64,000 nucleotides of DNA from Candidatus Nanoarchaeia archaeon. Lineage in GTDB: Archaea; Nanobdellota; Nanobdellia; SCGC-AAA011-G17; JAFCDX01. The stretch spans positions 187,927 through 251,926 of the forward strand of contig JAQUOT010000001.1 in the NCBI GenBank assembly GCA_028716945.1, in the 5' to 3' direction. Both the position numbers and the translations under genes were made by a program. The notes below the pieces were generated by a model. The model searched no databases, was not told where the DNA came from, and saw only the letters and a list, made by a program, of their open reading frames with translations. Position 1 is the stretch's first letter. The number at the start of each line of letters is the position of its first letter. Of the stretch, positions 1 through 64,000 are shown piece by piece.

Positions 1-1146
1 GTGCACAAAAATTCCACTATACGGATTAAAATTTATAATTTGACTATAATAATAATTTCCAGAATTATCACCTGCCTCATCAACCCAAGTTTCTTTTTTT
101 AATAATCTTTTTAATTCTAAAGAAGTAATTGTAGGTTTGATATTAAATAATGATTTTCCAAGAGTTAATTTATTTTGAGGAGTTTCAATTAAATAAGAAT
201 CATCACAAATTTTGTTTCCTGTTTGAACATTATCAAGAGTAGAAATACATTCTACTTTTTTAGTTAAGGTTATACTATTTGTTCCTATATTTAATACTAA
301 TTTTGAATCTATATCTTGTATTGTTGTGGGTACATTTGGTGTAAAAGCTATATTTGAATATTCATCTCCAACACTTAAAATTTTAATATTTATTTTTTTA
401 GTATTCCAATTTACTTTTGTTATCATAAATTTATCCATTTTATTTTCATGACAAGATTCGAAACAAACTCCTACAGGTGTTGAAATAGCTACTCCTTTAC
501 CAGAAGATTCTAATAATGCAGTACAAGAAGTTAGACTTGAAATTTTACAAGCACCATTTTCACAACCATTTGGACAAGTATAATAATCCCAAGCAACATT
601 TCCTCCAGAACAATAAGCTTCTGCTAAACGATTTGGATATAAAATTTGATCAGAACAACCATCATAATAAACTGCTCCCAAAGTATCTTTAACATTTCCA
701 GCAGTAAAATAATCTTTTTCATTATCAGAATCTACACAAGTATTAGCTGCAGATGTTGATAATGTAACACATTTTCCTCCAACACATTTTTTATTATATT
801 GAGAACAATCTACTTCAGCAAAATTAGAATTAATACTTTTACAATACCCTTCTATTAAAATATTGGTGTTATCTCCATATTTACAATAATCCCATCCAGT
901 AGTAGACGTAAATAAATTAGTTCCCAAACCATTTTTTGCATCGATTTTACCTTGAACATCTAAATTCCAATAACTAGAACTAGAACCATCTGATTTTATA
1001 CATGAATAAGTAGAAGCTTCTAAAGTTCTTGTATTATCTGAATTTGTTCCAAATAAATTAGTTAAAAAATTATTTATTGAAAAAGCAAATACAATTGGAG
1101 TTACTAAGATTAATAATAAAGAAAGTACAATCAAGCTCTTTTTCAT
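1..1146 (-). CDS. Secreted cysteine-rich surface protein, partial (C-terminus lies beyond the left window edge)
   Basis: Hand translation of the minus strand from ATG at 1146 stays open to position 1 (382 codons). It has the signal peptide MKKSLIVLSLLLILVTPIVFAF. The first 61 aa are identical to the gene at 1187..3832. It contains the modules GWDYC..IEGYC..C..KCVGGKC and CVDSD..AEAYC..CPNGCENGAC. It is absent from the ORF track because it runs off the edge. Confidence 0.8.
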   Translation of the reverse strand, partial: MKKSLIVLSLLLILVTPIVFAFSINNFLTNLFGTNSDNTRTLEASTYSCIKSDGSSSSYWNLDVQGKIDAKNGLGTNLFTSTTGWDYCKYGDNTNILIEGYCKSINSNFAEVDCSQYNKKCVGGKCVTLSTSAANTCVDSDNEKDYFTAGNVKDTLGAVYYDGCSDQILYPNRLAEAYCSGGNVAWDYYTCPNGCENGACKISSLTSCTALLESSGKGVAISTPVGVCFESCHENKMDKFMITKVNWNTKKINIKILSVGDEYSNIAFTPNVPTTIQDIDSKLVLNIGTNSITLTKKVECISTLDNVQTGNKICDDSYLIETPQNKLTLGKSLFNIKPTITSLELKRLLKKETWVDEAGDNSGNYYYSQIINFNPYSGIFVH

Positions 1147-1182
1147 ATAAATAATATTAAAATTTATATATTTAAATCTTTT
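965..1182. repeat. 218-bp exact repeat, copy 1 (promoter, signal peptide and first 61 codons of a surface-protein gene)
   Basis: Base-by-base comparison shows 965..1182 is identical to 3651..3868 at an offset of 2686. Similarity decays within about 25 nt beyond the coding-side boundary. Confidence 0.9.
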
Positions 1183-1186
1183 GTTT

Positions 1187-3832
1187 TTATTTTTTAGAAG
1201 AAAGTTCAAGTCTAGCTTTTTGTTGGTTTCTTATTTTTTTGAAAATATAATCTAATTGGTTTTTCTTCCAACCTTTTTTAACCAAAGCATCTTTAATATC
1301 AATTTCAGATTTTTTATCTGCCAATTGTTTTTTAACATATGCTTCTAATTTTATTTCTTGTTCTTTATTTGAAATTGGAGATCCTCTTTTTATTATATAA
1401 TATTGCCAATATATGAAAACTCCAACAATTACAACTACTACAAATAATATTATTAAAATATACCATGGGAAACTTGATCCACAATCGGCCTTACACCATC
1501 CCTCTTCTAATGGATGACATACTCCATCTCCACATTGATATTCTGGTTCTTCAGTTATTTCTGTTTTAGTTGTAATAGAACATTGTTCTGAAGTAGAACT
1601 TAACTGATTTCCTGTGGTTGTATCATAAGTATAAACTGTTCTTGTTCCTATTCCATCTCCTTCGGGATCTATACAATCTCCTAATCTCTGTTCGTAAGAA
1701 CTTTGACTAGCCATAACAGAAGTTATTATACTACAAATTCCACCAATACAACATTTAACTGAATCTGATGAAGCTACAGAAATAAATTGTCCGGTTGTTC
1801 CAGTACATTGTTGATTTTCTAAACATATTTGTCCATCTAAATTATTACAAGTATAATCAGAATAATCTATTGTAAGTTCTTTACATTGCCCAGTACTAAG
1901 ATCTCTTGATTGACAAGACACACATTCTTCATCTTCTAAAGTACAAGTAGTAGTACAACTTGGATCACATGCATCTCCTTTCCCATCATTATCACAATCT
2001 GCTTGATCCTCATTATAAATGTATATGCAATTATCTTCATCATCACAAATTCCATCTTCATCATAATCATCTTCACATTCTAAGCAAGCAGCATTAGATA
2101 CACAAGCACTATCTGCACAATCTGTTAATCCATTACAATTATTATCAATATTATCAGTACAACTAGTTTCTGATTGAGCACAAGAAGAAGGGGTACATCC
2201 TCCATTATTACATCCATACCCATATGTTTGACAATCAACAACTAAAGTCCATACATTATTTTTACATTCTTGTACATTAGTTCCTAAACATCTTAACTGA
2301 TTTTCTTGACAAACAGCAGCTATACAACTTGTAGCAGATGTACAACAATTTAAACAATCACTTACTCCAGTTATAAGACTAGAACATGTTTGTCCAGATG
2401 TACAACAAACACCATTTTTTTGAGCACAAGTTTGTGAATTAGAAGAAGTAGTACCACATTGATTAGCAGTGCCTGCACCACCACAAGTTTCAGCAGCACT
2501 AACATTACAAGTTAATGTCCCTGTTTTAGATAGATTAGTTCCACAATTTGTTGAAACAATTTTATTTCCACAAAACGAACTTAGGTCTGGAGTAAATATA
2601 ATGGGAGTACATCCACTTCCTCCTACGCCTGCAGCACCACTAACAGTACAACTTTTAATTAATGAAAATTGATTAGTACATGCAGCATCTGTACAATATT
2701 GTTGCCCACCTATACCGGGATTAAAAACTTGACAAATAGACCAAGTTGAACAAGTTGATGTTGTACAAACTCCTTTAGATCCACTTCCTCCTGAAGAAGA
2801 AATATTTGAACTATTAATTTTTTTACAAAGGGTACCAATATCTCCTATATCTCCAACATTACATTTTGAATTTGGTACATATGTTGTACAATTATAAGTA
2901 GTATTTACCCACCTTGTTCCTCCACAATAATAAAAATTTCCAGAGGTACATAAATATTTTCCCCTCATACCAGCAGTACAATTTATTCCATTAAAGTTAA
3001 TTTGAGAAGTATCTCCACAAGTTTTAGCAGTAAATACTACTTTATTTGACAAAGCTCCATTCCATACCCAAACAACATATTTTTGTCCAGGTTCTAAAAC
3101 ATAACTTGGAGATAAGGGTTGTACATTTCCAGCTACATCTCCAGAACCGGTTAATTTTATATTAAACTCATTAAGTGTAAAGGTTTCGGTTGCTTTTGAT
3201 GTATCTTTTACTTCTATAGCATAATAGGTTGATGTAGAAGGATCTGCATTACTTATTTCTCCTTTAAAAACATCAATACTATAAGTTCCACTACTAGGAA
3301 CACTTCCACCACTAAAAGTTATATTTACTTTTGATTTAGTTCCTTCACAAGAAGTTGTAATAGTTGAAGATAAAGTTACGGGGGTTATTATACTTCCTGC
3401 TCCACCCGAAGTTGTGGGTGTAACACATTTTCCACTGCTACATATTTTACCATAATCAGAACAATCTATTTTTCCAATATAAAATGAATTTACAGTATTT
3501 CCACAATACCATTCTCCTAAAAGAGTACCTGTAGTATCTTGTCCAATATCTTTAAGACAATAATCAGAACCTACTACTTGGGTTGTAGAGCTAGAACCAA
3601 TCGCAGAAGTAGTTAATGTAATTTTACTAATTTTACCTTGGATATTATAATTCCAATAACTAGAACTAGAACCATCTGATTTTATACATGAATAAGTAGA
3701 AGCTTCTAAAGTTCTTGTATTATCTGAATTTGTTCCAAATAAATTAGTTAAAAAATTATTTATTGAAAAAGCAAATACAATTGGAGTTACTAAGATTAAT
3801 AATAAAGAAAGTACAATCAAGCTCTTTTTCAT
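1187..3832 (-). CDS. Giant cysteine-rich cell-surface protein with a thrombospondin type-3-like Ca-binding repeat, C-terminal TM anchor and cytoplasmic tail
   Basis: Taken from the 896-aa track ORF. I moved the start to MKKSLIV (3832) because that gives a signal peptide identical to the paralog at 1146. The protein has very many Cys and Thr/Ser-rich stretches. It contains DYDEDGICDDEDNCIYIYNEDQADCDNDGKGDACD, which fits the TSP type-3 consensus. It also has the TM segment WYILIILFVVVVIVGVFIYW followed by a basic tail. Confidence 0.85.
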   Translation of the reverse strand: MKKSLIVLSLLLILVTPIVFAFSINNFLTNLFGTNSDNTRTLEASTYSCIKSDGSSSSYWNYNIQGKISKITLTTSAIGSSSTTQVVGSDYCLKDIGQDTTGTLLGEWYCGNTVNSFYIGKIDCSDYGKICSSGKCVTPTTSGGAGSIITPVTLSSTITTSCEGTKSKVNITFSGGSVPSSGTYSIDVFKGEISNADPSTSTYYAIEVKDTSKATETFTLNEFNIKLTGSGDVAGNVQPLSPSYVLEPGQKYVVWVWNGALSNKVVFTAKTCGDTSQINFNGINCTAGMRGKYLCTSGNFYYCGGTRWVNTTYNCTTYVPNSKCNVGDIGDIGTLCKKINSSNISSSGGSGSKGVCTTSTCSTWSICQVFNPGIGGQQYCTDAACTNQFSLIKSCTVSGAAGVGGSGCTPIIFTPDLSSFCGNKIVSTNCGTNLSKTGTLTCNVSAAETCGGAGTANQCGTTSSNSQTCAQKNGVCCTSGQTCSSLITGVSDCLNCCTSATSCIAAVCQENQLRCLGTNVQECKNNVWTLVVDCQTYGYGCNNGGCTPSSCAQSETSCTDNIDNNCNGLTDCADSACVSNAACLECEDDYDEDGICDDEDNCIYIYNEDQADCDNDGKGDACDPSCTTTCTLEDEECVSCQSRDLSTGQCKELTIDYSDYTCNNLDGQICLENQQCTGTTGQFISVASSDSVKCCIGGICSIITSVMASQSSYEQRLGDCIDPEGDGIGTRTVYTYDTTTGNQLSSTSEQCSITTKTEITEEPEYQCGDGVCHPLEEGWCKADCGSSFPWYILIILFVVVVIVGVFIYWQYYIIKRGSPISNKEQEIKLEAYVKKQLADKKSEIDIKDALVKKGWKKNQLDYIFKKIRNQQKARLELSSKK

Positions 3833-3868
3833 ATAAATAATATTAAAATTTATATATTTAAATCTTTT
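3651..3868. repeat. 218-bp exact repeat, copy 2
   Basis: Identical to 965..1182. It covers 36 nt upstream of the ATG at 3832, including the AT-rich TATA-like tttaaatatataaa on the minus strand, plus the first 61 codons. Confidence 0.9.
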
Positions 3869-3873
3869 TATTT

Positions 3874-5895
3874 TCAAAATAAAGGTTTTATTCTGGTTTC
3901 TTTCAAAGCTTCCTTAATTTGTTCCTCTTTCCACCCTTTTATTCTTAAAGAACTTATAATTTGTTCTTTTGGAATACCTTGATTTATTTTAACTTGAATA
4001 TAATTTGATAATCTTGCTAAACTTAATTCTTTTTCAATATCGGATTGTGGCCAACCTGCTCTTTCTAATTCCTCTTTTATATTCTTCAAAGGAACTTTTG
4101 CATTTAAAGATTTTTGAATATATTCTTTCATTTTTTCAACATTAACAGGTCTTACTTTTATTGTAGGTTCTTGTTTTATTTCTTTTACAAAAGTTTGAGG
4201 AGCAACTTCTTTTGGTTGAACTATCGGACTTGATTCTTCAACAACTGCTCTTTTTCTTTGTACATAAGTATAAATTATAATTACTAAAATCATAATGAAA
4301 ACTATTCCAGAAATTAAACTTACTCCAATAAGCACCTTATTTGATTTATTTTCAAGATTAGTGTTAGTACCTAAATTAACATTTGTAGTTGTTCCTGCTA
4401 AAACAGTAGAAGTACAAGAAATAGAACAGCAAATTCCTGATCCCGAATGTAATAAAGTAGAACTACTACAAGTTTGATTACTTCCACAAACATAACCATT
4501 TTCTAAAGAGCAAGAACAATCTGAATCTCCTCCAACGCAAGATATAGAACAACCATCATTTATTCCACAAGTAGAACCAGTACAAGATTCATTAATTGCA
4601 GGTCTTCCTGTTAAAGTTCCACAATTATTTTCATCAATACAAGTTCTTGTTCTTACATTATTAACACAAGAAGTCCAATTTGTACAATTCCAAGTTTCAG
4701 AACAGGAAGAAGTAGAATTTGTAATATTAATTAAGAATAAATTACCAACAACATACAATCCTAAACTATCATTAGCACTAAATCTTATTAAATTGGTTCC
4801 AGTCCAGTTTGCTTTTGGAACAAATTCTGCTTCATCATTAGAATTTATAAAAATAGAAATAGAATTATTTCCGGTGAAATTATAAATTAATTTTTGTCCA
4901 TCTGGTTCTGAGAAATAATCCTCTAATTCTAAACTATCATTGGTATTTTTTCTCCAAGACATATTATCAAAATTATCTTTTAATATAGGAGGAGAATTTA
5001 ACATATCAATACTGCTTGAATTTACATAAGTTCCTTTAATCGTATCGTTAGCACTAATAGTACATGTCCATTCATCTATATGACTTTCAGTTATCTGTAC
5101 AGAAATATTACAAGATTTTCCATTTACCCAAGAATCTCCAGAACAAGATACATCTCCAGATTTAAATGGACTAGCAAAATTAGTTTCATTCCACAAAATG
5201 TATTTAACATTAACAGTACTACTATCCGTATCTTTAACAATAGAAGAACAATTTACATAATCTTTTACTCTAAACTTATTTGAACCAGTTAAATTAGTAA
5301 AAGAAACATCTGTTATTGTAGGAGGATTAGTTGTTACAGGAGCAGAAACTGTAAAACTTTTTGTATCTGAAATTAAAACATCTGCACTGTAATTTAAAAT
5401 GAATTCTAAAGTATAAGTTCCAGCACTTAAGGCAGATAATCCAGAAAAAGCAGATATAGGAGTACTTACAGTAACTTCAGAAAGCGTTGAAAATGCTCTT
5501 CCAGGTTGTTCAGGATTTTCCCAAGCCCAATCAGGACTATCATGACTTCCATCTTTAAAAATTTGACCATCAATACAATTTTTTGGATTTGCATTTGAGT
5601 TAGTTAAAAAATTTTCTAAAGTTAGAGTACTACGTTGTATAACTTGGTCTCCAGAATCTTTTATACCTATATAAACATTTGAAGACCCATTACAAGGAAT
5701 AACATCGCCTGCTAAAAATTTTATTGAAATATCTCCAGTTAATGATTGCCCTGCAGTTATAGTATCTAAATCAATATTATCTTTAACAACGTTTCCAGTA
5801 ATAGATGGCTTCATTAACATAAAAACTAAAAATGAGAATACAAATATTGCAAATATAAAAACGCTCAATTCTCTATCTTTTTTAATATGTACCAC
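3874..5895 (-). CDS. Large surface protein with N-terminal signal anchor, Cys-rich stalk, C-terminal TM and cytoplasmic tail carrying GW helical repeats
   Basis: 673-aa ORF. The N-terminal hydrophobic segment is followed by ITGNVV. A Cys-rich region reads CSETWNCTNWTSCVNNVRTRTCIDENNCG. The TM segment is VLIGVSLISGIVFIMILVIIIYTYV. The tail contains ELERAGWPQSDIEKEL and SSLRIKGWKEEQIKEAL. Confidence 0.8.
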   Translation of the reverse strand: MVHIKKDRELSVFIFAIFVFSFLVFMLMKPSITGNVVKDNIDLDTITAGQSLTGDISIKFLAGDVIPCNGSSNVYIGIKDSGDQVIQRSTLTLENFLTNSNANPKNCIDGQIFKDGSHDSPDWAWENPEQPGRAFSTLSEVTVSTPISAFSGLSALSAGTYTLEFILNYSADVLISDTKSFTVSAPVTTNPPTITDVSFTNLTGSNKFRVKDYVNCSSIVKDTDSSTVNVKYILWNETNFASPFKSGDVSCSGDSWVNGKSCNISVQITESHIDEWTCTISANDTIKGTYVNSSSIDMLNSPPILKDNFDNMSWRKNTNDSLELEDYFSEPDGQKLIYNFTGNNSISIFINSNDEAEFVPKANWTGTNLIRFSANDSLGLYVVGNLFLINITNSTSSCSETWNCTNWTSCVNNVRTRTCIDENNCGTLTGRPAINESCTGSTCGINDGCSISCVGGDSDCSCSLENGYVCGSNQTCSSSTLLHSGSGICCSISCTSTVLAGTTTNVNLGTNTNLENKSNKVLIGVSLISGIVFIMILVIIIYTYVQRKRAVVEESSPIVQPKEVAPQTFVKEIKQEPTIKVRPVNVEKMKEYIQKSLNAKVPLKNIKEELERAGWPQSDIEKELSLARLSNYIQVKINQGIPKEQIISSLRIKGWKEEQIKEALKETRIKPLF

Positions 5896-5934
5896 CTCTC
5901 CTTATATTTAATAACAATAAGCGGTATATAAAAT

Positions 5935-6486
5935 TTATTCTTTATGCTCTTTTATGATTTCTGCTTGAAATTTGTATATTTTTACAAATTTGTCCTTCCA
6001 AAAGTTCTCTGACAACCCTGCTTTATAACATAAGGAATCCAAAAACTCAGTCAAATTCATTTTATGTTCAATAGGAACTTGGGGCAATAACAATCCTTTT
6101 CTTCCCAAATATTCTATAATTAATCCATCTTTTCCAAGTTTTATTTTCTTCAAATATTCTTCTGGAGTTTTTACTTTGATTAATTTAGGAATTGTTAATA
6201 TTGAAATTTCTATGGAAAACTTTTCTCCTTGTTTTAAAGATTCAAATCTATTATCAGAGAATGCAGCAAATCTCGCGGCTTCTGCAATGCTTTTTCCAAG
6301 AATATTATAAGGTTCAATAAAACCAATACACCCTTTTAATTTTCTTTTGGAATATAAAGTAACAAAAACACCTTTTTTTTCTTTGAATTTATTTAATTCT
6401 TTTTCATCAATTTCCTTACCAGAAAAATAAGTTTCTATGGATTTTCTAGCTAACTCTAATAATTTCTTAGCTTGCAATTTATTCAT
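5935..6486 (-). CDS. AMMECR1 domain protein
   Basis: 183 aa. The stretch KGVFVTLYSKRKLKGCIGFIEP matches the AMMECR1 signature (GxFVTL...LRGCIG). Confidence 0.8.
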   Translation of the reverse strand: MNKLQAKKLLELARKSIETYFSGKEIDEKELNKFKEKKGVFVTLYSKRKLKGCIGFIEPYNILGKSIAEAARFAAFSDNRFESLKQGEKFSIEISILTIPKLIKVKTPEEYLKKIKLGKDGLIIEYLGRKGLLLPQVPIEHKMNLTEFLDSLCYKAGLSENFWKDKFVKIYKFQAEIIKEHKE

Positions 6487-6508
6487 ACAAAATTAAAGAA
6501 TTACAAAT

Positions 6509-6766
6509 TTATAATCTTTTAGATTCTTTTCTTAATTCATCTACTATTTTCTTAAGCGAAGAAATAGTGCTTGTTAATGATTTTTTAGGATCTTTGCTTT
6601 CTACTATAAATACTGGACTACTAGTTAAAGGATGTTCTACTTTATAACCTGCTATATCCGAATTTTTAGTTAATTCTTTTCTTAAAACATTACAAAGAGT
6701 ATGATTTTCTCCTTTGATTTCAAATTTTAACTTTGTTTTTGTTTGTTCTAAAATATTGAGTTCCAT
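6509..6766 (-). CDS. rpoL: DNA-directed RNA polymerase subunit L (Rpo11)
   Basis: 85 aa. The pattern FEIKGENHTLCNVLRKEL...AGYKVEHPL is typical of RpoL/Rpb11 (EDHTLGNxLR...Y..HP). Confidence 0.8.
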   Translation of the reverse strand: MELNILEQTKTKLKFEIKGENHTLCNVLRKELTKNSDIAGYKVEHPLTSSPVFIVESKDPKKSLTSTISSLKKIVDELRKESKRL

Positions 6767-6805
6767 TTTTCTTTTAATATATGTAATTCAGTATATAGTT
6801 CTTTT

Positions 6806-7282
6806 TTAAACCTTTCGTTTCTCTTTTATATTTAACAAATCCCCTATTTTTAAAGTACCATCTTTTAAATTTAAACTAGGTTTATGGGTTTCAGGATTGA
6901 CATAATATGCCTTAAAAGTGTCTATCAATTTTATACTTAATATTTTCTCTATATTTTTAGCCATTCTAAAAGTAGGTACTAATTTATTGGATTCTAAATT
7001 TCTAATAGTAATAATTCTATCATACATTTTATTTGCTAAATCTTCTTCTGTCCAGTTTAATTTTAATCTAGCATTTTTAATTCTTGAAGAGAAATCAGGA
7101 ACAATCATTTCATTTTCTTCTTCTTTTTGTAATTCCAGAATTTTTTCTTCTATTTCTTTTGGTTTTATTTCAACAGCTTTTCCAAGAGCAATACAATTAG
7201 AACAAGCTTTAATTAAAACTCCTTCAAAAATAGCTTCTCTTGTTTCGCATTCCTTTTTATTACAAACTGCACAATTATTCAT
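6806..7282 (-). CDS. Archaeal multiprotein bridging factor 1 (Zn-ribbon plus XRE-type HTH)
   Basis: 158 aa. The N-terminus carries CAVCN..C...CSNC and the C-terminus has an HTH (LNWTEEDLANKMYDRIITIRNLESNKLVP). Confidence 0.7.
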   Translation of the reverse strand: MNNCAVCNKKECETREAIFEGVLIKACSNCIALGKAVEIKPKEIEEKILELQKEEENEMIVPDFSSRIKNARLKLNWTEEDLANKMYDRIITIRNLESNKLVPTFRMAKNIEKILSIKLIDTFKAYYVNPETHKPSLNLKDGTLKIGDLLNIKEKRKV

Positions 7283-7925
7283 TTTTTACAAGAGCAAATA
7301 CTTCTCCAACGCTTGTAAAACCTTCTTTTTTATCTTTATTATTTACTATTATTGTTGGTGCTTTTGTAATATTATAATAATTCTTTACTAAATTCAAAGT
7401 TGGCTCATCAAATTGTCTATCTATAGAAAATATCTTAATATTAATATCTTGTCTATTTGCTAAATTATCTAAAACATAACCCTGCTTTATTGAATTATCC
7501 TCTTCCAAATCATAAAAATATAAAATAATATTTTGTTTATTATCACATTTTTTATTATAATCTATGAAAAGAGAATAAGCCCTTATTTCAAGTAAAAAAT
7601 ATTGTTCTCTTAATGAATCATATTCTTTTTCTTTTAATATATTTTTATCATCATATTCCATTAACCTCTGTCCTAAATCATATAAATTTCCAGAACTTGA
7701 AGAAAGTCTTTCTTTTATTAAATTACAATTTCCTATATCTAAGGATTCTAAGAATTGTTGCTCAACAAAAATGCTGATTATATCTAAATTATTTTGGTTT
7801 AAATTATAAGCAACATCACTTGTTCTTAAATCATCCCAAATTTTTGCAGTATAAAATCCTAATAGAAATATAGCTACAGTAATTACTAGCGCTGTTATGA
7901 AAATATCTTTTCTTATCTTTGGCAT
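7275..7925 (-). CDS. Membrane-anchored hypothetical protein (thioredoxin-fold-like C-terminal half without CxxC)
   Basis: Track ORF 7275..7949. I chose the start MPKIRKD at 7925 to avoid overlapping the upstream GT2 gene. It has a single N-terminal TM segment (IFITALVITVAIFLLGF). Confidence 0.6.
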   Translation of the reverse strand: MPKIRKDIFITALVITVAIFLLGFYTAKIWDDLRTSDVAYNLNQNNLDIISIFVEQQFLESLDIGNCNLIKERLSSSSGNLYDLGQRLMEYDDKNILKEKEYDSLREQYFLLEIRAYSLFIDYNKKCDNKQNIILYFYDLEEDNSIKQGYVLDNLANRQDINIKIFSIDRQFDEPTLNLVKNYYNITKAPTIIVNNKDKKEGFTSVGEVFALVKNE

Positions 7926-7926
7926 T

Positions 7927-9162
7927 TTACCATTTCCTCTTAGCCCCAAAAGCCTCTAAAACAAAGGCATTCATCCATTGCAGACTCCTTAACATAGGAT
8001 ATAACAATAAATATATAAGGGTAATGAAATGGAATTTCCACCTCTGATTAAAGTATTTATGGGCATAGATATAGATATAAAAACCAAATATAAAACTAGC
8101 AATTACAGGAAACCATATTCTTATATCTAAGCTTAAAATAAAATCTTTTACAGATGGCCATTCTATTATAAAATCAAATATTCCAAATCCCAACGTAATT
8201 ATCTTTGTTAAGGTTGTATAAACATATCTTAAAAATTGATAAGCAAATAATAAAAATGAAAATAAAACCATTAACATTGTTGTAACATTCAAAGGTAATT
8301 GGAACAACCCAATTAAACCATAATTTTTGTTAAAGAACATTTTTTTATATTTCCAGTTGTTTGTGATAAAACCTCTGAACCATCTTACTCTTTGTTTCCA
8401 GAAAGCCCTTATATTCAAAGGTCCATTTGTATAATTAATACTCCTTGGTTCTATAATTACATTATATTTATTATACCTCAATTTTAATGCAACTTCTAAG
8501 TCTTCTGTTAGATTGTTTTTGTCAAAACCCCCTAATTTTTTAATTAAATCTGTTCTGTAAACCGTCATAACTCCATGAGTCATGTGTAATGCTCCGATTC
8601 TAGATATTAATTTTCTAACAAAACTAGATAGAATATATTCTAATCTTTGTATTCTACCTAAATAGTTTATATCATTATTTATTAAAACAGAACTAATTAC
8701 CGCACCAATCTCCGGATCTGAGAAATGATTTACAATTAATTTCAAAGAATTTTTATCTACAAAAGAATCTGAATCAACTCTTGCAAAAAATTCAGTATCA
8801 ATTTGTTGCAAGGCAGCATTCAATGTTCCTGCTGCATTTCCACTATTGATTTTGTTTTGAATTAATTTAATATTTTTATGTTTTTTACAATATTCTTTAA
8901 TAATTAAAGGAGTATTATCTGTAGAAGCATCATCTGCTACAATTATTTTTAATTTATCTTTCGGATAATCCAGATTAAGTATAGAATCTAAGGTTTTTGC
9001 TATATTTTTTTCTTCATTATATGCAGGAACGACTACAGTAACTTTTGGAATTTCTTTTAATGGCTGCGGTTCTTTTGGTTCTCCTAAACCAACTATAATT
9101 AACCAAAAGATAGATACATATAGTGAAATGAAACACAATATCCATATATATATTTCAAACAT
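7927..9162 (-). CDS. Family 2 glycosyltransferase with integral membrane C-terminal half (processive synthase-like)
   Basis: 411 aa. It carries VTVVVPAYNEEKNIAKTLDSIL..YP, IIVADDASTDNT and QRVRWFRG (a QxxRW-like motif). Several C-terminal TM segments follow. Confidence 0.85.
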   Translation of the reverse strand: MFEIYIWILCFISLYVSIFWLIIVGLGEPKEPQPLKEIPKVTVVVPAYNEEKNIAKTLDSILNLDYPKDKLKIIVADDASTDNTPLIIKEYCKKHKNIKLIQNKINSGNAAGTLNAALQQIDTEFFARVDSDSFVDKNSLKLIVNHFSDPEIGAVISSVLINNDINYLGRIQRLEYILSSFVRKLISRIGALHMTHGVMTVYRTDLIKKLGGFDKNNLTEDLEVALKLRYNKYNVIIEPRSINYTNGPLNIRAFWKQRVRWFRGFITNNWKYKKMFFNKNYGLIGLFQLPLNVTTMLMVLFSFLLFAYQFLRYVYTTLTKIITLGFGIFDFIIEWPSVKDFILSLDIRIWFPVIASFIFGFYIYIYAHKYFNQRWKFHFITLIYLLLYPMLRSLQWMNAFVLEAFGAKRKW

Positions 9163-9178
9163 TTTAACCCCCTGAATA

Positions 9179-10642
9179 TTAACAAACTAATTTGTAAACC
9201 TGTAAATTTTTTTCAAAGCAATCTGTATCAAACTTCTTACTATCTATATTGTATAATTTTTTAACCTTTTCTGATAAAAAGATATATTTTATGTTATTTT
9301 CTTTCATTTTTGAAATGGTTCTCTCTCCTGAATTTGAACTAAATAAAATTCCTGCGTCTAACATCCTCTTCTCCGGATTTGGTGCTAATAAGAAATTTGT
9401 ATCAAAAAAGTTTTTCTTGCCTGAAAAATAATTAATCAAATTTCCTTCATAAATAGTACCAATGACTATATCATTTTTATCCTGAGAATCTTGTTTTATC
9501 CATTGCAAAGATTCAATTTCTATATTACTAGGAACCTGGCTTGCAGTGTTTTTTGCCATGGTAAATGAAGGGTAAACTGAAAATAATACTAATAAAATTA
9601 CAAATATACTTAAAAGTAATTTATTCCAATGTGCTACTTTTGTTAATTTTAGATATTTAAAAAAATTATAGATGGTTAATGCAGACAAAATTGAAGCAGA
9701 TAATCCTATAAAAACTAAAGCTGTATAAAAATTAATCATTTTCAACGAGAGCAAAATTAGATTGGTTATTAATAATGAAGATATTAAAAATATTGCTTTC
9801 TTTTTGTATTTTGTAATTCCTTTATAAATAGTTATAAATCCAAATATTAAAGGAATGTAACCTAAATGATACATTATAGAAAGGATATTTATTTGTTTAA
9901 AAGAAGCCACAGATAATGAGCTAGGCAAATTGTTCCATAATACACTTATTCCATAACTTAACAAAGAATCTTTATAAATTAATAAATTTGTTAGTAAAGT
10001 AATAATTAAAAAAGATAATATCAAGATTATTTCATTTTTATTTAATTCAGAATCTTCTGCATAAGAAAAAACTAAATAAATTATAAAAAATAAAATTACT
10101 AGAATAGAGATTGGACTTAATAAAGCCAAAATGAGTGAGGATAATAAAAATAGAGAAAAGTATGTTTTTTTATCAAGGTTTAAAATACAATAAATCATAA
10201 AAAATATTAAAGGAAATGCAATGCAATACACAGAAACCTTGTTTAATGTTTCTCTAATTGCTAAAGGGACAAAACCCACCATGAATGCAGAAATTAATGC
10301 AGATCTTTCATCGTTTATTATTTGTTTTGATATTAAATAAGCAAGTATTACTAATAAAGACATAAAAAATTGTAAGATTATTTTATCTGCCCAAGGAATA
10401 AATGAAATCGCAGCTAAAAAATATGAAAATAGGGGTGAATTATTTACAGGCCTTCCTGAATAACTCAGTTCATCATAAATCATGGGTTTTAAATTTTCCT
10501 TGACATAATCTGCTTGTCTTAAATTGGCATAAGAAGTATCATCTGAAAATGAATTTTCTGGGGTGGATAAAGAAAAGTTCAATCTAAATAAAAATACAAC
10601 CAAAAACAAAACCAACAAAATTATTTTATATATTTTATTCAT
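9179..10642 (-). CDS. Polytopic membrane protein, possibly a GT-C-type glycosyltransferase
   Basis: 487 aa with more than 10 predicted hydrophobic segments. An acidic first loop (FSDDTSYANL) and a soluble C-terminal domain are present. It lies adjacent to the GT2 gene. The function is inferred from architecture only. Confidence 0.5.
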   Translation of the reverse strand: MNKIYKIILLVLFLVVFLFRLNFSLSTPENSFSDDTSYANLRQADYVKENLKPMIYDELSYSGRPVNNSPLFSYFLAAISFIPWADKIILQFFMSLLVILAYLISKQIINDERSALISAFMVGFVPLAIRETLNKVSVYCIAFPLIFFMIYCILNLDKKTYFSLFLLSSLILALLSPISILVILFFIIYLVFSYAEDSELNKNEIILILSFLIITLLTNLLIYKDSLLSYGISVLWNNLPSSLSVASFKQINILSIMYHLGYIPLIFGFITIYKGITKYKKKAIFLISSLLITNLILLSLKMINFYTALVFIGLSASILSALTIYNFFKYLKLTKVAHWNKLLLSIFVILLVLFSVYPSFTMAKNTASQVPSNIEIESLQWIKQDSQDKNDIVIGTIYEGNLINYFSGKKNFFDTNFLLAPNPEKRMLDAGILFSSNSGERTISKMKENNIKYIFLSEKVKKLYNIDSKKFDTDCFEKNLQVYKLVC

Positions 10643-11114
10643 TTTTTAATTTTAAATTATTATCTACTACATCAAAATAATCAAAGAACTTTTGAGTTAA
10701 TTTTAACATTCTTGTTCTTCCAGATTTTTCCGAAGTAACAAAACTACTTTCTTTTAAGAAATGAATATGATCATATGCTTTATTTCCTCTTATTTTTATG
10801 ATTTCTGCTTGTAAAACAGGTTGTTTGTATGCGATTACTGCCAAAGTTTCTTGTGTAGGAAAATCCAACTCAGAATCCGATAACAATTTTTCACTCAAAT
10901 ATAAATATTCTTTCTTTAAACAGAGCTTCCATTTATCTGCTTCATTTACTAATTCTAATGGTCCTTGTCTTTTAGAGTATTCATCTTTTAATTCAAGTAA
11001 TTTTTGAGCGATTAATCCTTGAGAACCTATGCTTGTTAAACTAGCTATTTCTGGTACAGATACAGGTCTTCCTAATATGAATAATACCGACTCTATTTTA
11101 TTCCTATTTTCCAT
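10635..11114 (-). CDS. scpB: Segregation and condensation protein B (ScpB)
   Basis: 159 aa. It has IESVLFILGRPVSVPEIA and ETLAVIAYKQPVLQAEIIKIRG.KAYDHI, which form the tandem winged-helix pattern of ScpB. Confidence 0.75.
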   Translation of the reverse strand: MENRNKIESVLFILGRPVSVPEIASLTSIGSQGLIAQKLLELKDEYSKRQGPLELVNEADKWKLCLKKEYLYLSEKLLSDSELDFPTQETLAVIAYKQPVLQAEIIKIRGNKAYDHIHFLKESSFVTSEKSGRTRMLKLTQKFFDYFDVVDNNLKLKNE

Positions 11115-11216
11115 AGGTTTTTTATTAGAAATAAGTATAAAAAACTAACTATATTAGTTTTTATTTTTCGAAGAATATAATTTGCATTAGTTTAAGTATT
11201 ACTCAAGAAAAAGTTT

Positions 11217-11570
11217 TTAATTCAAATATATTGGTTTCTTATCTTTGTCTGGTGTACCTCTAGGATTTTTTGGAGGTTCTTGAGAATGACCAACATAAAA
11301 TCTTAATAGAACAGTTAATGCCAACAGTTCTTCCTGTTGTACATTCATATAATCACGAGGTTTATCTTTCACAGCCTCGAATAGATCATAAAAACAATAC
11401 CACATCTCATCCCATAAAACTCTTCCTCGTTCAACTGCTTCTTTCCAAGTTTGAGGATGTTCATTATACAACAATTCTCCTTTATGTCTAAGGTGGTTAT
11501 TCCAATCAAGTTCATAAACCTTTTTACTTAATGCTTCAATTCTACGTTCTAATTCAATTACTTGATTCAT
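11217..11570 (-). CDS. Hypothetical protein (Trp/His-rich, compositionally atypical)
   Basis: 117-aa ORF flanked by about 100-150 nt of non-coding sequence on both sides. I recognise no family. Confidence 0.55.
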   Translation of the reverse strand: MNQVIELERRIEALSKKVYELDWNNHLRHKGELLYNEHPQTWKEAVERGRVLWDEMWYCFYDLFEAVKDKPRDYMNVQQEELLALTVLLRFYVGHSQEPPKNPRGTPDKDKKPIYLN

Positions 11571-11721
11571 AACTTATTAATATTTACGATTGTTTATAAA
11601 TCTTTCGATTTGTTATTACTATAAAGTTATTAATATAAATTAACATTCGTCTAAAATTAATTCTTTAATAAAAAGGTTACTTTGAGGTTATTATTATTTA
11701 TAAAAACATTAACTTTAAATA

Positions 11722-12090
11722 TTACTCTAACCCTTGGTATTCTAAAGATTGTTTTTCGCTTAAACAAGCACCATCAAAACATCCTTCTTCACAATAAACT
11801 ATCATTGTTTGGAAATTAAAAGAATTTGTCGAATCACAATTATACTCTTTTAATCTATTTGCATCTACGCAATAATCTGTTCTTTCACGCAGATTACAAT
11901 CGTCTCCTCTTACTGAAACAGTTCCTTTTAGATTAATACTTCCTTGGTCTGTATCTTTACAAGATTTATCACAACCAACAAGAACATTACTAGTTGTTGT
12001 AAATTGAGTTACTCCCAAAGTTAATAAAAGAATTACTGCTATAAGTAATAAAGCAGATAATAAAACTTCTTTATTAAATTTCTTTGCCAT
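11722..12090 (-). CDS. Small membrane-anchored cysteine-rich protein, paralog 1 of 5
   Basis: 122 aa. N-terminal TM, then CKDTDQG...KGTVSV...TDYC...LKEYNC...YCEEGCFDGAC. Confidence 0.75.
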   Translation of the reverse strand: MAKKFNKEVLLSALLLIAVILLLTLGVTQFTTTSNVLVGCDKSCKDTDQGSINLKGTVSVRGDDCNLRERTDYCVDANRLKEYNCDSTNSFNFQTMIVYCEEGCFDGACLSEKQSLEYQGLE

Positions 12091-12091
12091 T

Positions 12092-12487
12092 TTATTTTAT
12101 GCAAGCTCCATCTTTACAACCTTTTTCACAAATAACCAATTTATCATTATATTCACTATAAGTAAAATCTTGAGAGTTAGAACTTTCTGGATCTGATCCA
12201 CAGAAATATTCTTTTACGGCAGAATATTTATTTTCTTCATTTGGTCCAACCTGTACATAAGCACAATAATCGGTTTTTGCTTCAAAAGCATAGCGTCCTT
12301 TGCTTACCGCAGTTACTGTACCTTTAACAAATTGATTATATCCTCCATCTGTATCATTACAACTTCTTTTTAGAAGAACGTTTCCAGTTGTAAAATTTAT
12401 AAAGCTTAATATAAAAAATGCGCAAACAGATACTATTAAAATTAGAATAATATAATCCCTAACATCCACTTCTTTTTTCTTTTTCAT
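12092..12487 (-). CDS. Small membrane-anchored cysteine-rich protein, paralog 2 of 5
   Basis: 131 aa. TM, then TTGNV, then CNDTDGG...KGTVTA...TDYC...VKEYFC...ICEKGCKDGAC. Confidence 0.75.
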   Translation of the reverse strand: MKKKKEVDVRDYIILILIVSVCAFFILSFINFTTGNVLLKRSCNDTDGGYNQFVKGTVTAVSKGRYAFEAKTDYCAYVQVGPNEENKYSAVKEYFCGSDPESSNSQDFTYSEYNDKLVICEKGCKDGACIK

Positions 12488-12561
12488 ATCTTATTTATAC
12501 ATTTAATTATTTATAAAGATTTCTATATAAATTAAAAAAATAAAAAATAAAAAATTTTAAT

Positions 12562-12891
12562 TTATTGTAAGCATGCTCCGTTTTGACAGCCATTTGCACA
12601 ATAAACTGAAGGATCTCTGTTATATCCGCTTGCATCTGCCACATTACAATTAAATTCTACTAATGTCTTTCCTGTTGAATCATCCATAGAACAATAATCT
12701 GTTTGTGGGTCAAAAGCAGTTCCTCCAGAATCAGTACCTGTTACAGTACCTTGCATGTAAATACTTCCACCATCAGTATCTTGACAAGAAACTTTTATAA
12801 CTTTTCCTGTTGTTAAAATACCTGATGCTAAAAGCACTGCTAAAACGAGCAAAACTACTAATCCGATTATAGTTTTGTCTTTTGTATCCAT
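12562..12891 (-). CDS. Small membrane-anchored cysteine-rich protein, paralog 3 of 5
   Basis: 109 aa. TM, then TTGKV, then CQDTDGG...QGTVTG...TDYC...LVEFNC...YCANGCQNGAC. Confidence 0.75.
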   Translation of the reverse strand: MDTKDKTIIGLVVLLVLAVLLASGILTTGKVIKVSCQDTDGGSIYMQGTVTGTDSGGTAFDPQTDYCSMDDSTGKTLVEFNCNVADASGYNRDPSVYCANGCQNGACLQ

Positions 12892-12931
12892 AATTTAATT
12901 AAGAACAATCTATATTTAAATGTTTCTAAAC

Positions 12932-13267
12932 TTATTCTATGCAAGCGCCGTCTTTACAACCCTTTTCACAAACAACTAATTCAGATTCCCAATTATTTGG
13001 AGTAAGCAAATTACAGTTATATTCTTTTAATTCCTTTGTATTTTCTAAAGAACAATAGTCTGTTTCTTCAAATTGGGCATTGTAATCAGTATATCCTGTT
13101 ACTATTCCTTTTACATAAATACTTCCACTATCTGTATCTTCACAATGTGCTTTAAAACTAAATCCAGTAACTTTCTCAAAAAATCCTGTTGCAAAAAATA
13201 ATAAATATAAAGACAGTATTACAAAAATTACCAATAATTTTCTTGAAAAACCTTCAAATAATTTCAT
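12932..13267 (-). CDS. Small membrane-anchored cysteine-rich protein, paralog 4 of 5
   Basis: Track ORF 12932..13309. I moved the start to MKLFEGF (13267) so that it no longer overlaps paralog 5. The domain reads CEDTDSG...KGIVTG...TDYC...LKEYNC...VCEKGCKDGAC. Confidence 0.7.
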   Translation of the reverse strand: MKLFEGFSRKLLVIFVILSLYLLFFATGFFEKVTGFSFKAHCEDTDSGSIYVKGIVTGYTDYNAQFEETDYCSLENTKELKEYNCNLLTPNNWESELVVCEKGCKDGACIE

Positions 13268-13281
13268 TTTGAAATAAAAAA

Positions 13282-13650
13282 TTATCTCTCGCAAGCCCCG
13301 TTCTTGCAACCATATTCACAAACAATAAATTTATAGGAATATGCGTTTTTGTCTGTTTCTTCTGGGTCAATATCATGCAAACAATAATATTCTTTTAAAA
13401 CATCGGTTTTTTCAGGATTATCTTCATAATATACACAATAGTCTACTTCATTAATCTGTATTTGAGAAGGATATTGGTGTCCTGAAAGCTTTCCTCTAGC
13501 AAATTCATTATCTCCACTATCAGTATCATAACAATAGCCTGCACGCATACTTTGCCCAGTAGTATAATTTATAGTATTATTTAGCACAATTAAAACTGCT
13601 AAAACAACTAAGATTGCAGAACCTATCACCACTTTATCTCTATTATCCAT
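13282..13650 (-). CDS. Small membrane-anchored cysteine-rich protein, paralog 5 of 5
   Basis: 122 aa. TM, then TTGQS, then CYDTDSG...RGKLSG...VDYC...LKEYYC...VCEYGCKNGAC. Confidence 0.75.
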   Translation of the reverse strand: MDNRDKVVIGSAILVVLAVLIVLNNTINYTTGQSMRAGYCYDTDSGDNEFARGKLSGHQYPSQIQINEVDYCVYYEDNPEKTDVLKEYYCLHDIDPEETDKNAYSYKFIVCEYGCKNGACER

Positions 13651-13690
13651 AATAAATATTAAATTTAATGAATATTTAAACTTTTTGTTT

Positions 13691-14782
13691 TTATTTAATA
13701 GGATATCTAAGTATAGCTGCTACTCCACCGATATCTTTTAGCTGTACCCCTTCTCTTGATTCTGTAGAAATCATTCTTACTTCGGTTTTGTATTTTTCTG
13801 CTTCTTCTTCAAGTTCTTCTATTTGTTTATCTGGAAGATTTTCAGATAATAATAAAACATCTACTGCACCCAAAGCCAAAGCTTTTTTGGTTTCAATTAA
13901 TCCATAAGTTGTTTTTTCTTCTTCCCTTGCTAATTTTTCGAAAAACTTTTGCATAATCTCTTTTTCTACAGTTATTTCTTCTTCTGCAAGAACTTCGTGA
14001 CTTCTTTCAACTAAATCATGTAATCCAGATTCTCCAGTATAAGATAAATCTTTTACAGCAATTATTTTTTTTCTTATTTCAGTTAATAAATAATTTCCAT
14101 CTACAAATTCTTGTTTTGTAGTACCAGGTCCACCAATTAATACTCCTTTTAAATCTGGTTTATTAAAAAATTCTTTGTTTGCAAATTCTGCAACCCTTTT
14201 ATAAAATTCGTGAGCTGCTTCTTCTCTTAAACGAGCATATCTTTGTTGTGAGAATCCACCTGTTTTTACTTTTCCTGGAACACCCGAAGTCATTGTAACT
14301 AGATTCTTAATATTTGTTCCTCTCAATAATCCAACATTGGCCTCTCTTTTATCAAGAACAATTAAACCAAATGTTTCTTTGATATTAATCATGTCTATCA
14401 AAGGTTCTAGTAAAAAAGTTTGATCACATCTATATACTCGCATGTTAATCGGTTCAGGAGGTTCTATAGACCAAACTTTAATATCAACTTTATTTTCTTT
14501 TTCAGAAGCATTTCCTGCAAAAACAGCCAATCCGTTCTCTGGAGTTCTTTTGTATAATCTTAAATGTTGTATCATCCTTTCAATAGAATCTATGACATGC
14601 ATTCTTGTTGTTTTATCTTTAATATTAGAAGCAGTTCCTTGTTCTTGAAATAAGTGATTCATAATTTTAACTAATTCATAACCTGCTGGAACATAAACAG
14701 AAACTAACTCAGTATGTCTTCCTCTAATTCCTTCTAATTCTTTTAATGTTTTCTTTAAAATATATCTTTCTTTTATATTCAT
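13691..14782 (-). CDS. prf1: Peptide chain release factor aRF1 homolog with non-canonical motifs (NIKD instead of NIKS, GGF instead of GGQ)
   Basis: 363 aa. The N-domain has GTASNIKDKTTR and YRCDQTF (YxCxxxF). The M-domain reads GVPGKVKTGGFSQQRYARLREEAAHEFY, which aligns without gaps to the usual ..GGQSxxRFxRLREE.. pattern. I re-read the codons ggt gga ttc from the DNA. Confidence 0.8.
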   Translation of the reverse strand: MNIKERYILKKTLKELEGIRGRHTELVSVYVPAGYELVKIMNHLFQEQGTASNIKDKTTRMHVIDSIERMIQHLRLYKRTPENGLAVFAGNASEKENKVDIKVWSIEPPEPINMRVYRCDQTFLLEPLIDMINIKETFGLIVLDKREANVGLLRGTNIKNLVTMTSGVPGKVKTGGFSQQRYARLREEAAHEFYKRVAEFANKEFFNKPDLKGVLIGGPGTTKQEFVDGNYLLTEIRKKIIAVKDLSYTGESGLHDLVERSHEVLAEEEITVEKEIMQKFFEKLAREEEKTTYGLIETKKALALGAVDVLLLSENLPDKQIEELEEEAEKYKTEVRMISTESREGVQLKDIGGVAAILRYPIK

Positions 14783-14783
14783 T

Positions 14784-17144
14784 TTAAAATTCTATTTTTA
14801 AGTTATCTCCAAATTTAATCTCTTTTGCATTTGTAACAGCTTTCAAATCATCAAAAAATTCTTTTATAATCTTTTCATTCTTTTTTTCTATAGTAATAAT
14901 AACAGGTTCTTTCATTGATTTGTTATTTTTAGTTTTGAATTGTCTTACTTCATTAATTATATCTAAAACTAAATCTCCATCTTTTTCTAAATCTGTGTCT
15001 TTTAACTTTTTATCATACTCTGGCCAAGAAGTTAAATGTATGCTTTCTTTTTTCTTTAAAGTTTCTTGATAAATTTCTTCTGTTATAAAAGGAGTAATTG
15101 GGCCTAACATTTTTAATAAACAGATTAAAGTCTTATGTAAAGTATATTGTGCAGACATTCTAGAATCTTTTCCTCTTTTATCTGGATTATATAATCTATC
15201 TTTAACAATTTCTAAATAATTATCACAAAATATATGCCAAAAGAAATTTTCTATTTTTTGTTTTGGTTTTGAATAAGAATAATTTTCAAAATCTTCTGTG
15301 CATTCTTTTACTAAATTATTTAGTTTTATCAATAACCATTCATCAAATTTCTCTAGTTTTTTATTTTCTTTTTCTTTGTAATCTTGTAAGTGCATTGCAA
15401 CGAATTTGGAAGCATTCCATAATTTTGTTATTAATTTTTGTCCTGTAACTAAATCTTTTTCCTGATAATCTAAATCCTCTCCCAATTTTGAACCTGCTGC
15501 CCAAAACCTCATAGCATCTGTACCAAATTTATCTAAAACTTGTTTAGGATCAATAACATTTCCTAAAGATTTAGACATTTTTTCTCCACCAATTGTAACA
15601 TAACCAGAAATTGTAATATCTTTCCAAGGAATCTCTTTTTCGTGTAAATAAGATTTAGTTATGGTATAAAATGCCCAAGTTCTTATAATATCATGTGCTT
15701 GTGGTCTAAGAGAAAATGGAATTTTTATTTTTCCATTTACTAGAGAAGAAGCAATTTGTGGTGTTAAAGAAGAAGTTGCCCAAGTATCCAAAACTTTTTC
15801 TTCTCCGTTTGCATCTTGTTTACATTTAGGACATTTCTTTTTTGTTTGTAAAGGATCTATAGGTAATTCTTTTTCTTCAGGCAAGATTATTTCTCCACAT
15901 TTTTTACATTCCCAAACCGGAATAGGAATACCAAAGTGCCTGTCTCTTGAAATAGACCAATCCCATTCTAACCCATTTACCCAATTTTCATATCTTTTAA
16001 ACATGAATTCAGGATACCATCTAACTTTCTTCCCTTGTTCAATTAATTTTTTCTTTTTATCTAATATTTTAATAAACCATTGTTTTGTTGGAAGAAGTTC
16101 TATTTCAGTTCCACATCTGTCGTGTACGTTAACTATATGACTTATTGGTTTTTGTTCAGTAATTAAATCTACATTTTTTAAATCTTCAAGAATTTGCTTT
16201 CTTGCTTCTTTTATTTTAAGCCCTTTATATTTTCCAAAGTTTAAAGTTCCATCTTGATTAAAAACTATTTTTGGAGTAAGTTTATGTTTTGTTATTGCTT
16301 GTGCATCATATTTATCTCCATAAGAACATATCATTAATACTCCTGTTCCTTTTCCTATATCTGCAGATTCGTCAGCAATTATAGGAACTTCGAAATTAAA
16401 TAAAGGAACTTTTGCTTTTTTACCAACTAAATTTTTATAACGTTCATCAGAAGGATTTACAAATACAGCAACACATGCGGGCAATAATTCTGGCCTTGTT
16501 GTTGCTATTAACAAATCTTTTCCATTTGCTTTAAATTTCAAAGTAGAAAATAAACTTTCTAAATTTTTGTCTTCTAATTCTGCTTGTGCAACAGTAGTTC
16601 TACAATCTGTACACCATAAAGTTGGAAAGTCTTTAACATAAATATCTCCTTGTTTAAACAAATCAATAAAAGATTTTTGAGAAACTTTTTGAGTTGGTTT
16701 ATCTATAGTAGAATAATATATATTAAAATCTGCACTCATTGCTATATCTTTCCAATCTTGTATAAACCCAGGAGTTTGTTCTTTTAAAGTTTTTAAACAT
16801 AATTCAATAAATGCTGCCCTAGATATAGATTTACTTTTAATATTATTTGTTTTTTCTACAAATCTTTCTGTAGGTAACCCATTATCATCTGTTCCGAAAG
16901 GATAAAATACATTTTTTCCAGACATTCTTTGGTATCTTGCTATAAAATCTTGTTGTGAATATGAAAAAGCATGACCAATGTGCATTTTACCAGAAATATA
17001 AGGAGGAGGCGTATCTATAGAATAAACTGGTTTCTTTGAATTTATATCAAACTTGTAAATCTTATTCTTTTCCCAGTATTCCTTCCACTTCTTCTCTGAT
17101 GCTTTAAAATCATAATTCTGACTTGTCATATTAATTATCTCCAA
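14784..17144 (-). CDS. valS: Valyl-tRNA synthetase
   Basis: 786 aa class I synthetase. It has DTPPPYISGKMHIGHAFSYSQQDFIARYQRMSG (archaeal ValRS-like HIGH region) and KMSKSLGN. The start may instead be the second Met at 17129. Confidence 0.8.
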   Translation of the reverse strand: MEIINMTSQNYDFKASEKKWKEYWEKNKIYKFDINSKKPVYSIDTPPPYISGKMHIGHAFSYSQQDFIARYQRMSGKNVFYPFGTDDNGLPTERFVEKTNNIKSKSISRAAFIELCLKTLKEQTPGFIQDWKDIAMSADFNIYYSTIDKPTQKVSQKSFIDLFKQGDIYVKDFPTLWCTDCRTTVAQAELEDKNLESLFSTLKFKANGKDLLIATTRPELLPACVAVFVNPSDERYKNLVGKKAKVPLFNFEVPIIADESADIGKGTGVLMICSYGDKYDAQAITKHKLTPKIVFNQDGTLNFGKYKGLKIKEARKQILEDLKNVDLITEQKPISHIVNVHDRCGTEIELLPTKQWFIKILDKKKKLIEQGKKVRWYPEFMFKRYENWVNGLEWDWSISRDRHFGIPIPVWECKKCGEIILPEEKELPIDPLQTKKKCPKCKQDANGEEKVLDTWATSSLTPQIASSLVNGKIKIPFSLRPQAHDIIRTWAFYTITKSYLHEKEIPWKDITISGYVTIGGEKMSKSLGNVIDPKQVLDKFGTDAMRFWAAGSKLGEDLDYQEKDLVTGQKLITKLWNASKFVAMHLQDYKEKENKKLEKFDEWLLIKLNNLVKECTEDFENYSYSKPKQKIENFFWHIFCDNYLEIVKDRLYNPDKRGKDSRMSAQYTLHKTLICLLKMLGPITPFITEEIYQETLKKKESIHLTSWPEYDKKLKDTDLEKDGDLVLDIINEVRQFKTKNNKSMKEPVIITIEKKNEKIIKEFFDDLKAVTNAKEIKFGDNLKIEF

Positions 17145-17188
17145 TTAGAAATATTTAAATATATTGTATTTAATTTTAAAGGTAGAAT

Positions 17189-17338
17189 GGAGCGGTAGCT
17201 CAGAAAGGTTTTGAAGTTTAAGACCTTGAGCAACCTGGGAGAGCATAGAAATATCTCAAACCACGCTGAAGCCGTGGATGAAAGGTTATACGTCTAGTAT
17301 ACCTTGCCAAATCGGGGGTTCAAATCCCCCTCGCTCCA
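17189..17338 (+). tRNA. tRNA-Phe (anticodon GAA) with three introns (17204..17233, 17245..17259, 17281..17311)
   Basis: The hand fold gives acceptor GGAGCGG/TCGCTCC plus A73. The D-arm is GCTC-AGCCTGGGA-GAGC after removal of a 30-nt insert. The anticodon arm is CCACG-CTGAAGC-CGTGG, the variable loop ATGTC, and the T-arm GGGGG-TTCAAAT-CCCCC. The spliced product is 74 nt. Each intron is bounded by a BHB-like motif with 3-nt bulges. An AT-rich TATA-like tttaaatatat lies about 30 nt upstream. Confidence 0.85.
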
Positions 17339-18026
17339 TTTTCTTTATATTTTTAATATTAGAACTTCTTATTAATTTAATAAAAGAGGAGGCATTATTA
17401 TAACCGCTTATTTGTATTTTATATTTTTCATACCTTTTATTAGTTCTTTTATCTATATAATTTTCATGTCCTACATAATGATCTATCTTTTGAATTTTAA
17501 TCCAATCAGATATTTTGTATATTAAATTTTTATCTTTTAGACCAAGATTAATAACTGGATAAAATTTATATTTTCCGTGATTCTTTTTTAAACACAAAGA
17601 ACCATCTGTATCAAAAATTCCTTTAATGAATGCTTTAGCATAAATTTTATTATCCCATATCCATCGAGGAACCTTATTTCTATAATTTATTTTTTTATAA
17701 CCTATAATATTAAGAAAAGATAATATCCCTTTAGATCTCTTTGTTAAGATTAAAGTATTAATCTTTTTCTTTTGATATAAATTCATCTTTACATTGAATA
17801 AAAACAAAACTTTATCTTTAATATAGTTTGAATAATTCCTCTCATCTTTGAGATTACTAAAAATAGAAAAAATATAATCATTGCTTCCTAAATTATAATA
17901 AACATGGCCATCTCCAGACAAAATACCTAAAAATTCTGACAAGTCTCTAGAAGAGGATTTAGGAAAAATAATTTTATTCTTAATATCTTGGTGACTTAGT
18001 TGAATATCTGATAAATCAAATTTCAT
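17286..18026 (-). CDS. LAGLIDADG family endonuclease (two-motif, free-standing), paralog A
   Basis: Track ORF 17286..18068. I chose the start MKFDLSD at 18026, matching paralog B. The two motifs are LGILSGDGHV and IKGIFDTDGSL. The last 53 nt are antisense to the tRNA-Phe 3' part. Confidence 0.8.
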   Translation of the reverse strand: MKFDLSDIQLSHQDIKNKIIFPKSSSRDLSEFLGILSGDGHVYYNLGSNDYIFSIFSNLKDERNYSNYIKDKVLFLFNVKMNLYQKKKINTLILTKRSKGILSFLNIIGYKKINYRNKVPRWIWDNKIYAKAFIKGIFDTDGSLCLKKNHGKYKFYPVINLGLKDKNLIYKISDWIKIQKIDHYVGHENYIDKRTNKRYEKYKIQISGYNNASSFIKLIRSSNIKNIKKMERGGFEPPIWQGILDV

Positions 18027-18048
18027 GATTAATAAAAAGCGAATTTGA

Positions 18049-18105
18049 TTTATAAATCTGGCGCGCACCCATCTGCAAGTTGCAATTTGTTAGAATATAT
18101 ATTTT
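18049..18105. repeat. Conserved 57-nt block upstream of LAGLIDADG paralog A (TATA-like box plus GC-rich and palindromic core)
   Basis: The sequence tttataaatctggcgcgcacccatctgcaagttgcaatttgttagaatatatatttt is nearly identical to 63404..63459, apart from a 2-nt indel and a local shift. It contains the palindrome tgcaaGttgca. Confidence 0.85.
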
Positions 18106-18163
18106 GTGGAATATAGATAGACGCCTTAGAAACCTTTAAATATAATCTAAGATTAATTAAGAT

Positions 18164-18676
18164 ATGCAAAATAAAAAAGGTGCAATTGAACTTTCTATGA
18201 CCACTATTATAGTTATTATTCTTGGAGTCACTTTATTGAGTTTAGGATTAATGTTTATTAAAGGAACATTTGGAAACATAACTGATATTACAGACAAAAC
18301 TTTTGATCAAGCTGATGATATAATAAAAGATTATATGGTAACTGGAACAACCAAAATGTACATTCTTGATTCAAACGTAGCAATGAAAGCAGGAACTATA
18401 AATACAATATATGTGGGTATTAAAAATCAACTAGGAAGAGATGATGAATTTTATTTGAAAGCAAAACCTGCAAATGATAAAAGCGATGTAGGTTGGTTAG
18501 AGCTTGCAACAGAACCACAAACTATAGAAGCTGGAAGTTATGCTACAATTGCTTTTTTCCTTAAAGTTCCTAAAAAAACGATTCCTGGAGAAACATATAT
18601 TTATTCTATAGAATCATATGCAAAGAGTCAAACAAAACCTTATGCTAATCAGCTTTTAACAGTTATAACAGAATAA
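18164..18676 (+). CDS. Archaeal type IV pilin-like protein (class III signal peptide)
   Basis: 170 aa. The N-terminus MQNKKGAIELSMTTIIVIILGVTLLSLGLMFI shows a basic-Gly cleavage context followed by a hydrophobic helix, as in archaeal prepilins. Confidence 0.6.
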   Translation: MQNKKGAIELSMTTIIVIILGVTLLSLGLMFIKGTFGNITDITDKTFDQADDIIKDYMVTGTTKMYILDSNVAMKAGTINTIYVGIKNQLGRDDEFYLKAKPANDKSDVGWLELATEPQTIEAGSYATIAFFLKVPKKTIPGETYIYSIESYAKSQTKPYANQLLTVITE

Positions 18677-18710
18677 ATAACTTTTTAAATTAAATTTCTT
18701 TCATTTTCTT

Positions 18711-20099
18711 ATGATAAAACTATTCAATACCTTAACAAGAAAAAAAGAAGAGTTTAAACCAATTAAAACTAAAGAAGTGGGAATTTATTCTTGTGGATTA
18801 ACCGTTTATAATTATGGGCATATAGGTAATTTTAGAGCTTTTGTATTTGCAGACTTATTGCATAGATATTTTGAATACAAAGGATTTAAAGTAAAACATA
18901 TTACAAATATAACTGATGTAGATGATAAAACCATTCGTGATTCACAAAAAGAAAAATTATCTTTAAAACAATTTACTTCTAAATATGAAAAAGCTTTTTT
19001 TGAGGATATTAAAACTTTGAATATTAAAGAATCTTTCAAATATCCTAAAGCTACAGAACACATTAAAGAAATGGTTTCTATAATAAAAAAATTATTAGAT
19101 AAAGGTTATGCTTACAAAACAGATGATGGAATTTATTTTAAAATTTCTAAAGATAAAGAATATGGTAAATTAGCTCATTTAAAATTTGCTGATTTAGAAG
19201 CAGGAGCATCTGAAAGAGTAACAAAAGACGAATATGATAAAGAAAATGTACAAGACTTTTGTTTATGGAAATTTTATGATAAATTAGATGGAGATGTTTT
19301 CTGGGATACAGAAATTGGAAAAGGAAGACCTGGATGGCATATAGAATGTTCTGCAATGTCAATGAAATATCTAGGAGAAACCTTTGATATTCATACTGGT
19401 GGAATTGATTTAATATTTCCTCATCATGAAAATGAAATTGCTCAATCAGAATGTGCAACAGGGAAAAAATTTGTAAATTATTGGTTGCATAATGAATTTA
19501 TTTTAGTTGATGGTAAAAAAATGTCTAAATCTCTGGGTAATTTTTATACTTATAGAGATGTTCTTGCAAAAGGGTATTCTGGAATGGAAATAAGATATTC
19601 CTTATTAAGCACACATTATAGAATCCCATTTAATTTTACTTTTGAGGGGCTTGATTCTGCTAGAAACTCGCTAAAAAGACTTAATGAATTTGTAAATAGA
19701 TTAAATTTTGTAAAATCAGACAAAGATAGCAAAAAAGTTTCTGATTTAATTAAAAACGTTAAAAAAGAATTTGAAGAATCCTTAGATGATGATTTAAATA
19801 TTGCAAATGCTCTTGCTTCAATCTTTGGTTTTATCAGTGAGATAAATAAATTAAAAATAAGTAAAAAAGAAGCAAAAGAAATATTAAAAACATTAAATGA
19901 ATTTGATCAAGTTCTTGGTTTAAACTTAATTTCAAAAAAAGAATCTATTCCAAAAGAAATAAAAGAATTAATGGATAAAAGAGAAAAATATAGAAAAGAA
20001 AAAGACTGGAAAAAGGCCGATGAAATTAGAGATAAATTAAAAGAAAAAGGATTTGTTCTTGAAGATACTAAAGAAGGAATTATTTGGAAAAAAGCTTAA
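18711..20099 (+). CDS. cysS: Cysteinyl-tRNA synthetase
   Basis: 462 aa. It has YSCGLTVYNYGHIGNFR (HIGH region), WHIECS and KMSKSLGNF. Confidence 0.9.
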   Translation: MIKLFNTLTRKKEEFKPIKTKEVGIYSCGLTVYNYGHIGNFRAFVFADLLHRYFEYKGFKVKHITNITDVDDKTIRDSQKEKLSLKQFTSKYEKAFFEDIKTLNIKESFKYPKATEHIKEMVSIIKKLLDKGYAYKTDDGIYFKISKDKEYGKLAHLKFADLEAGASERVTKDEYDKENVQDFCLWKFYDKLDGDVFWDTEIGKGRPGWHIECSAMSMKYLGETFDIHTGGIDLIFPHHENEIAQSECATGKKFVNYWLHNEFILVDGKKMSKSLGNFYTYRDVLAKGYSGMEIRYSLLSTHYRIPFNFTFEGLDSARNSLKRLNEFVNRLNFVKSDKDSKKVSDLIKNVKKEFEESLDDDLNIANALASIFGFISEINKLKISKKEAKEILKTLNEFDQVLGLNLISKKESIPKEIKELMDKREKYRKEKDWKKADEIRDKLKEKGFVLEDTKEGIIWKKA

Positions 20100-21598
20100 A
20101 ATTTATCATCATAAGGCACTAGTTCTATTTTACTTATCTCATCTACATGTTTTTTAGCTTTATCTAGTATTTGTTTAAACATATTTTCATAAGAAACTAT
20201 TTTTCCATCTAATTTTAATTTATAATTATGGAGTTCTGATTGTAGATTAATTTTGTCTCTGTTCAATTCTTGACAAACACCTGTTCTAGGTTTAAATTCT
20301 AAAGGTTTATCAAAAAATTTGTATAAATATTGTACTGCTCCAAAATAATCATCAGGAGATTCTCCAACAGTAATTTCATCCACTCTATTCATAAAATTAT
20401 TAAAATGACTTAATAATTGGTAAAAAGCATCTTGATGTATCCCTGTATATAGTTTTCCTGTAGGAACATCTAATTTTAAGTCCCATTTTTTAGTAAAAGA
20501 TAAAAAAAGTTCTTCAATAGTTTTTGGTGAATCTTGTTTTTTAGTTCCTTCTACTTCTGAAGCAGGTAATCCTTTTATTAATTCATAAAAAGTTTTTACG
20601 CTTTCCAAATTTTGGTAATTTAATAAATTATTTTTTAATTCTGGAATTAAATTTCTTTTTTTAACACCTTTGATATTAAATCTTTCTATTAATTCAGATA
20701 ATTCATTTTTATAATAATCTTCTGTTATATCTTTTTTAATAAATTTTTGTATTAAAGGACTTAATTCCATATCGAGAACTACTTCTAAAGTAGCTTGATC
20801 TTTTATTATATCTTGTAGAGAACGTGAAACAAATCCGTCTATATTTTCTAGAACATAACTAAGTGTCCATATTCTTAACTTTTTTAATTTATGATAATTT
20901 TTTTCTAAATTTTGTTTTAGATTATTCTGTAATCTTTGCTTTACTGAAAATTGTATTCCTACACCAAAATCTATTTTATCAACAACTTCTTTATAATTAT
21001 TTATTATAGCTTCTAATGTTTCAAAGGTACTCCCTAAAATAGTTTCTCTTTCTCCATATTCATGATTAGGATGATAATTATCAAAAGATTTTATATAAAC
21101 TTCTAAGGATTTTAAAAATTGAACATTATCAAATACAAATAAGTCTACAGGATCAATTATAGATTGTTCATCATTAATCATAAAAGTATGAATCTGTTTA
21201 ACAAATTTTAATGATTTAAGTTTGTTTAACCCAGTGGAAACTTCTTGAACCGGACGATGAAGAATGTCTGCTATTCCTTCTAAAGTTTCTCCTTTCTTAA
21301 TTAAAGACATTAATGAAATATAAAAAGGATCTTTTAGAATTTCTTCGTTAGATTGATTAATTTGTTTCAAATCTACTTCCCATTGGTCTGCTTGTTTAGA
21401 TATAGAACGTTCAGTATAAGATTGATAAAGGTTATTTAACCAAGGTAAATTATCTATTAAATTTGAAGTAGAATTTCCTTTAAGTGAAGCTATTTGTTCT
21501 GAATCTGTTTGAGTTGAAATTGGTTTTCCTAGAGCTAAAGCTAATTTTTCCAATTCTGCTTGCATTTCTTGATCTAACTTTTCTACCATTTTTATCAC
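20096..21598 (-). CDS. Hypothetical 500-aa protein with a possible winged-helix segment
   Basis: Long uninterrupted ORF. The stretch ISLMSLIKKGETLEGIADILHRPVQEVSTGLNKLKSLKFVKQ looks wHTH-like. I recognise no family. Confidence 0.65.
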   Translation of the reverse strand: MIKMVEKLDQEMQAELEKLALALGKPISTQTDSEQIASLKGNSTSNLIDNLPWLNNLYQSYTERSISKQADQWEVDLKQINQSNEEILKDPFYISLMSLIKKGETLEGIADILHRPVQEVSTGLNKLKSLKFVKQIHTFMINDEQSIIDPVDLFVFDNVQFLKSLEVYIKSFDNYHPNHEYGERETILGSTFETLEAIINNYKEVVDKIDFGVGIQFSVKQRLQNNLKQNLEKNYHKLKKLRIWTLSYVLENIDGFVSRSLQDIIKDQATLEVVLDMELSPLIQKFIKKDITEDYYKNELSELIERFNIKGVKKRNLIPELKNNLLNYQNLESVKTFYELIKGLPASEVEGTKKQDSPKTIEELFLSFTKKWDLKLDVPTGKLYTGIHQDAFYQLLSHFNNFMNRVDEITVGESPDDYFGAVQYLYKFFDKPLEFKPRTGVCQELNRDKINLQSELHNYKLKLDGKIVSYENMFKQILDKAKKHVDEISKIELVPYDDKF

Positions 21599-21679
21599 TA
21601 TATAATAGATACGCTATTTAAAAACTTTTCGATATTAAAAAATAAAAAAGAAATTTATTTATTGTTGCCCTGCTTGGGT

Positions 21680-22528
21680 TTATTGCTGATTTTGTTCTTG
21701 TATTTCTGTGTTTTCACCAGAATTTTCTTCTTGGTTTTCAACTTCGGCAGTTACTTGTTCTCCAGCAGCAGTTTGATTTCTCAATCTTTCTTGTTCTCTT
21801 TCTTGGATTGGTTCTTCAGTAGCAGCTTCGTCTCTTAATCTTTTTTGTTCTTTAGTTTCTTTCATTACTTTATTGGCTACTCTTTCTTGTTTAACTTCGC
21901 TCATATTGTTGTATCTTTCTTCTGCTGCCCTAAGTCTAGTCAAAGTCTTGTCAATACCTGGAGATGTAACATTTTTAGCTTGTAATTTTTGTTGAATTAT
22001 ATCCAGAACAGTAATATGCTTTTGCAAATTATATTCTAATCTTTCAGATTTAGTTACATTTTCTTTCGCAAATTGTTCTTTTAATTCAGAAAGTTCTTGG
22101 ACAAGTTGAGCATGAAATCCTTCAGCTTTTGCTAAAGATTTCAAATCTCCTTTCTTAGCCATTTCTTTCATTTCTGACAATCTTCTTTGAGCAAACTGTA
22201 ATTTCTTTTCTGCTTGCTTTTCTTTACTTATTGTCATCCACAAGCTTATTTTTTCTGCAAATCTTTTCCAACCATAAGCAACTGGCTGATCTGGTGTTGC
22301 TCCTACATTTTCTGTTTCGTTTGTAGTAGCATCATCTATGGATTCAGTTAATTCAGTTGTCTCACTAGGAGTTAGATTTTCAGAATCTGTTGAAATTTCA
22401 GTAATTTCTGGTGTAACAGTTTCTTCGTTTGTTCCAACAACATTTTCAGTAGTATCTTCTGCAAGAACTACGTTTAATGTTACTAAAACTAACAAAAGTG
22501 TTACAAAAATACTAAATATTTTTTTCAT
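21680..22528 (-). CDS. Secreted acidic coiled-coil protein, hypothetical
   Basis: 282 aa. It has the signal peptide MKKIFSIFVTLLLVLVTLNVVLA. Glu/Thr-rich low-complexity ends flank a helical core. Confidence 0.65.
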   Translation of the reverse strand: MKKIFSIFVTLLLVLVTLNVVLAEDTTENVVGTNEETVTPEITEISTDSENLTPSETTELTESIDDATTNETENVGATPDQPVAYGWKRFAEKISLWMTISKEKQAEKKLQFAQRRLSEMKEMAKKGDLKSLAKAEGFHAQLVQELSELKEQFAKENVTKSERLEYNLQKHITVLDIIQQKLQAKNVTSPGIDKTLTRLRAAEERYNNMSEVKQERVANKVMKETKEQKRLRDEAATEEPIQEREQERLRNQTAAGEQVTAEVENQEENSGENTEIQEQNQQ

Positions 22529-22701
22529 TTATTGCCTCCATCAAAATTTTTATTAATATTAGATTAATAAGATTATATATAAAGAAACTTTATTTGTAAA
22601 AAATTTAAAGCTTTACGAAGCTTCTTAACACTATTTGGAACTCATTTTAAGCTTCTTTTTATTAAAGAAAATTATATAAAGCTTTAATAGTTGTAGCTAC
22701 A

Positions 22702-23343
22702 ATGAAAAATATTGGTATAATTCTTACTTTATTAGGAATATTTTTAATTAGTTTAATCTCAGTTAATGCAATTACAGCAACAATACAAGGAAGTGTATAT
22801 GATCTAACTTTAGATAAAGTAAATAATGTAATTCTTGAAATTAATACTATTCCTGAACAAACTTATGTTGCAAAAATAGGAGATTATTCTTTTGAAAGCA
22901 TTCCTGTTGGAGATTATGTTATAAAAGCTTACACCCAAGATAGATCCTTAATAACTACTGAAAATATTACTATAAACCAAGAAGGAACTTACACTATAGA
23001 TTTATTTTTAATACCTGAATTCGAAGAAAAAGAAACCAAATCTACAAATTATCTTTATTATATAATCCCTTTTATATTAATCTTAATTTTAATAGCAATC
23101 ATTTACAAAAGATTAAAAATACCTAAAAAAGTAGAGCTAAAAATTGAAGGGGTAAAAGATGATCTTGAAAAAGTAATTGAAATAATCAAAAAAGAAGGTG
23201 GAAGAACTACTCAAAAGGATATTAGGGAAAAGATAGGCTTGTCTGAAGCCAAGGTAAGCTTAATGATAGTAGAACTAGAAGATAAAGGTATTATAAAAAA
23301 GATTAAAAAAGGAAGAGGCAATATCATCATTTTAAACAAATAA
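22702..23343 (+). CDS. Bitopic membrane protein with an extracellular carboxypeptidase-regulatory-like beta domain and a cytoplasmic winged-helix DNA-binding domain
   Basis: 213 aa. The order is signal peptide, a GSVYD...IPVGDYVIKAY beta-sandwich-like segment, the TM segment YLYYIIPFILILILIAIIY, then GGRTTQKDIREKIGLSEAKVSLMIVELEDKGIIKK. Confidence 0.6.
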   Translation: MKNIGIILTLLGIFLISLISVNAITATIQGSVYDLTLDKVNNVILEINTIPEQTYVAKIGDYSFESIPVGDYVIKAYTQDRSLITTENITINQEGTYTIDLFLIPEFEEKETKSTNYLYYIIPFILILILIAIIYKRLKIPKKVELKIEGVKDDLEKVIEIIKKEGGRTTQKDIREKIGLSEAKVSLMIVELEDKGIIKKIKKGRGNIIILNK

Positions 23344-23380
23344 AAACCTTTTTAAAGGGGTTATATCTTTCTAAATTAAT

Positions 23381-23794
23381 ATGTCAATCTACAATAAAGA
23401 TACAAATAAGTTGATAGAGAAAGCAGCAGAAGAGCTAAAAAATATTCCAGAAATTAAAGCTCCAATCTGGGCTCCATTTGTTAAAACCTGTGCTGGAAAG
23501 CAAAGGCCTCCTGCAAAGAAAGATTGGTGGTATCATAGAACAGCTTCATTATTAAGAAAATTATATATTGCTCAAGGTCCAATTGGTGTTTCTAAATTAA
23601 GAAAAAAATATGGGCATAGAAAACACAGAGGTTTTAGACCAGAAAAAGCATATACTGGTTCGGGAAATGTTATAAGAAAAATATTACAACAATTAGATAA
23701 AGCAGGATTCTCAAAACAAGTTGAAAAAGGAGTTCATAAAGGAAGAATAATTACTCCAAAAGGAAAATCTTTCTTGGATAAATTAGCAAAGTAA
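23381..23794 (+). CDS. rps19e: 30S ribosomal protein S19e
   Basis: 137 aa. APFVKTCAGKQRPPAKKDWWYHRTASLLRKLY is typical of S19e. Confidence 0.9.
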   Translation: MSIYNKDTNKLIEKAAEELKNIPEIKAPIWAPFVKTCAGKQRPPAKKDWWYHRTASLLRKLYIAQGPIGVSKLRKKYGHRKHRGFRPEKAYTGSGNVIRKILQQLDKAGFSKQVEKGVHKGRIITPKGKSFLDKLAK

Positions 23795-23795
23795 A

Positions 23796-23963
23796 ATGGT
23801 AAAAAGATTAATACAAAAATTAAGATTAGGAAAAAGATTAGCTCAAACAAAGTGGGCTCCATTCTGGACTATTCCAAAGAAATATGGAAAAGGTCGTAGA
23901 GTACATCCTTCAAGACATACTGAAATTAAAAGATCCTGGAGAAGAACCAAATTAAAAGTATAA
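23796..23963 (+). CDS. rpl39e: 50S ribosomal protein L39e
   Basis: Hand-translated 55-aa ORF, below the ORF-track cutoff: MVKRLIQKLRLGKRLAQTKWAPFWTIPKKYGKGRRVHPSRHTEIKRSWRRTKLKV. It is tightly packed between S19e and L31e. Confidence 0.85.
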   Translation: MVKRLIQKLRLGKRLAQTKWAPFWTIPKKYGKGRRVHPSRHTEIKRSWRRTKLKV

Positions 23964-23964
23964 A

Positions 23965-24489
23965 ATGGCAGACTTAGAAAGAAATTATGTTATACCTCTT
24001 AGAAAAGGTTTTTTAAAAGTACCAATTTACAAAAGAACTAAAAGAGCAATTTCTGAAGTAAGAAAATTCATTATAAGACATATGAAAGTTGAAGAAGTTA
24101 AAATCTGTGCTAATTTAAATCATTTCTTATGGGCAAAAGGTTGTACAAATCCTCCTACCAGAATTAAAATTAAAACAAGAAAAGAAGGAACTTATGCTTT
24201 AGTAGAATTACAAGATTATGATTTCCCTAAGAAAAAAGAAGAAGTTAAAGAAACTAAAATTGAAAAAGCTCTAAATGATAAAGACGTAGAAGGTAAAAAA
24301 GAAGAGAAATTATTAAAGAATGAACCTGAAAAGAAAGAAAATCTTGCTCCTGGTCCTGAGAAAAAAGAAGAATTAAAAACAAAACAGATAGAAGAAAGAT
24401 TAAAAAAAGAAAAAATTGTTAATAAATCACAAAAAAGAATGATTAAACACGAAAAACAGAACAAATCATTTATTAAAACAAGTCATTAA
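23965..24489 (+). CDS. rpl31e: 50S ribosomal protein L31e with a Lys/Glu-rich C-terminal extension
   Basis: 174 aa. The N-terminal 85 aa (YVIPLRKGFLKVPIYKRTKRAISEVRKFI...) are L31e-like. The rest is KE-rich low complexity. Confidence 0.85.
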   Translation: MADLERNYVIPLRKGFLKVPIYKRTKRAISEVRKFIIRHMKVEEVKICANLNHFLWAKGCTNPPTRIKIKTRKEGTYALVELQDYDFPKKKEEVKETKIEKALNDKDVEGKKEEKLLKNEPEKKENLAPGPEKKEELKTKQIEERLKKEKIVNKSQKRMIKHEKQNKSFIKTSH

Positions 24490-24520
24490 TTTTTATATTC
24501 ATAACTTATCTTTCACAAAT

Positions 24521-25513
24521 ATGAATAAATTGCCTTTTGAAGAAATTAAAAGAACTATTCTAATTAAGAAAGAAGCTAAAACTTCTGATAAATATGGAAG
24601 TTCTCCTGAAAATAGAACTATTCAAGAATTGTTTGATAAAGGAGTTATTTGTTTAAACAAACCTTCAGGACCTACAAGTCATCAAACAGTAGATTATCTA
24701 AAAAGAATTTTAAATACAAAAAAAGCAGGACATGGAGGAACTTTAGATCCAGGAGTTTCTGGAGTTTTACCAATTGCTTTAAACGAGGCAACAAGAATAT
24801 TACAAATTTTATTAAAAGGTGGAAAAGAATATGTTGCTTTAATGCATTTACATAAAGATATTCCTGAAAAAGAAATAAGAACTTCTGTAGAAAAAACCGT
24901 AGGAAAAATAAATCAGCTTCCTCCTGTAAGATCTGCAGTAAAAAGACAATTAAGACAAAGAGAAATTTATTATTTAGAAATTTTAGAAATAAAAGACCAG
25001 GATGTTTTATTCAAAGTAGGTTGTGAAGGAGGAACTTATATAAGAAAATTAATTGTTGATTGGGGTAAAATTTTAAAAACAAATGCACACATGGTAGAAT
25101 TAGTAAGGACTAAAGCAGGACCTTTTAATGAAAATGAATGGTATTCTTTACAAGACATACAAGATGCTTATACAGAATTTATAGAAAATAAAAATGATTC
25201 TTTATTAAAAAAAATAATAAAACCTGTTGAATTTACTATTTCTTTCTTGCCAAAAATTTGGGTTTTTGATTCTGCAATAGATAGTTTATGTCATGGAGCT
25301 AATTTAAATGTTCCAGGAATTTCTAAATTAGAATCAGATATTAAAGAAAACGATTTAGTTGCTGTTCTAAGTCTAAAAGATGAGTTAATATGCCTTGGAC
25401 AGGCTAAAATGACTTCTGAAGACATTTTAAAGAAAAGTAAAGGATTAGTTATAGAAACAAACAAAGTTTTTATGAAAATAGATACTTATAAAAAAGACGA
25501 TAGTCTTGAATAA
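24521..25513 (+). CDS. cbf5: H/ACA RNP pseudouridine synthase Cbf5 (TruB family) with PUA domain
   Basis: 330 aa. It has KPSGPTSHQ and GHGGTLDPGVSGVLPIAL (catalytic Asp motif), plus a C-terminal PUA-like region. Confidence 0.9.
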   Translation: MNKLPFEEIKRTILIKKEAKTSDKYGSSPENRTIQELFDKGVICLNKPSGPTSHQTVDYLKRILNTKKAGHGGTLDPGVSGVLPIALNEATRILQILLKGGKEYVALMHLHKDIPEKEIRTSVEKTVGKINQLPPVRSAVKRQLRQREIYYLEILEIKDQDVLFKVGCEGGTYIRKLIVDWGKILKTNAHMVELVRTKAGPFNENEWYSLQDIQDAYTEFIENKNDSLLKKIIKPVEFTISFLPKIWVFDSAIDSLCHGANLNVPGISKLESDIKENDLVAVLSLKDELICLGQAKMTSEDILKKSKGLVIETNKVFMKIDTYKKDDSLE

Positions 25514-25808
25514 AAACATGTTAAATAACATTTTATTTATGAGCAGAGTAAAGATTACTATAGAAGGTTCTGTACAAGGAGTTTTCTTCAGATATTTTAT
25601 GAAAAACCATGCAACTGCTTTAGGTTTAACAGGATATGTTAGAAATTTAAATAATAAAGTTGAAGCTGTTTTAGAAGGAAATACTGATAAAATAAAACAT
25701 TTAATTGAATTATGTAAAAAGGGACCAATTAGTGCTAAAGTAACTAAAATGGATATTAAAGACGAAATGTATAGAGGAGAATTCAGAAGTTTTAGAATTA
25801 TATATTAA
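25506..25808 (+). CDS. acyP: Acylphosphatase
   Basis: 100 aa. VKITIEGSVQGVFFRYFMKNHATALGLTGYVRNL..KVEAVLEG matches the acylphosphatase signature. The true start may be the internal Met (MSRVKI). Confidence 0.8.
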   Translation: MNKNMLNNILFMSRVKITIEGSVQGVFFRYFMKNHATALGLTGYVRNLNNKVEAVLEGNTDKIKHLIELCKKGPISAKVTKMDIKDEMYRGEFRSFRIIY

Positions 25809-25844
25809 AAAACTATTTAAACTAAATTAATTTGCTAATTCTAT

Positions 25845-27410
25845 ATGGCAAAAGAAATTCATTGGGCAGATTTAGCAGCAGAAAACTTAATTAAAATAAA
25901 AAATAAAGAAAGTTATGTCTGTGCATCCGGAATAACTCCTTCAGGAACCGTTCATTTCGGAAATTTTAGAGAAGTAATTACAACTGCTTTGATTATTAAA
26001 GCTTTAGAAGATAAAAGTAAAAAAGCTAAGTTCATTTATTCTTGGGATGATTATGATGTTTTTAGAAAAATCCCTAAAAATATGCCTAATCAAGAAATAC
26101 TACAAAAATATCTTAGACAACCTATAATAGATATTCCTGATACTTTTGGTTGTCATAAAAATTATGCTGAACATAATGAAAAAAAATTTGAAAATGATTT
26201 GCCTTTAGTAGGTATAAAACCTAAATTCATAAGCCAAGCTAAAATGTATAGAGAATGCAAATATGCTGAAGAAATTAAAACAGCTATGATTAACAGAAAA
26301 AAGATTGTTGTTATTTTAAATAAATACAGAGAAGAACCTTTAGAAGAAAATTGGTATCCTTTATCAATCTATTGCGAAAAATGTAATACTGATGACACAC
26401 AAATTACAGATTATGATGAAAAATATTCTGTTTCTTATGTTTGCAATGCTTGTAAATTTAAAGATACTTTTGATTTTAGGAAAAAAGGTATATCTAAATT
26501 AAGTTGGAGAGCAGATTGGCCAATGCGTTGGTATTATGAAAATGTTGACTTCGAACCTGGAGGAAAAGATCATTCTGTAGCAGGAGGTTCTTATTCAACT
26601 GCAAAAGAAATAGTAAAAGAAGTATGGAAAAAAGAAGCCCCATTTTATGTAATGTATGATTTTATAGGAATAAAAGGTATTGGAGGAAAAGTATCCAGTT
26701 CAAAAGGAAATGTAATAACCTTAGGTGAAGTCCTAGAGATATATGAACCGGAAATTACAAGATGGATATTTGCAGCATCAAGACCAAATGCAGAATTCTC
26801 CATATCTTTTGATTTAGATATCTTAAATGATTATGAAACTTTTGATAAATGCGAAAGAACTTATTTTGGAGAAGAAAAAATTGAAAATGAAGATAGACTA
26901 CAAAAAGAAAAAAGAATTTATGAATTATCCTGCATGGAAATTCCAAAGAAATTACCAATACAACCTTCATTCAGGCACTTAACAAATTTATTACAAATAC
27001 ACAATATGAATGAAAAAGAAGTTATAAAATCCTTTGAAAATGAAGTAAAAAATGAATTCGATAAAAAAAGAGTAAAAAACAGAACAATTTGTGCTAAAAA
27101 TTGGTTAGAAAAGTATGCTCCAGAAGAACTTAAATTTAAAGTCCAAGAAAATATTAATATAAAATTAGATAAGAAACAAAAAGATATTATAAAATCTTTA
27201 ATAAAAGTTTTAGAAAAGAAAAAATACAAAGAGCAGGATTTATTCAATGAATTTTATACTATAATCAATGAAAACAAAATAAAACCAGATGAATTTTTTA
27301 AATTAACTTATAATATTTTAATTAACAAAGAACGTGGTCCAAAACTAGCAACTTTAATCTTAGCAATAGGTCAAGAAAAAATCATTAACTTGCTTAAAAA
27401 GGTTTCTTAA
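25845..27410 (+). CDS. lysK: Lysyl-tRNA synthetase, class I
   Basis: 521 aa. SGITPSGTVHFGNFREV (HIGH-like region) and KVSSSKGN (KMSKS-like) are present. The length and layout fit class I LysRS. Confidence 0.85.
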   Translation: MAKEIHWADLAAENLIKIKNKESYVCASGITPSGTVHFGNFREVITTALIIKALEDKSKKAKFIYSWDDYDVFRKIPKNMPNQEILQKYLRQPIIDIPDTFGCHKNYAEHNEKKFENDLPLVGIKPKFISQAKMYRECKYAEEIKTAMINRKKIVVILNKYREEPLEENWYPLSIYCEKCNTDDTQITDYDEKYSVSYVCNACKFKDTFDFRKKGISKLSWRADWPMRWYYENVDFEPGGKDHSVAGGSYSTAKEIVKEVWKKEAPFYVMYDFIGIKGIGGKVSSSKGNVITLGEVLEIYEPEITRWIFAASRPNAEFSISFDLDILNDYETFDKCERTYFGEEKIENEDRLQKEKRIYELSCMEIPKKLPIQPSFRHLTNLLQIHNMNEKEVIKSFENEVKNEFDKKRVKNRTICAKNWLEKYAPEELKFKVQENINIKLDKKQKDIIKSLIKVLEKKKYKEQDLFNEFYTIINENKIKPDEFFKLTYNILINKERGPKLATLILAIGQEKIINLLKKVS

Positions 27411-27506
27411 GAATTTTAGTTGCAAAAGCTTTATAAATACTAAAAATCATTTAAACAGTAAATTAAGCCATTTAAAGGCAAAAAAACATAATAGGGAGGT
27501 AGAAAG

Positions 27507-27677
27507 ATGTCAGAATTACTTGTTGTTAGAGCAAAATTAAAAGATTACTGTAAAGGCATGAATGTTTCTGGAGAATTAGGAGAAGCATTAAGCAAGAAAG
27601 TTGAAAAAGTATTAGCTGATGCAGTAGAAAGAGCACAAGCTAATAAAAGAAAGACCGTAATGCCTTATGATTTATAA
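27507..27677 (+). CDS. Small conserved protein, tentatively DUF1931/histone-fold-like
   Basis: Hand-translated 56-aa ORF: MSELLVVRAKLKDYCKGMNVSGELGEALSKKVEKVLADAVERAQANKRKTVMPYDL. It is preceded by gggaggt 7 nt upstream. The family assignment is from memory of the ..AxxRAxxNxRKTVxxxDL ending. Confidence 0.5.
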   Translation: MSELLVVRAKLKDYCKGMNVSGELGEALSKKVEKVLADAVERAQANKRKTVMPYDL

Positions 27678-27754
27678 ATAATTTTTTGTTTTATTTTTTT
27701 ATTCTTTTTTTCATTAATCAAAAGATATAAATAGTTCTATAATTTTTATAAATT

Positions 27755-28144
27755 ATGTCTAAACAAAAGGGGAGTAGAGCAGAAAGAGAGCTTCTTCATA
27801 TGTTATTTGATGAATCTTTCCATGTGGTTCGTTCTGCAGGTTCGGGATCTATAGGATTACCAAATCCAGATTTAATAGCTGGAAGAGATGGAAGAATTCT
27901 AGCTATAGAATGTAAATCTCTCAAAAATACAAGTAAATACTTTAAAGAGCAAGAAATAAAAGAATTAAAACAATTTTCTAAGAAATTTGGTGCAGAAGCT
28001 TGGTTAGGAATAAGATTTGATAATATTGGTTGGTTTTTTATACATCCTGATAAATTAAACAAAACTAAATCTAATTATTATGCAATTTCATTAGAAGAAT
28101 TAAAAGAGAAAGGTTTAAATTTCAAGGAGCTAATCAAAAAGTAA
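27755..28144 (+). CDS. hjc: Holliday junction resolvase Hjc
   Basis: 129 aa. It has KGSRAERELLHML, VVRSAGSGS and PDLIAGRDGRILAIECKS, the archaeal Hjc nuclease motifs. Confidence 0.85.
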   Translation: MSKQKGSRAERELLHMLFDESFHVVRSAGSGSIGLPNPDLIAGRDGRILAIECKSLKNTSKYFKEQEIKELKQFSKKFGAEAWLGIRFDNIGWFFIHPDKLNKTKSNYYAISLEELKEKGLNFKELIKK

Positions 28145-28145
28145 G

Positions 28146-28532
28146 ATGGTAGATTTAACACAAAGAGGAATTAAGAATATTATAAGGTATTCTGGATTAA
28201 AAGACTTAAATTTACAAGAACAAACCATTCTAAAGAACATTGCTGAAACTGAATATGAAAGAATACATAGAATGTTATCTGGAAATGTTATGGATTTGTT
28301 ATTAAATGTTAAAGTTCATGAAAAAGGTGGAAAGAAAAAATATAGTGTTCATACCAAAATTGTTGGTGCTTCTGATGTAATAACTTCTGAAGCATTTGGA
28401 TGGGATATAAAAACCGTTACAAGAGATTCTATTATAAAATTAGGAAATAATATTAAAAAACAATTCAAAGAAGAAGGAAGAAAGTGGCCAAGAGGCATGA
28501 AAGAGTTAATAAGAAGATTTTGGAATAAATAA
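28146..28532 (+). CDS. Hypothetical protein
   Basis: 128-aa ORF tightly coupled to hjc with a 1-nt spacer. I recognise no family. A ribosome-hibernation-factor-like fold is only a guess. Confidence 0.55.
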   Translation: MVDLTQRGIKNIIRYSGLKDLNLQEQTILKNIAETEYERIHRMLSGNVMDLLLNVKVHEKGGKKKYSVHTKIVGASDVITSEAFGWDIKTVTRDSIIKLGNNIKKQFKEEGRKWPRGMKELIRRFWNK

Positions 28533-28533
28533 G

Positions 28534-28746
28534 ATGTGGAGTATAGACGCTTTATTAAATAGTATAGCAACTGATGCTGTTGAAGAAGGATCAAGAGACC
28601 ACTTTTATGATGAAGCAAGCAATAGAGAATTTATTCCTGAAAATCCAGAAAGATATAAAACAGATAAAAAGTCTAATCTTCCACCAATAAACTTTGATCT
28701 TGAACTTATTCGCGGCTCAGATGGGCATTTGTATTGGGTAGAATGA
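28534..28746 (+). CDS. Hypothetical small protein
   Basis: 70-aa ORF with a 1-nt spacer upstream and an ATGA stop/start overlap with the next gene. Confidence 0.5.
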   Translation: MWSIDALLNSIATDAVEEGSRDHFYDEASNREFIPENPERYKTDKKSNLPPINFDLELIRGSDGHLYWVE

Positions 28747-29744
28747 AAGAAGCTCTATTCTATAAAAAATTAAAGAATAAAATAGTTCAATGTCAATTAT
28801 GCCCTAATTTTTGTGTTTTAAAAGAAAATGAACCTGGAAAGTGCCTTGCTAGAAAGAATATTTCTGGAAAATTAATATCTTTGTCTTATGGAAAACCTAT
28901 TGCAATGAATATAGACCCAATTGAGAAAAAACCTTTCTTTCATTTTATGCCTGGAGAAAAAGTATTTTCTATTGGGACAGCGGGTTGTACATTTAAATGT
29001 TTAAACTGCCAAAATTTTGATATAAGTCAGATAAGTCCAGAAGATATTTCAACACAATTTGTTTCTCCAGAAGAAATAATTGATAAAGTTAAAAAATCTG
29101 GATGTAAAATTATTGCTTATACTTATTCTGAACCAACAACAATGTTTGAATATATGTTAGATATTTGTAAACTAGCAAAGAAAGAAAAAATAAAAAATGT
29201 TTTTGTAAGTAATGGATATATTAATGAAAAACCTTTACAAGAACTATGCAAATACATTGATACAGCAAATATCGATTTAAAATCAATAAATAATGAATTT
29301 TATGAGAAAATTTGCTCTGGAAAATTAGAACCAGTATTAAAAGCATTGAAAATATTACATAAAAATAAAGTTTGGATTGAAATTACAAATTTAATAATCC
29401 CAAGATTGAATGATTCTTCAAAAGACATTGAAAAATTGTGTAAATGGGTTAAAAATCTGGATAAAAACATTCCAATTCATTTTTCAAGATTCTTTCCAAT
29501 GTATAAATTATTAAATAAACCAGAAACCCCTAATAAAACACTTGAAAATGCTTATAAAATAGCAAAGAAACAAGGATTAAAGTATATTTACATTGGAAAC
29601 TTAGAAACCGATAAAGAAAATACCTATTGTCCTAAATGTAATTCATTATTGATAGAAAGAAATAGATACCAGATAATAAAAAATAATATAAAGGGAGATA
29701 AATGTTATAATTGTAATGCAAAAATACCAGGTGTTTTTAATTAG
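28743..29744 (+). CDS. AmmeMemoRadiSam system radical SAM enzyme
   Basis: Track ORF starts at 28734. I prefer the start at 28743 because of the ATGA overlap. It has CQLCPNFCVLKENEPGKC, IDPIEKKPFFHF and GTAGCTFKCLNCQN (CxxxCxxC-like cluster). Confidence 0.8.
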   Translation: MKEALFYKKLKNKIVQCQLCPNFCVLKENEPGKCLARKNISGKLISLSYGKPIAMNIDPIEKKPFFHFMPGEKVFSIGTAGCTFKCLNCQNFDISQISPEDISTQFVSPEEIIDKVKKSGCKIIAYTYSEPTTMFEYMLDICKLAKKEKIKNVFVSNGYINEKPLQELCKYIDTANIDLKSINNEFYEKICSGKLEPVLKALKILHKNKVWIEITNLIIPRLNDSSKDIEKLCKWVKNLDKNIPIHFSRFFPMYKLLNKPETPNKTLENAYKIAKKQGLKYIYIGNLETDKENTYCPKCNSLLIERNRYQIIKNNIKGDKCYNCNAKIPGVFN

Positions 29745-30855
29745 TATCTTTATAATTTTGTTTTCTAGTACAGTTCTTGCTGAATTAAGGATAAATGAAG
29801 TAGTATACAACCCTTTAGGAAAAGATAATTACAAGGAATTTGTAGAAATTTACTCTGATGAACCAATTAATCTAACAAATTGGACTATTTCAGATGGAGA
29901 TTCTGAAGATATTTTAAAAAAATTGAATGATATTGATTCAAATTACGCATTAATTGTAGAAACAGATTATATTTTAAACATTCCAGAAAATGTTGCTTTA
30001 TATTCTGCAGGTGCTTCAATAGGAAATGGTTTAAGTGAAGATGATAAAGTAACTTTATATGATTCATATAAAAAAGAAATTGCTTCAATGCAGATATTTA
30101 AAATAGATGAAGGATATTCTTTAGAATTTTTTGAAAATAATTATTATAAATCATTAAATTTAAATGGAACACCCGGTTCTGAAAATTCTATAAAAGAAAT
30201 TCCAAAAGAAGAACCAGAAGAAGAGATTGAAAATGAAAGTTCAGAAGAAGAAAAAGTTGATACAACAAATTTAGATCAAGAATCCACAATAGAAATAACA
30301 AAATATCCGGAAAAAATAGGATTTGGAGAAAATATCTCTATAGAAATTAATGTTTATAGAGGTTCTACAGCAAAATATGCAGTTTATTTTTATGTGGGTA
30401 AAGACAATAAAACTTTAATAACTAATAAAATTTCTGAGCATGCACGTATAAAATATATGAATTATACCTTTAATTTTACAATCCCTTTGAAATCTAATTG
30501 TAAAGATAAATATGAACCAGGAAAGTACTATATTTTTGTAGAAGGGCTTGAATTAAAAGAAAATAAAGAAATAGAGGTTTCTGAAGATACCCATTGTAAA
30601 ACCCTAGAAAATACCACTAATACCCCTTTAAAACAAGAATTAACGACAGAACAACAGATAGAAGAAGATATTCAAACCAAAACAGAAAGTAATATAAATA
30701 CCAATCCTGAAAAAGTTACTGGAAATGTTATTTATGAGTCTTCGGATTTTAAAGCCAAGAGATTATCAATATATTTCCTATGTGTAATACTAATATTACT
30801 TGTAATATTTTTATTTGCGAGAAAAAATGAAACTAAAGATCAAAGCAATAATTGA
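29716..30855 (+). CDS. Lamin-tail-domain (LTD) surface protein with C-terminal TM anchor
   Basis: 379 aa. The order is signal peptide, LRINEVVYNPLGKDNYKEFVEIYSDEPINLTNWTISDG (LTD-like), then C-terminal KVTGNVIYESS followed by the TM segment LSIYFLCVILILLVIFLF. Confidence 0.6.
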   Translation: MQKYQVFLISIFIILFSSTVLAELRINEVVYNPLGKDNYKEFVEIYSDEPINLTNWTISDGDSEDILKKLNDIDSNYALIVETDYILNIPENVALYSAGASIGNGLSEDDKVTLYDSYKKEIASMQIFKIDEGYSLEFFENNYYKSLNLNGTPGSENSIKEIPKEEPEEEIENESSEEEKVDTTNLDQESTIEITKYPEKIGFGENISIEINVYRGSTAKYAVYFYVGKDNKTLITNKISEHARIKYMNYTFNFTIPLKSNCKDKYEPGKYYIFVEGLELKENKEIEVSEDTHCKTLENTTNTPLKQELTTEQQIEEDIQTKTESNINTNPEKVTGNVIYESSDFKAKRLSIYFLCVILILLVIFLFARKNETKDQSNN

Positions 30856-31228
30856 AATAGCAGGTTTTCCAGAGGAACACATAAAAAAAGTAATGAATGA
30901 AGTAATGGAAAACTTGGAAAAAGAAAAAGGAATACAAGTTATCACAAAAGATGTAGCAGAAGTAAAAAAAGTACAAGAGACATTATGGAGTACTTTTGCT
31001 GATCTTGAATTACAATTAGATGATATGGAAGTGTTAACAAATTTTTGCTTTAATTATATGCCTTCATCTGTAGAAATAATAGAACCATTAAAACTTGATG
31101 GAGAAATAAAACCTATAGAAAATATGATAAATGATTTGTTAGCTAGATTACATAATTTTACTATGTATTTAAAGAATTTACAAGCAGAAAATATTTTACT
31201 TAAAAAACAATTAGAAGAAAGAAAATAA
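30815..31228 (+). CDS. Hypothetical cytoplasmic protein
   Basis: 137-aa ORF. The start could be the Met at 30827. I recognise no family. Confidence 0.5.
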   Translation: MREKMKLKIKAIIEIAGFPEEHIKKVMNEVMENLEKEKGIQVITKDVAEVKKVQETLWSTFADLELQLDDMEVLTNFCFNYMPSSVEIIEPLKLDGEIKPIENMINDLLARLHNFTMYLKNLQAENILLKKQLEERK

Positions 31229-32527
31229 AGATTTTTTCTGTTTTTTTGCCTTTCTTGCTTTATAATAAATTATGAAAGAAACTGCTACAACAAAAAATAT
31301 CCCTAAGAGAGCTAATACTCTTCCAGTATTTAGTTGAGTTTCAGTTTTATAAGAGATTTCTGATTTATTTGCAAAAATATCTTCATTTTTGGGTATAATT
31401 GTAGTTTTATTGGTTGTTCCTTCTGGTTCTTTGTAAAAATAAACATAAACCGGAATCTGTAATTTTGTATTTTCATATTCTAAAATTATAGCCCCTTCAT
31501 AATTTCTATATAAAGATTTGTCTTCATTTATCCGAACATATTGCTTTTTAATTTCTCCAGGAATTATAACATCAAAATTAGAAGTGTTTAATTTAACTAT
31601 ATCTTGTAAATTTCCTGTCACATAAAATTTAATATTTGTAATATTTTTTGTAAAAGTATTTTTAAATCTTAGTTCTCCTCTTCTTGTTTCTTCTTTAGCC
31701 AAACTAAAATTTATTTTACTTATAGAATCTACAAATTGTATTGCATTCTCCGGAGTTTTTTCTATTAAAAAAGTGTTTGTAAAATTAATTACTGGTTTGA
31801 TTATAGCTGTTATTATATTTGTTTTGTTGGCGGGAATAGTTATATTGCTCTTAACTGGAATAATTGTTTTATTAACAACCACTATTTCTTTCTTTGTTGT
31901 TAATATTGGAAGATTATATTCTTTATTATTATATTTTATGTTTAATGTTTTATATCCTGGTTCTGTAAAAGAAACAGATACTTGTTTTAACATCCCTGAA
32001 TTTAAAATAAAATTATTATAATTTAAGGTTCCATTTCCTTCTTTAAATTGCAAAGTAATGTTGGTTGAATTTTTTCCATTGTTTTTTATATTTAAATTAA
32101 AACTAGTTGAACTGTCTAAATTTAAATTTAATGCAGCCGGTTCTATAGAGATTATAGGCTCTTCTCTGAATTTTAAATTAAAATTTATTGCTTCCGTAGA
32201 AGATTTTAAAAGTCCATTTTCTAAATAGGTATATTCTCTTAATTTAAACTTGTATGAAGGAGCATCAAAGGTATTTGGTATTTTAAAATATATATAATAC
32301 AGGTTTGGAGTAAATTTTACTATATAGAAAGGGGCTGCAATATTTCTATCTTCATTGTCATATAAACTTAAATCAGAAACTCCAATAGAAGAGGAGGGAG
32401 CATTTTCAAACTGCAATTTAATTAAAACAGTTTCGTCTGTAGAATAAATATTTCGTTCTATGTTTATTGCAGAATTTACTAATGGAAACATAAATACGAA
32501 TAATACCAGAATAATAAATTTTTTCAT
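31211..32527 (-). CDS. Secreted beta-rich surface protein with C-terminal TM anchor, hypothetical
   Basis: 438 aa. It has the signal peptide MKKFIILVLFVFMFPLVNSA, many NxT/S sequons, and the C-terminal TM segment VLALLGIFFVVAVSFIIYY followed by a basic tail. Confidence 0.7.
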   Translation of the reverse strand: MKKFIILVLFVFMFPLVNSAINIERNIYSTDETVLIKLQFENAPSSSIGVSDLSLYDNEDRNIAAPFYIVKFTPNLYYIYFKIPNTFDAPSYKFKLREYTYLENGLLKSSTEAINFNLKFREEPIISIEPAALNLNLDSSTSFNLNIKNNGKNSTNITLQFKEGNGTLNYNNFILNSGMLKQVSVSFTEPGYKTLNIKYNNKEYNLPILTTKKEIVVVNKTIIPVKSNITIPANKTNIITAIIKPVINFTNTFLIEKTPENAIQFVDSISKINFSLAKEETRRGELRFKNTFTKNITNIKFYVTGNLQDIVKLNTSNFDVIIPGEIKKQYVRINEDKSLYRNYEGAIILEYENTKLQIPVYVYFYKEPEGTTNKTTIIPKNEDIFANKSEISYKTETQLNTGRVLALLGIFFVVAVSFIIYYKARKAKKQKKSLFSFF

Positions 32528-32532
32528 AATTA

Positions 32533-34485
32533 TTACTTGCCTAATAATTTTTTTGCTTCTGCTAATGATTTTTCTAATTCATCATCTACGCTTTTTTCTC
32601 TAGCAGATTTTTTTGGTGCAGCTTGTGTAGAGAAAGCAGGTAGTTGCCTTGCAGGCATTTGTTTTGGTCTTATTAATTCTGCACTGGGTCTAGGTCTTGT
32701 TGATAAATATTCCTCAAAACTTGGTTTCTTTTTTTTACCAAATTTAGCACCTAAATCTCCTGTAAAATCTTTAAAAGTTTTTCCTTTTTTAACATAATTT
32801 AAATAATAATAAGCTAAAAACATTAATAAAATTATCGCAATAATTATAATAATTATCCAAGGCCATATGCTTCCTTCTTCTGTAGTTGTTGTAGTTTCTT
32901 TTTCTATACAATCGCAACCAATACACTCGTATCCATCATCACAATCATAATCTGTAATACAATCATCACTAGAAGTACACTCTTCGGTTATGTCTGTAGA
33001 TAATTCACAACTACAACCAGCACTACACTCATATCCAACATCGCAACTACCTTCTTCACAAGCATCTCCAGCACTTAAAGAACATTCTCCCGTAGGTTCT
33101 GTTATAGTGGTTGTTCCACAAGTACAAGTTCTAAAATCACAAGTTCCAGTTTCACAAGCTAAATTAGGACCACACTCTACTGAATAATCATTACATAAAC
33201 AAGCATTATCATTTGAACAATCATTATCATAACAATCAACAAAAGTATCATTATCATTATCTATATTATCATTACAAACAGTTTCTATAGAGAGAGTAGC
33301 ATTTCCTCCTGTCTCTTCATTAGTTACTTCTTCTATATCTTCTTCACTTAAAGTAATAGAACTTTCTTTAAATCCTCCTGACAAAGCTATCAAAGCGGAG
33401 GCAGTATCTAAAATTTTATCATTCCAATTATGTTTTTTATTATTATATTTTAGAGTTAACCATTTTGTAGCATTTATGTAAGAGTCTGCATCATCTGGGG
33501 ATTGTATCATAGCTATTGCCCCAATCGAAGTAATATATACATCATCTAACCAAGAACCAGAAGATTTCTGATGTTCTTTCAACCAGTTAGAATAATAATC
33601 ACTTTCTGGAGTTACTAAATATAATAAAGATCTATGTAATGCATTTGTATCTTTATTTTCTTCTAGATAAGGTAAAGTGTTTACTTCTTCTCCGGCAATT
33701 GCTTTTAAAGCCCAAGTAGCATATAAAGTACTTTCATAATCACAAGTTCCTACTCCAGAAGCTATTGCAAAGCAAGCATTTTCTATTGTTAAAGTTGTTT
33801 TTTGTGTTTGTTCATCATGTAACAAATAATCTTCTGTAAAACCCGGTCTAACAATATGATATAATAAAGTAACACGTAAAGATTGATCTCCAACATTTAC
33901 ACAATCTATATCATATTTTTTAAATTTTTTATTCCCTATGGGCCCACATAAACTATCTGCATTTATCCAAGGTTTTGTTGGTCCAACTTCTACAGGTTTT
34001 GCAACAGTAGAACCTTCACAAGTTATTTGACAAGTACCATCTACACTAGAAGTAAATTGTATAATCCAACTACCGGCGGTTGCACCAGAAGCTATTTCCA
34101 TATTTTTAAGCCAGGTTGCAGTTTTATTAATATCTTGACCAGTTTTACCTAAAGCCAACAAAGCCAAAGCAGTATCTTTAACCTTACAAGAAGTTTTTGG
34201 AAAACATCCTCTTACCGAACTTTTATTTAATAATTTTAAAATACCTTGTTTAACCTCCGAATTATACTCTCCAAAGTTATTTATAGCCAATAACGAAAAT
34301 GTTAATTCAGGTATAGGTTTATTCCAAGAAGCATTTTTCATAGAATTTAATAACCAAGCATTCGCAACAGTATAATCTGTAATAGTTCCTTCTTCTGTAG
34401 CATTATCTATATCTTCTGCAAGGCATATAAAACTAGATATTATAAGTAAACTGGCTATTAAACACGTTAATCTTGGTAAACTCAT
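32533..34485 (-). CDS. Surface protein with prenyltransferase/terpenoid-cyclase-like alpha-alpha repeats, a Cys/Asp-rich stalk, TM anchor and cytoplasmic tail
   Basis: Track ORF runs to 34542. The start MSLPRLTCLIASLLIISSFICLA (34485) gives a signal peptide and leaves room for the divergent promoter. It has repeated WL.N/ALALLAL-type helices, the motif CNDNIDNDNDTFVDCYDNDCSNDNAC, and the TM segment PWIIIIIIAIILLMFLAYYY. Confidence 0.65.
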   Translation of the reverse strand: MSLPRLTCLIASLLIISSFICLAEDIDNATEEGTITDYTVANAWLLNSMKNASWNKPIPELTFSLLAINNFGEYNSEVKQGILKLLNKSSVRGCFPKTSCKVKDTALALLALGKTGQDINKTATWLKNMEIASGATAGSWIIQFTSSVDGTCQITCEGSTVAKPVEVGPTKPWINADSLCGPIGNKKFKKYDIDCVNVGDQSLRVTLLYHIVRPGFTEDYLLHDEQTQKTTLTIENACFAIASGVGTCDYESTLYATWALKAIAGEEVNTLPYLEENKDTNALHRSLLYLVTPESDYYSNWLKEHQKSSGSWLDDVYITSIGAIAMIQSPDDADSYINATKWLTLKYNNKKHNWNDKILDTASALIALSGGFKESSITLSEEDIEEVTNEETGGNATLSIETVCNDNIDNDNDTFVDCYDNDCSNDNACLCNDYSVECGPNLACETGTCDFRTCTCGTTTITEPTGECSLSAGDACEEGSCDVGYECSAGCSCELSTDITEECTSSDDCITDYDCDDGYECIGCDCIEKETTTTTEEGSIWPWIIIIIIAIILLMFLAYYYLNYVKKGKTFKDFTGDLGAKFGKKKKPSFEEYLSTRPRPSAELIRPKQMPARQLPAFSTQAAPKKSAREKSVDDELEKSLAEAKKLLGK

Positions 34486-34546
34486 CAAAGCACCTCTAAA
34501 ATAGTTTAATAGTAATATATTTAAAAAACTTTCTATTAGCATTTAT

Positions 34547-35164
34547 ATGATTTTTAAGGAAATAAAGGCATTAAAAGTCAAAAACATCGAATATTTAGCT
34601 CAAGGAAAGAGATCTATAATATATACTGGAATTTTTAGAAATAAAAAAGTTGCAATTAAAACTGAAAAACCAGGAATAAGCGCTAAAGATAGAATTTTAA
34701 ATGAAGCTAAATTTCTTAAAATAATTAACAAATATAAAATTGGACCAAGATTAATCACTTCTAGAAAAAAATTTATGATCTATGAGTTTGTAAAAGGAAG
34801 ATTTATTCTTGATTCTTTTCCTGAAAAGAGTAAAAAAGAGATTTTAAAACTAATTAAAAACGTTTTAGAGCAATGTTTTATTTTAGATAAATTAAAAATT
34901 AATAAACTTGAAATGCATCATCCCATAAAACACATAATCATCGATAAAAAACCTGTTTTAATAGACTTTGAAAGAAGTTATTTAACAAATAATCCAAAAA
35001 ATGTAACTCAATTCTGCCAGTTTATTATGTCTCATCCTTTGATTGACATTTTAAATAATAAAAAAATAAAAATTGATAGAAATAATTTCATAAATATTGT
35101 AAAAGAATATAAAAGAGATAAAACTAAAAATAATTTAAAAAAAATAAAAAAAGAAATAAATTAA
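34547..35164 (+). CDS. Small atypical protein kinase (Bud32/RIO-like)
   Basis: 205 aa. It has GKRSIIYTG..KKVAIK (Gly-loop plus Lys), EAKFLK and PVLIDFERS (DFG-like). The size fits a minimal kinase fold. Confidence 0.45.
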   Translation: MIFKEIKALKVKNIEYLAQGKRSIIYTGIFRNKKVAIKTEKPGISAKDRILNEAKFLKIINKYKIGPRLITSRKKFMIYEFVKGRFILDSFPEKSKKEILKLIKNVLEQCFILDKLKINKLEMHHPIKHIIIDKKPVLIDFERSYLTNNPKNVTQFCQFIMSHPLIDILNNKKIKIDRNNFINIVKEYKRDKTKNNLKKIKKEIN

Positions 35165-35895
35165 ATTAATCTACATGGCCTATTGCTTCTGTAAAACTGT
35201 CCTTGTGCATTTACACAAACATATGCATTACCGCCATTTGGTTTAGCCAAACTAGTAACTTTTAAACTATTGGTTTCACAAGTATTATCTGCATTACAAG
35301 AATTTGCTCTTACTTCTTCCAAAGTTTCTATATTTGTTGCACCTAACAAACCTTTAATTCCTGAAACGGCTGCATAAACTTCTTCATAAGTTATTAAAGC
35401 GTCCTTATTTGTATCTACAGAATTACAAAAGTCTGAACTAAATCCATACCCAATACAATCCTCTATTGAAATAGATTTTGTATAAGTATTAGAAACTTGT
35501 CCGAGAAGATTATTTGCTGCAGATAAATCAGGAATTTCTAATATTCCGTTTCCATCTGAATCATACAAAGTAATTCCAGCTATCTTACTTTTAATATAGT
35601 CATAAGCATATTGTGCTTCGGCAACAGTAATGTGATTATCATTATTTATATCTACCGAATTACAAAAGTTTAGACTTCTTTTTTCTGCACAATTATTAAC
35701 TAAAATAAATTGTACATTGGTATTATAAACCTGTCCAAGAAGACTAGTTGCTACACTTAAATCTGGAATTTCTAATATTCCGTTTCCATCTGAATCAAAT
35801 GGAACTGCTACTGCTTTTCCAGTATAACTAGCACCTATAATAAAAAGTGCTACCAATACTAAAACAATCGATAAGATTATAGTATTTCTTTCCAA
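35161..35895 (-). CDS. Secreted protein with two dockerin/EF-hand-like Ca-binding repeat pairs
   Basis: 244 aa. DSDGNGILEIPDLS occurs twice, each time followed by VD(I/T)N(N/K)D..IT..E. The internal duplication has a 234-nt period. Confidence 0.6.
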   Translation of the reverse strand: MERNTIILSIVLVLVALFIIGASYTGKAVAVPFDSDGNGILEIPDLSVATSLLGQVYNTNVQFILVNNCAEKRSLNFCNSVDINNDNHITVAEAQYAYDYIKSKIAGITLYDSDGNGILEIPDLSAANNLLGQVSNTYTKSISIEDCIGYGFSSDFCNSVDTNKDALITYEEVYAAVSGIKGLLGATNIETLEEVRANSCNADNTCETNSLKVTSLAKPNGGNAYVCVNAQGQFYRSNRPCRLI

Positions 35896-35955
35896 AATTT
35901 TTCACCTCCTTTTAAATTTAATATTAAGTATTGATACATTTTACTATATAAATGT

Positions 35956-37266
35956 TTATTTTTTATTCTTTTTAGAATCTTTTCTCATTCTTGATTTTCT
36001 TATAGCATAATTTACAGGATTTTTTATCATTTTACATAATCCATCAGGCACACAAATCGCCATGCTTTTATAATAAGCAGGATTATCACAATTAGCAGGT
36101 AAAATGATGTTAGATTGTTTTTTAGACCATTCTAACTGAGATTTAGCATAACCTTCTCTTAAAGGTTCATAATTTTTCTTATTCCACTCATTCAAAGTTT
36201 TCTCAATTTTATCCAAAGGCCAATTGCAATGCCTTAAAAAATTAATTAAAATGAAAACTGCTCTTTTTCTTCCATCTTCTTTTAATCCTTTTAATAATAA
36301 TTTAATACAGGGAGGAAAATCTTCTTCTAAAATCTCATCTGTAGAGTTTTCATAAGTTTTCTTTTCTAATATTTTAACATCGGCTTTTTGGTTTTTCATG
36401 TTCCAATCATAAGATTGTAATAATAAATTTCTTGCACTTTCTTTGGTAACATTTTCCATATCTAAAAATATTAATTTAACTTTTACATTTTCAATTTTTG
36501 CATCTTCTAGTTTGAAAGTTCTTAATGCTTCTTTAGTTGGATTTAAAGGAATACTAACTAAATTAGATTTTTCATTTATAGAATATGGAGCACGAAACAT
36601 ATGCCTTGAAGAAATTAAAACAGAATCTATATCTACAATAGAATAAGGATCAAATTTTCCCTCTTTAACTAAATCTTTCATATGTTTAGTAAATTTTAGA
36701 GAAAGTTTATCTAAAGAATAAATCTTTAAAATCCTTTCAGTTAAAAAAGGTTTTATCATTTCTTTCAGGTAATTTGCAACTATTCTAACTAATTCTGGAA
36801 ATAATAATCTTGTTTGTTTTCCATTTAATTGTTCAGGAAAAGATTCATAAGGTATTCCTATATGAAATCCATGATTACCTGAAAATTTCAAGGAGATATC
36901 TTTTACATCATGAAAGATTAATGCTTCTAATAATAATTCTGCAGTAATTCTTGATATTTCTACATCTTTACAATCTATATCTAATAATAAATCCCACCCA
37001 CTTCTATTTTCATCTAATTCTCTTTTATTCATTCCAGGTTTTAATTGTAAGGGATCATGCCACCTTTCTTCTGAAATATGAAAAGAAGTCATTCCTTTTT
37101 TAACTAAATCATCTATATCTCCAGGAAAATTGATTGTATCTGGTCTTTTACCTCTCACATCAGAAAACCAGGCTTGCACTTCCCTATTTTGTGCTATCTT
37201 TAATAATTCATCTTTTACATCTTTTCTAGAATAATATTCTCTTATTTTCTTATAATCCAATTGCAT
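35956..37266 (-). CDS. priS: DNA primase, fused PriS catalytic domain plus PriL-CTD-like Fe-S domain
   Basis: 436 aa. The AEP motifs are DLLLDIDC (DxD) and SGNHGFHI. The C-terminal part has FPPCIKLLLKGL...GRKRAVFILINFL plus CDN..C....C, like the PriL C-terminal domain. Confidence 0.7.
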   Translation of the reverse strand: MQLDYKKIREYYSRKDVKDELLKIAQNREVQAWFSDVRGKRPDTINFPGDIDDLVKKGMTSFHISEERWHDPLQLKPGMNKRELDENRSGWDLLLDIDCKDVEISRITAELLLEALIFHDVKDISLKFSGNHGFHIGIPYESFPEQLNGKQTRLLFPELVRIVANYLKEMIKPFLTERILKIYSLDKLSLKFTKHMKDLVKEGKFDPYSIVDIDSVLISSRHMFRAPYSINEKSNLVSIPLNPTKEALRTFKLEDAKIENVKVKLIFLDMENVTKESARNLLLQSYDWNMKNQKADVKILEKKTYENSTDEILEEDFPPCIKLLLKGLKEDGRKRAVFILINFLRHCNWPLDKIEKTLNEWNKKNYEPLREGYAKSQLEWSKKQSNIILPANCDNPAYYKSMAICVPDGLCKMIKNPVNYAIRKSRMRKDSKKNKK

Positions 37267-37309
37267 AGTTTTTATAGAAATTTTACGAGTTTAAATAGAT
37301 TATTATAAA

Positions 37310-37849
37310 CTAACTCTTCTTTATATTACTACAACAATTATAACAACTAGTATAACTACAACTATTACAAGTTTTAGTACAAGGAGTAGAACAACTAAAA
37401 ATAGCACAATTACTTGCTCCTCCGGAAGTAGGAGCACTTATTAATTTATTTACACAACTAAATGTAATGGTTTTACCAATCCCATCTAAATTTTTTTTAA
37501 CAGCAGGAGAACAAGTTTCAGTATATTTTGCTCCTTTTGCATTTATGTAAGTATAAGGTAAAACACTCCAAGTAATAGCTGCTCCTTTTCTTCCAGTAAC
37601 AGAAGTTAAACAACTAGTTTTACCAGTACAAGTTGCTAATTGTATATTTGAAGCATCAAGACCTTTACAAGTTTTAGAATTTAATGTATTTGAAAATTTA
37701 CAAGTTACTTTTTCACTAATAACATTTGTTGCTTCAAGCGTCCTTAAATTATCTTGAGAATTAAAACTAGATAATATATCAAATAAAAATAATCCTAATA
37801 CTGCAAAAAATAATACAACTAATAAAGTCTTTACCTCTTTTACCATCAA
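37310..37849 (-). CDS. Secreted cysteine-rich protein, hypothetical
   Basis: 179 aa. It has an N-terminal TM/signal segment and about 20 Cys, including the C-terminal CSTPCTKTCNSCSYTSCYNCC. Confidence 0.6.
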   Translation of the reverse strand: MMVKEVKTLLVVLFFAVLGLFLFDILSSFNSQDNLRTLEATNVISEKVTCKFSNTLNSKTCKGLDASNIQLATCTGKTSCLTSVTGRKGAAITWSVLPYTYINAKGAKYTETCSPAVKKNLDGIGKTITFSCVNKLISAPTSGGASNCAIFSCSTPCTKTCNSCSYTSCYNCCSNIKKS

Positions 37850-37885
37850 CTTATTAGAATATTTATATATTTAAATCTTTTTATA

Positions 37886-38332
37886 CTAATATTTATGCCC
37901 CTTTTTGTGGTCATGATGCATTTTGCAGTCTAATTGTATTATTTCTTCCTGTAATTCATGTGCTTTTAAGTCTGCAAATTTTAGATTATTATCAATATTC
38001 ATCAAAGCTTCTTGAAGTTCTTTAATTTGTTCTTGAATCAAAGATTTGGCTTCAGGTATTGTTTTTTTAACAGAAACATCAGCACCCACATTAATTAATA
38101 GTTCTTTTGTATTATTAATAGAACCTTCAACAAAAACTCCTGCACTCAAAGGAAAAAAAGCTTTGGAATTTTCTTTAACTTTTGTTAAATCATCTAAATC
38201 TATGTCTAATCTCATTAATTCTTCAACTTGTTGTTGTAAAATAGAATGTTGTTGTTGAACCTGTTTTATTTGTTGGTCAAGCATCTGTAATTCAATATAC
38301 TTTTGTTGTAGAATTTGTTCTTGGTCGCTCAT
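37886..38332 (-). CDS. pfdA: Prefoldin alpha subunit
   Basis: 148 aa. Coiled-coil ends flank FFPLSAGVFVEGSINNTKELLINVGADVSVKK (double beta-hairpin). The tail is His-rich. Confidence 0.7.
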   Translation of the reverse strand: MSDQEQILQQKYIELQMLDQQIKQVQQQHSILQQQVEELMRLDIDLDDLTKVKENSKAFFPLSAGVFVEGSINNTKELLINVGADVSVKKTIPEAKSLIQEQIKELQEALMNIDNNLKFADLKAHELQEEIIQLDCKMHHDHKKGHKY

Positions 38333-38706
38333 TTCTTCTTAGATTCTTTTTTAACTTTTTTATCAGTTTTTTTAGGAACTTCTTTTATAGGTTTATTTTT
38401 ATTTTTAATAACTTTTAATCTCTTTGGTCTTTCAGCTTTTTTCTTTTCTTTGCCTTTCTTAGCAATAACTTCAAGTTTTTCTTTTTTCATTGCTGCATGA
38501 ACATCTGAGCTAGAAGCACCTTTTTTTATTTTCAATATAATATCTAAAGGTTCTAAATGTTTTGTATTGCATAATTTTCTTTTTACGCTTCCATCAATTA
38601 AAACAAAATTCTTATTTTTTTTATCAAAATCTACTATTACTGCAATTTTTCCTGCTTCTCTTCCTGCAAGTTTTACACATGCTCTTCCAATATCAAATAA
38701 TACCAT
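38329..38706 (-). CDS. rpl14e: 50S ribosomal protein L14e with a Lys-rich tail
   Basis: 125 aa. IGRACVKLAGREAGKIAVIV (KOW) and VLIDG.VKRKLCNTKHLEP are present. Confidence 0.8.
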   Translation of the reverse strand: MVLFDIGRACVKLAGREAGKIAVIVDFDKKNKNFVLIDGSVKRKLCNTKHLEPLDIILKIKKGASSSDVHAAMKKEKLEVIAKKGKEKKKAERPKRLKVIKNKNKPIKEVPKKTDKKVKKESKKK

Positions 38707-38708
38707 TT

Positions 38709-38990
38709 TTATCTCCTAAATTTTGCTTTTATTAATTCTCTTGTACAATTTGAACATAAATATCCACCATAAGGCCTCGATGGTTTTTTATAAGTTTTAG
38801 GTAAATTTTTCATTACAGAAGGCAACTCACGTAAAGTTCCTTTCAAAGGTTTTTTGCAATTAGCACATTTTACATGAGAAGGTTTTCTTTTTCTATAATG
38901 TAAAGTTACTTTATTTCCAGGTAATTTTACATAAATCTTTCTTAATTTTCTTGATCTTGCTCTCTTCCTTGGTTGTTTAAAAGTTACCAT
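38709..38990 (-). CDS. rpl34e: 50S ribosomal protein L34e
   Basis: 93 aa. It has RKRARSRKLRKIYVKLPGNKV..HYRKRKPS..KCANCKKPL. Confidence 0.85.
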   Translation of the reverse strand: MVTFKQPRKRARSRKLRKIYVKLPGNKVTLHYRKRKPSHVKCANCKKPLKGTLRELPSVMKNLPKTYKKPSRPYGGYLCSNCTRELIKAKFRR

Positions 38991-39009
38991 TTTTTCTAAA
39001 TTTTTTGAT

Positions 39010-39783
39010 TTAATAAACCTTAAAAAGCTTTCTAAATATACTATTTAATATCACTGCCATAATAATATATACCCATAACCACCCCAATCCAAATATCTTT
39101 ATAGGGGCATTACTGACTGTAATTGTCTTAATATCTTGGTTTACAATTTCTATAGGGGTAAGATATTCTTTATTATTTGAAATTAGGATATCTTTACTAT
39201 AAGTTTTATTATTATAATCAAAAGTTAATGAATATTTCCCTTCTTGTTTGGCCTTTAATAAAAAACCTGCTTTTTTGTCTTCAACTTTTTTTGTATCTGA
39301 ATCTAAACTTTCTATATTTTCAGGAAGAATTATTTTTATATCTCCAAGATTTTCTTTGAAAGTTAAATTTACTGAAAATTCCTGGTCTGGAGTTATAGCA
39401 TTATAAGCTAAATGAGTTGAAAACCAACCAAATATTATCAAAATTGGAATCATAGTGATTAACATTGGTTTCATAGTTTGTTTCATTTGCACCATGCTTT
39501 TTTCCATAGAAATTTTTTGTAATTCCATTAATTTTTTAGAATCATTTTTAGATTCATCCATTTTTTTTCTGAGGTCTTTCATTTCATCTCTTATAGATTT
39601 TAATAATGCTTGATCTGTTAATTTTTTATAAGCAACTATAGAAATTAAAGTTACAATCAAAGTAATTATTAAAATAGCAAAGAAAGGATGTAATTTTAAT
39701 AAAGGTCCAAAAATTGGATTCAAAATTGGATTAAATATACTACCAAACCAATCAGTCATTGAAGAAGCCATTTTATTTTGCAA
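39010..39783 (-). CDS. DUF106/EMC3-TMCO1-like membrane protein (archaeal Oxa1-superfamily insertase candidate)
   Basis: 257 aa. The order is TM, a coiled basic loop (IRDEMKDLRKKMDESKN..KLMELQKISMEKSMVQMKQTMKPM), then TM. It sits directly downstream of secY, as in other archaea. It carries an extra C-terminal extracytoplasmic domain. Confidence 0.65.
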   Translation of the reverse strand: MQNKMASSMTDWFGSIFNPILNPIFGPLLKLHPFFAILIITLIVTLISIVAYKKLTDQALLKSIRDEMKDLRKKMDESKNDSKKLMELQKISMEKSMVQMKQTMKPMLITMIPILIIFGWFSTHLAYNAITPDQEFSVNLTFKENLGDIKIILPENIESLDSDTKKVEDKKAGFLLKAKQEGKYSLTFDYNNKTYSKDILISNNKEYLTPIEIVNQDIKTITVSNAPIKIFGLGWLWVYIIMAVILNSIFRKLFKVY

Positions 39784-41188
39784 TCATCTTCCTTAATGCA
39801 GGATACATATCCATCATATGTTGCTTTGCAATATCTTCGTACATTCTATAAACAATCATAACTGTTAATAATATTCCAGTACCTCTACCTAAAGCACCAG
39901 ATAAATCTGCAGCAGATGCAACAATACCTATTGTAACTGCTCCCATTATTGTTAAAGGTAGAATATATCTTTTTAATATTGATTCTAAAACTCTAGGATC
40001 TCTTCTAAACCCTGGAATTTGTAAACCAGACGCCATAATATTTTTTGCTTGTGATTCTGCATCCATTCCAGCAGTCTGCATCCAAAATAATGCAAAAATT
40101 ACTGATCCCACAACCATAAATATTAAATAAACAAAAGCATGGAATAAACTACTTGGAGTAAATGCGCCTGTCAAAATAGTTCTTAAAATATCTGGACTAT
40201 ATATCCAAGAGACTAAACCTGAAGCAGGAACGTTCCCTGAAAAAGTTCCTAGTATAGGGCGTCCCCAATTTTCAAAGAATCTTGCAATTAATTGAATATT
40301 TGCCATTAATGCCGCAGTTAAAATAACAGGAATATTGCTAGTATATAAGAAATTCAATGGCCACCTTATTCCATAACCTCTAACTCTTCCAAAACTTAAA
40401 GGAATTTCAATTTTAATTGCTTGAAAATATACCGACATAAAAAATACAGCTATTGTAGCAAGTATTGTTGATAATGCTAAAATTGCTCCAGTAGGATCTC
40501 CTCCAGATAGAGAAAGGAAGAAAACCCAAAGTGCTCCAACAGGAGATTGACCTGAACCAAATGCCCAAGTTCCAGTTGTTGTTAAAGGTGAGAAAGCTCT
40601 AATGAAAACTTCCATTGAAACATTAGCGGCTATGAATAATGAAATACCTGAACCAAATCCCCATTTCTGCATAATCTCATCCATATATAATACCATTAAT
40701 CCACCAAGAATTAATTGTCCAATCAAAACTAATTGCATTATGAAATAAGTTCCAGGAGCTAAACCATCTGCGGGAGCTAAACCTCCCATAAAAACATAAA
40801 TTGCTCCTTCAAAAATTATAAAAAAGATTGATAATAATTTTTGGAATCCTTGGAATTTTAGTCTTCCTTCTTTTGTATGAGTATCAAATTTCATTAATCC
40901 AGAACCATTCAATAATTGTAATACAATTGATGCAGTAACAATTGGCCCAATACCTAAAGACATTATAGAACCAAATTGTGCTCCTAAAATAATTGATAAT
41001 TGTTGAAATTGAGCTAATGAATTTTTACCAAGCCCAAATAAAGGAATAACTGATAAAACAAAGAATGAAATTAAAACTATTAAAGTCCATTTTAATTTTT
41101 CATTAAAACCTAATTTCTTTTCTAATGGACCTTTTACTTCAGGAAGATTCGCTAGAAACGTTTCTATTAGGGACAACCACTTCACCAC
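39773..41188 (-). CDS. secY: Preprotein translocase subunit SecY
   Basis: 471 aa. It has 10 hydrophobic segments, an N-terminal LANLPEVKGP...KLKWT motif, and the position after L15. Confidence 0.95.
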   Translation of the reverse strand: MVKWLSLIETFLANLPEVKGPLEKKLGFNEKLKWTLIVLISFFVLSVIPLFGLGKNSLAQFQQLSIILGAQFGSIMSLGIGPIVTASIVLQLLNGSGLMKFDTHTKEGRLKFQGFQKLLSIFFIIFEGAIYVFMGGLAPADGLAPGTYFIMQLVLIGQLILGGLMVLYMDEIMQKWGFGSGISLFIAANVSMEVFIRAFSPLTTTGTWAFGSGQSPVGALWVFFLSLSGGDPTGAILALSTILATIAVFFMSVYFQAIKIEIPLSFGRVRGYGIRWPLNFLYTSNIPVILTAALMANIQLIARFFENWGRPILGTFSGNVPASGLVSWIYSPDILRTILTGAFTPSSLFHAFVYLIFMVVGSVIFALFWMQTAGMDAESQAKNIMASGLQIPGFRRDPRVLESILKRYILPLTIMGAVTIGIVASAADLSGALGRGTGILLTVMIVYRMYEDIAKQHMMDMYPALRKMIAK

Positions 41189-41609
41189 CCATTGCTTCTA
41201 TTTTTTCTTTTGCTTTTTCTGAACAAGCATTACAGATAATTTTTAATTTATTTTTTACTTTTCCAGAACCAAGCAGTTTTTCATATCCAAATTCGTTTAA
41301 ATCAATAACATAAACAGAACCTTCTTTCTTTGCAAACTTTTCTAAGTTTTTTTCGAGATCTTCTATATTAATTGCTTCAAGTTTTGTTTGAGATCTTTTT
41401 ATTTTAATTGAATTAAAGCCGTGTTTACCATAATAATCTTTACCTTCATATTTTAAAATAGCAATTTTCTTATGAGCTGCTCTTTTTCCAGTTCCTGCCT
41501 TTCCAACTCCTCCACGGTTACCAGATCCTCTGTGTCTGTGCTTACCTCCCCATCCACAAGTTCTAGTTGCCCTAAATCTTGTATCTTTTCTTCTTTTTCT
41601 AACTACCAT
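41139..41609 (-). CDS. rpl15: 50S ribosomal protein L15 (uL15)
   Basis: 156 aa. RTCGWGGKHRHRGSGNRGGVGKAGTGKR is present, with operon position. Confidence 0.9.
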   Translation of the reverse strand: MVVRKRRKDTRFRATRTCGWGGKHRHRGSGNRGGVGKAGTGKRAAHKKIAILKYEGKDYYGKHGFNSIKIKRSQTKLEAINIEDLEKNLEKFAKKEGSVYVIDLNEFGYEKLLGSGKVKNKLKIICNACSEKAKEKIEAMGGEVVVPNRNVSSESS

Positions 41610-41610
41610 T

Positions 41611-42081
41611 TTATAACATCCTTTTTATTAAATCATTTATTTTATTTCCTCTATAACCTAAAGCACCACCCATACTAAAAGGAATTTTAATTCCGCCACG
41701 TTCAAAACCTTTTCTTGGAGGTGTTAATCTGAAATATTTTTTAAGACCAGGGATGTCTCTTAATTCTTTTTTTAATTTCATAAACTCTTCTGTAAATTCA
41801 TCAAAACTTAATTTTGCATTTTTTTTCAAATATTCTTCTGTTAATAATTGGTTTCCTGCAATTCTTCCTCTCTTTTTTAATAACTCTTTGAAAGTTTCTT
41901 TGTCTAATTCTCCCCAAGTAACAAAGTCCTTTACTAAAGTTAACATTCCAACACTTGAAGGATCTGCTCTTACAAGAACGCAAGAATTCTTTCTATGTAA
42001 ATTCAACATAGTTAAAGTATCCTTTACTGGTTTCTTTAGACCAATTATTCCTCTCACTTGAATTATTGCTATTCTTGACAT
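41611..42081 (-). CDS. rpl30: 50S ribosomal protein L30 (uL30)
   Basis: 156 aa. IAIIQVRGIIGLKKPVKDTLTMLNLHRKN is present, with operon position. Confidence 0.9.
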   Translation of the reverse strand: MSRIAIIQVRGIIGLKKPVKDTLTMLNLHRKNSCVLVRADPSSVGMLTLVKDFVTWGELDKETFKELLKKRGRIAGNQLLTEEYLKKNAKLSFDEFTEEFMKLKKELRDIPGLKKYFRLTPPRKGFERGGIKIPFSMGGALGYRGNKINDLIKRML

Positions 42082-42082
42082 T

Positions 42083-42910
42083 TTACTTCTGCACTTTCAT
42101 TTTATTTAATTGTTTTAAAGCTTCAAATCCAGCTTTTAATAAATTTAATTTGGTATTTGTTGTTCCAAAAGTTTTGGAATATACATCTTTTATTCCTGCC
42201 ATTTCTAATAAATTTCTTAATTCTTTTTCTACAATTAATCCTGTACCTTTTGGAGCAGGTTTAAATGTTACTCTTACTGAACCACATCCTCCAGAAACAG
42301 CGAATGGAATTGTATGATTTTCTCCACAACCACAAGCCCATGAACCACAACCAAATTTAATTTTAATTATATTTAATTTTGCATTTTTAATTGCTTTTTC
42401 TCTTGCTGGAACAGTTTCTTTTGCTTTTCCTAATCCAATTCCAACATAACCATTATGATTTCCAACAACTACGAGAGTTGAGAATTTAGGTTTGTTTCCT
42501 TCTTTAGTTTTTTTCTGGGTTTGTTTCCAAATACTTCTCTTTCCTCCACCGAATTTACCTTTAGATTGACCTATACAAATTAAAACGTGAGTTAAATTTG
42601 GAATTAATCTATCTGCTATTTCTGGTTCTAAGAAAGGTTTTGGATTATCTAGTATTTCATCAATATTAGTTATTTCTCCAGAAGCAACTTTTCTACCTAG
42701 CTCTGTTTTTGGTTTCCATTCTTTTTCAACAATTTTTATTCCACGTTCTTCTGCTGCTACATCGGTTACTTCTTTCAAAACTTCTATAATTGCCTTTTCT
42801 TCCAGAACTGCTTTTTCTTCTACAGCCAGTTCTTTCTGCATTCCATCTACCTTAGCAACATCTTCTCCGGGATGTTTTTCTCTTGGTGCTTTTCTTGTTA
42901 TTTTTTCCAT
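42083..42910 (-). CDS. rps5: 30S ribosomal protein S5 (uS5) with an acidic N-terminal extension
   Basis: 275 aa. GKRSIWKQTQKKTKEG, VVVGNHNGYVGIGLGKAKE and KPAPKGTGLI are present. Confidence 0.9.
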   Translation of the reverse strand: MEKITRKAPREKHPGEDVAKVDGMQKELAVEEKAVLEEKAIIEVLKEVTDVAAEERGIKIVEKEWKPKTELGRKVASGEITNIDEILDNPKPFLEPEIADRLIPNLTHVLICIGQSKGKFGGGKRSIWKQTQKKTKEGNKPKFSTLVVVGNHNGYVGIGLGKAKETVPAREKAIKNAKLNIIKIKFGCGSWACGCGENHTIPFAVSGGCGSVRVTFKPAPKGTGLIVEKELRNLLEMAGIKDVYSKTFGTTNTKLNLLKAGFEALKQLNKMKVQK

Positions 42911-42911
42911 T

Positions 42912-43454
42912 TTACATCTTCATTATTTTATTTTTTAAGTCTTCAAACTCCTCTTTTAATTTTTCTGGTTTGTTTTTTGAAAACTGTAATTTATTTTTTG
43001 TATTTTGAGAATAGTTTATTATATGTTTTCCTTGTATCCTATCTTCACTTGGGTAAATTTCATCTGTATGTGGAATTTCTATTTTTGAATCAACAACTCC
43101 TTTTAAAGCAGCATATATCCTTTCTCCAGCTCCGAATAAACCCATATCCAAAATTGCTTTTTTAATGTTTTTCTTTTTTGCTTCAGCTCCTGCTAATAGA
43201 CCTGTTAAATATGCTGCAGGAACATTACCTGTATTTGCCTTCCATCCTAATTTTTTTAATTCACAACTATTACAAGAAACTAAAACTTTGTCTCCTTTTG
43301 GAGAATAATCAACAAATTGAATAATTATATTATTAAGAGTTTTTCTTATGACTAATCTTGTCTTTCCAGAACTAAGTAATTTTAATCTAGTTCTATAATC
43401 CGTTCTTCTTTCAGATTTTCTCTTATATTCCTTAAATCTTTTCTGTTGTTTCAT
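42912..43454 (-). CDS. rpl18: 50S ribosomal protein L18 (uL18)
   Basis: 180 aa. RRTDYRTRLKLLSSGKTRLVIRKTLNNIIIQ is present, with operon position. Confidence 0.9.
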   Translation of the reverse strand: MKQQKRFKEYKRKSERRTDYRTRLKLLSSGKTRLVIRKTLNNIIIQFVDYSPKGDKVLVSCNSCELKKLGWKANTGNVPAAYLTGLLAGAEAKKKNIKKAILDMGLFGAGERIYAALKGVVDSKIEIPHTDEIYPSEDRIQGKHIINYSQNTKNKLQFSKNKPEKLKEEFEDLKNKIMKM

Positions 43455-43906
43455 TTTTTCTTATTTACCAAATTATATTCATTCATGAATAGTTTTATGT
43501 GTCTTACGCTTCTGAAAAATCCTCCCTTAGCCTTATTTCTTAAGATTCTATAATTATGTTTATTTACTATTTCTTTTTGTCTTAACTCTTTCAAGAATTT
43601 TCTTTGTGCTCTTATTCTTGAGATCCAATCGTGTTTTCTTGATAATCTTGCAGTTTTAAATCCTTGTCTTGAACCTTTTCCTTGACGTCTTCCTTTTCTT
43701 CTTTGAATAATAATTCTTCTTGCACCAGATCTTGAATGACCATCTTTTTGCTCTTTAATAATAACTCCTTGTTTAACCAAAGCATGAATATCTCTTCTTG
43801 TAATTGCTTCTTTTATTTCGGAGAGCTTTTCCTCATTAAATTTAACTCTCTTTCTGCCTACTCCAAGCAGTCTTATAGCTAATTTTTTCTTTGGTCCTAA
43901 TTTCAT
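43451..43906 (-). CDS. rpl19e: 50S ribosomal protein L19e
   Basis: 151 aa. KKLAIRLLGVGRKRVKF and GHSRSGARR are present. Confidence 0.9.
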   Translation of the reverse strand: MKLGPKKKLAIRLLGVGRKRVKFNEEKLSEIKEAITRRDIHALVKQGVIIKEQKDGHSRSGARRIIIQRRKGRRQGKGSRQGFKTARLSRKHDWISRIRAQRKFLKELRQKEIVNKHNYRILRNKAKGGFFRSVRHIKLFMNEYNLVNKKK

Positions 43907-43907
43907 T

Positions 43908-44435
43908 TTACATTCCCTTCTTTACCATATCTTTTAATTCTGATTCTTGTTCTTTTTTCTTGGTTTCTTCTTTTTCTTTTATTTCAGTTTCAGATTTTTC
44001 TTTAGCTTTCTTTTCAAGTTCTTCTTTTTTCTTTTGTTTTTTACTTAATTTTTCTTCCTTTATTTTTTTCTTAGCTTCAAATTCTTTTTTAACATCTTCA
44101 ATAAACTTATCAACGTTTTTTAAATTTAATATATTCAGTTTCTTTTCTTTTATTTTATGTAATAACTCTACTTTTTTCTTTAATCCTAAGTTTGAACTTA
44201 TAACAATGATATTTTCTTTTGTAACTTTTTCTAAATCTTTTATACTACTTACTAAAATCGGAGTTAAATTTTTAACTTTGAATTTTAATATATTTGAATT
44301 TCCGAAACCTATTGAAGGTATATTTGAGTGTCCTCTTCTGTGTCTTCTAATTTTATTATGCATTCCACGAGGCTTTCTCCAACTAGTAAAACCTTTCATA
44401 TTTTCATCTGTTCTTGTAAATTTTACTCTACTCAT
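43908..44435 (-). CDS. rpl32e: 50S ribosomal protein L32e with a Lys/Glu-rich C-terminal extension
   Basis: 175 aa. SWRKPRGMHNKIRRHRRGH..PSIGFG is present, followed by a KE-rich tail of about 65 aa. Confidence 0.85.
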   Translation of the reverse strand: MSRVKFTRTDENMKGFTSWRKPRGMHNKIRRHRRGHSNIPSIGFGNSNILKFKVKNLTPILVSSIKDLEKVTKENIIVISSNLGLKKKVELLHKIKEKKLNILNLKNVDKFIEDVKKEFEAKKKIKEEKLSKKQKKKEELEKKAKEKSETEIKEKEETKKKEQESELKDMVKKGM

Positions 44436-45001
44436 TGTTCACCTGGTTTCTTAATTATAAAACAACCATCTTGGAAACGTGTTTTATCTCTCTTACCAAC
44501 ATTAGTTAATTTTTCTAAGGTTGCTCCCATCAATCCTAATTTTTCTTTATTATTTCCAGTTAAAGTTATTATGTCTCCAGTTAATTTTGCATTAATATTA
44601 TCAAATAATTTCACTCTTCTTGGAACTTTTTCTCCTAAAAAGTTTTTAATTACAATATCTCTTCCTTCAATTATTGTAGTAATTGGGAAATGTCCTGAAC
44701 AAATTTTTACTTGACATTCATATCCTTCTTTAACGCCAAGTAACATATTTTTTATGTGAGCAGCAGTAGAATTAAGATGCATTTTATCTTTTTTATTTAC
44801 TTTTTTGCCTATAGGTTTAATTGAAATTTTATTTTCTTGTTTTTCCATTTTTAATCTAGGATTTATGAATTCTCTTTCTGAACTTCCTTTTGGACCATTC
44901 ACTTTTACTAAAAAGTTAGATATATCTACAGAAACTCCTTCAGGTATTACTATGTTTGGTAATTTTATCCTTACATGTTTCTTTTCTGTTTTTTGTTTCA
45001 T
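44432..45001 (-). CDS. rpl6: 50S ribosomal protein L6 (uL6)
   Basis: 189 aa. IPEGVSVDISNFLVKVNGPKGS is present, with operon position. Confidence 0.9.
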   Translation of the reverse strand: MKQKTEKKHVRIKLPNIVIPEGVSVDISNFLVKVNGPKGSSEREFINPRLKMEKQENKISIKPIGKKVNKKDKMHLNSTAAHIKNMLLGVKEGYECQVKICSGHFPITTIIEGRDIVIKNFLGEKVPRRVKLFDNINAKLTGDIITLTGNNKEKLGLMGATLEKLTNVGKRDKTRFQDGCFIIKKPGEQ

Positions 45002-45002
45002 T

Positions 45003-45395
45003 TTAGTAACAGTATGCGATTAATTTTCCTCCAATACCTTTCTCTTTAGCTTGTTTATTTGTCATCAAACCTTGTGAAGTTGACATAATTAAGATACCAA
45101 AATCTTTAGCAGGTAAAAATCTTTTTTCGAATTTTTCATATTCTGCTAGATTAACTGAAAATCTTGGTTTTATAACTTTACAATTATTAATGTGACCAAT
45201 CAAATTAATTTCTAATTCTCCGCCACGCGCTTCATTTACTACCTTAAATTCTCCGATATAATTATAATCTTTTAATATTTGTAAAACTAACTTCATTACT
45301 TTTGATACAGGTCTAGTTTTACATGTTGCTTTTCCACCTTTTTCACAATTCAACATATGTGAAAATACATTTGCTAAAGTATCGTTATTTGCCAT
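45003..45395 (-). CDS. rps8: 30S ribosomal protein S8 (uS8)
   Basis: 130 aa. DTLANVFSHMLNCEKGGK and GILIMSTSQGLMT are present. Confidence 0.9.
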   Translation of the reverse strand: MANNDTLANVFSHMLNCEKGGKATCKTRPVSKVMKLVLQILKDYNYIGEFKVVNEARGGELEINLIGHINNCKVIKPRFSVNLAEYEKFEKRFLPAKDFGILIMSTSQGLMTNKQAKEKGIGGKLIAYCY

Positions 45396-45396
45396 T

Positions 45397-45627
45397 TTAA
45401 CTATATTTTTTAAAGCCTATTGACGAAGCTACCTCCCTGAAACATTGTCTACAAAAATCTAAACCATATTTTTTATTATGTGCTCCAATTCTTCCGCATC
45501 TTTTACATTTTCTAACTGCTTTTCCATATTTTCTTGTTTTAGGAGCATTATGCTTAATGAACTTCTTATGTTTAGCCGGTTTTCCTACTAATTGTTTTAT
45601 TGCTTTATCATAGCTACTATAACTCAT
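45397..45627 (-). CDS. rps14: 30S ribosomal protein S14 (uS14, Zn-ribbon type)
   Basis: 76 aa. [25 protein letters not shown] is present. Confidence 0.9.
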
Positions 45628-46145
45628 TTTTCTCCTCCAGTTACTAAACCAAATTCTTTTTCCATAAATTTAATTGCTTCTTCTTTTGTGATTCTATGAC
45701 TTGCAGGTACTTTTCTTGATTGAATTTTTCTTTTTTTAATTCTAAATCCTGCTCTAATTAAAGTAACTGAAACTTCTAAACCAGACATACCAATATCTGG
45801 TTTATAATCAACACCAGGTATATCTATGTATTCTGAAATTCCAAATCCGAAATTACCTTCTTTATCGAATTTTCTTTCTGAAACTTTATTATCAATAGCT
45901 TTCAATAGATTTTTTAATAATTCTACTGCCTTTTTTCCTCTTATAGTTACTTTGCAAGCAACTTCTAAATTAGGTCTCAAACCCCAATCTGGAATTCTTT
46001 TTTGTGTTTTTGTTCTAACAGGTTTTCCTTTAGTAATATAATTTAATAATTTTATAGCTTTCTCTAGCTTTTCTCCAGGCTCTCCAACTCCAATATTTAT
46101 GGTTACCTTTTCAATTTTTATATTTCTCATTAAATTGTCTTTCAT
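45624..46145 (-). CDS. rpl5: 50S ribosomal protein L5 (uL5)
   Basis: 173 aa. [14 protein letters not shown] and [13 protein letters not shown] are present. Confidence 0.9.
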
Positions 46146-46146
46146 T

Positions 46147-46836
46147 TTATATATCTATTACTGGTTTTTCTTTTCCTATTACGAAAGCATAATCTTTTAG
46201 TGTTTCGTATTTTTTTGTTCCTATTGTAAAAATAATTTTAGCTTTCTTATCAAAAGTTCCATTTTCTATTTTATCAACTTTACCCACATTTCCTACATAA
46301 GAACCGTCTGTTAAATAAATCACAGCACCTTTCTCTAATTTTAAAGTATCTTTAATATCTCCTTTTTCTAAATCTAATACTATTGTATCTCCAACAGTAT
46401 AAGCATTTTTATCAAGAAGTTTATTTCTTCCGTCGTGAAGATGTATTTGTATTTTTTTATTTTTAACTACGGTTTTTCCAGTAACTTTACATAATTTTGT
46501 TTTTGAATCTTTGATTTCTTTTAAGATAAAATCTCCATTTTTATTATAAAGAACAATATTTTGTATTTTTAAATCAGGAACTTCAATAATATCCATAATT
46601 CCAACAGGGAATTTATATTCATTTCTTTTTATTTTATTAATAAATAATTTTCCATCTTGTAATATCTTTTTAACTTCTTTTGTTGTCTCTGCTATTTTCA
46701 AAATTTCTTTTAATATGATATTAACAGTTATACATTTATGTAAACCATGCGGACCAGGCAAAGGTCTTGCTGTCCAAGTATTTTCTTTTCTAGAGATTGG
46801 CCAATTCTTTGGTGAGGGTATTCTTTTTATGTGCAT
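46147..46836 (-). CDS. rps4e: 30S ribosomal protein S4e
   Basis: 229 aa. MHIKRIPSPKNWPISRKENTWTARPLPGPH is present. Confidence 0.9.
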   Translation of the reverse strand: MHIKRIPSPKNWPISRKENTWTARPLPGPHGLHKCITVNIILKEILKIAETTKEVKKILQDGKLFINKIKRNEYKFPVGIMDIIEVPDLKIQNIVLYNKNGDFILKEIKDSKTKLCKVTGKTVVKNKKIQIHLHDGRNKLLDKNAYTVGDTIVLDLEKGDIKDTLKLEKGAVIYLTDGSYVGNVGKVDKIENGTFDKKAKIIFTIGTKKYETLKDYAFVIGKEKPVIDI

Positions 46837-46837
46837 T

Positions 46838-47233
46838 TTATTTCTCCTTCTTCATATTCTGTTCTAATTTTATTTTTCTTTTTTTATCATCTAAATTTAA
46901 ACTTGTAATCATCAAATTTGAAGGGTATATTGGATAGTAAGATTTTGTTCCGTCTCTTCTTATATGTTGGACATTTTCTATTGTAACTTTACATTTTCTT
47001 AAGTTTACATTAACAATTTTTCCAGATATTTTTTTAAATTGCCCTTTCATAACTTTAACAGTATCTCCTTTTCTAATTCTTATTGATCTTTTATTATATT
47101 TTTTCTTTAAGTCTTTTGATAAATGAACATTCAAGAATTTTCCTTTAATATGTAATGGAGCATTGTATCTATACTTTCTCTGCTTTCTAGGTTGTTTACT
47201 AGATTTCCATGAAGTTGAAAATTCTTGTTTCAT
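46838..47233 (-). CDS. rpl24: 50S ribosomal protein L24 (uL24)
   Basis: 131 aa. SKQPRKQRKYRYNAPLH and the KOW segment IRKGDTVKVMKGQFK are present. Confidence 0.85.
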   Translation of the reverse strand: MKQEFSTSWKSSKQPRKQRKYRYNAPLHIKGKFLNVHLSKDLKKKYNKRSIRIRKGDTVKVMKGQFKKISGKIVNVNLRKCKVTIENVQHIRRDGTKSYYPIYPSNLMITSLNLDDKKRKIKLEQNMKKEK

Positions 47234-47235
47234 TT

Positions 47236-47637
47236 TTATAATATAATACTAGCCATTTTTGATATTGGTGGCCATCTATCTGCTGCCTCCTTAGCAATTG
47301 GTCCTTTAAACATAGTACCTTTTGGATTTCCTTTTTCATCTTTTAATACTACTGCGGCATTATCTTCGAATTTAACACGTTCTCCATTAGGTCTTCTGTA
47401 TTCTTTTTTCTGTCTAACAATAACTGCAAATACAACTTGTTTTCTCATTTCAGGATTTCCCTTACATACCGATGCTTGAATTAAATCTCCTACTCCACCA
47501 GTTGGAACTCTTCCTTTACTGGTATTTCTATTATAAAAGGAAATTATTCTCAATTCTTTAGCACCAGAGTTGTCACAAGTTGGAATCCTTGTTTCCTTCT
47601 GGAATGCATTTGTTACATTTGCTTTTAATGCTTTCAT
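47236..47637 (-). CDS. rpl14: 50S ribosomal protein L14 (uL14)
   Basis: 133 aa. CDNSGAKELRII and AVIVRQKKEYRRPNGERVKFEDNA are present. Confidence 0.9.
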   Translation of the reverse strand: MKALKANVTNAFQKETRIPTCDNSGAKELRIISFYNRNTSKGRVPTGGVGDLIQASVCKGNPEMRKQVVFAVIVRQKKEYRRPNGERVKFEDNAAVVLKDEKGNPKGTMFKGPIAKEAADRWPPISKMASIIL

Positions 47638-47969
47638 TTTTCATCCTTTGATTTTTCAATTACTATGAAATTTTTTGCTTTAGCTATAGGTCTACATTCA
47701 GCTATTTTTACTATATCCCCAATTTCTGCATTTATACAATCAGGATTATGAGCTTTTATTCTAGTTCTTTTCTTTTCGTATCTATCATATTTTTTAAGGA
47801 AAAATACTCTAGGCCATTCTACTGTAACGGTCTTATTAACATTTTTCTTGATAACTTTACCTGTAAATAGTCTTCCTCTTAGACTTATTGTTCCATGGAA
47901 AGCACAATTTACATCATTGCACTTTTCTTTTGGTGCTTGTACATCAATTCCGATTGATTTTTTTGCCAT
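47634..47969 (-). CDS. rps17: 30S ribosomal protein S17 (uS17)
   Basis: 111 aa. LRGRLFTGKVIKKNVNKTVTVEW and GDIVKIAECRPIAKAK are present. Confidence 0.9.
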   Translation of the reverse strand: MAKKSIGIDVQAPKEKCNDVNCAFHGTISLRGRLFTGKVIKKNVNKTVTVEWPRVFFLKKYDRYEKKRTRIKAHNPDCINAEIGDIVKIAECRPIAKAKNFIVIEKSKDEK

Positions 47970-47970
47970 T

Positions 47971-48219
47971 TTATTTTGTCCTTTTCTTTATCCTGTCTTC
48001 AGGTCTTGAAACAATTGACTTTCCGTCAATTTTTGTGACTTTGTTTCCTGTGAAAAGATCAAATTCGACTTGATCCTTTATTATTTTTTTATCACCCTTC
48101 TTTGTTGAAAGCAAAATTGTATTTCTTGTCTCATCAATTACCTTGCCCTCGACGTTCATCAGTGATTTGTTTTTTGATTTTGTGATCTTTATATCGCTAC
48201 CGATTAACTCTTCTTTCAT
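47971..48219 (-). CDS. rnp1: RNase P protein component 1 (Rpp29/Rnp1)
   Basis: 82 aa. VEGKVIDETRNTILL...IDGKSIVSRPEDRIKK is present. It sits in the conserved position between SUI1 and S17. Confidence 0.8.
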   Translation of the reverse strand: MKEELIGSDIKITKSKNKSLMNVEGKVIDETRNTILLSTKKGDKKIIKDQVEFDLFTGNKVTKIDGKSIVSRPEDRIKKRTK

Positions 48220-48524
48220 TGTACTTCAATTGTATCTGCATTAAAGCCAAATTTGACTAACCATTGTTTTACTTTTTCTTTATGATTTCCTTGTAATTCA
48301 ATTATTCCATCTTTCAAAGTTCCGCCACAAGCTAAACTTGATTTTAATTTTGTAGCTAATTCTTTGATGTTTACATCATTCTTGTTTAATCCTTCAACGA
48401 TTGTCATTTTTTTACCGTAGCTTCTTTCGACAGTTTTGATTTTTATCTTTTGTTTTTCTTTAGCCAAAACTTCGCATACGCAAAGGTCTTTTGGTAAACC
48501 ACACTTGTCACAAATCTCGCTCAC
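48216..48524 (-). CDS. Translation initiation factor SUI1 (aIF1)
   Basis: 102 aa. It has the Zn-knuckle-like CDKCGLPKDLCVC, then KMTIVEGL...LACGGTLKDGIIELQGNH. Confidence 0.9.
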   Translation of the reverse strand: MSEICDKCGLPKDLCVCEVLAKEKQKIKIKTVERSYGKKMTIVEGLNKNDVNIKELATKLKSSLACGGTLKDGIIELQGNHKEKVKQWLVKFGFNADTIEVQ

Positions 48525-48530
48525 TTACTC

Positions 48531-48731
48531 TTAACCTCCTTTAATTTTTTTTTCATTTAATAAAGTTAATATTTTTGCAATGGTTTTTCTTAATGATTTT
48601 ATTTTACCTGGATTTTCTGGACTAGTACCTGTAGCCACTTGAGCATTAAGTTTCATTAATTCCTTTTCTATTTCTTCTAATCTAGCTTTCATGGTTTTTT
48701 CATCTAATTTTCTAAGTTCTTTTGTTTTCAT
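48531..48731 (-). CDS. rpl29: 50S ribosomal protein L29 (uL29)
   Basis: 66 aa. ELRKLDEKTMKARLEEIEKELMKL is present, with operon position. Confidence 0.9.
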   Translation of the reverse strand: MKTKELRKLDEKTMKARLEEIEKELMKLNAQVATGTSPENPGKIKSLRKTIAKILTLLNEKKIKGG

Positions 48732-49558
48732 TTTTTATCTTCTGCTTTTTTCTCTGTTTTATGTTCTTTCTTTTTAACTTCTTTTTTTACTTTTTTCTCA
48801 ACGTTCTCAAGTTCTTTTTCAACTTTTTTTAATTCAGTTTCAATTTCTTTTTCTTCAATAGTTTCTTTTTTCAATTCTTTCTCAAATTTTTTAACATTTT
48901 CTTTGATTTCTTTTTCAATATCTTTTATTCCTTCTTTAACTGCTTCAACTTCTATAGGTTGTTCTTTTAATGTAACTTTATCAGGTAATTGAACATCTGG
49001 TTTTAGTATTGAAATTTTTACACCAATTGCTCCAGATCTTAACAAAGCAACAGCATAAGCTTTGTTTACTTTGTTCATTGAAACATCTCCTGATTTTTTC
49101 AAATAACCTGCTTTAAATCTCCAAGATTTTGCTCTTACACTAGGAAGTCCTCTTCCAGAGATTACTATTTCTGCTCCAAGAGCTCCTGCATTAATTATAT
49201 CTTCTAAAACTTTGTAACCAATTGATTTGAATCTCTTTGGACCGAATTTTTCGAATGAAGATACAATTCTTTTTGCAACAGATAAAGCATTCAAACTAGG
49301 ATTATCTATTTCTGCTACTTCTATTTGAGGATTTTCTAAATTAAAGTTTTTCTTCAATAATTTTGTTAAATCTTGGATGTTTGAACCTTTTCTTCCAACA
49401 ACTAATCCAGGTCTTGATGTGTAAATAATTATTTTTTCACCTAAAGGAGTTTTTTGTATTTCAGTATGCGAATAACTAGCTCTATTCAAATATTGGAAAA
49501 TAAATTCTTCTATTTGTTGCTTTCTCATTTTTTCACTAAGTATCTGTCTTTCAATCAT
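48728..49558 (-). CDS. rps3: 30S ribosomal protein S3 (uS3) with a Lys/Glu-rich C-terminal extension
   Basis: 276 aa. The KH domain is GLVVGRKGSNIQDL. GAEIVISGRG is also present, followed by a KE-rich tail of about 80 aa. Confidence 0.9.
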   Translation of the reverse strand: MIERQILSEKMRKQQIEEFIFQYLNRASYSHTEIQKTPLGEKIIIYTSRPGLVVGRKGSNIQDLTKLLKKNFNLENPQIEVAEIDNPSLNALSVAKRIVSSFEKFGPKRFKSIGYKVLEDIINAGALGAEIVISGRGLPSVRAKSWRFKAGYLKKSGDVSMNKVNKAYAVALLRSGAIGVKISILKPDVQLPDKVTLKEQPIEVEAVKEGIKDIEKEIKENVKKFEKELKKETIEEKEIETELKKVEKELENVEKKVKKEVKKKEHKTEKKAEDKK

Positions 49559-50004
49559 TTTTTAGTTTCCTTTTTTACTTCTTTCTTTTCTTCAGTTTTT
49601 TTCTCAACTTTTTCTTTTTCTTTAAGTACTAATTCAATATGAGTTGATTTCATTTGTCTTCTTCTTTTTCTACCAAAATGCCAGCTAGTAGGACCAAAAT
49701 TAGCAACTGCTTTTGCTATGAATAAATTTCCGGTTAATCCTTTGTTTTCTGCATTTTTTTCAACACTATTTAATAAATTTAATATTTCAGTACAAGCATT
49801 TATTGCAAATCTTCCTGCAGCCATTCCTCTTTTATGTCCCATATCTCTATTAAATGTTTTAAATGGAATTGGTTTTTTCAAATCTATTGAATCTTGCAAT
49901 ATTTTTTTAGCTTTATCTAATTCTTTATCTCTAATAGATTTACAAATTTCAATACTTTGTTTAGTTGAAATCCTTAATCCTTGTACGTTTAATTTAGCTT
50001 CCAT
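49555..50004 (-). CDS. rpl22: 50S ribosomal protein L22 (uL22)
   Basis: 149 aa. PFKTFNRDMGHKRGMAAGRF is present, with a KE-rich tail. Confidence 0.9.
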   Translation of the reverse strand: MEAKLNVQGLRISTKQSIEICKSIRDKELDKAKKILQDSIDLKKPIPFKTFNRDMGHKRGMAAGRFAINACTEILNLLNSVEKNAENKGLTGNLFIAKAVANFGPTSWHFGRKRRRQMKSTHIELVLKEKEKVEKKTEEKKEVKKETKK

Positions 50005-50011
50005 TTTTCAT

Positions 50012-50407
50012 TTATTTAACTGATGCTGAAGCACTTGATCTTGTAGCTCCAATACCTGGTGCTGAGTGTGCAACTTTCTTTCTTGTAGCAGCAAACTCTC
50101 CAAGATAATGTCCTACCATATCTTCAGCGATTAATGTAGGAATGTATTCTTTACCATTATAAATATGAATTGTTAAACCAACCATCTCTGGTAAAACTAT
50201 CATATCTCTGACTTGAGTTTTAACTGGTTTCTTTGTTCTTCCTTCTTTGAATTTTTTTACTTTTAATAATAATAATTTTTCTTGATCATTAAATCCTCTT
50301 GTTAAAGATCTTCTTTGTCTAGCTGGGAAAATCTTTGCTAATTCAGATAATGACATTTTCTGCATTTCTTCTATTGTCTTTCCTTTGTATGTAAATTTCT
50401 TTGCCAT
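50012..50407 (-). CDS. rps19: 30S ribosomal protein S19 (uS19)
   Basis: 131 aa. MVGLTIHIYNGKEYIPTLIAEDMVGHYLGEFA is present. Confidence 0.9.
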   Translation of the reverse strand: MAKKFTYKGKTIEEMQKMSLSELAKIFPARQRRSLTRGFNDQEKLLLLKVKKFKEGRTKKPVKTQVRDMIVLPEMVGLTIHIYNGKEYIPTLIAEDMVGHYLGEFAATRKKVAHSAPGIGATRSSASASVK

Positions 50408-50408
50408 T

Positions 50409-51134
50409 TTATCTTTGATGTCCTGTTCTTCTTGCTCTTATTAATCCAACTTTTGCTCCAGGTGGTGCTCCTTTTCTTGGAATAGTCTTTCTACCTTTAT
50501 GTCTTCCACGACCACAACCAAATGGATGGTTAATTGGATTCATGGAAACTCCTGAAACAATAGGATAAAATCTATTTTTAGCACGGAATGCAAAACGTTT
50601 AGTTCCTGCTTTAACAAATGGCTTTTCTTTTCTTCCACCACCAGCAATAACTCCAATAGTTGCTCTGCAATCTCCGTTTAAAGTTAAATTCTTCTTTGAA
50701 GGTAATTTTACTATGATTTCTCCAGATTCTAATTTTGAAACTAATCTTGCTGAAGAACCTGCTGTTCTTATTAATTTTCCACCATCGCCAGGCATTAATT
50801 CTAAATTATAAATGAAACTTCCTTCAGGAATATTTTTTAAAGGCAATATATTTCCATTTTTTGGTTGTGCTTTTGTTCCAGATTCAATTAAATCATTAAC
50901 AGCAACATTTTCTGGAGCAATAAATAAACAATCTTCTTTTGTATCAAACTGAACTTTTAATAAAGGTGCTGAATGACCTGCGCAATTTACTATATCAACA
51001 ATTTTTCCTTTTACAACTTCTTGTTCTTTATCATCATACTTTCTATACTTAACTTTTCCAATATAGTTGAAACTAGGTGCATTGAACCTTAAGGTTCCTC
51101 TTCCCCGTCTTTGCTGAATTAAATTCTTTCCCAT
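50409..51134 (-). CDS. rpl2: 50S ribosomal protein L2 (uL2)
   Basis: 241 aa. SMNPINHPFGCGRGRHKG and GAPPGAKVG are present. Confidence 0.95.
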   Translation of the reverse strand: MGKNLIQQRRGRGTLRFNAPSFNYIGKVKYRKYDDKEQEVVKGKIVDIVNCAGHSAPLLKVQFDTKEDCLFIAPENVAVNDLIESGTKAQPKNGNILPLKNIPEGSFIYNLELMPGDGGKLIRTAGSSARLVSKLESGEIIVKLPSKKNLTLNGDCRATIGVIAGGGRKEKPFVKAGTKRFAFRAKNRFYPIVSGVSMNPINHPFGCGRGRHKGRKTIPRKGAPPGAKVGLIRARRTGHQR

Positions 51135-51135
51135 T

Positions 51136-51387
51136 TTACATTAATCCCAATTTTGTAATAACATCCATCGCAGGAGTATCTGGAGATAATTTGATATATG
51201 CTCTCTTTTCTCCTTCAAGAGTTATGTAAGTATTTACTTTAACAACTTTTACTTTGAACATTTCTTCAATAGCTTTTTTTATTTCTGGTTTTGTAGCTTT
51301 AAATTCTACTGCGAATAGTAATTTGTTTTCAGATTCTATCAATCTTACAGCTTTTTCCGTTGTTAAAGGATATTTTAATATTCTCAT
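51136..51387 (-). CDS. rpl23: 50S ribosomal protein L23 (uL23)
   Basis: 83 aa. [24 protein letters not shown] and KVVKVNT are present. Confidence 0.9.
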
Positions 51388-52250
51388 TTCTTAGTAACCT
51401 TCTTCTTTTCTGTTTTCTTTTCAACTTTTTTAATTTGTTTTATTTCTTTTATAACTTCTTTAGGAATTTCTTTTATTGGAATAGTATCATTTGTGAATAA
51501 TTTGTTTTCTTTCAATTGATCAACTGCATTTTCAGTGTATAATGTTAATCTTCCAGGATTTGCTCCAGGTGCCAATAATTCTACATTTAAATTTCTTACA
51601 AAAGTTATATCTAACCCTGGTAAATTCAATGCTGATTTCAATAACTTACAGTTTTCATTTGAAACAACAATCAAAGGACCTTTTTTTGTAATGTATCTTC
51701 TTCCTCTTAATTTTCCTTTTCCTGCTCTTGTTTTTCTTTCTTCACATCTTTCTAATTCATTTTCTAATTTTAAATTCTTAAAAATATTATAAACTTCTTT
51801 TGTTTTTTGTAAATCTTCAAATTTATTTTCAATTATATAAGGTTTTGAACCTGCCAAAGCAGATCTTATTGCTTTTCTTCTTTCTTTTTTATTTATTTTT
51901 TCATCAAATATTTTTTCTGCTTTTGGAGGATGAGCTTTTCTTCCACCAACAGCATAAGGAGCAAATGCACCAACCCAACCAAATTGAGTTCCACGTCTCC
52001 ACATTGTTTTTCTTGGGGCTCTTGACATTCCCATACCATAAGCAGTTTTGTAATCTTTTCTTCTTCTAGATAATTTAGCAGAATTTCTTGTTCCTGCTTC
52101 ATACAAAGTACCATGACGTTGTCTGTTATGTGAAATTAAAGCAAAAAATGCTCTTTTAATTAAATCTGTTCTTACTTCTTCATCAAATTGTTCAGGTAAA
52201 TCTACTGATTTTGTTTTCTTTCCATCTAAATTATATACATCTGCTTTCAT
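51384..52250 (-). CDS. rpl4: 50S ribosomal protein L4 (uL4) with a Lys-rich tail
   Basis: 288 aa. [10 protein letters not shown] and GRKAHPPK are present, with operon position. Confidence 0.9.
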
Positions 52251-53203
52251 TTTTTAATAAATCTAACCTCAAATTGTGTATCTGGTTTTGATTTTCTTAA
52301 AGCATGAGTTAATTGAATAAATCTTTTCTTTGGTCCAGGGATAGAACCTCTTACTAATACAAAATCATTTTTAATAACCCCATAACTTCTAAATCCTTCT
52401 TTAGTCATATTTTCTGGCTTATCAGGATTTATTGCTACAATTAAATTATTATATTGTGTTCTTGAAAAGAATCCTAATTGTCCTTGTTGAGGTAATTTCC
52501 AATGAACCTTTCTAGGAGTAGTAGGACCTGAGTTACCTGCAGCTCTTCTTCTTTTTTCTGATTTATGTGATTTTAAATTAACCCCAAATCTTTTTACAAC
52601 ACCTTGTACACCTTTACCGGTTGTAACTGCATGAATATCCACAAATTCTCCTTGTTTAAAAGTATCTGATAATCTTATTTCTTTTCCCAATAAATTCTTA
52701 GCAAAATTTAATTTTTCATCTTTGTTTCCAGACAAAGCTAATTCTATAACTTCTGGTTTTTTCTTTCCAATAGTTGTTAATTTAGGATTAGCATGAACTA
52801 AAATTCTAACATCATCAAAATTAGTTGGAAATTCTTGTTTTATTTCTTTTTTCTTAGGAAGGTTTATTTTTCTTTTTAATTCTTTATCAAATTTATCAGC
52901 AATAACATCTTTAATAATTGTAGAACCATAACCTGCTTTTTTGTAAAATCTTAAGGAGAAAACGTTTAAGGGTGGACATTCAATAATAGTTGTTGGCCAC
53001 GCTATTTCCGTATTTTTTGTTATTGAAGTAGATTTAATATCTTGTACAATACAATGTGTCATTCCTACTTTATATCCTGCAAAACCAAGTATTTTTACTT
53101 CTGGTTTTTTAGCCCAAGATCTTATTCTAGGGTAGATTCTTTTAGCCCTCTTTCTAGGATAAAACTGCCAACTTCCGTGTTTTGGTCTATGTCCTTTAGG
53201 CAT
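52247..53203 (-). CDS. rpl3: 50S ribosomal protein L3 (uL3)
   Basis: 318 aa. HGSWQFYPRKRA, FAGYKVGMTH and TGKGVQGVVKRFG are present. It is the first gene of the cluster. Confidence 0.9.
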   Translation of the reverse strand: MPKGHRPKHGSWQFYPRKRAKRIYPRIRSWAKKPEVKILGFAGYKVGMTHCIVQDIKSTSITKNTEIAWPTTIIECPPLNVFSLRFYKKAGYGSTIIKDVIADKFDKELKRKINLPKKKEIKQEFPTNFDDVRILVHANPKLTTIGKKKPEVIELALSGNKDEKLNFAKNLLGKEIRLSDTFKQGEFVDIHAVTTGKGVQGVVKRFGVNLKSHKSEKRRRAAGNSGPTTPRKVHWKLPQQGQLGFFSRTQYNNLIVAINPDKPENMTKEGFRSYGVIKNDFVLVRGSIPGPKKRFIQLTHALRKSKPDTQFEVRFIKK

Positions 53204-53328
53204 TTTCTTTGATTATTTTTTAGTTTTATAGGCATTTATAAGCCTTTCTAGAATTAGCGACTAATTATTTTTATTACTGGTTGTGAAGTAAAGGTAATTT
53301 TAAAGTATTGATAAGATTTATATAGTTT

Positions 53329-53940
53329 TTGATTGTTTGGAGTTCTATGAAAACAAGGGGTTTAATTATATTTCCAATATTATTAGGATTGGTTTTATTT
53401 ATTTCTGGATGTAATACTATAACTGGAGAAGTTATTGGTTGTGGAGACCATTATTCATTTGTAGCAAATGCTTGTTGTTTAGATCAAAATGCAAATAAAA
53501 TATGTGATAAAGACGAATTTGCAATAAGAGAAGAATGTAGTATTAAAAGTGAATTTAAATGCTTATCTTACCAAGCAACCCCAGATAAAATAACTATAAA
53601 ATTAAAACCTGCTTTAAGTACAACAATTCCAATAGGTGACGGAGAAATAACTGCAGAGATGTTACCTGTTGCTGCTATATCCAAAATAACTCTACCTGAA
53701 GTAGGAATAAATGGTTGTAAAGGAGTTTACATTGATACTGTTGAAAATGGATTCAGAGGAACAGAAGAAAAAACATTTGAAATTCCTTGTGTAAGTGATA
53801 AAGGAGTTATTGATTCTGATATTATAATAGATTTCCTAGTTTACAAACCATCACATGCAAAAGGGCCATCAGCACCAACTTATAATTCTATAACTGCTTC
53901 TGTTAAAGGAACCTTTAGATCTTTAGTTGAAGAAGTTTAA
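53329..53940 (+). CDS. Secreted or lipid-anchored hypothetical protein
   Basis: 203-aa ORF. The likely start is MKTRGLIIFP at 53347. A hydrophobic segment ends in FISGC (lipobox-like), followed by NTITGEVIGC. Confidence 0.6.
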   Translation: MIVWSSMKTRGLIIFPILLGLVLFISGCNTITGEVIGCGDHYSFVANACCLDQNANKICDKDEFAIREECSIKSEFKCLSYQATPDKITIKLKPALSTTIPIGDGEITAEMLPVAAISKITLPEVGINGCKGVYIDTVENGFRGTEEKTFEIPCVSDKGVIDSDIIIDFLVYKPSHAKGPSAPTYNSITASVKGTFRSLVEEV

Positions 53941-54620
53941 ACCAATAATTCATGCTCTTTTTTTATTTCTTTTCCATCTAAATTTAGAATTCTAATTATT
54001 TTTCCTTTTCTTTTAGCTAATAATCTTGCTTTAGCAAAATCATCTTCACTTTCTTTAGGAATTATTAAATCTGTAATTTCATAAATATGTTTTATTATCA
54101 AATTACTAAAATCTTCTTTAACATCAAAAGTAAATTCTTTTGTAATATCTGTATTTTCAAATGAAGCAGAACAAAAATTATCTTTTAATGTACCTCCTGG
54201 TTTAGGTAAGGAATCTTTACAAGACAAATTGCAATTATCTGCTCTTAATTTCAATAATAAAAAATCAAACTTGAATTTTTCAATTATTTCTAATAATTTT
54301 TCTTTGGTAATTTCTTGTTCGGTAATGTCTGCCCTGTAAACTTTTCCCCTCTTAGAATATTCATTTTGTAAATCTAATTCTTTTTCAAAGTCTCTAAAAG
54401 CGACTATTGCTCCAGAAATATTAATTTTTGAAGAAGCTTCTTTAGCAATTAAGTAACATAAGAAGTTTGAAAACTCAAAACTTGTTTTTACAGATAATTT
54501 TTTAGATTTTTTTAAAGTAATTAAAGCTCTATCAGTATAATTACCTTTTCCAAATCTTTTAAATTGTTCATGAGCTAATTCGCTTCCTTTATTTTCAAAT
54601 ATTTCTTTTATGAAATTCAT
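53937..54620 (-). CDS. Hypothetical protein
   Basis: 227-aa ORF. I recognise no family. It is translationally coupled to a small upstream ORF by an ATGA overlap. Confidence 0.6.
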   Translation of the reverse strand: MNFIKEIFENKGSELAHEQFKRFGKGNYTDRALITLKKSKKLSVKTSFEFSNFLCYLIAKEASSKINISGAIVAFRDFEKELDLQNEYSKRGKVYRADITEQEITKEKLLEIIEKFKFDFLLLKLRADNCNLSCKDSLPKPGGTLKDNFCSASFENTDITKEFTFDVKEDFSNLIIKHIYEITDLIIPKESEDDFAKARLLAKRKGKIIRILNLDGKEIKKEHELLV

Positions 54621-54724
54621 TTTTCACCTTGAATCATTTTATTATATTTTCCTTGTCCTATTAAAACCCAGTAGATTACTCCAACTGCAGTTATTCCAAG
54701 CATTACTATAAGCCAATTATTCAT
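54617..54724 (-). CDS. Small single-TM protein (35 aa), hypothetical
   Basis: Hand translation gives MNNWLIVMLGITAVGVIYWVLIGQGKYNKMIQGEK. It exactly fills the gap between the deaminase stop (54727) and the next gene start (54620), with an ATGA overlap. Confidence 0.35.
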   Translation of the reverse strand: MNNWLIVMLGITAVGVIYWVLIGQGKYNKMIQGEK

Positions 54725-54726
54725 TT

Positions 54727-55221
54727 TTAAAGTTTTCCCATCTTACCTAAATGAAATTGGTAAGATAAATTATTAAATTCATTTGAATTATATAAATAAG
54801 ATTCTAATCTCCCACACAAAAATACATCTTTTATTTCATTTAATAAAATTATCCTACTACACGAAGTACAAGAAGGATCTCCTGGAAACTTACCAACCTC
54901 TCCCCCTTTATCTAATTTAACATGATATAATGTAGAATTTTTTATTTTAGAAGGATTATTTCTTAATGCTAATTGTATTGCATAATCCTCAGCATGTATT
55001 GCCCTACACAATTCTAAATGAGTTCCTCCTTCTAAATCAGTTCTTAAACAAGGATCACAAATATCTACACCAACAGGGAGATTATTTGCTTGAGATATTA
55101 AATTTCCATAAAAATCTACTATTATTACCCCTCGTTTAGATTTCTTACATTTAGAAAGTTTAGCTATACTTGTACAAATTTCTATATATTTTTTAATATC
55201 ATTAGAGTTAATTATTTCCAT
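54727..55221 (-). CDS. dCMP/cytidine deaminase family zinc enzyme
   Basis: 164 aa. It has HAEDYAI (the H(A/C)E motif) and PCTSCSRIIL (the PCxxC motif). Confidence 0.75.
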   Translation of the reverse strand: MEIINSNDIKKYIEICTSIAKLSKCKKSKRGVIIVDFYGNLISQANNLPVGVDICDPCLRTDLEGGTHLELCRAIHAEDYAIQLALRNNPSKIKNSTLYHVKLDKGGEVGKFPGDPSCTSCSRIILLNEIKDVFLCGRLESYLYNSNEFNNLSYQFHLGKMGKL

Positions 55222-55792
55222 TTTTGTCCACCAAATAATTTAATATTGTAATACATTGTGAAGTAAAATAGTTTGTTCTTCCTAAACTAAATACTTCTTT
55301 TGTGTATCTTTTTATAAATTTTTTGTTGTTTTTAGGAATTCCTTCATGGTCTCCTAAAATAAATATTGGATTTTCTTTTAATCCTATATTAGAAATATCT
55401 TTTCCTCTTTTATCCAATAAATAAAAGTTTTTCTTACCTGATTCAACTAATTCTTTTATTAAAGCTTGAAAAGATTTTTTCTCTACAAAGATTCCTGGAA
55501 AAGCTTTTATTTTTTTACCTTGTTTATACTTCCATAAAACACTTTTTAATAAATTACCTACATCTTTTTTAGATATAGGCATTTCAGAATCATAAATAAA
55601 TTCGATATGTCTTGGTGGATCTGGTGGTCCATTAAGAATTAAATGAAAAATTGTATCTTCACGCATGTTATTTGAAACAAAAAAAGCATTAATTATAGAA
55701 TGTATAACTATGTCTAAACGTCCTGCTTGCATTAAATCATTAAAATTTCCTGAGGTTTGTCCATGATTGGATATTAAGATAAATTCTCTCAT
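55208..55792 (-). CDS. trmY: tRNA (pseudouridine54-N1)-methyltransferase TrmY (SPOUT, DUF358)
   Basis: 194 aa. MREFILISNHGQTSGNF..L..AGRLDIVIHSIINAFFVS......LILNGPPDPPRHIEF resembles the Mj1640 family. Confidence 0.75.
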   Translation of the reverse strand: MREFILISNHGQTSGNFNDLMQAGRLDIVIHSIINAFFVSNNMREDTIFHLILNGPPDPPRHIEFIYDSEMPISKKDVGNLLKSVLWKYKQGKKIKAFPGIFVEKKSFQALIKELVESGKKNFYLLDKRGKDISNIGLKENPIFILGDHEGIPKNNKKFIKRYTKEVFSLGRTNYFTSQCITILNYLVDKNGNN

Positions 55793-55844
55793 AATTAATT
55801 CTAAATATTAACCTTTATAAATCTTAACTAAGTTTAAACATTAT

Positions 55845-55939
55845 AGCCCCTTAGTGTAGTGGCCAAATTGATTAAAAATCAAGGCTAGGCATACGAGACT
55901 CTGGATCTTGTGACGGAAGTTCGAATCTTCCAGGGGCTA
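55845..55939 (+). tRNA. tRNA-Gln (anticodon CTG) with a 22-nt D-loop intron (55867..55888)
   Basis: The acceptor is AGCCCCT/AGGGGCT (an A1-U72 pair as in archaeal tRNA-Gln) plus A73. The anticodon arm is CGAGA-CTCTGGA-TCTTG and the T-arm GGAAG-TTCGAAT-CTTCC. The BHB is GGCC|AAA|TTGA...TCAA|GGCT|AGG. The spliced D-arm is GTGT-AGTGGCCAA-GCAT, giving 73 nt. A TATA-like ctttataaat lies about 25 nt upstream. Confidence 0.85.
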
Positions 55940-55940
55940 C

Positions 55941-56013
55941 GCTCCCATAGTCTAGCGGTTAAGGATATGAGCTTCTCGAGCTCGTGACCTGGGTTCAAAT
56001 CCCAGTGGGAGCA
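55941..56013 (+). tRNA. tRNA-Glu (anticodon CTC), uninterrupted
   Basis: The acceptor is GCTCCCA/TGGGAGC plus A73. The D-arm is GTCT-AGCGGTTAA-GGAT, the anticodon arm TGAGC-TTCTCGA-GCTCG, and the T-arm CTGGG-TTCAAAT-CCCAG. Only 1 nt separates it from tRNA-Gln. Confidence 0.9.
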
Positions 56014-56183
56014 TAATCAACTTCATTCTTAACTCACAGCGCTCAAATAATTATCCCTTCTTATAAGACTTATAACCTTAGTTCTTAACTCTGAGAGTTA
56101 GCAACAGTTATGATGTTGCTCTAGTAAACTATTATATCCTAAATCACAATAATATTTAAAAAGATAATTGAACTAAATTTAGT

Positions 56184-56366
56184 ATGAAAAACTCGTTAAA
56201 TGAGCTACTTATTTATCTAGGGATATTGATAGGATTATTTAATACATTTATGATACCAAATATATTGGAGATATCTAAAATATTCTGGTGGATTTCTGGT
56301 ATCGCGGTATTAATATTTACTATACCTACGCTTATTAAAGCATATCAAGTTATTATAGGCAAATAA
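56184..56366 (+). CDS. Small two-TM membrane protein, hypothetical
   Basis: 60-aa ORF with two hydrophobic helices. I recognise no family. Confidence 0.4.
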   Translation: MKNSLNELLIYLGILIGLFNTFMIPNILEISKIFWWISGIAVLIFTIPTLIKAYQVIIGK

Positions 56367-56384
56367 ATTATAGGGGTTAAAAAG

Positions 56385-56636
56385 ATGTTTAATAAAAAAG
56401 ATTTATCAAATGTTAAAACAATATTCTTGAGCCCATTATTTTGGAAATATTCTACAATCACTTTATCAGAAATATTTTGTGTTTTTGTTATTTCCAATAT
56501 ATTATTTTCTACTGACCCTTGGTTTACAAATCTATATAAAACCCCCTATGTTATTTTCTTATTATTATTCCTCTTCCTTTATTATGTAATGGAAATATTT
56601 AAACAAAGGGAAAACTTACAAAAAGTAAAAATATAA
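56385..56636 (+). CDS. Small membrane protein, hypothetical
   Basis: 83-aa ORF with 2-3 hydrophobic segments, preceded by aggggt 8 nt upstream. Confidence 0.4.
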   Translation: MFNKKDLSNVKTIFLSPLFWKYSTITLSEIFCVFVISNILFSTDPWFTNLYKTPYVIFLLLFLFLYYVMEIFKQRENLQKVKI

Positions 56637-56653
56637 AATAGACATCTGTCGAT

Positions 56654-56681
56654 TTATCTTCTCGAAGATAATAATCTTTTT
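56654..56681 (+). terminator. Hairpin plus T-run, candidate transcription terminator
   Basis: The palindrome ttatcttc-tc-gaagataa is followed by aatcttttt about 20 nt after the stop at 56636. Confidence 0.35.
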
Positions 56682-56861
56682 ATACCTCTTTATCCTTATA
56701 CTAAAAACAGCGCACAAAAGTCTGATTAACAAAACAAAGGACAGGAAACTGACCTTAGTAGAGTTAAGGACAAAGTTGGTTCCGCACGGCGGGAGCATCT
56801 ATAATTTTACTATTTCTAAATTATAAATAAACTTTATATAGTTGCTTCACTTAATTATATT

Positions 56862-57827
56862 ATGTTAAGGTTAGAAATTCCTAAAGAAGATTTGGTAAAT
56901 CTATATGAAAAAGAGAAACTTACAACTTTTCAAATAGCGGAAAAACTTAATTGTTGTCAAGCAACAATCTGGAAAAGATTAAAAGAATATGATATAAAAA
57001 CAAGAATTTCTGGAATTGAGAGGGTTAAAATAACAAAAGAAAAACTTTTTGATTTATATATAAATAAAAAATATTCTACTTGGAAAATTGAAAAAATAAC
57101 TGAAATCCCAAGGGGAACGATACATAGAAAACTTAAAGAGTTTGGAATTCAATCAAGAGATATTTCCGACTCCCATATTATCTATGAAAAAAGAGATTTT
57201 TCTGGGGATCCTTTAGAAAAAGCTTACCTTATAGGATTTAGAATTGGGGATCTGGGAGTTAGAAAAAGAGGTGCTAAAAGTAAATTAATCTGTGTTGCTA
57301 GTGGAAGCACCATAGAAGAACAGATAATTCTAATAAAAAATTTATTTAAAAATTATGGAAAAGTTTGGATTAAAAAATCAAAAAATAATAAAATAAATGT
57401 ATATGTATACCTTAATTTATCTTTTGGTTTTTTATTAGATAAAAAGATTCCAAAAGAATTAGAAAAAAACAAAAAACTATTTTTTGCATTCCTGGGAGGA
57501 TTTACAGATGCGGAAGGGAGTATGAAATTAAATAAAAATATGGCTTATTATTCTTTAGGAAATTATGATAGTAAATTATTATTTAAGATATATAACTATC
57601 TAAATAAATATGGAATAAAATGTAATAAACCTCATTCAGATAATAGAATTGGAACTTTCAATAGTCAGGGATATAAATACAACTCAAATTATTGGACATT
57701 AAAAATTTGTAGAAAAGAAGAATTATACAAATTACTTAAAGAATTAAAACCTCACATTAAACATAAAAATAAAATAAAAGATTTAAATATAGTAGAAAAT
57801 AACCTAATCGAAAGGATTAAAAGTTAA
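56862..57827 (+). CDS. LAGLIDADG family endonuclease with two N-terminal HTH repeats
   Basis: 321 aa. A repeated HTH unit is present (LYEKEKLTTFQIAEKLNCCQATIWKRLKEYDIKTR and LYINKKYSTWKIEKITEIPRGTIHRKLKEFGIQSR). The LAGLIDADG motifs are AYLIGFRIGDLGV and AFLGGFTDAEGSM. Confidence 0.75.
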   Translation: MLRLEIPKEDLVNLYEKEKLTTFQIAEKLNCCQATIWKRLKEYDIKTRISGIERVKITKEKLFDLYINKKYSTWKIEKITEIPRGTIHRKLKEFGIQSRDISDSHIIYEKRDFSGDPLEKAYLIGFRIGDLGVRKRGAKSKLICVASGSTIEEQIILIKNLFKNYGKVWIKKSKNNKINVYVYLNLSFGFLLDKKIPKELEKNKKLFFAFLGGFTDAEGSMKLNKNMAYYSLGNYDSKLLFKIYNYLNKYGIKCNKPHSDNRIGTFNSQGYKYNSNYWTLKICRKEELYKLLKELKPHIKHKNKIKDLNIVENNLIERIKS

Positions 57828-57844
57828 AAAGATAATATATTAAC

Positions 57845-59371
57845 ATGAAAAAGTTTTACGTAACAACCCCAATATATTATGTAAATGATATAGCTAGTAT
57901 AGGCCATGCTTACACTACTTTTGCAGCAGATACCTTAGCTAGATGGCATAGATTAAAAGGAGAAGATGTTTTTTTCTTAACAGGTTTAGATGAAAACTCT
58001 CAAAAAACAGTCAAAGCAGCAGAAACTGCAGGTGTTAAAGATTTAAAAGAATATACTAATCAAATGGCTTTGAAATGGACTTCTACTTGGAAAAATCTAA
58101 ACATTTCTAATAATGGATTTATAAGAACTACTGAAGCTAAACATAAAAAATTAGTAAAAGAATTCTTTATGAAAGTGTATGAAAAAGGGGATATTTACAA
58201 AGGGAAATATGAAGGATTATATTGCGAAGGATGTGAATGTTTTTATACTGAATCAGACCTAGTAGAAGGAAAATGTCCTTTTCACAAAACAGAACCAAAG
58301 TTTATATCTGAAGAAAATTATTTTTTTAAATTAACAAAATATGCAGATAAAATATTAACTTACATAGAAAAAAATCCTGATTTTATTTTACCTAATTCCA
58401 GAAAAAATGAAGTTGTAGAATTTATTAAGATGGGATTAAAAGATATTAGTATTTCTAGACCAAATGTTGATTGGGGAATTCCCTTACCAATAGACAAAAA
58501 TCATCATTTCTGGGTATGGTTTGATGCTTTACCAAATTATATCACTGGAGCTCCAAAATATTGGCCTGCAAATTGTCATTTATTAGCAAAAGATATTTTA
58601 AGATTCCATTGCGTTATTTGGCCTGCTATGTTAATGAGTGCAGGTTATGACTTACCAAAACAATTATTTGTACATGGATTTTTAACTATTAATGGACAAA
58701 AGATGTCAAAATCTTTAGGCAATGCTATAGACCCAAATGTTTTAGCTCAAAAATATTCTGTAGATTCATTAAGATATTATTTAATGCGTAGCATTCCATT
58801 TGGAGAAGATGGAGATTTTTCAGAAAAAGCATTAATAACAAGAACAAATACAGAATTAGCAGATTCTCTGGGTAATTTATTAAATAGAGTTGTTTCTATG
58901 TGTGAAAAATATTATGATTCTAAAATACCAAAAGCAAAAGAAGACAAAGAATTAAGTTCAAAATTAGATTTTAAAAAAATTGATTCCTTAATATTAAATT
59001 ATAAGTTACATGAGGCTTTAGCAGAAATATTTTACTTTGTAGATCAATGTAATAAATATGTAAATGAAAAAGAACCTTGGAATTTAGCTAAAAATCAGAA
59101 AGAAGATGAACTTGAAAAGGTTTTATTTAATTTGGCAGAATCATTAAGAATAATTTCTCAATTAATTTATTCTTTTATGCCAGAAACAGCAGAAAAAATA
59201 AATGAACAGCTTGGATTTAAATTAAGAGATAGTTTTGACTTGAAATGGGGTAATGCAAAATCAAAAGGTATAAAAAAAGGAGAAACTTTGTTTAAAAAAA
59301 TTGGCCTAACTGATGGACTTAAAAAATCTTCAAATGATGGTTTAAAAGGGGGACCTAGAAATGGACTTTAA
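57845..59371 (+). CDS. metG: Methionyl-tRNA synthetase, catalytic core and anticodon-binding domain only
   Basis: 508 aa. It has TTPIYYVNDIASIGHAYT (HIGH-like), the CEGCECF...CPFH Zn knuckle and KMSKSLGN. It ends in a Gly/Lys-rich tail without the usual C-terminal tRNA-binding domain. Confidence 0.9.
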   Translation: MKKFYVTTPIYYVNDIASIGHAYTTFAADTLARWHRLKGEDVFFLTGLDENSQKTVKAAETAGVKDLKEYTNQMALKWTSTWKNLNISNNGFIRTTEAKHKKLVKEFFMKVYEKGDIYKGKYEGLYCEGCECFYTESDLVEGKCPFHKTEPKFISEENYFFKLTKYADKILTYIEKNPDFILPNSRKNEVVEFIKMGLKDISISRPNVDWGIPLPIDKNHHFWVWFDALPNYITGAPKYWPANCHLLAKDILRFHCVIWPAMLMSAGYDLPKQLFVHGFLTINGQKMSKSLGNAIDPNVLAQKYSVDSLRYYLMRSIPFGEDGDFSEKALITRTNTELADSLGNLLNRVVSMCEKYYDSKIPKAKEDKELSSKLDFKKIDSLILNYKLHEALAEIFYFVDQCNKYVNEKEPWNLAKNQKEDELEKVLFNLAESLRIISQLIYSFMPETAEKINEQLGFKLRDSFDLKWGNAKSKGIKKGETLFKKIGLTDGLKKSSNDGLKGGPRNGL

Positions 59372-59528
59372 CATAAAAAATTGTACTTTATGTTATTCAA
59401 TAAAAGGTGAACAAATTCTTTTAGGTATTAAAAAAAAGGGTTTTGGAAAAGGAAATTTAAATGGGTTTGGTGGGCATGTAGAAGATAATGAAACAATTAA
59501 AAATAGCAATATACAAGTAATAATGTGA
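59361..59528 (+). pseudogene. Truncated Nudix (MutT/MTH1-like) hydrolase fragment
   Basis: Hand-translated 55 codons: MDFNIKNCTLCYSIKGEQILLGIKKKGFGKGNLNGFGGHVEDNETIKNSNIQVIM. It matches the N-terminal part of Nudix proteins up to the start of the Nudix box (GGxVExxET). It then stops before the REUxEE core. Confidence 0.5.
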
Positions 59529-59534
59529 TCTAAA

Positions 59535-59900
59535 ATGGTAGAAGGCATAAAAAAAGCAGAACATTGTGGGGATAAAATAACTATAGATGAATTTGGAAAA
59601 GTAGATCTAAGAATTGCTCAAATTAAAGCAGTAAAAAATCATCCTAATGCAGATAAATTATATATTCTTGATGTAAGTTTAGGCAAAGGAGAACATGATG
59701 TTCAAATTGTAGCAGGAATAAGGCAAGCCTATACTGAAGATGAATTAATTGGAAAGAAAATTATAATGGTTAGAAACTTAGAACCTGCAGTATTAAGAGG
59801 AGTAGAAAGTGAAGGTATGTTATTAGCTGCAGAATTCAAAGGAAAAATAGTTCTTTTAACAGTTGATAAAGATATAGAAACTGGGGCTAAAATAAAATAA
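59535..59900 (+). CDS. Stand-alone tRNA-binding domain protein (Trbp111/MetRS C-terminal domain-like, OB fold)
   Basis: 121 aa. VDLRIAQIKAVKNHPNADKLYILDVSLG....QIVAGI......L.GKKIIMVRNLEPAVLRGVESEGMLLAA is present. Confidence 0.8.
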   Translation: MVEGIKKAEHCGDKITIDEFGKVDLRIAQIKAVKNHPNADKLYILDVSLGKGEHDVQIVAGIRQAYTEDELIGKKIIMVRNLEPAVLRGVESEGMLLAAEFKGKIVLLTVDKDIETGAKIK

Positions 59901-59902
59901 TT

Positions 59903-60304
59903 ATGAAAAAAGTTTTAGTTTGGGGAACCTTTGATGGATTACATAAAGGACATTTAGAATTTCTAAAAAATGCGAAGAGTTTAGGAGATAAATTATATAT
60001 TATAATTATCCCAGACAAAGCAGTAAAAGAAAACAAAGGGAAATACCCTATAAAAAATGCAGAAGAAAGAAAAAAAGAATTATTAAAATTAAAATTTGTA
60101 ACTGAAGTTTATAGCGGACTTTATGAGGAGAATTTAAAATACATTTTAAAATTAAAACCAGAGGTAGTTATCTTCGGATATGATCAAAAAACTAAATGGG
60201 AAGAAAATCTAAAGAAAACTCTTTCTTCAAAAGGAATTTTTCCAGAATATATTTATTTAGAAGAATATAATAATGGAATTCATTCTAGTGATTTAAATAA
60301 ATAA
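59903..60304 (+). CDS. Cytidylyltransferase-family nucleotidyltransferase (RibL/FAD synthetase-like)
   Basis: 133 aa. VLVWGTFDGLHKGHLEFLKNAKSLGDKLYIIIIPD contains the (T/H)xGH motif. Confidence 0.6.
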   Translation: MKKVLVWGTFDGLHKGHLEFLKNAKSLGDKLYIIIIPDKAVKENKGKYPIKNAEERKKELLKLKFVTEVYSGLYEENLKYILKLKPEVVIFGYDQKTKWEENLKKTLSSKGIFPEYIYLEEYNNGIHSSDLNK

Positions 60305-60323
60305 AAAAAAGAAAAAAATAAAT

Positions 60324-60506
60324 TTATTTACAACATTTTGATGCCCACATTAATTTATGTAGTCCCATCAAAATTATTAAAACAGCAAATAATTGTACTA
60401 TAGTTGGTTGTTTAAGCCAAGCCCAAAGACCAATTGCTATTAAAATTAGTCCACCAACTAAAATCATTGGTTTAGAATGTTTGCACATTCCCATTTCTTT
60501 TGCCAT
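60324..60506 (-). CDS. Small two-TM membrane protein ending in CCK, hypothetical
   Basis: 60-aa ORF that appears paralogous to the adjacent 56-aa ORF (shared GLW...G..KL pattern). Confidence 0.4.
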   Translation of the reverse strand: MAKEMGMCKHSKPMILVGGLILIAIGLWAWLKQPTIVQLFAVLIILMGLHKLMWASKCCK

Positions 60507-60510
60507 TTTC

Positions 60511-60681
60511 TTATTTCATTAACTTATAATTTCTTACAAGTTTACCTATACCTATTACTAAAACTACTAAAGCTACAATCCAACCTTGCAAATTAAGCAA
60601 TGAAGCAGGTATTACACCTAATTGTGCTAGAACTAGCCATAGACCAAGTATAGTTACTAACCAAGCTGTTAGTTTTGCCAT
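60511..60681 (-). CDS. Small two-TM membrane protein, hypothetical
   Basis: Hand-translated 56 aa: MAKLTAWLVTILGLWLVLAQLGVIPASLLNLQGWIVALVVLVIGIGKLVRNYKLMK. It is preceded by aaggagg on the minus strand. Confidence 0.4.
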   Translation of the reverse strand: MAKLTAWLVTILGLWLVLAQLGVIPASLLNLQGWIVALVVLVIGIGKLVRNYKLMK

Positions 60682-60786
60682 TTTTTCCTCCTTTTATTGA
60701 GTTATATGAGAGAAATGACTCCCAACCACCTAAGAATCTAAAGGACTTTAGGTTTATAAAGATTTTTATAAGGTTTTAAAAGTATA

Positions 60787-60882
60787 TGAGCCCGCGGAGA
60801 TTTGAACTCCGGGCCCCCACCAATGATTTGGTTTAAATCCAATTTATCAGAGTGGTGCGCTACCAGGCTGCGCCACGGGCTC
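60787..60882 (-). tRNA. tRNA-Ile (anticodon GAT) with a 22-nt anticodon-loop intron (60822..60843)
   Basis: Read on the minus strand, the acceptor is GAGCCCG/CGGGCTC plus A73. The D-arm is GCGC-AGCCTGGTA-GCGC, the anticodon arm CCACT-CTGATAA-GGTGG after splicing, and the T-arm CGGAG-TTCAAAT-CTCCG. The BHB is TGAT|AAA|TTGG...CCAA|ATCA|TTG. The mature product is 74 nt. Confidence 0.85.
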
Positions 60883-60961
60883 ATGAGATATATTGTTAAA
60901 AGATAATTTATAAGGTTTTTGAATTGATAAAGTTTAAATAATATTAAATTTTAACTATCCT

Positions 60962-61630
60962 ATGCAGAGGTGGCTACATAAATTAGAACATTGGGTAGAT
61001 AAATTAATACCTATCTCTTTAATTGTTTTAATTGGTTTAATCATAGGAGAATTATTCTATAAAGAACAAATACATCCTTATTTAACTTTTGTAACAATAG
61101 CAGATTGGGGTATAATAGGTTTATTTGTTATAGATTTAACTTTTAAATGGTTCAGAGTAAGAAATATTCCAAAATTCTTAAAAAAATATTGGTTAGATAT
61201 TTTAGCTATATTTCCGTTTTTTTTAGTTTTTAGAGCTTTAGAAGGAGTTGGAGAATTAATTACTGTAGTAAGCGAATACTTTACTCCTACACAAAAAGTA
61301 GTTCATGCTGGAACAGAAATAGGTAAAGAAGTTATAATAATAGAGGAAGGTACTGCTAAAATAATTAAAGAAGCTGAAGCAGCAGGAAAATTATCAAGAA
61401 CAGAAAGATTTGCAAGATTTTTAAGACCTTTAGCAAGGGCTCCAAGATTTTTACATTTAACAGATAAAGATACAAAAAAAGAATTTAAAAAAGAGATTAA
61501 ATTTATAGAAAAAGAAGAAAGAAAAGTAGTTAAAAAAGAAGAATCTTTCTTTGTAAGATTATATAAACATATAGTAAAAGTAATTGTCTTCTTTGAAAAA
61601 CCTTCTCATCATAAAAAGAGAAAGATTTAA
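60962..61630 (+). CDS. Voltage-sensor-domain-like membrane protein without a pore domain
   Basis: 222 aa. Three N-terminal TM helices include YWLDILAIFPFFLVF (S3-like). After a soluble insert of about 50 aa comes an Arg-repeat segment, RFARFLRPLARAPRFL (S4-like). I see no pore or selectivity-filter sequence. The tail is basic. Confidence 0.5.
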   Translation: MQRWLHKLEHWVDKLIPISLIVLIGLIIGELFYKEQIHPYLTFVTIADWGIIGLFVIDLTFKWFRVRNIPKFLKKYWLDILAIFPFFLVFRALEGVGELITVVSEYFTPTQKVVHAGTEIGKEVIIIEEGTAKIIKEAEAAGKLSRTERFARFLRPLARAPRFLHLTDKDTKKEFKKEIKFIEKEERKVVKKEESFFVRLYKHIVKVIVFFEKPSHHKKRKI

Positions 61631-61673
61631 AAGAAGCGGCAGTTAACAACCACCGTCAAATTTTAAATAAAAA

Positions 61674-62687
61674 ATGGAAAAAAAAGAAATACTTGCACAT
61701 TTTAGTTATGGAAGTGCTATAAGAAATGCTATAGAAAAAATAACTAATGCTAATCGTGGAGTTTTAGTTGTTTTTGTTAAAGATAAGGGTATTAAAAAAA
61801 TAAGTGTTGGTGGTTTTAAAATAAATGAAGAGTTTTCTGAAGAAAGACTTGCTGAATTAGCAAAATTAGATGGAGCAATATTGGTAGATAATAAACTACA
61901 AAAAATAATTAGTGCTAATGTCTTATTAAATCCGAGTATAAAAATTCCTAGTACAGAAACAGGTACAAGACATCAAGCAGCAGAAAGAACTGCAAGACAA
62001 TTAGATACAATGGTTCTTGCTATTTCTGCAAAAACAGGAACTGCAATGGTATATCATGGAAATGGTAAATTAAAATTAAATAATTTAGGTAAAATATTCA
62101 CAAAGACTGGAGAAGCACTAAGAATTATTGAAAAGCATAGAGAATTATTTAAAGTTTTAATAAAAAAGTTTGATACTTTTGAATTATTAGAAATGGTTAC
62201 ATTAGAAGACCTTGCTTCTATATTTCAAAGAGAAAAAATAATGGATTCTGTTGCAGATATAATCTCTGTTTATTTAAGCGAATTAGGTGATGAAGGAGAA
62301 TTAACAGAATTACAATTAAAAGAAATTATAACTTATGTTCATGCAGAATTAGCTGCAATTATGGCAGATTATCATGATTATTTTAATTTTGATAAGATAA
62401 TTGAAGAATTAAAAGACTTAAAACGTGATGAAATTGTAGTTAAAGAAAACATTTTTAAAATATTCTTAGATAATAGAAAAAAAGAAGATACATTAATACC
62501 GAAAGGTTATAGAATATTAAAGAACATCCCTATTTTAACAGAAGAAAATATAAAGTTATTAATGGAAACTTTCCCAAGTTTAAAAGAATTAATTTCTGCT
62601 CAAGAAGAAGAATTAGCTGCTATCAAATCTATAGGAAATAAAAAGGCTAAAGCTATAAGAGAATATCTATTAAAAGCACAGATTTAA
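61674..62687 (+). CDS. disA: DisA-type diadenylate cyclase (DAC domain, helical linker and C-terminal HhH)
   Basis: 337 aa. The DAC motifs are LDGAILVD and ETGTRHQAAERTARQ. The layout is collinear with bacterial DisA, and the C-terminus has IKSIGNKKAKAIREYL (HhH). Confidence 0.8.
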   Translation: MEKKEILAHFSYGSAIRNAIEKITNANRGVLVVFVKDKGIKKISVGGFKINEEFSEERLAELAKLDGAILVDNKLQKIISANVLLNPSIKIPSTETGTRHQAAERTARQLDTMVLAISAKTGTAMVYHGNGKLKLNNLGKIFTKTGEALRIIEKHRELFKVLIKKFDTFELLEMVTLEDLASIFQREKIMDSVADIISVYLSELGDEGELTELQLKEIITYVHAELAAIMADYHDYFNFDKIIEELKDLKRDEIVVKENIFKIFLDNRKKEDTLIPKGYRILKNIPILTEENIKLLMETFPSLKELISAQEEELAAIKSIGNKKAKAIREYLLKAQI

Positions 62688-63382
62688 GAATTATTTCTAA
62701 AATAATAATATTTTTTCCAATGTTTGGGGTTATTAGGAGAGATAATTTTCATCCATTTATTTAACATAAATTCTCCTCTAATTGAAACCTTATATAAATC
62801 TAACCAATTATGATTTTTATGTTTATAAGAATAGATTGTAGAACGAATTCCTAATTTGTTTATTAAATTATTTAATTGTAATCCTAAAGGTTTAGAAGTG
62901 GTGCTTATCTCTAAACGAGGATATAATTTTTTATATTTTGGTTGTAAATATAAAGTTCCATCCGTATCAAAGATTCCTTTAACCACATTAATAGTATACT
63001 CCTTTCTATTTAAGAAACAAGAAGGTATACAAATATCAAATTTTTTACCAAGAGGTAATTTAAGAATTTTATTTTTAAATTCGATTAATGAATCATCCCA
63101 AATTTGAAATCCAAATACTTTTGTAGAAGGCATTTCTTTTGGTTTTATTTTTAAATCATAAACTTTTTTATATAAATCTATAATTTTATTATTATAATGT
63201 TCTTTATCATCAAACATATGCCCCCTTAAAGAATAAAGTCCTTTAGACGTATTTCCGTTTTTGTAAAAATTCATACTTCCATCTCCAATATGCAATCCTG
63301 TTTCTTCTGCTAATTCTATTATTGGTTTTTCTGGAAGTATAAGTTTAGTGCTTTGCTTAATGTCAGATAAATCAAACTTCAT
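62684..63382 (-). CDS. LAGLIDADG family endonuclease (two-motif, free-standing), paralog B
   Basis: 232 aa. It starts MKFDLSDIKQS like paralog A. The motifs are TGLHIGDGSM and VKGIFDTDGTL. Confidence 0.8.
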   Translation of the reverse strand: MKFDLSDIKQSTKLILPEKPIIELAEETGLHIGDGSMNFYKNGNTSKGLYSLRGHMFDDKEHYNNKIIDLYKKVYDLKIKPKEMPSTKVFGFQIWDDSLIEFKNKILKLPLGKKFDICIPSCFLNRKEYTINVVKGIFDTDGTLYLQPKYKKLYPRLEISTTSKPLGLQLNNLINKLGIRSTIYSYKHKNHNWLDLYKVSIRGEFMLNKWMKIISPNNPKHWKKYYYFRNNS

Positions 63383-63403
63383 AATTAAGATAAGTAAATT
63401 TCA

Positions 63404-63459
63404 TTTATAAATCTGGCGCGCACATCTTGCAAGTTGCAATTTGTTAGAATATATATTTT
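63404..63459. repeat. Conserved 56-nt block upstream of LAGLIDADG paralog B
   Basis: tttataaatctggcgcgcacatcttgcaagttgcaatttgttagaatatatatttt is the counterpart of 18049..18105. It lies between tRNA-Asn and the endonuclease gene. Confidence 0.85.
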
Positions 63460-63488
63460 AGAGAATATATTTTAAATAAAAAGAAAAG

Positions 63489-63618
63489 CGCCTTAGGGAG
63501 GACTCGAACCTCCGACCACCTGATTAACAGTCTCACCTTTCCATATTGGAAAACAGGTGCTCTACCCTTCAGATCTTCTGAACCTAAAAGGCCAGATGGT
63601 TTGCTGAGCTACTAAGGC
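63489..63618 (-). tRNA. tRNA-Asn (anticodon GTT) with two introns (63567..63601 in the D-loop, 63532..63553 in the anticodon stem at 30/31)
   Basis: Read on the minus strand, the acceptor is GCCTTAG/CTAAGGC plus G73. After splicing the D-arm is GCTC-AGCAGGTA-GAGC and the anticodon arm CCTGA-CTGTTAA-TCAGG. The variable loop is TGGTC and the T-arm GGAGG-TTCGAGT-CCTCC, giving 73 nt. Both introns are bounded by BHB motifs (TCAG|CAA...CTGA|AGG and CACC|TGT|TTTCCA-ATA-TGGAAA|GGTG|AGA). Confidence 0.85.
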
Positions 63619-63657
63619 ATGATTTAAAAGACTTAGAATTAATTTAAAAAGGTTTCC

Positions 63658-64000
63658 TTAATCAATAAAGTCTTTATTCTTTATCTTTTCAGGCAGATAT
63701 TTATCAGAAATAAAGCTTATAATACCACTTCTTAATTTATAACTATCCGCCCATTTAGCATAAGCATTCCATCCATTAAAACTTTCTAATAGATTATCAT
63801 AAATAATTTCATTGTTTTTGTATTGAGATATTCTAAATAATATTTTTCTTATATTTCTTTTTCTTAATAATTTATGATAATAGAAATTTCTAAAACCTAC
63901 AAAGTCTATGCCTTTTGATAAAGAGATTATTTTTGATTTTTCTGAATGCAACTCTAGTTTTAGCTCTTTATTTAGGAAATTATTTATTTGTTCCTTCCAA
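63658..64000 (-). CDS. Reverse transcriptase, C-terminal part (N-terminus beyond the right window edge); compact DGR/retron-like rather than group II maturase-like
   Basis: The track ORF 63658..63951 begins at a TTG. The same frame stays open to the window edge (WKEQINNFLNKELKLELHSEKSKIISLSKGIDFVGF...). It shows the L.L..EK(T/S).I.....G..F(L/V)GF RT motif 6-7 pattern. Only about 75 aa follow the FVGF motif. Confidence 0.65.
   Translation of the reverse strand, partial: WKEQINNFLNKELKLELHSEKSKIISLSKGIDFVGFRNFYYHKLLRKRNIRKILFRISQYKNNEIIYDNLLESFNGWNAYAKWADSYKLRSGIISFISDKYLPEKIKNKDFID

What the first reader, a model, noticed from the sequence alone, without database searches (positions are those of the whole stretch)
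62684..64000. Compact reverse transcriptase at the window edge, a possible DGR-type RT in a mobile-element hotspot
The minus-strand frame is open from the window edge to 63658. It shows RT motifs 6-7 (LNKELKLELHSEKSKIISLSKGIDFVGF), followed by only about 75 aa. That is too short for a group II intron maturase (X/En domains) and fits retron- or DGR-type RTs. From memory and unverified, the tail ..LLESFNGWNAYAKWADSYKLRSGI.. resembles the C-terminal S..GH..HA(D)(S/T)..LR signature of diversity-generating retroelement RTs. DGRs are known to be common in DPANN archaea. If it is a DGR, the template repeat and the variable repeat of its target gene should lie just beyond position 64000, upstream of the RT. 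The RT, the two-intron tRNA-Asn and a LAGLIDADG gene are packed within 1.3 kb.
Basis: partly seen in the sequence, partly recalled or inferred. Interest (0 to 1): 0.6.

Follow-up and report, generated by a model that had tools for sequence, protein, structure and literature searches.

The report
DGR reverse transcriptase, cut by window edge
The window ends inside the gene for a reverse transcriptase of the kind that deliberately mutates one target gene (a diversity-generating retroelement, already known in tiny DPANN archaea), and in many relatives this gene carries a slippery DNA repeat that appears to switch the enzyme on and off.

Summary
Window 63661-63999 (minus strand) is an open frame running off the edge. 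It encodes the last 113 residues of a reverse transcriptase (RT): motifs 6-7 and the thumb.

The DGR reading is supported indirectly. [quoted passage not shown] Its homologues (up to 75% identical) are 335-390 aa DPANN RTs with the DGR motif LGNLTSQ and YVDD. In 47 of 55 related loci an adenine-biased TR/VR pair lies just upstream of the RT. The cassette for this copy would lie beyond base 64000 and could not be retrieved.

A finding outside the window: in 64 of 115 related loci, the stretch between motifs 3 and 4 holds a poly-G or (GA)n repeat. Of loci with G/C runs of 8 or more, 21 of 31 are out of frame. Of (GA)n loci, 20 of 21 are. Of repeat-free loci, 3 of 51 are. Changing only the repeat length restores the full frame in 41 of 47 broken loci. 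Two natural populations differ only in repeat length (G10/G11/G12; (GA)9/(GA)10).

This looks like an on/off switch for the diversifier. I found no report of it. Whether this window's copy has the repeat is unknown.

The parts
63661..63999 (-). 3' end of the RT gene: the last 113 codons. The frame continues past base 64000, so the gene is cut by the window edge.
   Evidence: Translation. 697 homologues, best E=2.5e-40. Sole PDB match is the BPP-1 DGR RT, 8ub7_A residues 237-316.
63658..63660 (-). TAA stop codon of the RT gene
   Evidence: Sequence and translation.
63892..63951 (-). RT motifs 6-7 (LHSEKSKIISLSKGIDFVGF), fragment residues 17-36
   Evidence: Columns H18, K21, S22, L27, S28, G30, D32, F33, G35 and F36 are invariant in the family alignment. 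The segment aligns to bRT VSRGINFLGY.
63730..63774 (-). Thumb signature GWNAYAKWADSYKLR, fragment residues 76-90
   Evidence: G76, W77, A79, Y80, W83 and A84 are invariant. The segment aligns to bRT SWSGHAQWADTHNL.
63489..63618 (-). tRNA-Asn(GUU) gene interrupted twice, 39 nt downstream of the RT stop. It is a neighbour, not shown to be part of the DGR.
   Evidence: ARAGORN calls tRNA-Asn(GTT) only after a D-arm segment and a 22-nt anticodon-stem segment are deleted. Rfam tRNA match is 20.3 bits, below threshold. The fold has z=-4.2.
62684..63382 (-). Free-standing LAGLIDADG-type endonuclease ORF of 232 aa. It is a neighbour, not shown to be part of the DGR.
   Evidence: Pfam LAGLIDADG_3, E=2.6e-9, residues 132-203. 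The identical protein sits in the same context in two Logan assemblies.

Best explanation
Window 63658-63999 (-) is the 3' third of the reverse-transcriptase gene of a diversity-generating retroelement (DGR) in a DPANN-type archaeon. It covers motifs 6-7 and the thumb. By homology the whole gene is about 335-390 codons. Its motif-4 codons should lie near 64150 and its start near 64700-64800. A template repeat (TR) should lie 30-110 nt upstream of the start, and a roughly 230-300-aa target gene with a 3' variable repeat (VR) beyond that. All of this is outside the window. The inferred mechanism is that of characterised DGRs: the RT copies TR RNA with errors at adenines, and the cDNA overwrites the VR, diversifying a ligand-binding protein. 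In this RT clade there is an added layer. The loop-coding stretch between motifs 3 and 4 often holds a poly-G or (GA)n repeat. Length changes in the repeat move the catalytic half (motifs 4-7, including YVDD) in or out of frame. The diversifier is therefore most likely switched on and off by slipped-strand mutation. Shown: what the fragment is, the DGR architecture of the relatives, the link between repeat and frame state, and repeat-length differences between natural populations. Inferred: that this copy has a TR/VR pair, that the switching is reversible and adaptive, and whether this copy has a repeat at all.
For: Identity of the fragment. The frame is open to the window edge. There are 697 homologues, the best at 70% identity. 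The only PDB match is BPP-1 bRT. A full-length homologue matches bRT at E=3.9e-42, well above group II and retron RTs. Motif 4 LGNLTSQ and YVDD are nearly invariant in homologues.

DGR architecture of relatives. TR/VR pairs were read directly in L096, L003 and L005. Across loci, 47 of 55 have a pair with at least 70% of mismatches at TR adenines. This includes 24 of 25 loci whose RT is out of frame.

Repeat switch. In 115 non-redundant loci, the in-frame/out-of-frame counts are: no repeat 48/3; poly-G/C 5-7 nt 9/3; poly-G/C of 8 or more 10/21; (GA)n 1/20. Fisher's test of long repeats against no repeat gives p=6e-15. Changing only the repeat length by 1-2 units gives a stop-free 332-370-aa ORF in 27 of 32 plus 14 of 15 out-of-frame loci. 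Of 38 runs (G/C of 8 or more, or (GA) of 6 or more units) in 659 kb of flanking DNA, 36 lie at this one site.

Natural polymorphism. One groundwater population has G10 in 6 contigs, G12 in 2, and G11 (in frame) in 10. The predicted G11 protein is 100% identical to database protein P0121. L088 and L096 differ over 3,100 nt by the tract length alone. A second population, from two replicate samples of one well, has (GA)10 against (GA)9 with 0 mismatches in 5,516 nt.

Tolerance of the insert. The repeat-encoded segment is an insertion relative to bRT. It is a low-confidence, unstructured loop in an AlphaFold model: residues 180-197, pLDDT below 50.
Against: Nothing upstream of fragment residue 1 could be read for this copy. 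Motif 4, YxDD, the repeat site, TR, VR and the target gene are all untested here. No relative closer than 75% identity was found. No target-gene or TR homologue lies inside the window. This is expected if the cassette is beyond the edge, but it is also what an orphan RT would give. For the switch: no reads were available, so mixtures within one sample and reversibility are not shown. Poly-G length calls from short reads are error-prone. No protein or RNA data exist. About 44% of loci have no repeat. The closest relative population has only G6 and is out of frame in all 4 contigs listed, each from a different sample (5 contigs carry the protein), which looks more like a fixed break than a switch.
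Confidence: 0.85

Rival explanations
1. The window's RT is an orphan or decaying copy: a DGR-clade RT with no working TR/VR, or one broken upstream of the window. In that case nothing is being diversified here.
For: Eight of 55 related loci showed no adenine-biased pair. Some relatives carry breaks unrelated to repeats: a 1-nt deletion in L023 and an internal deletion in L066. The closest population (G6) is out of frame in all 4 contigs listed. No TR or target homologue lies in the window.
Against: The visible 113 codons keep every family-invariant residue and contain no stop. 47 of 55 relatives have a TR/VR pair directly upstream, which is exactly where this window stops.
Confidence: 0.1
2. 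It is another kind of prokaryotic RT: group II intron maturase, retron RT, or an Abi/defence RT.
For: There is a weak NCBIfam hit to group_II_RT_mat (27.9 bits, E=1.2e-6) covering the same C-terminal region. Some sources name homologues 'retron-type' or 'maturase family'.
Against: That hit is far below the family cut-off of 300 bits. No group II intron or retron RNA family matched in 60000-64000. PDB ranking puts bRT first at 3.9e-42, with LtrA at 2e-22 and retron-type at 4.5e-21. Homologues have SQ rather than SP in motif 4, and they sit next to TR/VR pairs.
Confidence: 0.02
3. The frame breaks in relatives are sequencing or assembly errors at repeats. The real genes would all be in frame and no switch would exist.
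For: Homopolymers of 10-12 G are hard for short reads. One scaffold (L092) has an N gap abutting the tract.
Against: (GA)n tracts are not homopolymers, yet 20 of 21 are out of frame. Both out-of-frame phases occur. Two replicate samples at 35x and 18x coverage give (GA)10 and (GA)9. The same G10, G11 or G12 call recurs in several independent assemblies. Poly-G loci of 8 or more are in frame in 10 of 31 cases, matching the one-third expected for free-running tract lengths. Occasional error around an in-frame truth would not give that ratio.
Confidence: 0.06
4. The repeats act at the RNA or protein level. Transcriptional slippage or ribosomal frameshifting on the G or GA run would give a set fraction of full-length RT from any allele. 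Alternatively the two halves are made separately from the conserved Met of KGMPLGNL and then assemble.
For: Long runs are known slippage sites (general knowledge). The ATG before PLGNL is present in 29 of 31 out-of-frame loci, so a C-terminal half could start there. (GA)n loci are in frame less often than chance (1 of 21, p=0.002), which hints that the out-of-frame state is the normal one.
Against: That Met is equally conserved in continuous, repeat-free genes (39 of 41), so it is a motif residue rather than a dedicated start. Both +1 and +2 offsets occur in similar numbers, which does not fit a fixed-direction programmed frameshift. DNA-level length variants, including an exact in-frame allele, exist in nature. 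This rival can coexist with DNA-level switching.
Confidence: 0.15

Closest known systems
Bordetella phage BPP-1 DGR reverse transcriptase (bRT; PDB 8ub7)
   Same: It is the only solved structure the window fragment matches. A full-length relative aligns end to end at E=3.9e-42, sharing IGxxxSQ-type motif 4, YxDD and the C-terminal WAD(S/T) signature. Relatives use an adenine-biased TR/VR pair.
   Different: No Avd-like accessory gene was detected in the relatives examined (Pfam scan of neighbours). The gene order is target, TR, RT. The host is archaeal. There is a variable insertion of roughly 8-40 aa before motif 4 that bRT lacks, often encoded by a simple repeat.
DGRs of Nanoarchaeota and other DPANN archaea (Paul et al. 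2015, PMC4372165; later surveys PMC5758913 and PMC8144416)
   Same: It is the same clade. Loci from SCGC AAA011-G17 (a genome analysed in Paul et al. 2015) and AAA011-D5 are among the relatives at 64-71% identity, with the same cassette layout.
   Different: The papers I could search do not mention repeat tracts or frame breaks in the RT gene. The 2017 Nature Microbiology survey of CPR/DPANN DGRs was not available to me.
Simple-sequence-repeat contingency loci of bacteria (for example poly-G tracts in Neisseria, Campylobacter and Haemophilus genes, and phase-variable methyltransferases; reviewed in PMC11868660)
   Same: An intragenic homopolymer or dinucleotide tract sets the reading frame. 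Tract length differs between otherwise identical genomes. The tract is far over-represented at one site.
   Different: The switched gene is not a surface or modification gene but the engine of a targeted hypermutation system. The hosts are DPANN archaea. Switching rates and phenotypes have not been measured.

Membership tests
DGR reverse transcriptase | Closest sequence relationship is to experimentally characterised DGR RTs rather than to other RT classes | tested here: met
   The window fragment has a sole PDB hit, 8ub7_A (E=3.5e-7), which equals BPP-1 brt. Homologue P0121 scores 3.9e-42 to bRT against 2e-22 or weaker for group II and retron RTs.
DGR reverse transcriptase | Motif 4 of the form [I/L/V]GxxxSQ | not testable with these tools
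   For this copy the motif lies about 150 nt beyond base 64000. In homologues, (P)LGNLTSQ is nearly invariant.
DGR reverse transcriptase | Catalytic YxDD box and RT motifs 1-7 in one intact gene | tested here: inconclusive
   Only motifs 6-7 and the thumb are in the window, and they are intact. Homologues have YVDD. About 41% of related loci (47 of 115) have the gene out of frame.
Diversity-generating retroelement (whole cassette) | A TR/VR repeat pair near the RT whose mismatches fall at TR adenines | not testable with these tools
   The expected position is beyond 64000. The contig could not be extended. No homologue of relatives' TRs lies inside the window. Relatives: 47 of 55 loci meet the feature (examples).
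Diversity-generating retroelement (whole cassette) | A target gene carrying the VR at its 3' end | not testable with these tools
   Relatives have a roughly 230-300-aa ORF with a 3' VR directly upstream of the TR. No homologue of these lies in the window.
Diversity-generating retroelement (whole cassette) | Accessory protein (Avd or HRDC type); common but not universal | tested here: not met
   This was tested on relatives only. Neighbours of the RT in L096, L003 and L005 gave no Pfam match to an accessory family.
Group II intron RT/maturase | Reaches the family model cut-off and sits inside a group II intron RNA | tested here: not met
   TIGR04416 scores 27.9 bits against a cut-off of 300. 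No intron RNA family matched in 60000-64000 at E<=1.
Retron RT | Adjacent msr/msd non-coding RNA and retron-clade RT sequence | tested here: not met
   No retron RNA family matched. Retron-type RTs score about 20 orders of magnitude worse than bRT. The 5' flank of this copy was not seen.
Simple-sequence-repeat phase-variable gene (contingency locus); applies to the RT clade | An intragenic repeat whose unit changes shift the frame, with the rest of the gene intact | tested here: met
   Tested on relatives. 41 of 47 out-of-frame loci become a full ORF by changing the repeat length only. Repeat presence against frame state gives p=6e-15. This window's copy is not testable.
Simple-sequence-repeat phase-variable gene (contingency locus); applies to the RT clade | Tract length is polymorphic among otherwise identical genomes | tested here: met
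   G10/G11/G12 with 0 mismatches over 1.7-3.1 kb. (GA)9/(GA)10 with 0 mismatches over 5.5 kb.
Simple-sequence-repeat phase-variable gene (contingency locus); applies to the RT clade | High-frequency, reversible switching with an on/off phenotype | not testable with these tools
   This needs read-level data, cultures or expression assays.

The most novel reading that the evidence does not exclude
In this DPANN DGR clade the reverse transcriptase gene is itself a contingency locus. A hypermutable poly-G or (GA)n tract lies in a disordered loop between RT motifs 3 and 4, and at a second site in at least one genome. It flips the catalytic half in and out of frame. Populations therefore keep a mostly 'off' diversifier with rare 'on' cells, which would lock in useful target variants. 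This would be a natural on/off control of DGR activity and a clear case of repeat-driven phase variation in archaea. I found no report of it. The window's own copy may or may not carry the tract; about 45-55% of relatives carry one of some length.
Probability: 0.6. Interest if true: 0.75.

Novelty: new member of a known kind. Interest (0 to 1): 0.5.

Why it matters
The window feature itself is one more DPANN DGR, which adds little. The clade-level pattern matters more. How DGR activity is controlled in nature is an open question; a 2026 study calls it 'an exciting frontier' (PMC12875486). A repeat-driven switch in the RT gene gives a simple, testable answer for one large clade. It predicts that VR diversity tracks the in-frame fraction. 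It would also explain why about 40% of these RT genes are annotated as roughly 150-aa fragments, and it warns that DGR surveys requiring an intact RT ORF will miss them.

Tried and rejected
**Extending the contig past 64000.**
- Exact-protein look-ups with the LAGLIDADG and DisA proteins found only two Logan contigs. Both stop 51 nt upstream of the LAGLIDADG gene.
- A 60-mer from the window end found nothing in genome contigs or metagenome contigs.
- A protein-based scan of metagenomes found no relative above 75% identity.

**Other checks.**
- Pfam gave no RT hit for the 113-aa fragment. This reflects the fragment's length rather than counting against the call.
- Group II intron and retron readings were rejected.
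- An intron or other spliced insert at the junction was rejected. Exact in-frame alleles exist in which the tract is simply translated, and there is no conserved boundary structure.
- A hairpin flanking the poly-G as a general feature was rejected. It occurs in only 6 of 37 loci.
- A single origin for each repeat type was not supported. In a neighbour-joining tree the poly-G, (GA)n and repeat-free loci are intermixed, but the tree is star-like and weak.
- No remote target or TR lies inside the window.
- Literature searches pairing DGR terms with phase variation, homopolymer, slipped-strand or frameshift returned nothing relevant.
Full report
**1. The observation**

On the minus strand, the frame that begins at base 63999 is open for 113 codons. 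It ends at a TAA stop at 63660-63658. The other two frames are full of stops.

The two neighbours named in the finding are also real:
- The ORF at 62684-63382 (-) encodes 232 aa and matches Pfam LAGLIDADG_3 at E=2.6e-9.
- The stretch 63489-63618 (-) becomes a tRNA-Asn(GTT) for ARAGORN only after two segments are removed. One is about 32-35 nt in the D-arm. The other is 22 nt, directly after CCUG of the anticodon stem.
- Unspliced, this stretch is missed by ARAGORN and scores 20.3 bits on the Rfam tRNA model, below threshold.

**2. What the fragment is**

Pfam does not recognise the 113 residues. NCBIfam gives only a far sub-threshold hit to the group II RT/maturase model, 27.9 bits against a cut-off of 300.

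A search of the large protein collection gives 697 homologues, the best at 70% identity and E=2.5e-40. They come from Nanoarchaeota, Pacearchaeota, Woesearchaeota and Aenigmarchaeota assemblies. All family-invariant residues are kept in the window fragment.

Against solved structures, the fragment matches one sequence only, 8ub7_A (E=3.5e-7). That chain is 100% identical to brt of Bordetella phage BPP-1, the reference DGR RT.

A full-length homologue, P0121, aligns with bRT end to end at E=3.9e-42. The next matches are LtrA at 2e-22 and retron-type RTs at 4.5e-21. Homologues carry KGMPLGNLTSQ, which is the DGR form of motif 4, and YVDD. No group II intron or retron RNA family is found at 60000-64000.

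**3. Are the relatives real DGRs?**

Yes.
- In L096, L003 and L005 a 79-89-nt repeat pair lies upstream of the RT. One copy is in the 3' end of a roughly 235-265-aa gene, and the other is in the intergenic stretch just before the RT. Nearly all mismatches fall at adenines of the RT-proximal copy.
- Across the 55 species-representative loci with enough upstream DNA, 47 have such a pair with at least 70% of mismatches at TR adenines.
- The order is always target (3' VR), TR, RT.
- The relatives include SCGC AAA011-G17, one of the single-cell genomes in which Nanoarchaeota DGRs were first described (PMC4372165), and a related single-cell genome, AAA011-D5.

I could not retrieve that sequence. No TR or target homologue lies within the window.

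**4. An unexpected pattern in the clade**

Almost all of the best hits to the fragment are only about 150 aa long and start at MPLGNL. In the genomes, an upstream ORF of about 190-230 aa encodes RT motifs 1-3 in a different frame and overlaps or abuts this short ORF. At the join there is a run of 11-12 G in L003 and L005.

I measured this join in 73 loci from species-representative genomes and in 42 further non-redundant metagenome loci:

| Repeat at the join | In frame | Out of frame |
|---|---|---|
| None | 48 | 3 |
| Poly-G/C, 5-7 nt | 9 | 3 |
| Poly-G/C, 8 nt or more | 10 | 21 |
| (GA)n or (TC)n | 1 | 20 |

- Fisher's test of long repeats against no repeat gives p=6e-15.
- Poly-G loci of 8 or more are in frame exactly as often as free-running lengths predict (one third).
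- (GA)n loci are in frame less often than that (p=0.002).
- Both out-of-frame phases occur.
- Changing nothing but the repeat length, by one or two units, turns 27 of 32 and 14 of 15 broken genes into stop-free ORFs of 332-370 codons.
- The exceptions are a 1-nt deletion, an N gap, an internal deletion and two complex cases.
- Of 38 such runs in 659 kb of these AT-rich loci, 36 lie at this one site.
- One genome, L025, has an intact join but a G10 at a second site, between motifs 5 and 6, which also breaks the frame.
- 24 of 25 out-of-frame loci still have an adenine-mutated VR, so their RT has worked in the past.

**5. Direct evidence for length variation**

*First population.* The 151-aa C-terminal product P0059 is found on contigs with G10 (six contigs) or G12 (two contigs). 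I predicted the G11 in-frame fusion, and it is 100% identical to database protein P0121. That protein is present on ten contigs in the same gene neighbourhood, all with G11. L088 (G12) and L096 (G11) differ over 3,100 nt by that single base. L091 (G10) and L096 differ over 1,714 nt likewise.

*Second population.* Two replicate samples of one groundwater well have (GA)10 at 35x coverage and (GA)9 at 18x. There are no mismatches in 5,516 nt. Both are out of frame, and (GA)8 or (GA)11 would be in frame.

**6. Where the repeat sits in the protein**

The repeat-encoded residues form an insertion relative to bRT, immediately before motif 4. In an AlphaFold model of P0121 (mean pLDDT 76.7), residues 180-197 have pLDDT below 50 and no secondary structure. 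A Gly run or a Glu-Arg run of variable length is therefore plausible to tolerate there. An out-of-frame allele ends shortly after the tract and lacks motifs 4-7, including the catalytic YVDD.

**7. Mechanism and rivals**

The best reading is slipped-strand length change at the DNA level, switching the RT, and with it diversification, on and off.
- Sequencing error cannot explain the (GA)n data or the one-third ratio.
- A fixed programmed frameshift does not fit the mix of phases.
- A dedicated restart at the Met of MPLGNL is not indicated, because repeat-free continuous genes keep that Met equally often, 39 of 41.
- Leaky expression through transcriptional slippage, or a two-piece enzyme, cannot be excluded without RNA or protein data.
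- Repeat types are intermixed in a weak tree. Two loci carry the poly-G element in reverse orientation. Only 6 of 37 have an adjoining hairpin.

**8. Comparison with what is known**

DGRs in DPANN archaea are known (PMC4372165, PMC5758913, PMC8144416). The window feature is a new member of that kind.

Full-text searches pairing DGR terms with phase variation, repeats, homopolymers, slipped-strand or frameshifts found no description of repeat-interrupted RT genes. The 2017 CPR/DPANN survey was not available to me, so prior mention cannot be ruled out. Regulation of DGR activity in nature is described as open (PMC12875486).

**9. Verdict**

The decisive TR/VR test for this copy lies outside the window. 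The 'mobile-element hotspot' label is not established.

The window feature alone is ordinary. The clade-wide repeat switch is the interesting part. It is well supported by comparative data, untested at the level of reads and protein, and of unknown status in this copy.

Noticed in passing
window 60787-60882 (-): tRNA-Ile(GAU) with a 23-nt insertion in the anticodon loop, probably a canonical archaeal intron.
   Followed up: no
window about 63433, between the LAGLIDADG gene and tRNA-Asn: Two Logan assemblies of the same organism (SRR22315509, SRR22315508) both end 51 nt upstream of the LAGLIDADG gene. The assembly graph may branch here, which hints that the tRNA/DGR side varies between strains.
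   Followed up: no
window 61674-62687 (+): A DisA-type diadenylate cyclase (NCBIfam NF010009, 293 bits) sits in an archaeal, 27.5% GC, DPANN-like context.
   Followed up: no
L025:4989-4998 (Nanoarchaeota SCGC AAA011-D5): A second-site G10 lies inside the RT gene, at the Trp codon between motifs 5 and 6, and breaks the frame while the usual join is intact and repeat-free. In the window the equivalent codon is the first one visible (W at 63997-63999), and it has no repeat.
   Followed up: partly
L026:4818-4829 and L035 junction: The poly-G element with its CGAACGA...TTTGCGAG flank is present in reverse orientation (C12, C7) at the same site of the RT gene, still in frame. This suggests an inversion or re-insertion of a small palindromic element.
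   Followed up: partly
L003, L049, L071, L145, L181, L140 junctions: An AATTTGCC-N3-5-GGCAAATT hairpin directly abuts the poly-G tract in 6 of 37 poly-G loci. Its role is unknown.
   Followed up: partly
L096:2891-2969 compared with L097, L098 and L089: The template repeat exists as two alleles in one population, with 7 differences at 2904-2953, although TRs are usually described as invariant.
   Followed up: no
L096:4664-4969; L100:3030-3699: Toxin-antitoxin-type genes (PemK; RHH plus PIN) lie just downstream of the DGR RT in two unrelated populations.
   Followed up: no
L183-L186 (the population closest to the window RT, 70% identity): The join has only G6, and the gene is out of frame in all 4 contigs listed, each from a different sample (5 contigs carry the protein). 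Both halves are otherwise intact. This may be a locked-off copy.
   Followed up: partly
L130 junction: A repeat-free, in-frame locus has AAGGGAAGG where relatives have poly-G, between the same inverted flanks. It looks like a tract stabilised by interruptions.
   Followed up: no

What the first reader, a model, noticed from the sequence alone, without database searches (positions are those of the whole stretch)
63489..63618. tRNA-Asn(GUU) with two non-canonical introns, one in the D-loop and one inside the anticodon stem at 30/31
All coordinates here refer to the minus strand.

- **Intron a (63567..63601, 35 nt):** it splits the D-loop after position 17. The central helix is UCAG with CUGA, and the bulges are CAA and AGG.
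- **Intron b (63532..63553, 22 nt):** it splits the 5' strand of the anticodon stem between 30 and 31. It has an almost ideal BHB. The central helix is CACC with GGUG. The bulges are UGU and AGA. A 6-bp inner helix, UUUCCA with UGGAAA, closes an AUA loop.

Splicing yields a canonical 73-nt tRNA-Asn: D-loop AGCAGGUA, anticodon arm CCUGA-CUGUUAA-UCAGG and G73. The gene is sandwiched between a LAGLIDADG gene and a reverse transcriptase gene.
Basis: partly seen in the sequence, partly recalled or inferred. Interest (0 to 1): 0.65.

Follow-up and report, generated by a model that had tools for sequence, protein, structure and literature searches.

The report
Twice-interrupted archaeal tRNA-Asn gene
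This is a real asparagine tRNA gene of a tiny DPANN archaeon, broken by two short protein-spliced introns at unusual positions; such genes are a known archaeal oddity, standard tRNA finders miss this one, and it is one of four interrupted tRNA genes in the window.

Summary
On the minus strand, 63618..63489 holds three exons of 17, 13 and 43 nt. Joined, they give a 73-nt cloverleaf tRNA-Asn(GTT) with G73.

- **Splice sites:** both junctions lie after the second base of 3-nt bulges flanking a 4-bp helix, the archaeal bulge-helix-bulge (BHB) rule.
- **Intron b (30/31, 22 nt):** a near-strict BHB, within 0.7 kcal/mol of the folding optimum. An intron at this position occurs in three related tRNA-Asn genes and two tRNA-Ile genes, with compensatory changes in the helix.
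- **Intron a (17/18, 35 nt):** a relaxed hBH motif, about 8 kcal/mol above the optimum, with no intron at this position in the relatives examined. Its removal restores a 25-nt 5' end identical to uninterrupted tRNA-Asn genes elsewhere.
- **Host:** a 27% GC "Candidatus Nanoarchaeia" (Pacearchaeota-like) archaeon. Four of the five tRNA genes in the window are interrupted, by seven introns.
- **Neighbours:** the reverse transcriptase belongs to a diversity-generating retroelement and is incidental. The LAGLIDADG gene follows tRNA-Asn in all six lineages examined.

Verdict: a new member of a known kind, of modest interest. The side leads are the conserved LAGLIDADG gene and a group I intron in one relative's tRNA-Asn.

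The parts
63489..63618 (-). Complete interrupted tRNA-Asn(GTT) gene, giving a 130-nt precursor body
   Evidence: Acceptor 7/7 bp and T arm 5/5 bp were found independently by my T-arm/acceptor scan.
63602..63618 (-). Exon 1, tRNA positions 1-17 (acceptor 5' strand, U8, A9, D-stem 5' strand, A14-A17)
   Evidence: Joined to exon 2 it is identical over 25/25 nt to uninterrupted tRNA-Asn genes L003, L004, L007, L009 and L010.
63567..63601 (-). Intron a, 35 nt, at position 17/18 in the D-loop. It is a relaxed hBH-type bulge-helix-bulge motif.
   Evidence: Helix TCAG:CTGA, bulges CA|A and AG|G, outer pairs C11-G54 and G10-U55, only 1 contiguous inner bp. The BHB conformer lies about 8 kcal/mol above the MFE.
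63554..63566 (-). Exon 2, tRNA positions 18-30 (G18 G19 U20 A21, D-stem 3' strand, A26, C27-G30)
63532..63553 (-). Intron b, 22 nt, at position 30/31 in the anticodon stem. It is a near-strict hBHBh' motif.
   Evidence: Helix CACC:GGTG, bulges TG|T and AG|A, 6 inner bp, 2 outer bp. It forms within 0.7 kcal/mol of the MFE. An intron at the same position, with a covarying helix, occurs in relatives.
63489..63531 (-). Exon 3, tRNA positions 31-73 (A31, anticodon loop CTGTTAA, stem 3' strand, variable loop TGGTC, T arm, acceptor 3' strand, G73). No encoded CCA.
63642..63657 (-). Archaeal BRE/TATA-like promoter element GGAAACCTTTTTAAAT. The TATA part lies about 25-32 nt upstream of tRNA position 1.
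   Evidence: The same element, gaaaSSttttTAAA, sits at the same distance upstream of the tRNA-Asn genes in L025, L026, L029 and L031, but not L030. Function is inferred.
63474..63488 (-). T-rich tract CTTTTCTTTTTATTT immediately after G73, the likely transcription terminator
   Evidence: T-tracts follow the related genes too. Function is inferred.
62684..63382 (-). Free-standing two-motif LAGLIDADG endonuclease gene, 106 nt downstream of the tRNA. It is a conserved neighbour, not part of the tRNA.
   Evidence: Pfam LAGLIDADG_3 E 2.6e-9. The search found 537 homologs; the 120 listed are 50-62% identical and mostly 216-238 aa. A profile of 34 of them matches intein and intron homing endonucleases in the PDB, and both GDG/DxDG motifs are invariant. 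The gene lies downstream of tRNA-Asn in 6/6 lineages.
63658..64000 (-). 3' part of a reverse transcriptase ORF, cut by the window end. It is a DGR-type RT and an incidental neighbour.
   Evidence: Homologous RTs in L019, L021 and L023 sit next to TR/VR repeat pairs with adenine-specific mismatches and have no adjacent tRNA.

Best explanation
The locus is the functional tRNA-Asn(GUU) gene of a DPANN archaeon ('Candidatus Nanoarchaeia', Pacearchaeota-like).

**Proposed pathway.**
1. The gene is transcribed from its own BRE/TATA promoter as a precursor of about 130 nt, ending at the T-tract.
2. The archaeal tRNA-splicing endonuclease (EndA) recognises a bulge-helix-bulge motif at each exon-intron boundary. 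It cuts after the second base of each 3-nt bulge.
3. An RtcB-type ligase joins the three exons into a 73-nt tRNA, and CCA is added afterwards.

**The two introns.**
- Intron b (30/31) presents a near-ideal BHB in the ground-state fold, so it is probably removed readily.
- Intron a (17/18) presents only a relaxed hBH motif. Its 3' bulge is well formed and its 5' site lies in a loop-like region. It must compete with an alternative 12-bp hairpin, so it needs an EndA with broad substrate specificity.

**What is shown and what is inferred.**
- Shown: the exon and intron boundaries, the cloverleaf product, the BHB geometry, conservation and covariation of the 30/31 intron, a conserved promoter element in four of the five related loci, and the archaeal host.
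- Inferred: transcription, the cleaving enzyme and its type, ligation, and the order of intron removal.
For: **Product.**
- The spliced product is a 73-nt tRNA-Asn.
- It carries T8, A14, G18G19, A21, T33, A37, C48, G53-T54-T55-C56, A58 and C61, read from the sequence.
- It is 58-60/73 identical to the other tRNA-Asn genes (52/73 for L029).

**Splice sites.**
- Both splice sites obey the same bulge rule.
- All four canonical 37/38 introns of related tRNA-Asn genes (L025, L026, L030, L031) obey it too, which serves as an internal control.
- Shuffling gives p of about 0.017 for intron a and 0.00017 for intron b.

**Comparison with relatives.**
- An intron at 30/31 is present in L026, L030 and L031 tRNA-Asn and in L025 and L029 tRNA-Ile.
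- Across these, 97.2% of cells are paired and 2 pairs have compensatory changes.
- Only 3/500 shuffles reach the observed covariation score.
- Removing intron a recreates the exact 25-nt 5' end of uninterrupted tRNA-Asn genes.

**Expression signals.** A conserved BRE/TATA element lies at about -37..-24 in the window and four of five related loci, and T-tracts follow the genes.

**Genome context.**
- The same window holds three more interrupted tRNA genes with the same BHB grammar:
  - Phe(GAA) with introns at 15/16, 25/26 and 46/47.
  - Gln(CTG) with one at 21/22.
  - Ile(GAT) with one in the anticodon loop.
- The host is archaeal: aRF1, class I LysRS, Cbf5 and archaeal ribosomal proteins, and the NCBI name 'Candidatus Nanoarchaeia archaeon'.

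**Literature.**
- Position 30/31 and D-arm introns are known (PMC4090602; PMC12397907).
- A D-loop HBh' intron in M. kandleri tRNA-Glu is cleaved by its EndA in vitro, inefficiently, and mature tRNA-Glu is seen by RNA-Seq (PMC5829648).
- An hBH intron is cleaved by ARMAN-2 EndA in vitro (PMC3239211).
Against: - There is no expression or junction data.
- No EndA or RtcB gene lies in the window, and the rest of the genome could not be read. A second, uninterrupted tRNA-Asn elsewhere is therefore not excluded.
- Intron a is weak:
  - Its BHB conformer is about 8 kcal/mol less stable than the MFE, in which the 3' splice site is buried in a 12-bp hairpin.
  - Its inner helix is not contiguous.
  - No relative examined has an intron at 17/18; they have 15/16 or none.
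- The covariation sample is small (6 sequences).
- My BHB scanner is home-made, and tRNAscan-SE was not available.
Confidence: 0.85

Rival explanations
1. The locus is a decaying tRNA-Asn pseudogene that has picked up two insertions. A second, uninterrupted gene elsewhere in the genome supplies tRNA-Asn.
For: The rest of the genome could not be searched. Standard detectors do not call the gene. Intron a has a poor BHB.
Against: - All 21 stem pairs and the universal tRNA bases are intact.
- Exon GC is 56% in a 27% GC genome.
- A promoter element and T-tract are present, as in related loci.
- Both insertions sit exactly in BHB register.
- Five related lineages keep similarly interrupted tRNA-Asn genes at the same locus, each splicing to a perfect 73-mer (and L029).
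- Three other tRNA genes in the window are interrupted in the same way.
Confidence: 0.04
2. Only intron b is a genuine EndA-spliced intron. The 35-nt D-loop insert is processed differently, at other boundaries or by another activity, or it is spliced so poorly that the gene is crippled.
For: - The BHB conformer for intron a is about 8 kcal/mol above the MFE, and its 3' splice site lies inside a 12-bp hairpin in the MFE.
- Only 1 contiguous inner bp follows the helix.
- No intron at this position was found in relatives; they have 15/16 introns with helix GCTC:GAGC.
Against: - The pair 17|52 is the only one in the D-loop region with a 4-bp helix that also gives a D-loop of normal length.
- The product's D-arm equals that of uninterrupted tRNA-Asn genes and of the spliced L025 gene.
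- Relaxed hBH/BHL introns are cleaved in vitro by ARMAN-2 EndA (PMC3239211).
- In-silico folding ignores the protein and the tRNA tertiary structure.
Confidence: 0.08
3. The match is a chance resemblance. An AT-rich intergenic region happens to contain tRNA-like pieces.
For: None beyond the failure of the standard detectors.
Against: - The joint shuffle probability of the two BHB registers is about 3e-6.
- The cloverleaf is perfect.
- The spliced product is 58-60/73 identical to the other tRNA-Asn genes, 52/73 for L029.
- The locus keeps its neighbours, with the LAGLIDADG gene downstream and MetRS nearby.
Confidence: 0.01

Closest known systems
Multiple-intron tRNA genes of Thermoproteales (Crenarchaeota), e.g. 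Pyrobaculum calidifontis with 71 introns in 46 tRNA genes (PMC8450103; Sugahara et al. 2008 as cited in PMC4033280)
   Same: They carry up to three short BHB introns per tRNA gene at non-canonical positions, including 30/31, 25/26 and D-arm sites. Splicing is by EndA. The intron load per gene is comparable: 7 introns in 5 genes in this window.
   Different: - The host here is a mesophile-like, 27% GC DPANN archaeon rather than a hyperthermophilic crenarchaeon.
- The EndA is expected to be of another type. DPANN lineages have alpha4 with the L3 loop, (alpha-beta)2 or epsilon2 enzymes rather than the (alpha-beta)2 type with the crenarchaeal loop.
- I found no evidence here of near-identical introns spread across different tRNAs.
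Disrupted tRNA genes of ARMAN-2 ('Candidatus Micrarchaeum acidiphilum') with the epsilon2 EndA (PMC3239211, PMC12397907)
   Same: It is also a DPANN archaeon, and 56% of its tRNA genes are disrupted. [quoted passage not shown] In vitro cleavage of an hBH intron is the precedent for intron a.
   Different: The lineage differs (Micrarchaeota against Nanoarchaeia/Pacearchaeota). The positions described there are in the T-loop (53/54, 59/60). The EndA type of the present organism is unknown.
Methanopyrus kandleri pre-tRNA-Glu(UUC) with a non-canonical HBh' intron in the D-loop plus a further intron (PMC5829648)
   Same: It combines a D-loop BHB-type intron with a second intron in the same tRNA. 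Its EndA cleaves it in vitro, inefficiently, and mature tRNA-Glu is seen by RNA-Seq.
   Different: The motif there is HBh', whereas intron a here is hBH. The host is a euryarchaeon, and the tRNA is a different isoacceptor.
Split tRNA-Lys(CUU) at position 30/31 in Nanoarchaeum equitans and Staphylothermus (PMC4090602)
   Same: The break point is the same (30/31), it is recognised through a BHB formed with the 5' strand of the anticodon stem, and it is processed by EndA.
   Different: Those are trans-spliced halves encoded at separate loci. Here the pieces are contiguous and joined in cis.

Membership tests
Archaeal BHB (EndA-spliced) tRNA intron | A 4-bp central helix flanked by two 3-nt bulges on opposite strands, with both splice sites after the second bulge base (3-4-3 hBHBh'), or an accepted relaxed form (HBh' or hBH) | tested here: met
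   - Intron b: 3-4-3 geometry with 2 outer and 6 inner bp.
- Intron a: 4-bp helix, proper 3' bulge and 2 outer bp, but a loop-like 5' side, which is the hBH form.
- The cleavage rule was checked against four canonical 37/38 introns of related genes.
Archaeal BHB (EndA-spliced) tRNA intron | Excision and ligation restore a canonical cloverleaf tRNA | tested here: met
   ARAGORN calls a 73-nt tRNA-Asn(gtt) only after both introns are removed. Removing one alone gives wrong or shifted calls.
Archaeal BHB (EndA-spliced) tRNA intron | The motif is maintained by selection, seen as covariation or conservation among relatives | tested here: inconclusive
   - Intron b: met. An intron is present at 30/31 in 5 related genes, with 2 compensatory pairs and 97% of cells paired.
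- Intron a: no intron at this position was found, so this is untested.
Archaeal BHB (EndA-spliced) tRNA intron | The host encodes a tRNA-splicing endonuclease, with broad specificity for relaxed motifs, and an RtcB ligase | not testable with these tools
   The host is archaeal. No EndA or RtcB gene is among the window ORFs scanned, and the remainder of the genome was not retrievable.
Archaeal BHB (EndA-spliced) tRNA intron | The spliced RNA is observed | not testable with these tools
   No transcript data are available.
tRNA-Asn(GUU) | Anticodon GUU in a 7-nt loop with U33 and a purine at 37, discriminator G73, and the universal tRNA bases | tested here: met
   The product is 58-60/73 identical to the other tRNA-Asn genes (52/73 for L029).
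Group I or group II self-splicing intron | A catalytic RNA core: P3-P9 for group I, domains I-VI for group II | tested here: not met
   The inserts are 35 and 22 nt. No Rfam intron family hits 60000-64000 even at E up to 10. By contrast, the L029 tRNA-Asn gene does hit RF00028 at 84.8 bits.
Split or permuted tRNA gene | tRNA pieces encoded at separate loci or in permuted order | tested here: not met
   All three exons are collinear within 130 nt.

The most novel reading that the evidence does not exclude
**The reading.** The LAGLIDADG gene that follows tRNA-Asn in all six lineages examined may be an active free-standing homing endonuclease. Its target would be the uninterrupted anticodon-arm region of tRNA-Asn, or of the similar tRNA-Ile that follows it in several relatives. 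The introns clustered there would then act as its partners by interrupting the target site ('collaborative homing' or immunity).

**Where the introns sit.**
- BHB introns at 30/31 and 37/38 occur in this window and its relatives.
- A group I ribozyme at about 35/36 occurs in L029, the site reported for Patescibacteria tRNA-Asn.

**Why it would matter.** One shared locus would show a group I intron, BHB introns and a homing endonuclease side by side. That would make the old proposal that archaeal BHB introns descend from endonuclease-associated group I introns directly testable.

**Facts behind it.**
- The adjacency holds in 6/6 lineages.
- Both catalytic motifs are invariant in 34 homologs.
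- tRNA-Asn and tRNA-Ile lie 15 nt apart, uninterrupted, in genomes without the gene.
- L029 carries the group I intron.
- Archaeal group I introns were previously found only in rRNA genes (PMC6125680).

**Caveats.** The correlation is confounded by phylogeny, because the whole clade is intron-rich. No target site was tested.
Probability: 0.12. Interest if true: 0.7.

Novelty: new member of a known kind. Interest (0 to 1): 0.33.

Why it matters
**Annotation.**
- ARAGORN and Rfam missed two of the five tRNA genes in this window outright (Asn and Gln). ARAGORN also missed the three-intron Phe gene, which Rfam only just detected.
- The BHB models of tRNAscan-SE 2.0 were trained on Crenarchaeota, Euryarchaeota and Thaumarchaeota.
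- 'Missing' tRNAs in DPANN genome bins, which feed into completeness estimates and claims of host dependence, may therefore often be heavily interrupted genes rather than real losses. PMC5829648 already suspected this.

**Biology.**
- The locus adds a Pacearchaeota-like lineage whose intron load per tRNA gene in this window (7 introns in 5 genes) is in the range reported for Thermoproteales.
- It documents intron turnover at one tRNA-Asn locus shared by these lineages. Positions 15/16, 17/18, 30/31 and 37/38, and a group I intron at 35/36, come and go between them.
- It predicts a broad-specificity EndA in this organism.

Tried and rejected
1. **Collection scans for related genes.** I scanned genome contigs and metagenome contigs with a degenerate exon-3 pattern. 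The hits served as a control for the exon 1 / exon 2 junction but gave no intron-bearing relatives.

2. **Relatives through the DisA neighbour.** The gene order around DisA is not conserved at about 60% identity, and no tRNA turned up there.

3. **Reading past the window end.** Only short Logan contigs were returned. They break 56 nt downstream of the tRNA. The 536-kb NCBI contig was never served.

4. **Group II intron hypothesis for the reverse transcriptase.** I rejected it for three reasons:
   - Only 39 nt separate the RT stop codon from the tRNA.
   - Homologous RTs in three loci sit beside TR/VR repeat pairs typical of diversity-generating retroelements.
   - No tRNA lies next to those RTs.

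5. **A C/D-box guide or other Rfam family inside the introns.** Nothing was found.

6. **EndA or RtcB in the window.** Neither was among the ORFs scanned.

7. **Alternative registers for intron a.** I looked for a 15/16-type intron as in relatives, and for other splice pairs. No other pair gives a 4-bp helix with a viable D-loop.

8. **LAGLIDADG relatives in viral contigs.** Only distant hits at 23-32% identity came back, so no further related loci were gained.

9. **A published list containing position 17/18.** The search tools cannot handle '/', and Marck & Grosjean 2003 is not held. Whether 17/18 has been reported before remains open.

Full report
**1. The observation**

On the minus strand, 63618..63489 reads as follows:
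- Exon 1: GCCTTAGTAGCTCAGCA
- Intron a: AACCATCTGGCCTTTTAGGTTCAGAAGATCTGAAG
- Exon 2: GGTAGAGCACCTG
- Intron b: TTTTCCAATATGGAAAGGTGAG
- Exon 3: ACTGTTAATCAGGTGGTCGGAGGTTCGAGTCCTCCCTAAGGCG

The three outer pieces joined are 73 nt. ARAGORN calls them tRNA-Asn(gtt) with fully paired stems of 7, 4, 5 and 5 bp, D-loop AGCAGGTA and discriminator G73. Removing only one insert gives a wrong or shifted call.

On the raw window, ARAGORN finds only tRNA-Glu and tRNA-Ile. Rfam at gathering score finds those two plus a 150-nt tRNA at 17189. At this locus Rfam gives only a partial 20.3-bit tRNA hit. The gene is real but invisible to standard tools.

**2. Are the inserts BHB introns?**

I used the established geometry. 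Two 3-nt bulges on opposite strands are separated by 4 bp, and cleavage falls after the second bulge base. This is the arrangement implied by the eukaryotic anticodon-intron pair between position 32 and intron base -3. The '3-4-3 nt hBHBh'' motif is described in PMC3239211.

The rule was validated inside this clade. All four canonical 37/38 introns in related tRNA-Asn genes fit it exactly: helix CTGT:GCAG or GCGG, bulges TA|N and NN|A.

| | Central helix | Bulges | Outer bp | Inner bp |
|---|---|---|---|---|
| Intron b | CACC:GGTG | TG\|T, AG\|A | 2 | 6, closing ATA |
| Intron a | TCAG:CTGA | CA\|A, AG\|G | 2 (C11-G54, G10-U55) | 1, then mismatches |

Intron b's motif forms within 0.7 kcal/mol of the minimum-energy fold of the whole precursor.

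Intron a is weaker.
- Its 5' site lies in a loop-like region, which is the relaxed hBH (BHL) form.
- The BHB conformer is about 8 kcal/mol above the MFE.
- In the MFE, a 12-bp hairpin buries the 3' site.

Shuffling each intron 200,000 times gave the required helix in 1.7% of cases for intron a. For intron b it appeared in 0.49% of cases, and in 0.017% together with at least 4 inner bp.

**3. Comparative evidence**

The exon-3 pattern scans found only uninterrupted tRNA-Asn genes in other archaea. Five of these begin GCCTTAGTAGCTCAGCAGGTAGAGC. That is exactly exon 1 plus the start of exon 2, which fixes the boundaries of intron a.

Related interrupted genes came from an unexpected route. The LAGLIDADG protein has 537 homologs. 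The 120 listed are 50-62% identical and mostly 216-238 aa long, and the named ones come mostly from DPANN archaea. In every lineage I could fetch (L025, L026-28, L029, L030, L031-33), the gene lies 70-150 nt downstream of a tRNA-Asn(GTT) gene. MetRS and a tRNA-binding gene lie nearby in L025, L026 and L029, as in the window.

All the BHB-interrupted tRNA-Asn genes splice to perfect 73-mers:

| Locus | Introns in tRNA-Asn |
|---|---|
| Window | 17/18, 30/31 |
| L025 | 15/16, 37/38 |
| L026 | 15/16, 30/31, 37/38 |
| L030 | 15/16, 30/31, 37/38 |
| L031 | 30/31, 37/38 |
| L029 | one ~190-nt insert at ~35/36 |

The 30/31 helix covaries with the exon: CACC:GGTG, CACA:TGTG, CACG:CGTG, CGCA:AGCG. tRNA-Ile genes in L025 and L029 carry a 30/31 intron as well. 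In a formal count on six sequences, 97.2% of cells pair and 2 pairs have compensatory changes. Only 3/500 shuffles reach the observed score, and slid registers collapse to 11-36% paired.

Intron b is therefore an old, selected BHB intron. No intron at the position of intron a was found in these relatives. It is either a recent gain or a 2-nt-shifted descendant of the 15/16 intron; this is inference.

**4. Expression signals**

A BRE/TATA-like element, gaaaSSttttTAAA, lies at about -37..-24 upstream of the window gene and of the L025, L026, L029 and L031 genes. L030 lacks an obvious match. A T-tract follows G73. Transcription itself is inferred.

**5. Host and genome-wide pattern**

The DisA and LAGLIDADG proteins are identical to proteins that NCBI names as from a 'Candidatus Nanoarchaeia archaeon' bin. 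The nearest relatives are Pacearchaeota and Nanoarchaeota. The window encodes aRF1, class I LysRS, Cbf5 and archaeal ribosomal proteins.

My T-arm/acceptor scan combined with BHB-guided splicing found five tRNA genes in the window:
- **Phe(GAA), 17189-17338:** three introns at 15/16, 25/26 and 46/47.
- **Gln(CTG), 55845-55939:** one 22-nt intron at 21/22, missed by both ARAGORN and Rfam.
- **Glu(CTC):** uninterrupted.
- **Ile(GAT):** one anticodon-loop intron.
- **Asn(GTT):** two introns.

That is seven introns in five genes. For comparison, tRNAscan-SE 2.0 reports 0.84 introns per tRNA gene on average in Thermoproteales and 71 introns in 46 genes in Pyrobaculum calidifontis (PMC8450103).

**6. 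Comparison with what is known**

- Position 30/31 is among the non-canonical positions listed by Yoshihisa 2014.
- D-arm introns are stated to occur (PMC12397907).
- M. kandleri tRNA-Glu has a D-loop HBh' intron that its EndA cleaves in vitro, inefficiently, and mature tRNA-Glu is seen by RNA-Seq.
- ARMAN-2 EndA cuts an hBH intron in vitro.
- Kaneta et al. 2018 surveyed DPANN genomes, including one Pacearchaeota and one Woesearchaeota. They reported increased tRNA disruption in multiple DPANN lineages with L3-loop alpha4 EndAs. They also suspected undetected interrupted genes.

The finding is therefore a new member of a known kind. I could not establish whether 17/18 specifically has been reported before.

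**7. The neighbours**

*Reverse transcriptase.* The upstream ORF matches only the C-terminal part of reverse transcriptases. The listed homologs are mostly 140-190 aa ORFs found across DPANN. In the three loci examined, an N-terminal RT ORF precedes them. They also sit beside repeat pairs whose mismatches are adenine-specific. This is the signature of a diversity-generating retroelement. None has an adjacent tRNA, so the RT is an incidental neighbour.

*LAGLIDADG gene.* This is a conserved neighbour.
- Both catalytic motifs are invariant in 34 homologs.
- The profile matches intein and archaeal-intron homing endonucleases in the PDB.
- In LAGLIDADG-less archaea (L005, L006), tRNA-Asn and tRNA-Ile are 15 nt apart and uninterrupted.
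- In this clade the endonuclease gene sits after tRNA-Asn, and between tRNA-Asn and tRNA-Ile in L025, L026, L029 and L031. Both tRNAs carry anticodon-arm introns.

*Group I intron in a relative.* In L029 the tRNA-Asn insert is a group I intron (RF00028, 84.8 bits, E 2e-22).
- It sits at about 35/36, with U before the 5' site and G at the intron's end.
- This is the site recently described for Patescibacteria tRNA-Asn (PMC13011429).
- The 2018 survey found archaeal group I introns only in rRNA genes (PMC6125680).

These are leads, not conclusions. The association is confounded by phylogeny.

**8. Verdict**

- Confidence that both inserts are EndA-spliced introns of a functional tRNA-Asn gene is about 0.85.
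- It is about 0.95 for intron b alone, and lower for intron a.

Novelty is a new member of a known kind, and interest is modest at 0.33. The finding's practical value is for tRNA annotation in DPANN bins. Its speculative value lies in the conserved homing-endonuclease neighbour and the mixture of group I and BHB introns at one shared locus.

Noticed in passing
window 17189-17338 (+): A tRNA-Phe(GAA) gene of 150 nt with three BHB introns, splicing to a 74-nt tRNA. The introns are at 15/16 (30 nt, helix GCTC:GAGC, 10 inner bp), 25/26 (15 nt, helix GAGA:TCTC) and 46/47 (31 nt, helix TGGA:GCCA with one mismatch). Rfam scores it at only 31.6 bits and ARAGORN misses it. The listed ORF 17286..18068 (-) overlaps its 3' end.
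   Followed up: yes
window 55845-55939 (+): A tRNA-Gln(CTG) gene of 95 nt lying 1 nt upstream of tRNA-Glu. It has one 22-nt HBh' intron at 21/22 (helix GGCC:GGCT, 6 inner bp). Both ARAGORN and Rfam (gathering score) miss it.
   Followed up: yes
window 60787-60882 (-): The 22-nt intron of tRNA-Ile(GAT) does not fit a strict BHB at 37/38. The best register is 38/39 (helix TGAT:ATCA, bulges AA|A and TT|G, 4 inner bp, weak outer helix). Related tRNA-Ile genes (L025, L029, L031) instead carry two introns, at 30/31 or 27/28 plus 37/38.
   Followed up: partly
window 62684-63382 (-); L025 431-1132; L026 3001-3699; L029 3001-3714; L030 662-1333; L031 1501-2202: A free-standing LAGLIDADG endonuclease gene. 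The 120 listed homologs are 50-62% identical and mostly 216-238 aa, and both catalytic motifs are invariant in 34 of them. It lies directly downstream of tRNA-Asn in 6/6 lineages and is followed by tRNA-Ile in L025, L026, L029 and L031. In LAGLIDADG-less archaea (L005, L006), tRNA-Asn and tRNA-Ile are 15 nt apart and uninterrupted.
   Followed up: partly
L029 2667-2931 (group I hit 2692-2887): The tRNA-Asn gene at the corresponding locus of another 'Candidatus Nanoarchaeia' bin (GCA_028714095.1) carries a ~190-nt group I intron (RF00028, 84.8 bits, E 2e-22) at about 35/36. This is the site reported for Patescibacteria tRNA-Asn. The 2018 survey of archaeal group I introns found them only in rRNA genes, so this may be a first for an archaeal tRNA gene and hints at exchange between CPR bacteria and DPANN archaea.
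   Followed up: partly
window 63658-64000 (-); L019 3430-4492; L021 3420-4471; L023 3330-4465: The reverse transcriptase belongs to a DPANN-wide, well-conserved (60-72% identity) DGR-type family. In the three loci examined it is annotated as two adjacent or overlapping ORFs (184-229 aa, then 154-163 aa), which suggests a split gene or a frameshift. TR/VR repeat pairs with adenine-specific differences lie just upstream (for example L021 3010-3094 and 3302-3386). The window's own TR and target gene would lie beyond 64000.
   Followed up: partly
window 63658-63720 (-): The last ~20-25 residues of the RT ORF weakly resemble the C-terminus of topoisomerase VI subunit A (NCBIfam E 0.0025; PDB 2zbk E 0.017). 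Topo VI A is the gene upstream of tRNA-Asn in L029 and lies further upstream in L026. The DGR cassette may therefore have inserted at or into the 3' end of top6A.
   Followed up: no
window ~63433; L001, L002, L013, L014: Two independent Logan assemblies (SRR22315509, SRR22315508) both break 56 nt downstream of the tRNA-Asn gene. This could reflect strain variation or a repeat at the tRNA/RT side, or only k-mer assembly behaviour in AT-rich sequence.
   Followed up: no
window 61674-62687 (+): A DisA-type diadenylate cyclase (DAC, DisA-linker and HhH domains) in an archaeon. It is conserved among Pacearchaeota and Nanoarchaeota bins at 50-62% identity, but without conserved gene order. In the window it sits, with a 222-aa membrane protein, between the LAGLIDADG gene and tRNA-Ile.
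   Followed up: no
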